This document shows positions 1 through 46,008 of a DNA stretch of 46,008 nt, piece by piece. Source of the stretch: Octopus sinensis (Eukaryota). The notes beneath the pieces are model-generated. The model was not told where the DNA came from. It saw only the letters and a list, made by a program, of their open reading frames with translations, and ran no database searches. Each line of letters opens with the position of its first letter. The first letter of the stretch is position 1. The stretch is from positions 1-46,008 of the forward strand of contig NW_021834684.1 in assembly GCF_006345805.1 (NCBI RefSeq). Direction: 5' to 3'. A program made the translations under genes and the position numbers.

Positions 1-601
1 GCACCGGGGCGGCTTTTCGGGCGGGGGGTCCCGCGACCGCAGCGCGTCGCCCCCTTGCGAGGGATCAGCGCAGTCGTTGGCGCGCGGGCGGCCGTCGCTC
101 GCGTCTCGGAAGCTGACAAATCGAGATCAAGTAAAATTTATGCGGTTTTAATCTCACAATTCGGATGCATAAAAGGACAGAAAAGTGCATGAGGGCTTTA
201 CCGACAACAACAACAGCAACAACAACAAATAATTCTATATGCAAATTGCGTTGGACTGAATGCGCATCAACAGTTTCCTATCTAGATTCAGTTCGCGTCT
301 TTATTAAAAGGTATAACATCTGCTTCAGAAATATGCACACACAAATGTACACACCACCCAACTAACTACCTGTAGGAATCATTCATGCATGTGGTGCGTG
401 TGGAGTATTTCTCAGATAAATGACTGTGGAATGATACGGTACGAAGCGGATATATTATATTATATATATTATATATATATATTTTAATCCAAACGGGAAA
501 CAAAAAAAACAACAACAATGGAACAATTACAGTTATTATTAATAGGCGCTCAGATATATATAATATATATGCAAAGATATCATATGCATATACATATTAT
601 A

Positions 602-747
602 TAGGCGCAGGAGTGGCTGTTGTGGTAAGTAGCATGGTTCCGGGTTCAGTCACCACTGCGTGGCATCTGGGGCAAGTGTATTCTGGGCCGCAAAGCCTCG
701 TGAGTGGATTTGGGTAGACGGAAACTGAAAGAAGCGTGTACTATAAT

Positions 748-798
<51 letters not shown>

Positions 799-1020
799 TG
801 TGTATGTTATGTTGTTTGTCTGTGTTTGTCCCTCTAGCATTGCTTGACAACAGATGCTGGTGTGTTTAACCCCCTCACTTAGCGGTTCGGCAAAAAGAGA
901 CGATAGAATAAGTATTGGGCTTCCAAAGAATAGTCCCAGGGTCTAGTTGTTCGACTAAAGGCGGTGCTCCAGATTGGCCGCAGTCAAATGGCTGACTGAA
1001 CAACAAGTAAAGAGTAAAAA
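602..1020 (+). mobile_element. tRNA-derived SINE (octopus OK/OR-like) with internal (AT)n
   Basis: ggcgcaggagtggctg...ggtaagtag...ggttccgggttcagtc head with A/B-box-like motifs; gtaaagagt tail; homologous to 2166-2600. Confidence 0.8.
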
Positions 1021-1033
1021 AAAGGAGTATATA

Positions 1034-1087
<54 letters not shown>

Positions 1088-1104
1088 CTATATATATATA
1101 TACG

Positions 1105-1295
1105 GGTGCGGGCGTATCGGTGTTCCCCAGCACCGTTTCACCATCGGTGTTGTATGTTTACATCCCGTAACTAGTGGCCCTGCGTAAGAAAATGATACAG
1201 TAAATACCAGCTTACAACGAAAATAGACCTTGAGGGGAGTAGTTCCCCTTAAAAACTGGTCCAGGCGGCAGTCTAATGAATGAAACAGACAAAAA
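1105..1295 (+). mobile_element. Diverged SINE 3' fragment
   Basis: catcggtgttg...tgtttacatcccgtaact...gaatgaaac resembles the 3' half of the SINE at 602. Confidence 0.5.
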
Positions 1296-1316
1296 GAAAT
1301 CTATCTGTCTGACCTA

Positions 1317-1379
1317 TTATGTATGTATGTATGTATATATGTATTATGTATGTATATATGTATATGTATGTATGATATG

Positions 1380-1418
<39 letters not shown>

Positions 1419-1870
1419 TCATCTATCTATCAATACATATATATGTATATAAACACAACATGCATGAATGCAGCATCCATGCATACAAAATATATATATT
1501 CATACATTCATACATACGAAGATACACACACATACATGTGCGTGTATATATGTATATATGCAAGTATTCATCTATCTCTTAATACACACACACACACATA
1601 TACATATATACATGCATACCTACATTTATACATTCATACATATAAAGATACACTCACACAAACATATGCTTGCATGTATGTACGTTTGTACATATGTATG
1701 TATGTATGTAAGTATATATGTATGTAAGTATATATGTATGTATGTATATATGTAAGTGTGAAGGTGTCTATAGATATTTACATGCTTACATTCATATACA
1801 CATGCATAAAAACTTGTATGTATGAAAGTATGTATGTATATATGTGTGTGTGTATATATGTGTGGGTGTA
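1317..1870. repeat. Compound (ATGT)n/(AT)n/(CA)n microsatellite; related tracts at 29933-30135, 30690-31190, 43570-43897 and 44453-45005
   Basis: Directly visible. Confidence 0.9.
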
Positions 1871-2011
1871 TATATGTGTGGGTGGGTGGGAATTCGTAGG
1901 TTTTGATTTTCATATTCACATAAAACTTTTCTAATCAGATTGACGCTTCTTGTGAAGAATCCAAACCGAACATTAGACTTCATTAGATTAAGTCTTGCGA
2001 TATGTGTATGT

Positions 2012-2054
<43 letters not shown>

Positions 2055-2165
2055 TGGTGTGTGGTGTGTGTGTGTGTTTGTGTTGTGTGTGTGTGTATGT
2101 GTGTGTGTGTGTGTATGTGTATGTGTGTGTGTGTGTGTGCGTCTGTGTATTTGTTGGTTTGAACG

Positions 2166-2600
2166 AAATATCTCACTCTTTTACTCTTTACTCTTTTACT
2201 TGTTTCAGTCATTTGACTGCGGCCATGCTAGAGCACCGCCTTTAGTCGAGCATATCGACCCCGGGACTTATTCCTTGTAAGCCCTGTACTTATTCTATCG
2301 ATCTCTTATTGCCGAACGGCTAAGTGACGGGGACGTAAACACACCAGCATCGGTTGTCAAGCGATGGTGGGGGGACAAACACTGACACACAAACATATAC
2401 ACACACATACATATATATATATATACATATATACATATATTCGACAGGCTTCTTTCAGTTACCGTCTACCAACTACACTCACAAGGCATTGGTTGGCCCG
2501 AGGCTACAGCAGAAGACACATGCCCAAGATGCCAAGCAGTGGGACAGAACCCGGAACCATGTGGTTGGTAAGCAAGCTACTTACCACACAGCCACTCCTG
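2166..2600 (-). mobile_element. Near full-length tRNA-derived SINE inserted in the copy 1 upstream region
   Basis: Reverse complement of the 602-1020 family with an (AAAGAGT)n-like tail; absent at the equivalent site in copies 2 and 3. Confidence 0.85.
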
Positions 2601-2984
2601 AATATTAAAACAGTTTCCCAAGAATAACAAATAAAATTAAATAACAACATTAGTAAATAAATATATCATAATATATCCAGAAACAGGAATCATTTCACTT
2701 TACACGTGTCTCTCATTCATCAAAATATTTTGCTAATTATTGTGTGACAATATCAAACCATCTCTTTCCAATAATTAAACCTGTCAGACAAGTTCACACC
2801 CGCTTTTACAGTTCCACCAATCGCATTGGTTCATAAATTTACGATAAGATCTATGCCAGAGCTGGGTTGTTGTGCGCTCAATAAATACGTGGAATTCAGT
2901 TACAGGTCTTCAGCTTAAACCTCGCATCTCGATCTTTGTTGAAGCCACACGAAGTATCACGAACGACCGACAACTGTCACCAGA
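2600..2984 (+). promoter_or_regulatory. Conserved upstream/promoter block of copy 1
   Basis: Near-identical at ~31842-32229 and ~45247-45633; contains ACACGTGT (2702), CCAAT-cgc-ATTGG (2817-2829) and an AATAAATA TATA-like motif (~2880). Confidence 0.5.
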
Positions 2985-3126
2985 ATGGATTTCGCACAAC
3001 AGTTCAGGAATATTCGCAGCGTTATTCCATTTCTTCTCTCATAACTTTTGGGGTTCTTCTCGTGCTGACGATCGTCAATCTTCATCAAGATTCAAGAATA
3101 GGAAAAATGGAAGAGAAATCAAAACG
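2985..3126 (+). CDS. Short-chain collagen C4-like gene, copy 1, exon 1 (signal anchor); two 1-nt deletions relative to copies 2 and 3
   Basis: ATG at 2985 and ACG|GTAAGT donor. Near-identical to the intact 144-nt exon 1 at 32230 and 45634 but only 142 nt (ttt>tt, aaaaa>aaaa), so possibly sequencing error. Confidence 0.7.
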
Positions 3127-3438
3127 GTAAGTCATGGATTTGTGTTAATATATGTATGTCTTATGTATTTATATATGCATGTATGCGTGCATGTATGCAT
3201 GTGTGTATGCGTGCATATATGTATGCATCTACTATGTATGTATGAATATATGGATGTATGTATGAATATATGGATGTATGTACATACCGATGGATGGATG
3301 GATGGTGGATGTAAGGATGTATGCATGAACCATGTACATATATTCCTATAGAGCACACACACAGATACGATCCATCACACACGTATACACACAAAAAAAC
3401 ACAGGCGCACACGCTAAACATACATACAACATATATAT

Positions 3439-3556
<118 letters not shown>

Positions 3557-4116
3557 GTTGAAATATTGTGTGCAAGATTTTTTATGTGATGTCGTGTGTT
3601 GAAACAGATATTGTTATATTTCGGAATGGTCATATTGACATATTTGGTGTTATTTTGCTTCAGTGTTATTTATTTTTTACATTAATCTTAATCTTATTTC
3701 GGCCGGAGTTATTTCGTCACACTCCTGTGATCGCATCAGTGGTCCTTTGATTTCTTCTTTCTTATTTGTGTCTCTCCTTACTAACCGTCAGCCATTTTGT
3801 ATTTCTATTGTATGTCTTCATTTGCGCATGCTTATATCTCTATGTGCGTCTATGTTTATATAGTGTGTGTATGTGGGGGGATGCCTGTAATATTTGTATC
3901 TTCTGTTTATATACGTTCATGTAATTTGTATTTTGTTTTTGTTGTTGTTGTTTTGTTTATTCTTATTTTGTTCATGTGTTTACATCTACTTATTATTATC
4001 ATTACATATGCTTGTATGTATGTATGTATGTATGTATAACAACAATACTAGTAATAACAATAACAAATCGAATTGAAAAAAAATATATATACGTATATAT
4101 ACACACACATATATAT

Positions 4117-4147
<31 letters not shown>

Positions 4148-4264
4148 GGTTAATCCAAACGGGAAAACAGAAAAAACAACAACACGTGGAACAATTACAG
4201 TATTATTATTATTAGGCGCTCAGGAAAATGGAAGAAGGAGGGTATGACGTTTCGAGCGGAGCTC

Positions 4265-4304
<40 letters not shown>

Positions 4305-6088
4305 TTTATTTCTATTTGTTTATTTATCTGTGTATTTATTATGTTTTCTGGATCCTCTATCGTCACATGTTGTGGTGTGTTAGTGCTCCATTCTAGTTTT
4401 CTATTCAGGCTACGTTTATTTTCTATTATGTGTGTAGCTCCTGTAATTTGTCTAATTGTTGCATCTGTTCTATGTGTGGACAATATTTTAATTTTTATGT
4501 TATTGATTGATCCCCCGTGTTTCTGTTCGGCGTGTTGGTACAGAATCGATGAGCTTTTACCTTCCTTGAGCTGTCTCCAATGTCCATTTACCCGCTCTCC
4601 TATGCTTCTTGCCGTTTCCCCTACGTATGTCGTCTTGTTACTGCATCGTCCCTCTATACATCTTATACTATAGACTACATTCCTGGCTTTACAGTTTGTT
4701 TGTGGGCTAAATCTACATACAGTACAGTACTTATCCGTACTGGCGGTTCTACTAAAAGGATAGGTTCTACCAATTATAGATTTGATAGGGTTGCCTGGCT
4801 TTTCAACAACCTTAATTCTTGGCTTCAGTTTGTCTAGGGTCCTTCTAAAGCGGTACGCCAGTTCACCTCCAGGGGTGGTGTCAACGAACATGACACTCTG
4901 GTATTTATGGTTATCATACCATAAGTTGGCCTTCCCTATTTTCTTTTTTGTCCTTTCTATAGTGTTCCATGACTTGTTCCTATAGAGTGGGCAAATCCCA
5001 TTCCTATCATTACATAATATATTATCAAATTTCTTCATGGCTCCTTTGTATACTCTGATCCTTTCTTTATGGATGTAACCTGAGAACTGCATGCGGTGAA
5101 TGAAATATCGTATGTGTTTCTTTAACTCTGTGGGCTCGCACATGCGTGACACATTTCTCATTATTCTGAAGAGGTCTGCCATCAAAATATTGAATTTGGC
5201 ATTGTCCGCAATGGCTGAGTTCCGGTGGATCAAGTATTTTGAGGCCATAGGTTTGGCATAGTATGAATGAAGGATTTGGGTTTTATTATTCACAATTTCA
5301 AGCCAGAGTTCAGTGTCTAGCACTGGTAGTCTATGGTTGGGGTAGTCTATTGTAACCTTAATACTCTGGAGGATGGAGTTATCTATTTGCTGGATACTCT
5401 CCATAGTATTAGTTTCTATTTCTCTTTCAAGAGTTTTCTCTTGTGGGGGTGCCTTTACCACTATGTTGATATCATCAAGATAGCGAGATTACATGTTTAC
5501 GAGTATGGAGTTCTGTGTTAGGCGTTCTTTAAGCCTTCTGTCCCACCATACCATGGAAAGGTTAGCCACATCACCAGCGATACTAACGCCGATGGCTGCC
5601 CCCTCGTCCTAGGCATATATTTTATTATTAAACTTAAACGTGTGGCCTTTTAGGGTAACTCTTATACTAGCTCCTAGTGCATGTGCGATCATTTTCTTTA
5701 CCTGTTGGACATTTGCGGGGCTCCGTATGGCTCTGGTCCATCCGCGCCATCTTTCTATATGTGTCTTCCTAGCCATAGAAGTAATTGTGGGCGGTCTACC
5801 TCTTAAACATCTACTGGGGCAGAAACTACTAAGATTATGCTTATCTAAGTATTCATTATTACATGTCAGTCTAAGTAGGAGGCCCAGTTCTTCTGTGTTG
5901 ACATTACGGAACTCCACCTGGCTCTCGTTGATCATCTCCACGCACTTCTCCACCGCAAAATCTACGTCGATCGATGGGTATAGGGATACCACATCCATGC
6001 TACCCACCATACATCCTGTCAGGTCATAAGTGTTGTTACAGTCATTGATCCTGCTGAGGAGATCTTATGTGCTGTCACAAACATCAAT
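4148..6088 (-). mobile_element. Penelope-like retroelement (5'-truncated): RT plus GIY-YIG endonuclease, with 3' terminal region
   Basis: SMDVVSLYPSI, GAAIG and RYLDD (~5470-5485) RT motifs; NVVYSIRC...TYVGETARSIGERVNGH GIY-YIG; in-frame stops. Confidence 0.9.
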
Positions 6089-7790
6089 TTTATATTTACC
6101 TGGTAACTTCGAATTATCAATCGCTGATAACCCAGCCTCGGCCTGTTTCATAATTTCAATCCCACGACTTCTGTCTGACAATGTTCCAGCGTATACTCGA
6201 CCCAAGCTCTTGACGGGCTCTTCCTTGACTGTTGGAATGCTTTCTTCAGATATTCGAAACTTAAATTCTTTCTGCACTCCCTTAACAAATGTCAGACTAC
6301 GCGACTTTTTTGCTCTAAATCGCATCCTTGACCACCTTACAAGTTCGTCTAATCTCAAGAGGGCATTCTGCATGATTTTTTCATCTGTAGCTAGAAGTGT
6401 CACGTCATCCATGAAGGCTTTCTTAGGCGATTGTACATGGGCGATTTGTTCCGAAAAATCTACACCTTCCAAAATCAACTCCATGACTAAGATAAACCAC
6501 GTGACAGATATCGTACAGCCAGCAGCAATGCCAACTTCCAATCGGTGCCAATTTGTTGTAAAATTTCCAGTCGTAAACCTCATTTCGAAACTGTCATAGT
6601 ACATCCTCATTATTTGATCACTTTGTCAGGAATGTGGAAGTGGTCCATGGCTGTTATTAGTAATTTGTGTAAATATGCCACTGTTCTCCTCGACAGAATT
6701 CCATAAAGATCTTGCCTTGTAGGTATCCTTGATATGAGCATCCAATTCTTCTTTAGTACACGATAAAGTGCCACTCTTCGGTTCAGTTAATAGCTTCTTA
6801 GTAAACCCGTACGGGTCCTTCAGAAACTGCCCCCGAGTCCTTTTACTTTCTTTTCGACGCTCACATCGGCGGATATGTCGTTGCACATAACGACATTTCC
6901 TCTTCAAATCGTTATACAGCAGCGCAAGGCCAGGTTTCTCATCTAGTGCAGCACATCTCCATCGCTTTCTTAAGTCGGACTTTTCCTTCCTCAACTGCTG
7001 CATTTTTCTGATCCTCTTGCTTGGTCCACACTTTCCTTTCTCTAGCCGGATATTCTCTTTTATTCCAAATAAATCTTTCCTATATCGTATATTGAGCTTG
7101 ATAATTTGCCCAGTTTCTCCACTGTAGAGTCTGTCATTTTATAAAGAGCCGACAAACCTTGTTTTCAAACTCTTTATATTTCACTTTCTCATTAGCAGCA
7201 GCCACAAAACCCTCGGTTTCCTCTGAGTATTATCCGATGCACCAGTTTCATGACTTGTAGTTTCATCACGCGAAAAGGTCTCTGCTGTAGCATTTATCGA
7301 TCTGCTGTGGTTTGAGTCCGGGGATGATTTGCCACGTGTTTTACGATCTGACGATCCACACTGCTCTGTCCTCTTCTCACAAGTCTTTCCCTGATGTATC
7401 TTCAAGCCTCACAGTTGCAAAGGTTCTACAGCACAGCTTGCATCCAAAGTTGTTTGCATTTCGTTCGCTGTTCGAATGAATAACCGCACTCGTTTCCAAG
7501 GTCATTCCCGTGCTGACTCGGTTTGATTGATTCTCGATTCTCCCCTCTCGGTCGATCGTGGGGCTGTCATATCCATTCATATCTGTTACAATATATTACA
7601 AAGGCGAGGATCGTAAGTCCGCAGCCTCCACCAGTTTCCTGGTGTCGATAGTCTTTCCTATTGTCCGCTCGTCTTTCCGAGCAGTCCTCTTGTCTTTCCA
7701 AGATGCCTAACCGTCTTTCCGGTTTGTCAGTGGTTCCCTACCACAAGGTCTTAGATGTCTTGCAAACAACTTGCACATGCAAGTGCTACC
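6089..7790 (-). mobile_element. HERO-like non-LTR retrotransposon 5' part (5' UTR, N-terminal Zn finger, internally deleted RT)
   Basis: CKLCCRTF...KIHQGKTC; FLKDPYGFTKKLL; GIAAGCTISV and AFMDD RT motifs typical of HERO-type elements. Confidence 0.8.
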
Positions 7791-8108
7791 AGTTAAAAGC
7801 TCCGTATACCGGAAGCTAGCAAGTGTATGGGGTCATCAGGAGAGATTGCGCGCCGTTTCGGGGCCTACCTCTCGACGGCATCAATGCGCACTGATATGAG
7901 GCTCCGCTTGCTAGATCAGCTGGTTATGAAGAACTCAATATACTTCTAGCCATCGCTCATCGTCTCTTTTTAACCAAATCCAGTGGCTAGCCTTCTCCAC
8001 TGTAGATTGGATATCAGTCATGATGGTATTGACTTTACGATGAGTTAGGCCTAGCGATAACAACAGTCGTCTCACGCTGTGTCCAACAAACCCTCTACAT
8101 CCAATTTC
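7791..8108 (-). mobile_element. HERO-like element C-terminal end and 3' UTR
   Basis: EIGCRGFVGHS...EKASHWIWLKRDD* is the end of a restriction-like endonuclease domain. Confidence 0.75.
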
Positions 8109-8329
8109 TTTATTAGCCAATGGGCCCAAACATAGAGGGGGACAATACAGCCTGATTGGGGTCAGACACACAATGATTATATGACTCTTAAAATTTTACA
8201 AAATATAATGAAATCGAATGAAATCGAATGAGATACAACAAGGACGAAATACACACGTGAGATGAAGCAGAGAGATGGCTTACGCTCCGACCCCACGAGC
8301 CCCATTCTCCTACTGAAACATTTGTATGC

Positions 8330-11300
8330 AGACTTATGACATGTTCATGAGGAATCTTTCATTCCCAGCACCCTCGCAACATGCAACCATCTTTCTTTGA
8401 ACATTTTCTTTGACAGGCATCTTCTTTCCAGCCTCACCTTCCTTTAAGGAGGAAGATAAAATATCTCACCAACCCGAGACCGGAGATGAGGTTGCCTGTC
8501 GCCAAACCTTTCATTCGCGACTTCCATACCACCTCTTTCGCTATTGCTACTACTGCGAGAAAACATTGCTTATCTTCTTTCGTGAGGAAATCCGACGGTC
8601 AGAGACAGAACATCAGACGACAGCTGTACTCTTCCCGAAACTGACAGCAGATGTTCTGCATAAACCCACACTTCAGACACTCCCGAACACTGAACAATAG
8701 CGTGCAGGCCAGTTTCCCTATCCCGTCCGCATCTTGGACAGTCGGCAGTGGTGGTTCGACCGTGTCCTGCGAGCTTATCCCGAACGGGTAAGGCTCCTCG
8801 GTAACATTGCCAGGCCAGGGATTTTTGGAAATTATCCAAACACCCCGGCCCAAACGTCCTTCGGAACAGACTGTTTAACTAGTTATCTCCGAGACTTAGG
8901 GTTTCCTCTAGGGTATCGTCGTTCCCAGCCTCTACCAACCTGCTATAGAAAAATGTGGTGGTACCAAAACCGCTAGCATTACCCGAGCGATGGAACTGTA
9001 GGAGTGCTTTACGGCACTCCGTAAAACATGTACCCAACCTCGTTCTACGAAGGAACCAGCTTTCTTGTCCACTAAAACTTGTGAACCTGGGAAACATCCG
9101 TTTCGCGAGCGGAGACCACACCTGTTAACCATTCAGGAGTAGCCGGAGATACCTGAACCTCAGCGCATGTTTGCACATCAACAGCCAAGGCATCCCCAGT
9201 CCTCCATTCAACGGCTTTTGGCAGCAGATAGAACGCCTCACTAGAGGAGTGGTGCCCTTCCACAAAAAGCGGAAGATCTGCTTCTCCAGCTTGCTCAACC
9301 ACGAACCGGGACAGGGCACGACGGTTAGGCGGTAAATGATGACCGATGCGATAAACACATTGGCCACCTCCGCCCTCCCTTTCAAGGATAGCCACCGCCA
9401 AGACCAGGTCTTGACTATGCAGGTCACCTTGCTCAATACCTCTGCCCAGTTCTTTTCTACCTGGAGGTATGGTCTAAACCATACCCCTAGCAGCTTAACC
9501 GGGCCCTCCGTCCAACGTCCCACGACGCTATCCAAAGGCATCGACTTGCCCCTCCAGGTGCCGAGTTGCAAGCCGACTGACTTTTCCCGGTTAATCTTTG
9601 CTCCTGCCACCGTCTCGTAAACCTAATTGTTTCACGTACCCTCTGTAGGTGTTCCATCTTGGTTACAAGAATGGTGATGTCATCCGCATATGCTGAAACC
9701 GACTCTCCAACAGCCGGCCCCCTCGGGATGCCGCTCAACTTTTGCAGTAACGGCTCTAGGGCCATCACATACAAAAGTGGCGAAAGCGGACATCCTTGGC
9801 GAACCGAGCGCTTCATAGAGAACGGCCTAGAAAGAAATCCGTTCACCCGAACGATCGAATCGATGTTGTCGTATAATTGGATTATCCACCTAAAGAAGCC
9901 AAGACCCAGCCCGAACTGTGCTAACACGGACACCAGGTATCGATTAGTCAACCCTACCGAATGCTTTTGATGATCTAAATGGACCAAAATCACTACCAGA
10001 ATCACTACCAAAACCTTCTAAGGTATAGCGTATAAGATGGAGATTGTCCTGAATGCTTCTGCCGGGGACGGCACAGGTTTTTGCCTTGCCGATCAGAGTA
10101 TTCGCGACCTGCCCCAATCTTTTTGCTAGTACCTTGGCCAAAATCTTCACCTCTGCGTTTAACAGAGTGATGGGCCTAAAGTTGTCTATCTTATCTCCCT
10201 TGTTTGGGTCCTTCCTGACCACAGTCACCACTCCCCTGCGTACAGATCTGGGAATCGACCCATTCTACTGCCAGTTATCGTAAACCCCGGCCAGAATTTG
10301 CCCATACAAGTCTGGCATACTTTAGTACATTTCATAAGGCAAACCACCAAGTCCCGGCGCCCTACCAGCTTTACAGTTCGTTATAGCCTCTCTCACCTCC
10401 TGAGGTGTTATCGGACCCTCACAGCACTCAGCATCCTGCCCCGAGAGACGCGGCAGCCCGGCAAGGAAGTCCGAAATGTCCAACCTACCATCCGATCCAT
10501 CGCCCCTCCCGAAAAGCTGTGCAAAGTGCTCCTGAAAAGCCTGACACATCTCATCGGGTCGTTCACAATCTCGCCTTGTAGATTCTCCACAGATCGAATT
10601 ATGGAATCATTTCCACGTTGGGTTTCCATCACCCGAGCCCATCCAGCGGCATTGATCCCCTCACTCCCCATTGCACGAAGTCTACCCCTGATAATGCATC
10701 CCATGTGTTTGGCCTCGAGGTGCTGGTTTAATTCCAGTCTCTTAGCCTTCGCCTGAGCAGCACTACCAGTCAACACTGCTTCCTCTAATTCCTTAACCAG
10801 TTCTAGTTCTCTCTTACGCTCTCTTGCCACTAAACCTATGCTATATCTAACAGACTCAAATTTAATGGCTCTTTTGAGGGCGTACCACCATTTATTATTA
10901 ATGATGGTACCAGTTAAAGCCCTCTGTATCAGTAACTTAATCCGGCTTCTGTACTCTTCGTTCGCCAAATGGGACTTATTGAGTTTCTAGTAACCGGATC
11001 CTCTACTCTGTAACTTATCTAGGTTCAGCTTACAAGTGACCAATTATGATCACTGTAGCTGACCAAGTGGAACTGTGGACACTTAGCTATGGATCTATCT
11101 GTTCTCTAATTAGAATCATCCTATCTATATAGGACTTAAAAGACCCGTCACCACTTAACCATGTCCACATTGGGGTGTTCGGGAATTCAAGTCTGTATGG
11201 ATCTACTAGCTGAAAGCGACTTAGTAGATCCCGGAACCGGCATTAGGTATTCTATTTTGGTTCGAGCCACATTATCCACGCGCGCATCTTGAATAACATT

Positions 11301-11715
11301 AAAGTCCCCTAACAAAACTAATGGGTACGCCGTACCAAGAAACTTCTCTAGGTCTCGGAAATACTCAGACTGACCATGTAGGGGGTGTAAATTGCCACCA
11401 GTCTGATTTCTTACCGCAACTTAAAGTCAGGTCGAAGACGACCAGCCTACCCTCTGGGTCACAAAAAATTAACTTCTCTGAAACCCGGTTTCTTTTTAGT
11501 ATGACCAACACCCCCACACCCACCCGCCGGTGGACTGGAGAAATAAATTTCTCGTATCCGTCCAGGAGTGGGAGCAGTCCTCTTGATCCCTTTAACCGGG
11601 TTTCAGTAGCAACAATGACATCCTAATTATGTGACATGACGTCGTTTAAGAAGCGACTTTGCTTCCATCCCGCCGTCAGGCCACACACATTTAAACATCC
11701 AACGTGAACTGCCAT
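8330..11715 (-). pseudogene. Tx1-like ORF2 (APE endonuclease, RT, Zn finger), multiply frameshifted
   Basis: Series of minus-strand ORF fragments carrying APE, RT and C-terminal CCHC motifs in the expected order. Confidence 0.85.
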
Positions 11716-11725
11716 AAGTCTTACC

Positions 11726-12986
11726 TCAATTTCTTATGTCTTCGCTAAAAGGCGGAGGTGGGTCCGCCTCTTTTTCTTTTTCTCGGGCTCGTGGAGTCGT
11801 TTTAATTAAGCCAACATCACTCCGATGGTCATTTGCTAGAACGTTGTAAGACGTTCTGTCTACGTGGTAGACTTCGAAACCGTCTTTAACGTTTTTGCAT
11901 CCAGTTCTTTTTAGTTTTTTAATTTCTATTTGGCTCATTAATCTCGAGTTTGAGGTTCGAACCGCCATATATAGAACTTCTTTTTCTCGTATTTCTTTTG
12001 TTTTTGATTTTTTGGCTTTTTCATGCCTTCTTTGAGTTTGCATTTTTGCCAATGATTTAACATTTCCCTTTAATTTCCTTTTGCTACCAGCTCTCTTCCA
12101 TTCCGTCTCTTCTTTATTTCCGCTCTCATTTTCTTCTTCTGCGCTTTCTTCTTCTGTTTTCCCATTCTCTGTAGTTTCCTCTTCCGAGTCTTCTTCAATG
12201 TTGTTCTCTTTTTCTTTTTCTTCACCACTCTTGCATTCGGACCTAACATGGCCCTTCTTTCCACATTTAAAACATCTGGGTTTTCTACATTCCACCATTA
12301 CTACTAACTTCGTACCCATTATATCTATGACCTCTGGAATTTTTTCTAGGGTCATAGGCTCTGCTTGGATCAGCATTTTAATTGTTTGGCCAAGCCAGAC
12401 TTTGTCTTCTGTTACTTCCGCAGAAAGCAGTGTGATTTCTTCCTCTAGGTCATACAGCACTGCCGCTACTAGCCATTCGGCGTCCGCCTCCGGTGGTACA
12501 CAGCTTATCTTTATTCGGGAGGTTCTCCTCCCCATATAAAATGGCAACAGTACTACCTCATCCGTTCGCAGCGGCTCCACAGAATACTTTTGCGCCTGTT
12601 CCACTGTTGACATCCTCACTTCAACAGTTGCATATCTTTTTCCTCTGGCCAAATATGTGATGTTATTCCAAATTGGCCTTAAATATTTTTCTACACTTCT
12701 GTCATTGACATTTCTTTTCAACATTATATGTTTTGAAAATTACAGTCCTTTCGAGTGCATCTTTAATTATGCTATGAGGAGGGACCACCTTTATTTCGGT
12801 CCCTTCTTTTGTTAACAGCTCTCGGTTTGCCTTCAAATTGGTTGTATCAATTTTCCTTGAGTTTCCTCCGGCGGCAGCCGCAAAGCTCCTTATTGGCTCT
12901 TCTAATATCCTTCTGCTCACTACAGAATCCTTACTGATACTTGGCACTGGAGATACACTCTCCCTACGCGCGACAGTACCTTCCAT
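11726..12986 (-). pseudogene. Tx1-like ORF1 (gag-like, zinc knuckle), one frameshift near 12710
   Basis: ORFs 12702-12986 and 11726-12724; CFKCGKKGHVRSEC followed by acidic and basic tracts. Confidence 0.8.
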
Positions 12987-13169
12987 TGTGTAAAAACACT
13001 AATAAAGAAAGTAAAACGTTTCCCCGCAAGGGGGAATTAAAACAAATTTTGCTTCAAAACAAGCAATAAATAGTCCCTTTTTTCAAATTATAATAATCGA
13101 ATTTAACTGTAACAGACATAAAATTTTAACATTGTACACTGCATAATAAGCGACATTATTAAGAAACAT

Positions 13170-13700
13170 GCGTCTCCATCCGACTTCGATAGGAAAATGT
13201 TCCACTTTCCAGCCTGCGTCTTCACATTCCTCAAGGTTTTCATAACGGTTCAATTTTCGAGCCCGAGCGGCGTCCATATTATCTTCATGAGGAACTGTTA
13301 GCTCGACTATATTTACAACTTTCTTTCACACCACATCAAAATATCTGTGTTTTTCGAAACTGGGATAGGAAAGAAAACCTGGCACCCAGGTAAATCTGCA
13401 GTTACCTCCCAATAGCCGTTCCACTTTTCATTTTTCTCAGGAAGTTTCTTGATCTTCTTGAAACGGATCCGCTGACCTGGTCGCACGATGGTAATGAAAT
13501 CTCTTGATGGTACTTTTAACGGTTTTTCCTCAGTGTTGATGAGGTGAATTTGGTTCTTTATAGCATTGAAGATAACCTTAAGGACCAAGTTGTACCTCCA
13601 TGTGTACCTGTTCAATGCTAATGAACAGTTGGAAAGAATACGTGTTAGTGTACCGACCTTTCTACATTTGCAGATGTCAATCTCTAAGACGTTCCATCTT
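13170..13700 (-). mobile_element. HERO-like fragment: CCHC-type finger plus restriction-like endonuclease
   Basis: CKCRKVGTL.RILSNCSLALNRYTWRYN.VL...DI...VELTVPHEDN...RKL.RY..L...GWKVEHFPIEVG. Confidence 0.8.
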
Positions 13701-14220
13701 TGAAACAGGTGATATGGGAAAGTGCAACATTGACAGCAAAACATTTGTAGAGTAAATGCAGGGCTAATTCGACTAAGCAACATGCTATGCGTCCGTTTGG
13801 AGTGTTTCAGGCACTAACCTGTCATGCAAAATTGAATGTGGGGTTTGTGTGTTTTTTGAACGCACCGAAAAGCTGTCAGTGGATATACTCTCCTTTGCTG
13901 CAGTGTGCGCTGTGTCTAACACGACCCATCATCGGAAATTTTGACACCTCACGTCGGGTTTTTTGTCCTACATTGGAGGAACTGTGGTTGTTCGTTCGCG
14001 GGTACCAGAGAGCCAATGAGGGTATAGACTTGCCCTTGAACTTTGACGTCGGCGTAAATTCATTTTTATCTATCTTCTTAGATTCACCAAACGATGTCAT
14101 TTGAAATGCAGAGTTGTATTGTCTGATATTGTTCAGAAAATCCTTTGACTGGATTGAAGTGCATTCTAGAAGATTCCTATGGGGTTGAGATGGTAGTGTT
14201 GGCAATGATACCTGTCCGAA
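13701..14220 (-). mobile_element. Helitron Rep/helicase N-terminal fragment
   Basis: FLNNIRQYNSAFQMTSFG Helitron motif; paralogous to ~35740-36280. Confidence 0.75.
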
Positions 14221-14312
14221 AATGTTGTCATCTATTGCATTGTTTTAAGTTCTAAACGATAATAAATACCCTGAAGTTCTATTTATATGATGCTATTTCT
14301 ATTTTTTCACAG

Positions 14313-14364
14313 AACCGTTTCATCTCCAAGAAATCTCTCGACGATAAACCTGATGACACACCAA
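14313..14364 (+). CDS. Copy 1 exon 2a (NRFISKKSLDDKPDDTP; phase 0-1)
   Basis: ttttttcacag acceptor and A|gtaag donor; 52 nt; same translation as 36374-36425; phases fit exons 1 and 3. Confidence 0.75.
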
Positions 14365-14569
14365 GTAAGAACTAATTTTATAGCTAAAGTCATTGACCCG
14401 TGTCTCCTTAAGTCATGGTTTATAATTTCACCAACTTTGAATTAGTTCCACATTACTATCCACATGTCCACAATAGTATATACTAAGACACTTGCCTGAA
14501 GTTATTTCGAAATATATTCTACTTTACAATAATTCCCTTAATAAAATCTTACTCTAATATACAATGCCA

Positions 14570-16190
14570 TTTATTGTGTATATGAGTATATATGCGGTGC
14601 TATACATGTCGTCTACAAATAACAGTCGACCGATCACGTAGAGATGAATTGGGATACCTCTACCACAATGGCTGAGCATATTCAACCAGATCACAAAAAA
14701 GAATGTGAGAAGGGGCACTAACAATGCACACTTCAACTAAGTGAAACCTTCAAGTTGAAAAATTTCGACTTTTACATAAATACAAACATTTCAACCTCCA
14801 TATGGCAACCAGTATTTGCCCATTAAACTCACCTTCCTGGTAAACCATCCACAACATTTCCCAGGACACATGATCGTGTGCCTTTTCGTGGTTTACAGCG
14901 TCTAAACCTTGGAAATGCATCAAATTTTGCTGGAAGATCTATCTTTGAACGACTATCTGGTCAGGTGTACCGCGTGTCGGACGGTAATCTTGGGCGCGAC
15001 AATTTCCCTACATATCTTTTCCTGACATCAAGTGTAGACTTTTCTATAATTAGAACACACTCTTTGATCTTTGTTTGAAAAAATTGTGATTGTCACTCCA
15101 TATTACCATTGCCTTGGTGTTTTTTCCAGAGGTCCCATCCACCTAGCATACATGGGTCACTCAGAGAATACCATCTGTATTTAAGGTTTCTAAAATATCA
15201 AGCCGAACGTGCTTATCACCAGCAGCTTTATCACTTTTAAGTGATTTTAGCTCAAATAAGCGTTCAACCGAAGAAGAAACTGCTGAATAAAATAATACAA
15301 TCACGAATTCATTTCGAGGTCCAACTTCATTCAGGCGGGTCACTCTCAATTTGGATGCAAAAGTCTCCACATTTTTGTTTCTGATCCCAGCATCCACTGC
15401 GGCTTCCAACTGTATTCTGTAAGTCGAATTGGACTTACCAATTTCAAGTGTTCGGTAAACTGTAGGAATTTTCAGGGTTTTAGACATTTAGGTAGTGACG
15501 AGTTGATAACTCCACCCTTCCTCTTACACAAACGTTCAGCAAAGAGTGAAAGAGGACCGAACTCAATCAGAAACCTCTGTCACCAAGTATTTCTATGCCA
15601 GACACCCTTATAAATATCCCTGTCTTAAAATAATATCTATACCATAGAGTGGAGAGTGTGTATCCTGCACAGAAGGCTGCTATGATCTCTCCATTAAGTT
15701 CACTGACGACATTCCTTCCAATCAATCCTTCTCACGGTTATCAGTACCAAGGTGTGCACTGAAGTCTCCTTGCGGGACAAATGACTTTACCCGAAATATA
15801 TCTAAAGCTGAGGTGAATTTGCTTAGGAAGGATTTGTATTTGACCTCGGTGTTTGCTGCATATACTTACAGCAGCCACAGTGGTCCTTCATATTCAGCCC
15901 TAGCTTCAAGAAGCGAACCCTCACACGTAGTAGGTTTCACTCAATAATACAATCGGAAAGCTGGGGATTGAGAGTATCCTAATCCCACCTGTGCAGACAT
16001 TGCTGGCACCACAGTTGCGTAGTGGAGATTCAAGCCTATATCCAAGAGTACGCTATCGGAGAAAGGAAATTTTGTAGAGGAGACACCGATTATATCTTAC
16101 AGGCAGATTATATCTAACAACTTTGACGTTTTAATTCTCAATTATTAAAGGTTGTTCCCTTCTTGATCTGCTTTGTCGTCCTGAGACCGT
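14570..16190 (-). mobile_element. Highly degenerate CR1/L2-like LINE relic in intron 2 (A-type version)
   Basis: Weak RT-like translation (YRTLEIGKS..RIQLEAAV); homologous to 23310-25330 and 36600-38800. Confidence 0.5.
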
Positions 16191-16205
16191 CAATATTGTG
16201 CTCTC

Positions 16206-16260
16206 ATCAAAAACGGTAAGTCATGGATTTTGTGTTAAAATATGTATGTCTGTATGCATG
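16206..16260 (+). pseudogene. Remnant of the exon 1 3' end, donor site and intron 1 start
   Basis: atcaaaaacg|gtaagtcatggattttgtgtt matches the exon 1/intron 1 boundary; upstream exon 1 sequence is absent. Confidence 0.75.
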
Positions 16261-16269
16261 TATTTATTT

Positions 16270-16503
16270 AGGTATGTATGTGTGCGTGTGTGTAAATATG
16301 TGTGTATGTATTATGTATGTGTGCGTGTGTGTAAATATGTGTGCATGTATTATGTATGTATGCGTGTGTGTAAAAATGTGTGTATGTATTATGCATGTGT
16401 GCGTGTGTGTAAATATGTGTGTATGTATTATGTATGTGTGCGTGTGTGTAAATATGTGTGTATGTATTATGTATGTGTGCGTGTGTGTAAATATGTGTGT
16501 ATG
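16270..16503. repeat. 39-bp minisatellite, ~6 copies
   Basis: tatgtatgtgtgcgtgtgtgtaaatatgtgtgtatgtat repeated (13-aa periodicity in the ORF track). Confidence 0.85.
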
Positions 16504-16539
16504 GATTGATAGATTTGCGGATAGACACACAGGCAGAGA

Positions 16540-17470
<931 letters not shown>

Positions 17471-17859
17471 ATGCAAGATAAGAAAGTTTATTTTCGGCAC
17501 TTGATGCTTTGGGAACCAGACAAAAATTGCTGCAGCTCGGCTGGCATGTGTTACTCCATCCCTCCATATTCACCAGATATTGCACCTTCGGATTTCCACT
17601 TATTCAGGTCTCTGCAGAATAGTCTCAATGGTAAAAATTTCAATTCCTTGAATGACGTAAAAAGATACCTCGATGAATTCTTTGCCATGAAACCACCTCA
17701 ATTCTGAAAAGAGGGTATTTTTAAGTTAAAGGAAAGATGGAGAAGCATAGTGCAACAAAATGGTTCATATTTGGTTGATTAAAAATGCAATGGCAAGTAT
17801 TTATTGACCCTTTAGTTTCCTTTAAAAATCGGCACGAACTTTCCAGGCAACCCAAAATA
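17471..17859 (+). mobile_element. Internally deleted mariner transposon with 3' TIR
   Basis: MQDKKVYFRHLML start joined to the PPYSPDIAPSDFHLFRSLQNSL catalytic end; ggcacgaactttccaggcaacccaa TIR-like end. Confidence 0.85.
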
Positions 17860-17908
17860 AATACATATAAATATATGTATATATGTATAATATATATATA
17901 TATATATA

Positions 17909-18345
17909 TATCTCTTATTATAAAAGGCAGATTTTATCTGCCTCCCTTTGGGAGTTATAGAAATCTACAATATAGAATTTCTTCAATTACAATTTACCTA
18001 GCATTCTTAAGAGTACAATGCATCGCGTCATGCCAGGTCCAGAATTTAAAATTTAAACTCCAATTAAGCAAAATTTACAGAAAACTCACATTCTGGTGTG
18101 TGTGTCAAATGCTTTTCTTAGTCTGGTTTACACCACACGCAAACACACACACACAGTGTGCAACGAATAAAATGAAAGTAAATAGCGACAGAGTGATTTG
18201 AGGAAGACTAAACTGAAAGTATTCTGTCTATGACGCTGATAGATACATGAGTAAAATGTATGGGAAGCTAAGAGCTAAGAGTGAGTGAAAATGTTCTTGG
18301 AAGAGAGTAAATAGCGAGAGAGAGAGTGATTTGAGGAAGACTTTA
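17909..18345 (+). mobile_element. Probable non-autonomous Helitron 5' fragment
   Basis: a|tc...tataaaaggcagattttatctgcc start with a short inverted repeat, inserted in (AT)n. Confidence 0.4.
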
Positions 18346-18739
18346 CATTAAATAACCGTAGTGGCTTGTGTTAGTAATAAAGTAAACATACACTCATACA
18401 TACATACATACATACATACATACATACATACATACATACACACACACATACACACACATACATACACACACATACATACATACACACATACATACATACA
18501 TACATATACATACATACATGCATATACATACATACATACACACACACATACACACACACAGTATTGAAGCTTGAGAACAATCAGATACGTTTGCAACACA
18601 TCTGTTGAAAATATTATTGTTCACACACATACATATACATATATACATACAGACAGACAGACAGATAGACACACACACACACACACACACACATGATCCA
18701 GCATGGCCACAACCTCAATGCTGAAACATATAAAAGAAT

Positions 18740-19110
18740 AACAGAATATAAATGTGTGCAAAGTACAAGATATATTAATGCAGTATATGGGGATTGGACA
18801 ATAAGCGTAAGGCAGTGTCAATGGTGGTTCCAGAAATCCCGAGCCATAAACTACAGCCTAGAAGACGAGCCTCATCCTGAAAGATCTGTAGAACTCGACA
18901 AGGACATCCTGAAAACCCTGGTGGAACAACATCTCATCGTAACTGTTGAGGAACTAGCAGAGAAGCTTGGATTTGGTCATTCAACCATTCATTGAGACCT
19001 GTGTGCTATCGGAAAAGTCAGCAAATTGGGTCAATTGGTTCCTCACGAACTTTCCAAGTCTAATTGCATGCAGAGACTGAATGTATGCTTTTCTTTGCTG
19101 TCACATCTCA
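18740..19110 (+). mobile_element. Mariner transposase N-terminal (HTH) fragment
   Basis: INAVYGD..ISVRQCQWWFQK...SLEDEP...TVEELAEKLG...KLGQLVPHEL linker motif. Confidence 0.85.
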
Positions 19111-19129
19111 CCACTACTGCGCTATGTAT

Positions 19130-19440
19130 ATCTATATATATAAAACTGTAGTTGTGTGAGTATCTGTCCCCTTCGATTTAGATTCCTAACTACTCCCACA
19201 TTTTGCGGTGCAGTTCAATTAGACTTTACCTATGATTTTTCAAAGTACTTCCATTGCGTCATGCCATAAAAAATTTCTTTCAATTTCACCCCCAATTAAG
19301 ACAAAATTCGAGAAAACTCAATATTTTAACATTTCACTTGGAAGCCTTTACTCTGCCTATTACTCCAACTTCCTCTTTAGACACATAGACACGCTAATAT
19401 ATACGACAGTGTCAATTGTTGACAGACATTGTAAGCTAAC
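19130..19440 (+). mobile_element. Helitron 5' end, same family as 21253
   Basis: tctatatatataaaa...cgatttagattcctaactactcccacattttgcg shared with ~21253-21330. Confidence 0.65.
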
Positions 19441-19805
19441 GTGTGTGTGTGTGTGTGTGTGTGTTGTGTGTGTGTGGTGTGTGTGCGTGTGTGGTCTGTG
19501 TGTGTGGTGTGTGTGTGTGCGTGTGTTCTGTCTGTGTGTGTGTGTGTGTGTGGTGCGTGGTGTGAAGTGCGCGTGTGTGTATGTGTGTGTGTGACAGTGA
19601 TGACCCATTCAGACTGGTCATCCTTTTTGCTAGAAGATCACCTAAGCTACACCACTGGTTTTCAGTTCATATTAATCAAATAATATTCACAAGAAGAAGG
19701 GCTATTCATTATAATACATCAGTTCCATCGGACAACTGCACAAACATTTGCCATTTTACACATGTATGTAACAAATTCCTTTCTTAAATTCATTTTCTTT
19801 TTCAA

Positions 19806-21252
19806 TTCATACAAAGTTATTTAGGACGAATATACATCTAAAGTTATCTCTAAGAAGCAGAAAGATCGCCCAAAAGTGTATATAGATATTTAAATGTATT
19901 TATATATTCATCTATGCACACATGTATGTATAACGTGTGTGTATATATTCCAAAGAGGTAACCATTCACTCCGCACAAAGTTTTTTAGGACGAAAATAAC
20001 ATCTAAAGTTATCTCTAAGTAGCAGTCGCCCAAATGTGTTATAGACACAACATGTATGTATAATGTGTGTGTATGTATTTCCATAGAGGTAACCATTCAC
20101 TCCATACAAAGTTATTTAGGACGAATATAACATCTAAAGTTATCTCTAAGAAACAGAAAGATCGCCCAAAAGTTAATAGATATTTAAATGTATTTATATA
20201 TTCATCTATACACACATGTATGTATAATGTGTGTGTATATATTTCCATAGAGGTAACCATTCACCCCGCACAAAGTTTTTTAGGACGAAAATAACATCTA
20301 AAGTTATCTCTAAGAAGCAGAAAGATCGCCCAAAAGTGTATATAGATATTTAAATGTATTTATATATTTATCTATGCACACATGTATGTATAACGTGTGT
20401 GTATATATTTCCATAGAGGTAACCATTCACTCCATACAAAGTTATTTAGGACGAATATAACATCTAAAGTTATCTCTAAGAAGCAGAAAGATCGCCCAAA
20501 AGTGTATATAGATATTTAAATGTATTTATATATTCATCTATGCACACATGTATGTATAACGTGTGTGTATATATTTCCAAAGAGGTAACCATTCACTCCG
20601 CACAAAGTTTTTTAGGACGAAAATAACATCTAAAGTTATCTCTAAGTAGCAGTCGCCCAAATGTGTTTATAGACACACACATGTATGTATAATGTGTGTG
20701 TATGTATTTCCATAGAGGTAACCATTCACTCCATACAAAGTTATTTAGGACGAATATAACATCTAAAGTTATCTCTAAGAAACAGAAAGATCGCCCAAAA
20801 GTTTATATAGATATTTAAATGTATTTATATATTCATCTATACACACATGTATGTATAATGTGTGTGTATATATTTCCATAGAGGTAACCATTCACCCCGC
20901 ACAAAGTTTTTTAGGACGAAAATAACATCTAAAGTTATCTCTAAGAAGCAGAAAGATCGCCCAAAAGTGTATATAGATATTTAAATGTATTTATATATTT
21001 ATCTATGCACACATGTATGTATAACGTGTGTGTATATATTTCCATAGAGGTAACCATTCACTCCATACAAAGTTTTTTAGGACGAAAATAAGATCTAAAG
21101 TTATCTCTAAGAAGCAGAAAGATCGTCCAAAAGTGTATATATATATTTAAAGGTATTTATATATTCATCTATACACACATGTATGTATAATGTGTGTGTA
21201 TATATTCCATAGAGGTAACCATTCACTCCATACAAAGTTTTTAGGACGAAAA
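19806..21252. repeat. ~165-bp tandem repeat, ~9 units, with 4-unit higher-order structure
   Basis: ggacgaa anchors at 19824, 19988, 20119, 20283, 20449, 20615, 20748, 20914, 21080 and 21244. Confidence 0.95.
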
Positions 21253-22094
21253 TCTTTATATATAAAAGAAAGGTTGTGTGTCTGTCTACTCCGATTTAGA
21301 TTCCTAACTACTCCCACATTTTGCGATGCAGTTTAACCAAAACCGAGTATCTTATAGTCGTGATTCATATCGAGCCCTTCTGGGTATTAGCGCGCGTCTA
21401 CGATGAGTCTACGATTTTACAAATAATTTACCATCATTTTTTCCCATTTTAATGCATTTTTTTTAAATAAAGGGAAGTAACTCTCAAACTTCACACCAAT
21501 ATGCGTGCTCATATGCGACGTAATATCACATCAGCAGCATTTCCTCACACCCTCATTGCACTTGGCGAAGGCAAAATACCAGGAGATGAAAATGGTAATA
21601 TTGCCATCGATTCCATTTGTACCATTGTTAAGACGCCTTCTGATCTCAGAGATGCAGTGTTCCAAGATCTACAAGCTAATTATCAGAATATGGATTGGAT
21701 TGGCAAAAAGGCTATACTGGCCCCAAGGAATAAAACTGTTCACCATATTAATGATGAATGCTAAACTCATTCCTGGGGAAGTCTATGTATATCAGTCTAT
21801 CGATACAAACCTGACCCAGAGGACGTCATCAACTATCCAATAGAGGTACTCAATTCCTTTGAGCACCCCGGACTACCACCACACATTCTCAAACTTAAAG
21901 TTGGTGCCCCTATAATGCTCATCAGAATTTGGTTCACCCAAAACAATGCAATGGCACACGTTTGATCGTTAAATCCTTATCTCCCAGCGTAAACTTATAT
22001 CAATATTTGCCTGAATAATCATCATCATTCAGTGCAATCATTAACAGTACTTTCAAGTAATTCAGCCCCGAGCAACGCCGGGCAATTCTGCTAG
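21253..22094 (+). mobile_element. Complete non-autonomous Helitron carrying a PIF1-like helicase fragment
   Basis: A|TC 5' end; subterminal cccg...cggg hairpin (22065-22083); CTAG|T 3' end; AILAPRN and PPHILKLKVGAPIML...CNGTRL motifs. Confidence 0.9.
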
Positions 22095-22931
22095 TATATA
22101 TATAAACACGCACACACAAACATATGTATATATATATGTATAAACATATATATATATATATAAATTTTTATCCACTTACATATATACATCTACATATACA
22201 CACTATATTTAAGGAGTAAATAACCAGTTTATATAGCACCCGTGTACAAAATATCTAATCCTCATCCCTTTCGTATGCAGTCAATTTATAACCTACTATA
22301 TATGTTCCCTAACATTTTTCTTACAAACTTTTGTGATATTCCATTGAATGCCAAATAATATATCGACCTTCGAGCTTCAATTCGGAATATTATTCACCAG
22401 TGCTAGAAATGCCTGACTCTTCAGTGATCATGATGGATATCTATACTAAACAATATCAAGGCAATAGAGCTTTTGCATCAATTCAAACTACTTCTAAATA
22501 TTGCATCCTATTGCCTTGACAAATTCTCCTAAGGACGCAGTGGAAAAGTCCTACTGCGGATTAGGACGCCGTACATGAAAGGTTGGCGTCGGGCTTTCTT
22601 GTACGTCAGCAGAATGCGCAAGTCTACGTTTCTAGTAATCTTCAAACTACCAGCGATTTTAGATAGCAAAATTAGTCTACTCTTGACAATGAACAGGGAT
22701 ATTAGCTGTTTATGTAATGTGTATGCTTTGCCATATACAAGTATGAAATAATGAAATACCAGATTCACAGAAAGGCATGCAGTTCCAGCAAACCTCCAAG
22801 ATGTACCACGATATAATAGATTTGGTAGAATGGACAATGTCGACATCACCCACATCTTCATAAAATGTTGTCATATATTGCATTCTTTTTTCAGTTCTAA
22901 ACGATAATAAATACTTTCTCTTTTTCCACAG

Positions 22932-22965
22932 AAATCTTGCGACGATAAACCTGATGACACCCCAA
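22932..22965 (+). CDS. Copy 1 exon 2b (KSCDDKPDDTP; phase 0-1), paralogue of exon 2a
   Basis: tttttccacag acceptor and A|gtaag donor; 34 nt; homologous to exon 2a minus 18 nt. Confidence 0.65.
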
Positions 22966-23267
22966 GTAAGAACTAATTTTATATTGTATAAGACAATAAC
23001 TTTGAAGAAATGTTCAGGAATGAGATTAAATATTATAAAGTATCCAGCTTCCAGTTCTACAGTGTTTAGCTAAAGTCATTCACCCGTGTCTCCTTAACGA
23101 TTTATAATTTCACCAAAGTTGAATTGAATCTACATCACTATCCATATTTCTTCAGTAATATATACTAAGACACTAGTCTAAATTTCTTTTGAAATACATT
23201 TTTCTTTACAATTATTTCCTTAATAAAATGTTACTCTGTTATACTATGACATTAATTGTGTGTATAT

Positions 23268-23309
<42 letters not shown>

Positions 23310-23313
<4 letters not shown>

Positions 23314-25330
23314 CGCTTCGTCGATAAGTGTACCAACCATTGTTCGTCTGAGAATCGAATGCCCGACCTAGAGCATAAATGCGTTTATATCTAGAATTTG
23401 GCAATCTGTTCAGTCTTGTGCTTCCAATCACTCGTGAATAGATTCCCGAAGTAACGATGTTCCACTTTCCTGCAGAGTGTGTGTTAGTCATCCCTGCCTT
23501 GGAGCACTCGGCAGCCAACCCATTCAATGCATGTCAAAAGTGAACATGACATGAGTCAGATAGCTGCATGTCGTCTGCAAATAGCAGTCGACCGATCCCT
23601 TACAGACGAAATGAGATACTTCTACTAAAATGGCTGAGCCATGCTCACCCAGACCATAAGAAATGTGAGAAGAAGCACTAACAATGCGCTCTTCTATCGA
23701 AGTCCAAACTCCATGTTGAAAACATTCGACTTTTGCACAAATACAAACATTTGGACATCCGTACGAGTATTTTACGGTAAAAAGTATTTGCCCAATAATC
23801 TCACCTTCCTGGTAAACCATCCGCAACATGCCCCACGGCACGTGGTCTACAGCGTATTCCCCTTGGAAATATTTCAACGTTTTCTCGAAGATCTGCTTTG
23901 AACGAATATCTGGTCGGGTGTACCCTATCCAGGACAGTAATCTTGGGCGCGACCACTTCTCTACGTAATATTTCTAGACATGTAGTGTAGACTTTGTCTT
24001 AAAAAAATCCGTGATTATTACCCCGGATTGACATTGCCTTCGTGTTTTCCCTGATGCCCCATTCCACCTAGAATACATGGGTCACTCAGAGAATACCCTT
24101 AGTATTTAAGGGTTTTAAATTATCAAGACGAACGTATTTCTCTCCAGCAGCTTTATCACTTTTCAGTGATTTAGTTCGAAAAAAATGATACAATCACCAA
24201 TCGATTTCGATGCCCAAGTTTATTCATGTGTGTCTCTCTCAATTTGGATGCAATATTATCCACAATTTTGTTTCTTATTCCATCATCCACAACTCCTTTC
24301 AACTTTATTCTGTAGGTCGCATTGAACTTACCAAGTTACTAGGTTCTCCCAACTGTAGGCATCTTCCGGTTTCAGACATCTTGGTAGTGGTCAGTTGACA
24401 ACTCTCTCCACTCCTTTTACCCGAACGTCCAGCACAGGCTCAAAGAGGACTGAGACGACAACAACATCTATCAAGAATTTCTGTCACTAAGCATTTCTAT
24501 TCCAAGTACCCTTATAAACAACCCTGTCTTAAAACGATATCTATACCGTAGAGAGTCCGTTTCCTGCCAGAAGACTAGTATGGCCACCCCATTAAGGTGT
24601 GTGACGCCATTCCACCCAATCAATACTTCTTGCGGTTATCAGCGCCAAAGTGTGCACGGAAGTCTCCTTGTAAGACAAATGTCTTTACCCCAAATATATC
24701 CAAAGCTGCAGTGACTTTGTTAAGGAAGAATTTGTATTTGCCCTCGCTATTGGGTGCATTTACTACCAGCAGCTACACCACTCCTTCATTCTGCTTTAGC
24801 TTCAGGAGATATCCCTTAATACCTAGTGGGATTCACTCCATAATCCAATCCGAAAGCCAGGGATTGTGAGCATCCCACTTCCGCCTGTGCTGACATAGTT
24901 GGTGGCACACCTGCACGGTGGAGTTTCCAACCTAATTCCAAGTGTTCGCCTCCGAAGCAATGAAGCTTTCTTGAAAAAACTGATTATATATAACAGGCAA
25001 CGTTTTGTCTCGTCCGGTTTTGACAGTCAAATTCTCAATTATAAATGTTTGATCCCTTCTGGACCGGCTTCGGGGTCCTGGAACACGCATATTTTGTACT
25101 CCCTTCACATGCATCCCAGATTAAGATGAGTGGAGACGGCAATATATTTCCCGAATGGACTCCTCCACTCAAGATCCGGACGCAAATACTGTTATCCCTC
25201 TCGATGGATGACGCGGTATGGCTATTCCTTCGAGCCCTTTCCATATTGTTGCTATGATGGCCTGATTCGCGCAAAACACAAAGCTGATATTTGTAATTGA
25301 CCAATCAGGTGCCAAGAATTGATAATATGG
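23310..25330 (-). mobile_element. Degenerate CR1/L2-like LINE relic (B-type version)
   Basis: VYQEGEIIGQILFTV resembles the PQGSxxGPxLF RT motif; collinear with the other intron-2 copies. Confidence 0.5.
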
Positions 25331-25718
25331 CCTACATATCTAAAAAAGAAGAACTTTATCATCATTATGGTCACAAATATATATATATACTCACATACAA
25401 GTTCAACTACAAAACAAACATCCGTTCTTAAGGGAGCCAAATACACATTCTGATATTCTGAGATTAATCTCTCAATTCGTTGACATCAACGTCAACAACA
25501 GGCTCAATAGACAAATGACTAATTTTCTTCGTTTAAAATTTATTCTTTGCGAATCATTTACTTCTTTCATTCTGATTTTCATTCATTCACTCATTCTTTT
25601 TCTCTTAAATTCTAAATTTCTCTCCTCTCTATCAATTCCTTCCAAGCCAACAACTTCCTTTGTATAGGATTCAAGAATTCTTTCTTTTAAACTACATTGT
25701 TTCATTTTAATTTCACAG

Positions 25719-39270: not shown

Positions 39271-40634
39271 GTTAGTATAAACTACACTTCTGTTCACTCT
39301 TTTCTCTTTATCTTTCTCTTCTTCTCTTTTTATTCCTCCCATTTTCTCTTTCTGTCGCCCCCTCTCTTTCCGTTCTCACACGGACACGCACGCACGCACA
39401 CTCAAGCAAATCATGTGATATATCACGTTTCAAACGATACCCTATAGAGACTGCACAAGACTGCTTACTCCTTCTAGGTATTTTGTCAATTCAGAATTTA
39501 AATGTTGTCTACTATGGACCAGGTGAAAATGTTGTTGTCTAACTACAGAATATAGATAATTCTACGTTAAATTACAGATAGGGACTAGACTGGAATCCAG
39601 TGTAGCGATCAAGGACTCCTGGCTGACTTGTATGGAGTGTAGATATCAAATACCGAGGCTGCTAAACTGGTGATCAAGTGTACTGGCTACGGATGGTGGT
39701 ATTGTACGTGAGTGACCAGAGCTGAAAAGTGGCACTTGACTATCATTAACTAGAGTGTCTATGATTGTCGTTATAGACTACGTTGAACAATGTCTCTTAG
39801 AACTGATGAATGAATGTATATGGTTATGTAATGAACGGAGAATGTACAATGTGGACTGGACAAACCATACACTGTAACTAATGAATAAAGCTAAGGGCGG
39901 TATGTATTATGCAAAATATGGAGGGACCAAGTACCACTGAGAGAACCCAAGTGAGTACATATTGTACTTCTATTCTTCTCCGCCTTACCGAAATCGTCCT
40001 ATCCCTCAAACCTTTCTGTTTCCATGCGTTACCTCCCCTCACTAATTGTCCAGTATATCTTTGTAAGGTAACGCCGGCACATCCAATTCAAAGCTACTGC
40101 TTTCCACATCTTCTCCAACCGACGTCGCATCCTTTGTGAATCTGCTCTCTATAAACCCTATACGTAACCTTTATCGGTCGCCCACTCCGCTCTCCATTCA
40201 TCTTAAGCACTACGCCATCAATGAGCTTCAAAATTCACCCCACATTAGTTCATGCTTTGCATGAAATAAAATCTGTGTGATCATAATATTATAGTATGTG
40301 GTAGGCCCGTCTCGTGGTAGGCCTGACTCGTACGAGACAAACCGTTGGATGTAGCCAGTCACACCCGTATGGTCGGCTAAACAGTATTTCATCCCCTCTT
40401 ACCCACCAGGTCTCTGCATCTCGCCGTCTCTCGTATTGTTCTACTCAAACCACATGCAATTCCCATCACCAACAATTTTCCCGTTCAAACGTGAACGACA
40501 TCTTTTCAATTTCGGGAAATCACGACCACATGCGTTAAAATCCCTTTCCTTTCTCCGTTTATTGACATCCACACACAAACATCTATCCCATGCAATACAC
40601 ATCACAACCACAAATACTGACTCGTAAACACACA

Positions 40635-40672
<38 letters not shown>

Positions 40673-40694
40673 CTATATATATATATATATATAT

Positions 40695-40909
40695 ATTCAT
40701 TTAAAATGTGACCGCCTGAGTACCGTTGGCGATTTTTTCCCTCCGTTTACCCTTCTTTGGATCTTCCTTTTCCTATGATTCTGACGAAGAGCTCGCCGCT
40801 CGAAACGATAAACACTCATTCTTTCCTTCTTTCATGGCGTCCAATAACACCTATAGTGTTCCAAGTCCTCGCAATATTGTGTTTTCTCTTTGTGTTTTTA
40901 TGCTTGGAT

Positions 40910-40913
<4 letters not shown>
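40695..40913 (+). mobile_element. Penelope 3' terminal fragment inserted in the copy 2 intron 3 microsatellite
   Basis: Absent from copy 1 intron 3 (~27260); homologous to ~35345-35560; flanked by (TA)n. Confidence 0.75.
40775..40815 (+). ncRNA. Minimal type I hammerhead ribozyme-like motif (degenerate)
   Basis: CTGACGA-A-GAGC-tcgcc-GCTC-GAAAC; the cleavage triplet reads GAT instead of GTH. Confidence 0.55.
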
Positions 40914-40964
<51 letters not shown>

Positions 40965-41197
40965 ATATATATACGAACAGAGAAAGAAAGAAAGACACAG
41001 CTGCGAACACATGCGCACTCCATACAGCAACACAACAGCTTACACTCATATAAAACACTAAAATATACACAACAATTCGTTCTCACGTGACTAAACATGA
41101 CTTCTTTTAAGGGTCAAACTGTTATGAATGTTTCCGTTATTTCATATATAATTTTTCCTCTTATCTTTTTTACTTGATTTATTCTTACCAATTCTAG

Positions 41198-41691
41198 GTG
41201 TGGTTGGTGGTCAATGGTTACGACCACACAGGTGGCGGAAGTAATCTCTTATGTCTACCTAACGATCCCATTTGGGCCAATTATACGACAGGAGCTGAAA
41301 AATCTGGTTACATTTATGGCAGTGAATATCAATTAGATTTATACCCAACAAATAAACTCTTTTCTTTTGCTAATGCTAAATCACTTCATGATCACAACGT
41401 TCCGTGCGCTGTCTGTTTGACACGACAACCTGCTGTTGTTATGATGTTACCAGCCAGGACACAGTGTTACCTGGTTGGACAATGAGTATTGGGGATATTT
41501 GATGTCGGGATTTGAATCATAAGGGCAGACTTGAATATGTGTGTGTGGATTATGCACCAGAAGCTGATCCAGCGGGTTACGGACGAAAATGGAGCTTTAT
41601 TATATTTCGTTCAGGCTGCTTTGGTTCATTGCCATGTCCACCGTATGTCCATGGTCAAGAATTAACCTGCGTTGTGTGCAGTAAATATTGA
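41198..41691 (+). pseudogene. Copy 2 exon 4 of the short-chain collagen C4-like gene with several small indels (pseudogene or sequencing error)
   Basis: Aligns throughout to 27495-27994; 494 versus 500 nt; frame lost after ...PARTQCY; homologous TGA at 41689-41691. Confidence 0.65.
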
Positions 41692-43155
41692 ATAGAAATT
41701 AAATTCGGTTCCATATAAAAAATGTCTGTGAATTACATAAATATTATAAAATTTCAATTGTTTTACCTAATATTTCTTTAAAGTATGTCTATCGTTACAA
41801 TAAACTGTTGTACTAGTTTACAGAAGATATTCAAACAATACAAAAGAGGCGACGTAGAATGCCAGAAATATCCTCAAAAACAAGAAAAATCTAAATCTGT
41901 CAAAATGATTCTAGAAAAATTTCGTAAGATTTCAGTTTATCAAACTTATCGTTGAAATAAAATGTTATTTTGTTAACAGTATTTTGTCTTCTGTCTCATG
42001 ATTCAACAAACCCCTATAAAGTACCACCATAGAATTATATCAGCTTTTCGTGCACAGCCTTAGAAAATCTAATACTCGACGCTACTATCTCAGACATCTT
42101 GCTTTTCAAATTACAACTCAGATTCTGACAAGGAGCCATGAACGCTACATTACATAGCACAGAACTTAACTGATTCTTTCAACAACAACCAGATACTTCC
42201 ACACAATACATTCTATTTCCGTATTAATAGGAAAGCTTTCCGATCCATTCCTACCCCATATCTTATAAAACCTATTTATCTTCAACTTTAAAATATCACA
42301 AAATGTTCAATTAAGCTTTCTGAGAATGTGGAATTTACACGATCAATCCCTCAAAAGACAGTATAAATGAGTATTGGTCCTGCCAACCTAAATTCTTATA
42401 ACAAATTTCCCACCTCTTTTCAAAATAGAAGATACAAAATGAAACTCGAAGCACACAAACATACACGTCATACACAAACCTGATATACAAGAATAAGAAT
42501 GAAATCAACCAGAGAAATTGCCTCATTTCAGCGACAGAGATCATCAAATACGACGATTTCTTTCACTCATCTACGTAAACATACCAGACTCGCAGAAAGG
42601 ATGGATCTAGAAGCTGAATACATTTCATGCGAAACGAATACAACACCATAAAAGTGAGAGTAAAGAGAGCAAATATAGTCAGGGCAAGCACGGATGCTGT
42701 GTTGTAAGAAGGCTGAGGGTTGTGACCGTCACGTTATCCAATAGGATTCATGACAGTATGTTGGAGTGTGTCGAATATTTGTTAGATAAACGAAGGGTTC
42801 GGTTAACAGCATCAAGCTGCAATAAAGATTAAAGATTATTAATGTTTACTATCCCACTATTATTAGTCTAATGGTAAAACTGCATTCGCTTCTCTAGATA
42901 ACAAATATTTTCCCGGGCTGTAAATCGTAAACGAATGATAGAATTTATTCACCCGAGCTGGTAGATCGTTCAAATGTTTAAGCTGTACAGAGCATCGCCA
43001 GCTGCATATGCAACCCGCCATTACGATAGGAAAAATTATGGGACTTTGTTGTTGAAATCTGACATGGCAGTAAGATTTATTTTGTAGCTTATTTGAAATT
43101 AACCTATTTCGAGGGCCAAACGAGAGTGTATGTTACACACACACACACACACACG

Positions 43156-43230
<75 letters not shown>

Positions 43231-45151
43231 TAAATTTGGTCATCAAACTATATCTGAGGGGTCTAATATGCTTCATCTAAGAATATTTAATCATAACTAT
43301 GGAATTCCGTCGTACATATGCAGTCCATACGGAAGGTGCACTGCGAATTGAGTTTCAAATGGGAGACACTGTACCTTTATGTTTTGCTATGATTTTTAAA
43401 ACAAGAAGAAAAATATTCAAAGCTAGTGACAATTTACTAGCTAAAAATATGATGGAATGTCATTATTCGGTTTTAATAGAATATTTCTGGTCAACAGAAA
43501 GAGAGACGGCTTCTAACTTAGTTCCAAGTATCTTTCATTGGAATTTCAACAACATGAACAGGATAATGTTGTATGCATGTATGTATGTATATATAAATGT
43601 ATGTATGTATGTATGTATATATGTATGGATGTATGTATGTATGTATGTATGTATGTATGTAGTATGTATGCATGTATGTATGATGCATGTATGTATGTAT
43701 GTATACATGTATGTATGTATGTATGTATGCATGTATGCATGTATGTGTGTATGTATGATGTATGTATGCATGTATGTATGTATGTATGTCGTATGTAGCA
43801 TGATGTATGTATGTATTGTATGTATGTAAGTATGTATGAGGTCTGCATGTATGTATGTATGTATGTATGCATGTATGTATGTATGTATGTATGTATGTCA
43901 GGGTCACTTTCGAGTGCTACTGGTAAACATGTAACCCAGTACAACCTGTTGCATTGTCGGGTCGTCGGCGACCTAAACCGGCAACCCACCAAGCTTGATT
44001 GGTGAGGAGGGAGTTTATTGGACACCCTGCGGGATGAAAGACAAAACCCGTCAAAGAGCGAGGAACTCTTGAGATTCAACGGCCATCCAATGTATGTCTT
44101 AAGGCTGTATCATGCGCGGGGACATAGAAATAATCGGACTGAATACCCGATCGCGCGGTTAAACCATTGGGAGTGAAGGACTCCTCAGACTTTGTTAGGG
44201 CATCCTTCTAGGAGAAGGTAATTCAGGTAACCGGGATAACTGATATATAAAATCTGCGGCTCAGTGGTTACCGATATGTTGACTTGTTCTTCTTTTCGGA
44301 TTATGGCTGCTGTTGCTTAGTGACTGGGATCGACACGGTGCACAGCTTTTCCTCACTATAAAAAAAATCTTTATGAACAGGCATTGCAAGATAACAACAT
44401 TGATTAAGCTTCGTGCAATGGCCCTACTCGATAACGAAGGGGCAGCCACCAAGTATGTATGTATGTATGGATGGATGGATGGATGTAAGTATGTATGCAT
44501 GTATGTATGGATGTAAGTATGTATGTATGTATATATGTATGTATGTGTATATGTGTCTATCGATATATACATGCTTACGTTCAAACATACATGCATGTAT
44601 ACATGTATACATACATACATGTTTGTATAAATATATGCATACATGTATGTATGTATGAAAGTATGTATGTATGTATGTAAGTATGTGTGTGTATGTATGT
44701 ATGTTGTATGTATGTATGTGTGTATGTATGTGTGTATGTATGTATATATATGTGTGTATATGTAAGTATATATGTATGTATGGGGGTATTTATGTATGTT
44801 TATATGTATATATATACGTGAGTGTGTATGTATGCATGTATGTATGTATGTATGTATTTGTGTATGTATGTATGTATGTATGAATGTATGCATGTATGTA
44901 TGTATGTATGTATGTATGTATGCATGTATGCATGTATGTATGTATGTATGTGTGCATGTATGTATGTATGTATGTGTGCATGTTTGTATGTATATATGTA
45001 TGTATGGGTGGGTGTGAATTGGTAGGTTTTGATTTTGATATTCTCATAAAACTTTTCTAATCAGATTAACGCTTGTGAAGAATCCAATCCGAACAGCGGA
45101 CTTCATTAGATTAAGTCTTGCGATTGTGTCAGTGTGTGCTTGTGTGTGTGT

Positions 45152-45200
<49 letters not shown>

Positions 45201-45633
45201 CGTGTGTGTCTGTCTATTTGTTGATTGAACGAAATATTTCCCACACTGAATATTAAAACAGTTTCCCAAGAATAACAAATAAAATTAAATAACAACATTA
45301 GTAAAAAAACGTATCATAATATATCCAGAAACAGGAATCATTTCACTTTACACGTGTCTCTCATTCATCAAAATATTTTGCTAATTATTGTGTGACAATA
45401 TCAAACCATCTCTTTCCAATAATTAAACCAGTCAGACAAGTTCACACCCGCTTTTACAGTTCCACCAATCGCATTGGTTCATAAATTTACGATAAGATCT
45501 CTGCCAGAGCTGGGTTGTTGTGCGCTCAATAAATACGTGGAATTCAGTTACAGGTCTTCAGCTTAAACCTCGCATCTCGATCTTTTGTTGAAGCCACACG
45601 AAGTATCACGTACGACCGACAACTGTCACCAGA

Positions 45634-45777
45634 ATGGATTTCGCACAACTGTCCAGGAATATTTCGCAGCGTTATTCCATTTCTTCTCTCATAGCTTTTG
45701 CGGTTCTTCTCGTTCTGACGATCGTGATTCTTCATCAAGATTCAAGAATAGGAAAAATGGAAGAGAAATCGAAAACG
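45634..45777 (+). CDS. Copy 3 exon 1 (the rest lies outside the window)
   Basis: 48 intact codons, one amino-acid difference from copy 2 (G>A), GTAAGT donor. Confidence 0.8.
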
Positions 45778-46008
45778 GTAAGTCATGGATTTTATGTTAA
45801 TATATGTATGTCTTTATGTATTTATATATGCATGTATGTATGTATGTATGCATTTACGTATGTATGTATTAATATGTGGATGTATGTACGTACCGATGGA
45901 TGGATGGATGTAAGGATGTATGCATGAATCACGTACATATGTCCCTATGGAGCACACACGCACACATAAGATCACACTCGTAATCACACACGAACACACA
46001 TCGCACAA

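What the first reader, a model, noticed from the sequence alone, without database searches (positions are those of the whole stretch)
7629..7785. Array of covarying hairpins with an invariant GAAAGA loop in a HERO-like 5' UTR
Seen: GTCTTTCC recurs at 7651, 7671, 7692 and 7713 (20-21-nt period). On the element strand each is a hairpin with the same G-GAAAGA-C loop but a different perfectly paired stem: AACCG/CGGUU, UCUUG/CAAGA, GCUCG/CGAGC and AUAG/CUAU. They are flanked by CACCAG-GAAA-CUGGUG (GNRA loop), GUGGU-aggga-ACCAC and ACUUGC-augu-GCAAGU. Constant loops with compensating stems are not explained by simple tandem duplication. Inference: a selected multivalent protein-binding array (boxB-like purine loops) for the element's own Zn-finger protein, translation control or packaging, or ssDNA/promoter sites. 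I know of no functional description.
Basis: partly seen in the sequence, partly recalled or inferred. Interest (0 to 1): 0.8.

Follow-up and report, generated by a model that had tools for sequence, protein, structure and literature searches.

The report
Flavivirus-type RNA modules in a retrotransposon
The hairpins are real: each carries the sequence signature of a tiny folded RNA unit so far described only in dengue-type viruses, and a row of them sits next to the point where a jumping gene starts copying itself, likely marking that start on an RNA circle predicted to be made by a rearranged self-cutting ribozyme.

Summary
Observation confirmed and extended. The array has five units, not four: the 'GNRA' hairpin is a unit with a 2-nt deletion. 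Each unit is G(A/G)C-N + a 4-5 bp stem + a G[GANAGA]C loop. It recurs with compensating stems in retrotransposons whose proteins are 38-60% identical (44 of 53 leader sites paired against 5 of 40 coding sites). It matches the GACR/sHP 'interlock' of mosquito-borne flaviviruses (2026 preprint) and also occurs in phage leaders, tRNA clusters, tmRNA and an RNA-virus 5' UTR, so it is not specific to this element's zinc finger. The element is an R2-group, HERO-like retrotransposon of 3.74 kb. Its copies end without a tail just 5' of the array's leader hairpin (4-6 nt in four other families), are often longer than one unit, and carry a non-circularly permuted hammerhead core after the stop codon (27 of 35 3' UTRs). 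Best reading, inferred: ribozyme-made RNA circle, internal priming beside the array, rolling-circle copying. Cleavage, circles and binding are untested. Translation and nuclease-barrier roles remain open.

The parts
7709..7728 (-). Unit 1: GACA + 5-bp stem + GAAAGA loop
7688..7707 (-). Unit 2: GGCA + 5-bp stem + GAAAGA loop
7667..7686 (-). Unit 3: GACU + 5-bp stem + GAAAGA loop (C.C mismatch in 6 of 33 genomic contexts)
7648..7665 (-). Unit 4: GACA + 4-bp stem + GAAAGA loop
7631..7646 (-).
7730..7744 (-). Leader hairpin that opens the array; counterpart of the CUGG...CCAG hairpin of other families
7749..7756 (-). 3' end of insertions = inferred start of reverse transcription; seamless head-to-tail junction in this copy
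7601..7629 (-). Longer hairpin 3' of the array; other families have a hairpin at the same place
7769..7784 (-). ACUUGC hairpin of the 3' UTR, just upstream of the 3' end
7829..7907 (-). Permuted (S-G-C order) hammerhead core, predicted cut between 7874 and 7873; this copy lacks the 13-nt stretch that holds the stem II 5' strand (7 of 81 contexts lack it), so it is probably dead here
7935..8108 (-). End of the ORF (endonuclease tail and stop codon) of the upstream partial copy
6086..7600 (-). 5' part of the ORF: C2H2-type zinc finger (about 7380-7442), Arg-rich region, RT piece; frameshifted, two internal deletions, 3' part missing

Best explanation
The array is five tandem copies of a small RNA unit with the sequence signature of the flavivirus GACR/sHP interlock, and it likely marks the internal site at which this retrotransposon's reverse transcriptase starts on an RNA circle predicted to be cut out by the neighbouring permuted hammerhead. 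Steps: (1) shown: units are selected RNA hairpins with a fixed upstream G(A/G)C word; (2) inferred from the flavivirus data, about 0.85: loop and GAC word lock into a compact tertiary fold; (3) inferred, about 0.65: the hammerhead cuts a read-through transcript of a longer-than-unit copy at both repeats, and the 3.74-kb monomer is closed to a circle; (4) inferred, about 0.5: only in the circle (or a multimer) does the array lie directly 3' of the element's 3' end; the folded array, bound by the element's protein and perhaps a host factor, keeps a short window single-stranded where nicked target DNA anneals by 0-7 nt of microhomology; (5) inferred: copying runs round the circle and past the start, giving tail-less, longer-than-unit insertions; the many short copies lack the array and would be immobile.
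For: Pairing: 44 of 53 leader sites against 5 of 40 coding sites; 133 of 159 cells paired, arm-swap maximum 101 in 10,000; 60 cells changed on both sides in 36 hand-picked units. GRC at interlock spacing: 58 of 73 non-coding hairpins against 15 of 274 coding loop matches; 32 of 38 and 43 of 53 in viral sets where that word was not asked for. Loop position 3 is the most variable and position 5 is G, as in the preprint. Fixed 3' end without tail in 21 of 21 loci found by protein search. End lies 4-6 nt before the leader hairpin in four other families (L114/115, L130, L137/138, L145), while cut-site-to-array distance varies 112-183 nt in 11 tandem loci. Of 31 distinct 5' flanks none starts at the junction or at the cut site, 23 start upstream of the cut site; junction length is the same in 32 of 33 contexts. 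Hammerhead core in 27 of 35 3' UTRs, none antisense, with a U3-A8 covariation. One 2.6-kb-deleted copy that keeps array and ribozyme sits at two loci with different flanks. The same circle model is proposed for Penelope elements (PMC4209133).
Against: No cleavage, circle, SHAPE or binding data. A9 is not joined to G10.1: the canonical SGC stem II does not form (0-2 of the first 3 pairs in 21 of 21), so the core may be inactive, as an earlier scan note argued. No core was found in 8 of 35 3' UTRs. Two branches (L118/L122/L123; L183-L188) have the hammerhead but no array in the leaders read, so the array is not needed by all relatives. A subfamily tolerates a broken stem 3. In viral contigs 25 of 57 arrays lie just before a start codon, which fits translation or protection as well. 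Uncut multimeric transcripts would give the same seamless junctions. Some of the 31 flanks and 33 junctions are copies of one satellite, not independent insertions. Loop positions 1, 4 and 5 were part of my search patterns, so their constancy is not independent.
Confidence: 0.5

Rival explanations
1. The array serves cap-independent translation: it recruits ribosomes or a translation factor (eEF1A-like) to an uncapped or circular RNA whose ORF often lacks an early AUG; the 3' end is set by the upstream fold alone.
For: Array is 5' of the ORF in every family; 25 of 57 viral arrays lie within about 40 nt of a start codon, 14 nt in an RNA-helicase-coding contig; R2 proteins start non-canonically (PMC13580325); the WNV sHP loop is a minor eEF1A site (PMC3917430); cleaving hammerheads support cap-independent translation in viruses (PMC13725137).
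Against: In these elements 200-300 nt and further hairpins separate array and zinc finger; the tight spacing is to the 3' end, not to the ORF; arrays beside tRNA genes and late in tmRNA have no ORF to start; an ORF-deleted copy that keeps the array was mobilised (found through the array, so not a test of need).
Confidence: 0.2
2. The units are protein-free insulators or exonuclease barriers: fast-folding blocks that shield the ORF-bearing RNA after ribozyme cleavage and keep neighbouring domains from misfolding; spacing to the 3' end is a by-product.
For: The preprint calls the interlock one of the smallest self-contained tertiary units; arrays occur across bacteria-infecting and eukaryote-infecting hosts, inside tmRNA, 5-21 nt before tRNAs, and about 120 nt 3' of a type II hammerhead in L239.
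Against: A barrier that defined the RNA 5' end should pile insertion 5' ends at that point; 0 of 31 start there. It does not explain why insertion 3' ends track the array in five families.
Confidence: 0.17
3. Linear template, non-cutting fold: the hammerhead look-alike is a 3' recognition tail, RNA ends are set by transcription or a host nuclease, and tandems arise by template jumps or insertion at the head of an older copy, with the array as the 5' protein-binding site (as the R2 5' RNA).
Against: All catalytic positions invariant in 18 distinct cores with up to 2 mismatches allowed, position 17 never G, 3-8 covariation; G10.1-C11.1 restored by an upstream strand in 16 of 17 four-way junctions; no full-length copy starts at the junction; junction length constant.
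Confidence: 0.11
4. Neutral tandem duplication of a palindromic word, or a DNA-level site with two-helical-turn spacing.
For: Many stems share an ancestral CCAG/CUGG; period 19-22 nt; most triple-octamer matches in viral contigs are plain repeats (62 of 207 octamers paired).
Against: Four pair types at the innermost variable pair, G.U over A.C, strand bias; presence inside tmRNA and RNA-virus sequence.
Confidence: 0.02

Closest known systems
GACR/sHP 'interlock' of mosquito-borne flaviviruses (bioRxiv 10.64898/2026.09.23.753880; abstract and sections 10, 13, 16, 17 read)
   Same: GAC word directly 5' of a 4-5 bp stem, G-C closing pair, hexaloop G-A-N-A-G-A with variable L3 and constant L5 G.
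   Different: Single copy in a viral 3' UTR regulating genome cyclisation; here 3-5 tandem copies in a retrotransposon leader. GGC for GAC, any base for R, 7-nt loops and U/G/C at L6 occur here. The preprint does not mention phages, tRNA or retrotransposons.
Type-SGC non-circularly permuted hammerhead ribozymes (Eckert et al. 2023, PMC10085705; parts 3-4 of 8 and passages read)
   Same: Block order site-GAAA-CUGANGA, short linker from stem I to stem II, full catalytic core.
   Different: Stem II 5' strand comes from upstream; a helix plus hairpin is inserted at A9/G10.1; stem III runs into a kink-turn pattern in 14 of 21 families; sits in chromosomal retrotransposons, not in hairpin-ribozyme contigs; cleavage untested.
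Penelope-like elements and non-LTR retrozymes (PMC4209133, PMC7229834; passages read)
   Same: Hammerhead in a terminal repeat, head-to-tail longer-than-unit insertions, proposed circular template.
   Different: Different RT and endonuclease class (RLE, R2 group), different hammerhead topology, hairpin array beside the priming site.
R2 and other RLE non-LTR retrotransposons, HERO clade (PMC4640811, PMC13580325; passages read)
   Same: One ORF with N-terminal zinc finger, RT, CCHC knuckle and PD..(D/E) nuclease; short pairing of template with target DNA at priming.
   Different: R2 uses a 5' HDV-like ribozyme (recalled; reference titles) and a linear template bound at the 3' UTR upstream of the start; here the ribozyme is in the 3' UTR and the candidate landmark lies downstream of the start.
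Stem-loops read by stringent LINE proteins (UnaL2, ZfL2; search listing only) and lambda boxB (recalled)
   Same: Short purine-loop hairpin near the priming site or bound by a basic protein.
   Different: Single hairpin inside the copied 3' tail (LINE) or a pentaloop with no upstream word (boxB); no sequence test was run against either.

Membership tests
Flavivirus GACR/sHP interlock | GACR word immediately 5' of the stem | tested here: met
   GRC at 4- or 5-bp spacing in 4 of 4 intact window units and 58 of 73 non-coding hairpins; strict GACR in 3 of 5 window units (GGCA and GACU in the other two)
Flavivirus GACR/sHP interlock | 4-5 bp stem of free sequence with G-C closing pair | tested here: met
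   the closing pair was part of the search pattern
Flavivirus GACR/sHP interlock | Hexaloop GANAGA, only L3 variable | tested here: met
   Window loops GAAAGA; 36 of 58 family units are GANAGA, the rest vary at L2, L6 or have 7 nt
Flavivirus GACR/sHP interlock | Tertiary contact: low SHAPE at GAC and L5-L6, lost on L5 change | not testable with these tools
   needs probing
Hammerhead ribozyme | Core C3 U4 G5 A6 N7 G8 A9 / G12 A13 A14 / A15.1-U16.1 / H17 | tested here: met
   18 distinct cores, up to 2 mismatches allowed; only 3/8 vary (16 C-G, 1 U-A, 1 U.G); H17 never G
Hammerhead ribozyme | Stems I and III | tested here: met
   84 of 84 and 83 of 84 cells paired with mixed pair types; pairing was a search condition, swap maxima 61 and 68
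Hammerhead ribozyme (type SGC) | Stem II formed by the strand that directly follows CUGANGA | tested here: not met
   0-2 of first 3 pairs in 21 of 21; stem II forms with an upstream strand through a four-way junction in 17 of 21 (swap control 2-8)
Hammerhead ribozyme | Self-cleavage after H17 | not testable with these tools
   only contigs were available
RLE-type non-LTR retrotransposon (R2 group) | Single ORF: zinc finger, RT, CCHC, restriction-like nuclease | tested here: met
   RVT_1; best solved relatives are R2 proteins; motifs read in the L061 ORF
HERO clade | RT phylogeny with Repbase HERO references | not testable with these tools
HERO clade | Mostly not site-specific | tested here: met
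   3' flanks differ among 50 ends, often TA-rich; PMC4640811 passage
Any Rfam 15 family | Covariance-model match over array or ribozyme | tested here: not met
   none
Lambda-type boxB | GNRA-like pentaloop bound by an Arg-rich helix | tested here: not met
   loop is 6 nt with an upstream word; binding not tested; boxB features recalled

The most novel reading that the evidence does not exclude
HERO-type retrotransposons replicate by rolling-circle target-primed reverse transcription on a ribozyme-made RNA circle. A new four-way, non-circularly permuted hammerhead cuts the monomer, and a row of interlock modules placed beyond the element's 3' end sets the internal priming site. The interlock is a portable tertiary building block shared by animal retrotransposons, flaviviruses, other RNA viruses, phage leaders and tmRNA, possibly with a universal ligand such as EF-Tu/eEF1A.
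Probability: 0.4. Interest if true: 0.93.

Novelty: new variant of a known kind. Interest (0 to 1): 0.83.

Why it matters
It ties an RNA motif known only from a 2026 flavivirus preprint to a wide natural family with rich covariation, which gives harmless models for solving its structure and finding its ligand. It would give an R2-group retrotransposon a ribozyme in the 3' UTR and a circular, internally primed template, a route so far proposed only for Penelope elements and retrozymes, and the first chromosomal eukaryotic family of non-circularly permuted hammerheads that my searches could find. R2-group proteins are being built into RNA-templated gene-insertion tools; a relative that primes internally on stable circular RNA at a movable landmark would be of direct use. 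All steps are testable in vitro.

Tried and rejected
RNA evidence: no RNA holder listed on record; only Logan contigs of runs guessed to be RNA. Contigs bridge the head-to-tail junction in 4 of 4 runs and the predicted cut site in at least one, but contigs cannot show ends, strand or level, and no silent control stretch was laid, so this is used neither for nor against. Search for copies starting at the cut site with a 126-nt query is biased against them and was not counted; one search is the test used. HDV-like and twister readings of 7829-7907 were considered by eye and dropped for the hammerhead core. Splicing as cause of the internal deletions: no GT..AG at 14 breakpoints. Rfam: nothing over array or ribozyme. 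Protein relatives in viral contigs: none; 6 distant loci in genome contigs, no paired octamer. L251 against annotated phages: no match. Other element families with the array in the own genome: none among the listed matches, which were this family or simple repeats (one search listed 100 of 139). The octamer also occurs in 23S rRNA (search listing); not followed. The careful tree did not finish; the quick tree was used and array labels were set by hand. Literature searches that found no description of the array or of a hammerhead in HERO elements; Repbase Reports and subscription journals are not in the library; supplements of Eckert 2023 were not read and those of the flavivirus preprint are closed, and either could hold related motifs. 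No fold, complex or atlas job was run: the question concerns RNA.

Full report
1. Observation. The four octamers lie where stated; 5 matches in the window against 0.86 expected. The minus strand folds into the stated hairpins at z = -4.26. Among 33 distinct genomic contexts the fifth hairpin has a GAAAGA loop in 28; the GAAA loop is a deletion seen once, here. Each stem is preceded by G(A/G)C-N; four complete units occur in the window, all here, and none in 20 shuffles.

2. The element. The window lies in a 2.7-Gb animal genome. A natural copy (L061) gives a unit of about 3,737 nt with one ORF: C2H2-type finger, RT, CCHC knuckle, PD..ELTVP nuclease. Best solved relatives are R2 proteins; named protein hits come from a cephalopod, a lancelet and fishes. 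HERO membership could not be tested by phylogeny. Upstream of the array lies not host DNA but the end of the same ORF and its 3' UTR. All 21 loci found by protein search end at unit 3730-3736 (window 7751-7756) with no tail; 50 distinct ends match the continuing tandem sequence for 0-7 nt (partly selected by query). Of 31 distinct 5' flanks of array-bearing copies, 23 begin upstream of the predicted cut site (up to 985 nt before the junction), 5 between, 3 inside the unit, none at the junction or at the cut site (about 28 are independent). The junction has the same length in 32 of 33 contexts after one terminal end was dropped (includes satellite copies). The window's copy is dead (frameshifts, deletions) and part of a large tandem satellite.

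3. Conservation of the array. The scan of metagenome contigs found 325 relatives and kept 80. Taking loop octamers by sequence alone, 44 of 53 leader sites had two or more further pairs against 5 of 40 coding sites; 11 of 15 'other' sites did, many being leaders cut off from their ORF. Paired cells 133 of 159, arm-swap maximum 101; G.U 13 against A.C 3; sense 116 against antisense 26. On 36 units picked by hand (unpaired leader sites left out) 60 cells changed on both sides and slid structures fell to 17-46% pairing. The array is on all main branches of the 65-row clade of a quick tree, and was not seen in the leaders of L118/L123 or L183/L187. In four other families with both tandem and terminal copies the 3' end lies 4-6 nt before the leader hairpin; here 4-11 nt. 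The distance from ribozyme to array varies from 112 to 183 nt.

4. What the unit is. Of 57 distinct arrays 25 precede a start codon, 8 flank a tRNA, 4 lie in tRNA clusters, 3 in tmRNA by ARAGORN, 17 elsewhere; Rfam places 7 arrays inside tmRNA matches among 40 loci. One precedes an RNA-helicase ORF. Earlier scan notes had seen the phage cases. A text search led to flavivirus 3' UTRs, where one copy with loops GAAAGA, GAGAGA or GAUAGA stands in the tables of PMC11432202. The preprint 10.64898/2026.09.23.753880 shows by SHAPE and mutagenesis that this small hairpin makes tertiary contacts with the GACR word just upstream, that L3 is the only variable loop position and L5 G is the key, and calls it one of the smallest non-nested folding units. 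The GRC word stands at that spacing in 58 of 73 non-coding hairpins of the retrotransposon set against 15 of 274 coding matches, and in 32 of 38 and 43 of 53 viral units where it was not asked for. The units therefore meet the sequence definition, with some relaxation; the tertiary contact is inferred.

5. The ribozyme. About 120 nt upstream of the 3' end lie the hammerhead blocks in the order site, GAAA, CUGANGA. A strict search gave 35 hits in 31 of 80 loci (one inside an ORF), none antisense, none in 3 shuffles. With two mismatches allowed, 27 of 35 3' UTRs held a core; in 18 distinct cores only positions 3 and 8 varied, once as U-A, a covariation also reported in Penelope hammerheads. Eckert et al. 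validated this order (type SGC) in vitro. The form here differs: the strand after CUGANGA pairs upstream, a hairpin follows, and only then the G10.1 strand; 17 of 21 families show this junction without unpaired bases (swap control 2-8), and 14 of 21 have a kink-turn pattern after stem III (kink-turn consensus recalled). Single-base insertions at A9/G10.1 are known in natural hammerheads; an insertion this large is not known to me. The window's copy lacks the stem II strand (7 of 81 contexts).

6. Mechanism. In a genomic insertion the terminal 3' end is followed by host DNA, not by the array. Cutting at both ribozymes and closing the monomer puts the array directly 3' of the priming site. That accounts for the missing tail, the fixed end, the 0-7 nt microhomology, seamless longer-than-unit copies, the lack of 5' pile-ups and the mobility of a deleted copy found at two loci. 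The same logic was proposed for Penelope elements and retrozymes. Shown: structure, conservation, position. Inferred: fold, cleavage, circle, role. Against: relatives without array, a tolerated broken stem, viral contexts that suit translation or protection, no RNA data. Odds: priming landmark 0.5, translation 0.2, barrier or insulator 0.17, linear non-cutting model 0.11, neutral 0.02; roles may overlap.

7. Novelty. Unit: known kind, one preprint, one virus group. Arrays in retrotransposons, the four-way permuted hammerhead and a circular route for an RLE element were not found or in Rfam; Repbase Reports, closed journals and unread supplements may bear on this. Papers seen: PMC10085705 (parts 3-4 of 8, passages); flavivirus preprint (abstract, four sections, term search); PMC4209133, PMC7229834, PMC3917430, PMC11432202, PMC4640811, PMC13580325, PMC7650587, PMC13725137 (passages); 10.64898/2026.07.22.740005 (abstract, outline); UnaL2 papers (listing). 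Verdict: real, new variant of known kinds, interest 0.83.

Noticed in passing
L269:113-481, L321, L334, L341, L350, L351, L359: Arrays of the same unit lie inside phage tmRNA genes, in the 3' half where pseudoknots usually stand.
   Followed up: partly
L235, L255, L256, L283, L288 (IMG/VR): 2-7 units directly before the ribosome-binding site of a phrog_13908 gene that precedes a capsid-like gene.
   Followed up: partly
L239:731-798 and 1626-1693: tRNA cluster with type II hammerheads and Y-RNA-like matches; the array lies about 120 nt 3' of a hammerhead, as in the retrotransposon.
   Followed up: no
L279:794-881: Four units end 14 nt before the start of an ORF with an RNA-virus-type helicase; L251, L294, L297 may be similar small RNA-virus contigs.
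   Followed up: partly
L162:3426-3920: Two families only 68% identical are joined head to tail across ribozyme and array; template switch or assembly chimera.
   Followed up: partly
L018, L023, L025-L028, L074, L088, L211, L225/L226: Many internally deleted copies (about 1-1.5 kb units) keep array and ribozyme; one deletion occurs at two loci with different flanks, a retrozyme-like non-autonomous form.
   Followed up: partly
L118, L122, L123; L183, L186-L188: Branches with the hammerhead but longer, different leaders and no array seen; what marks their 3' end is unknown.
   Followed up: partly
L125, L126, L129, L135: These copies end near short TGATTC-like repeats; L130-L132 show a matching word at the tandem junction, so the 'tail' may be template-derived.
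   Followed up: no
window 4220-6064 (-): Fragment of another retroelement with a GIY-YIG-like motif (recalled; no Pfam hit) fused to the truncated copy.
   Followed up: no
window 8570-12739 (-): Broken element with zf-CCHC, RVT_1 and zf-RVT pieces upstream; with the copy described it forms a block repeated many times on contig C18 (3.8-5.2 Mb).
   Followed up: no
L078, L204 (contigs C24, C19): Copies on different chromosomes share the same foreign 5' flank, suggesting a chimeric master copy.
   Followed up: no
L238/L280: Two groups of three units in an AT-rich viral contig beside an ORF that looks like ATG9 (recalled, not tested).
   Followed up: no
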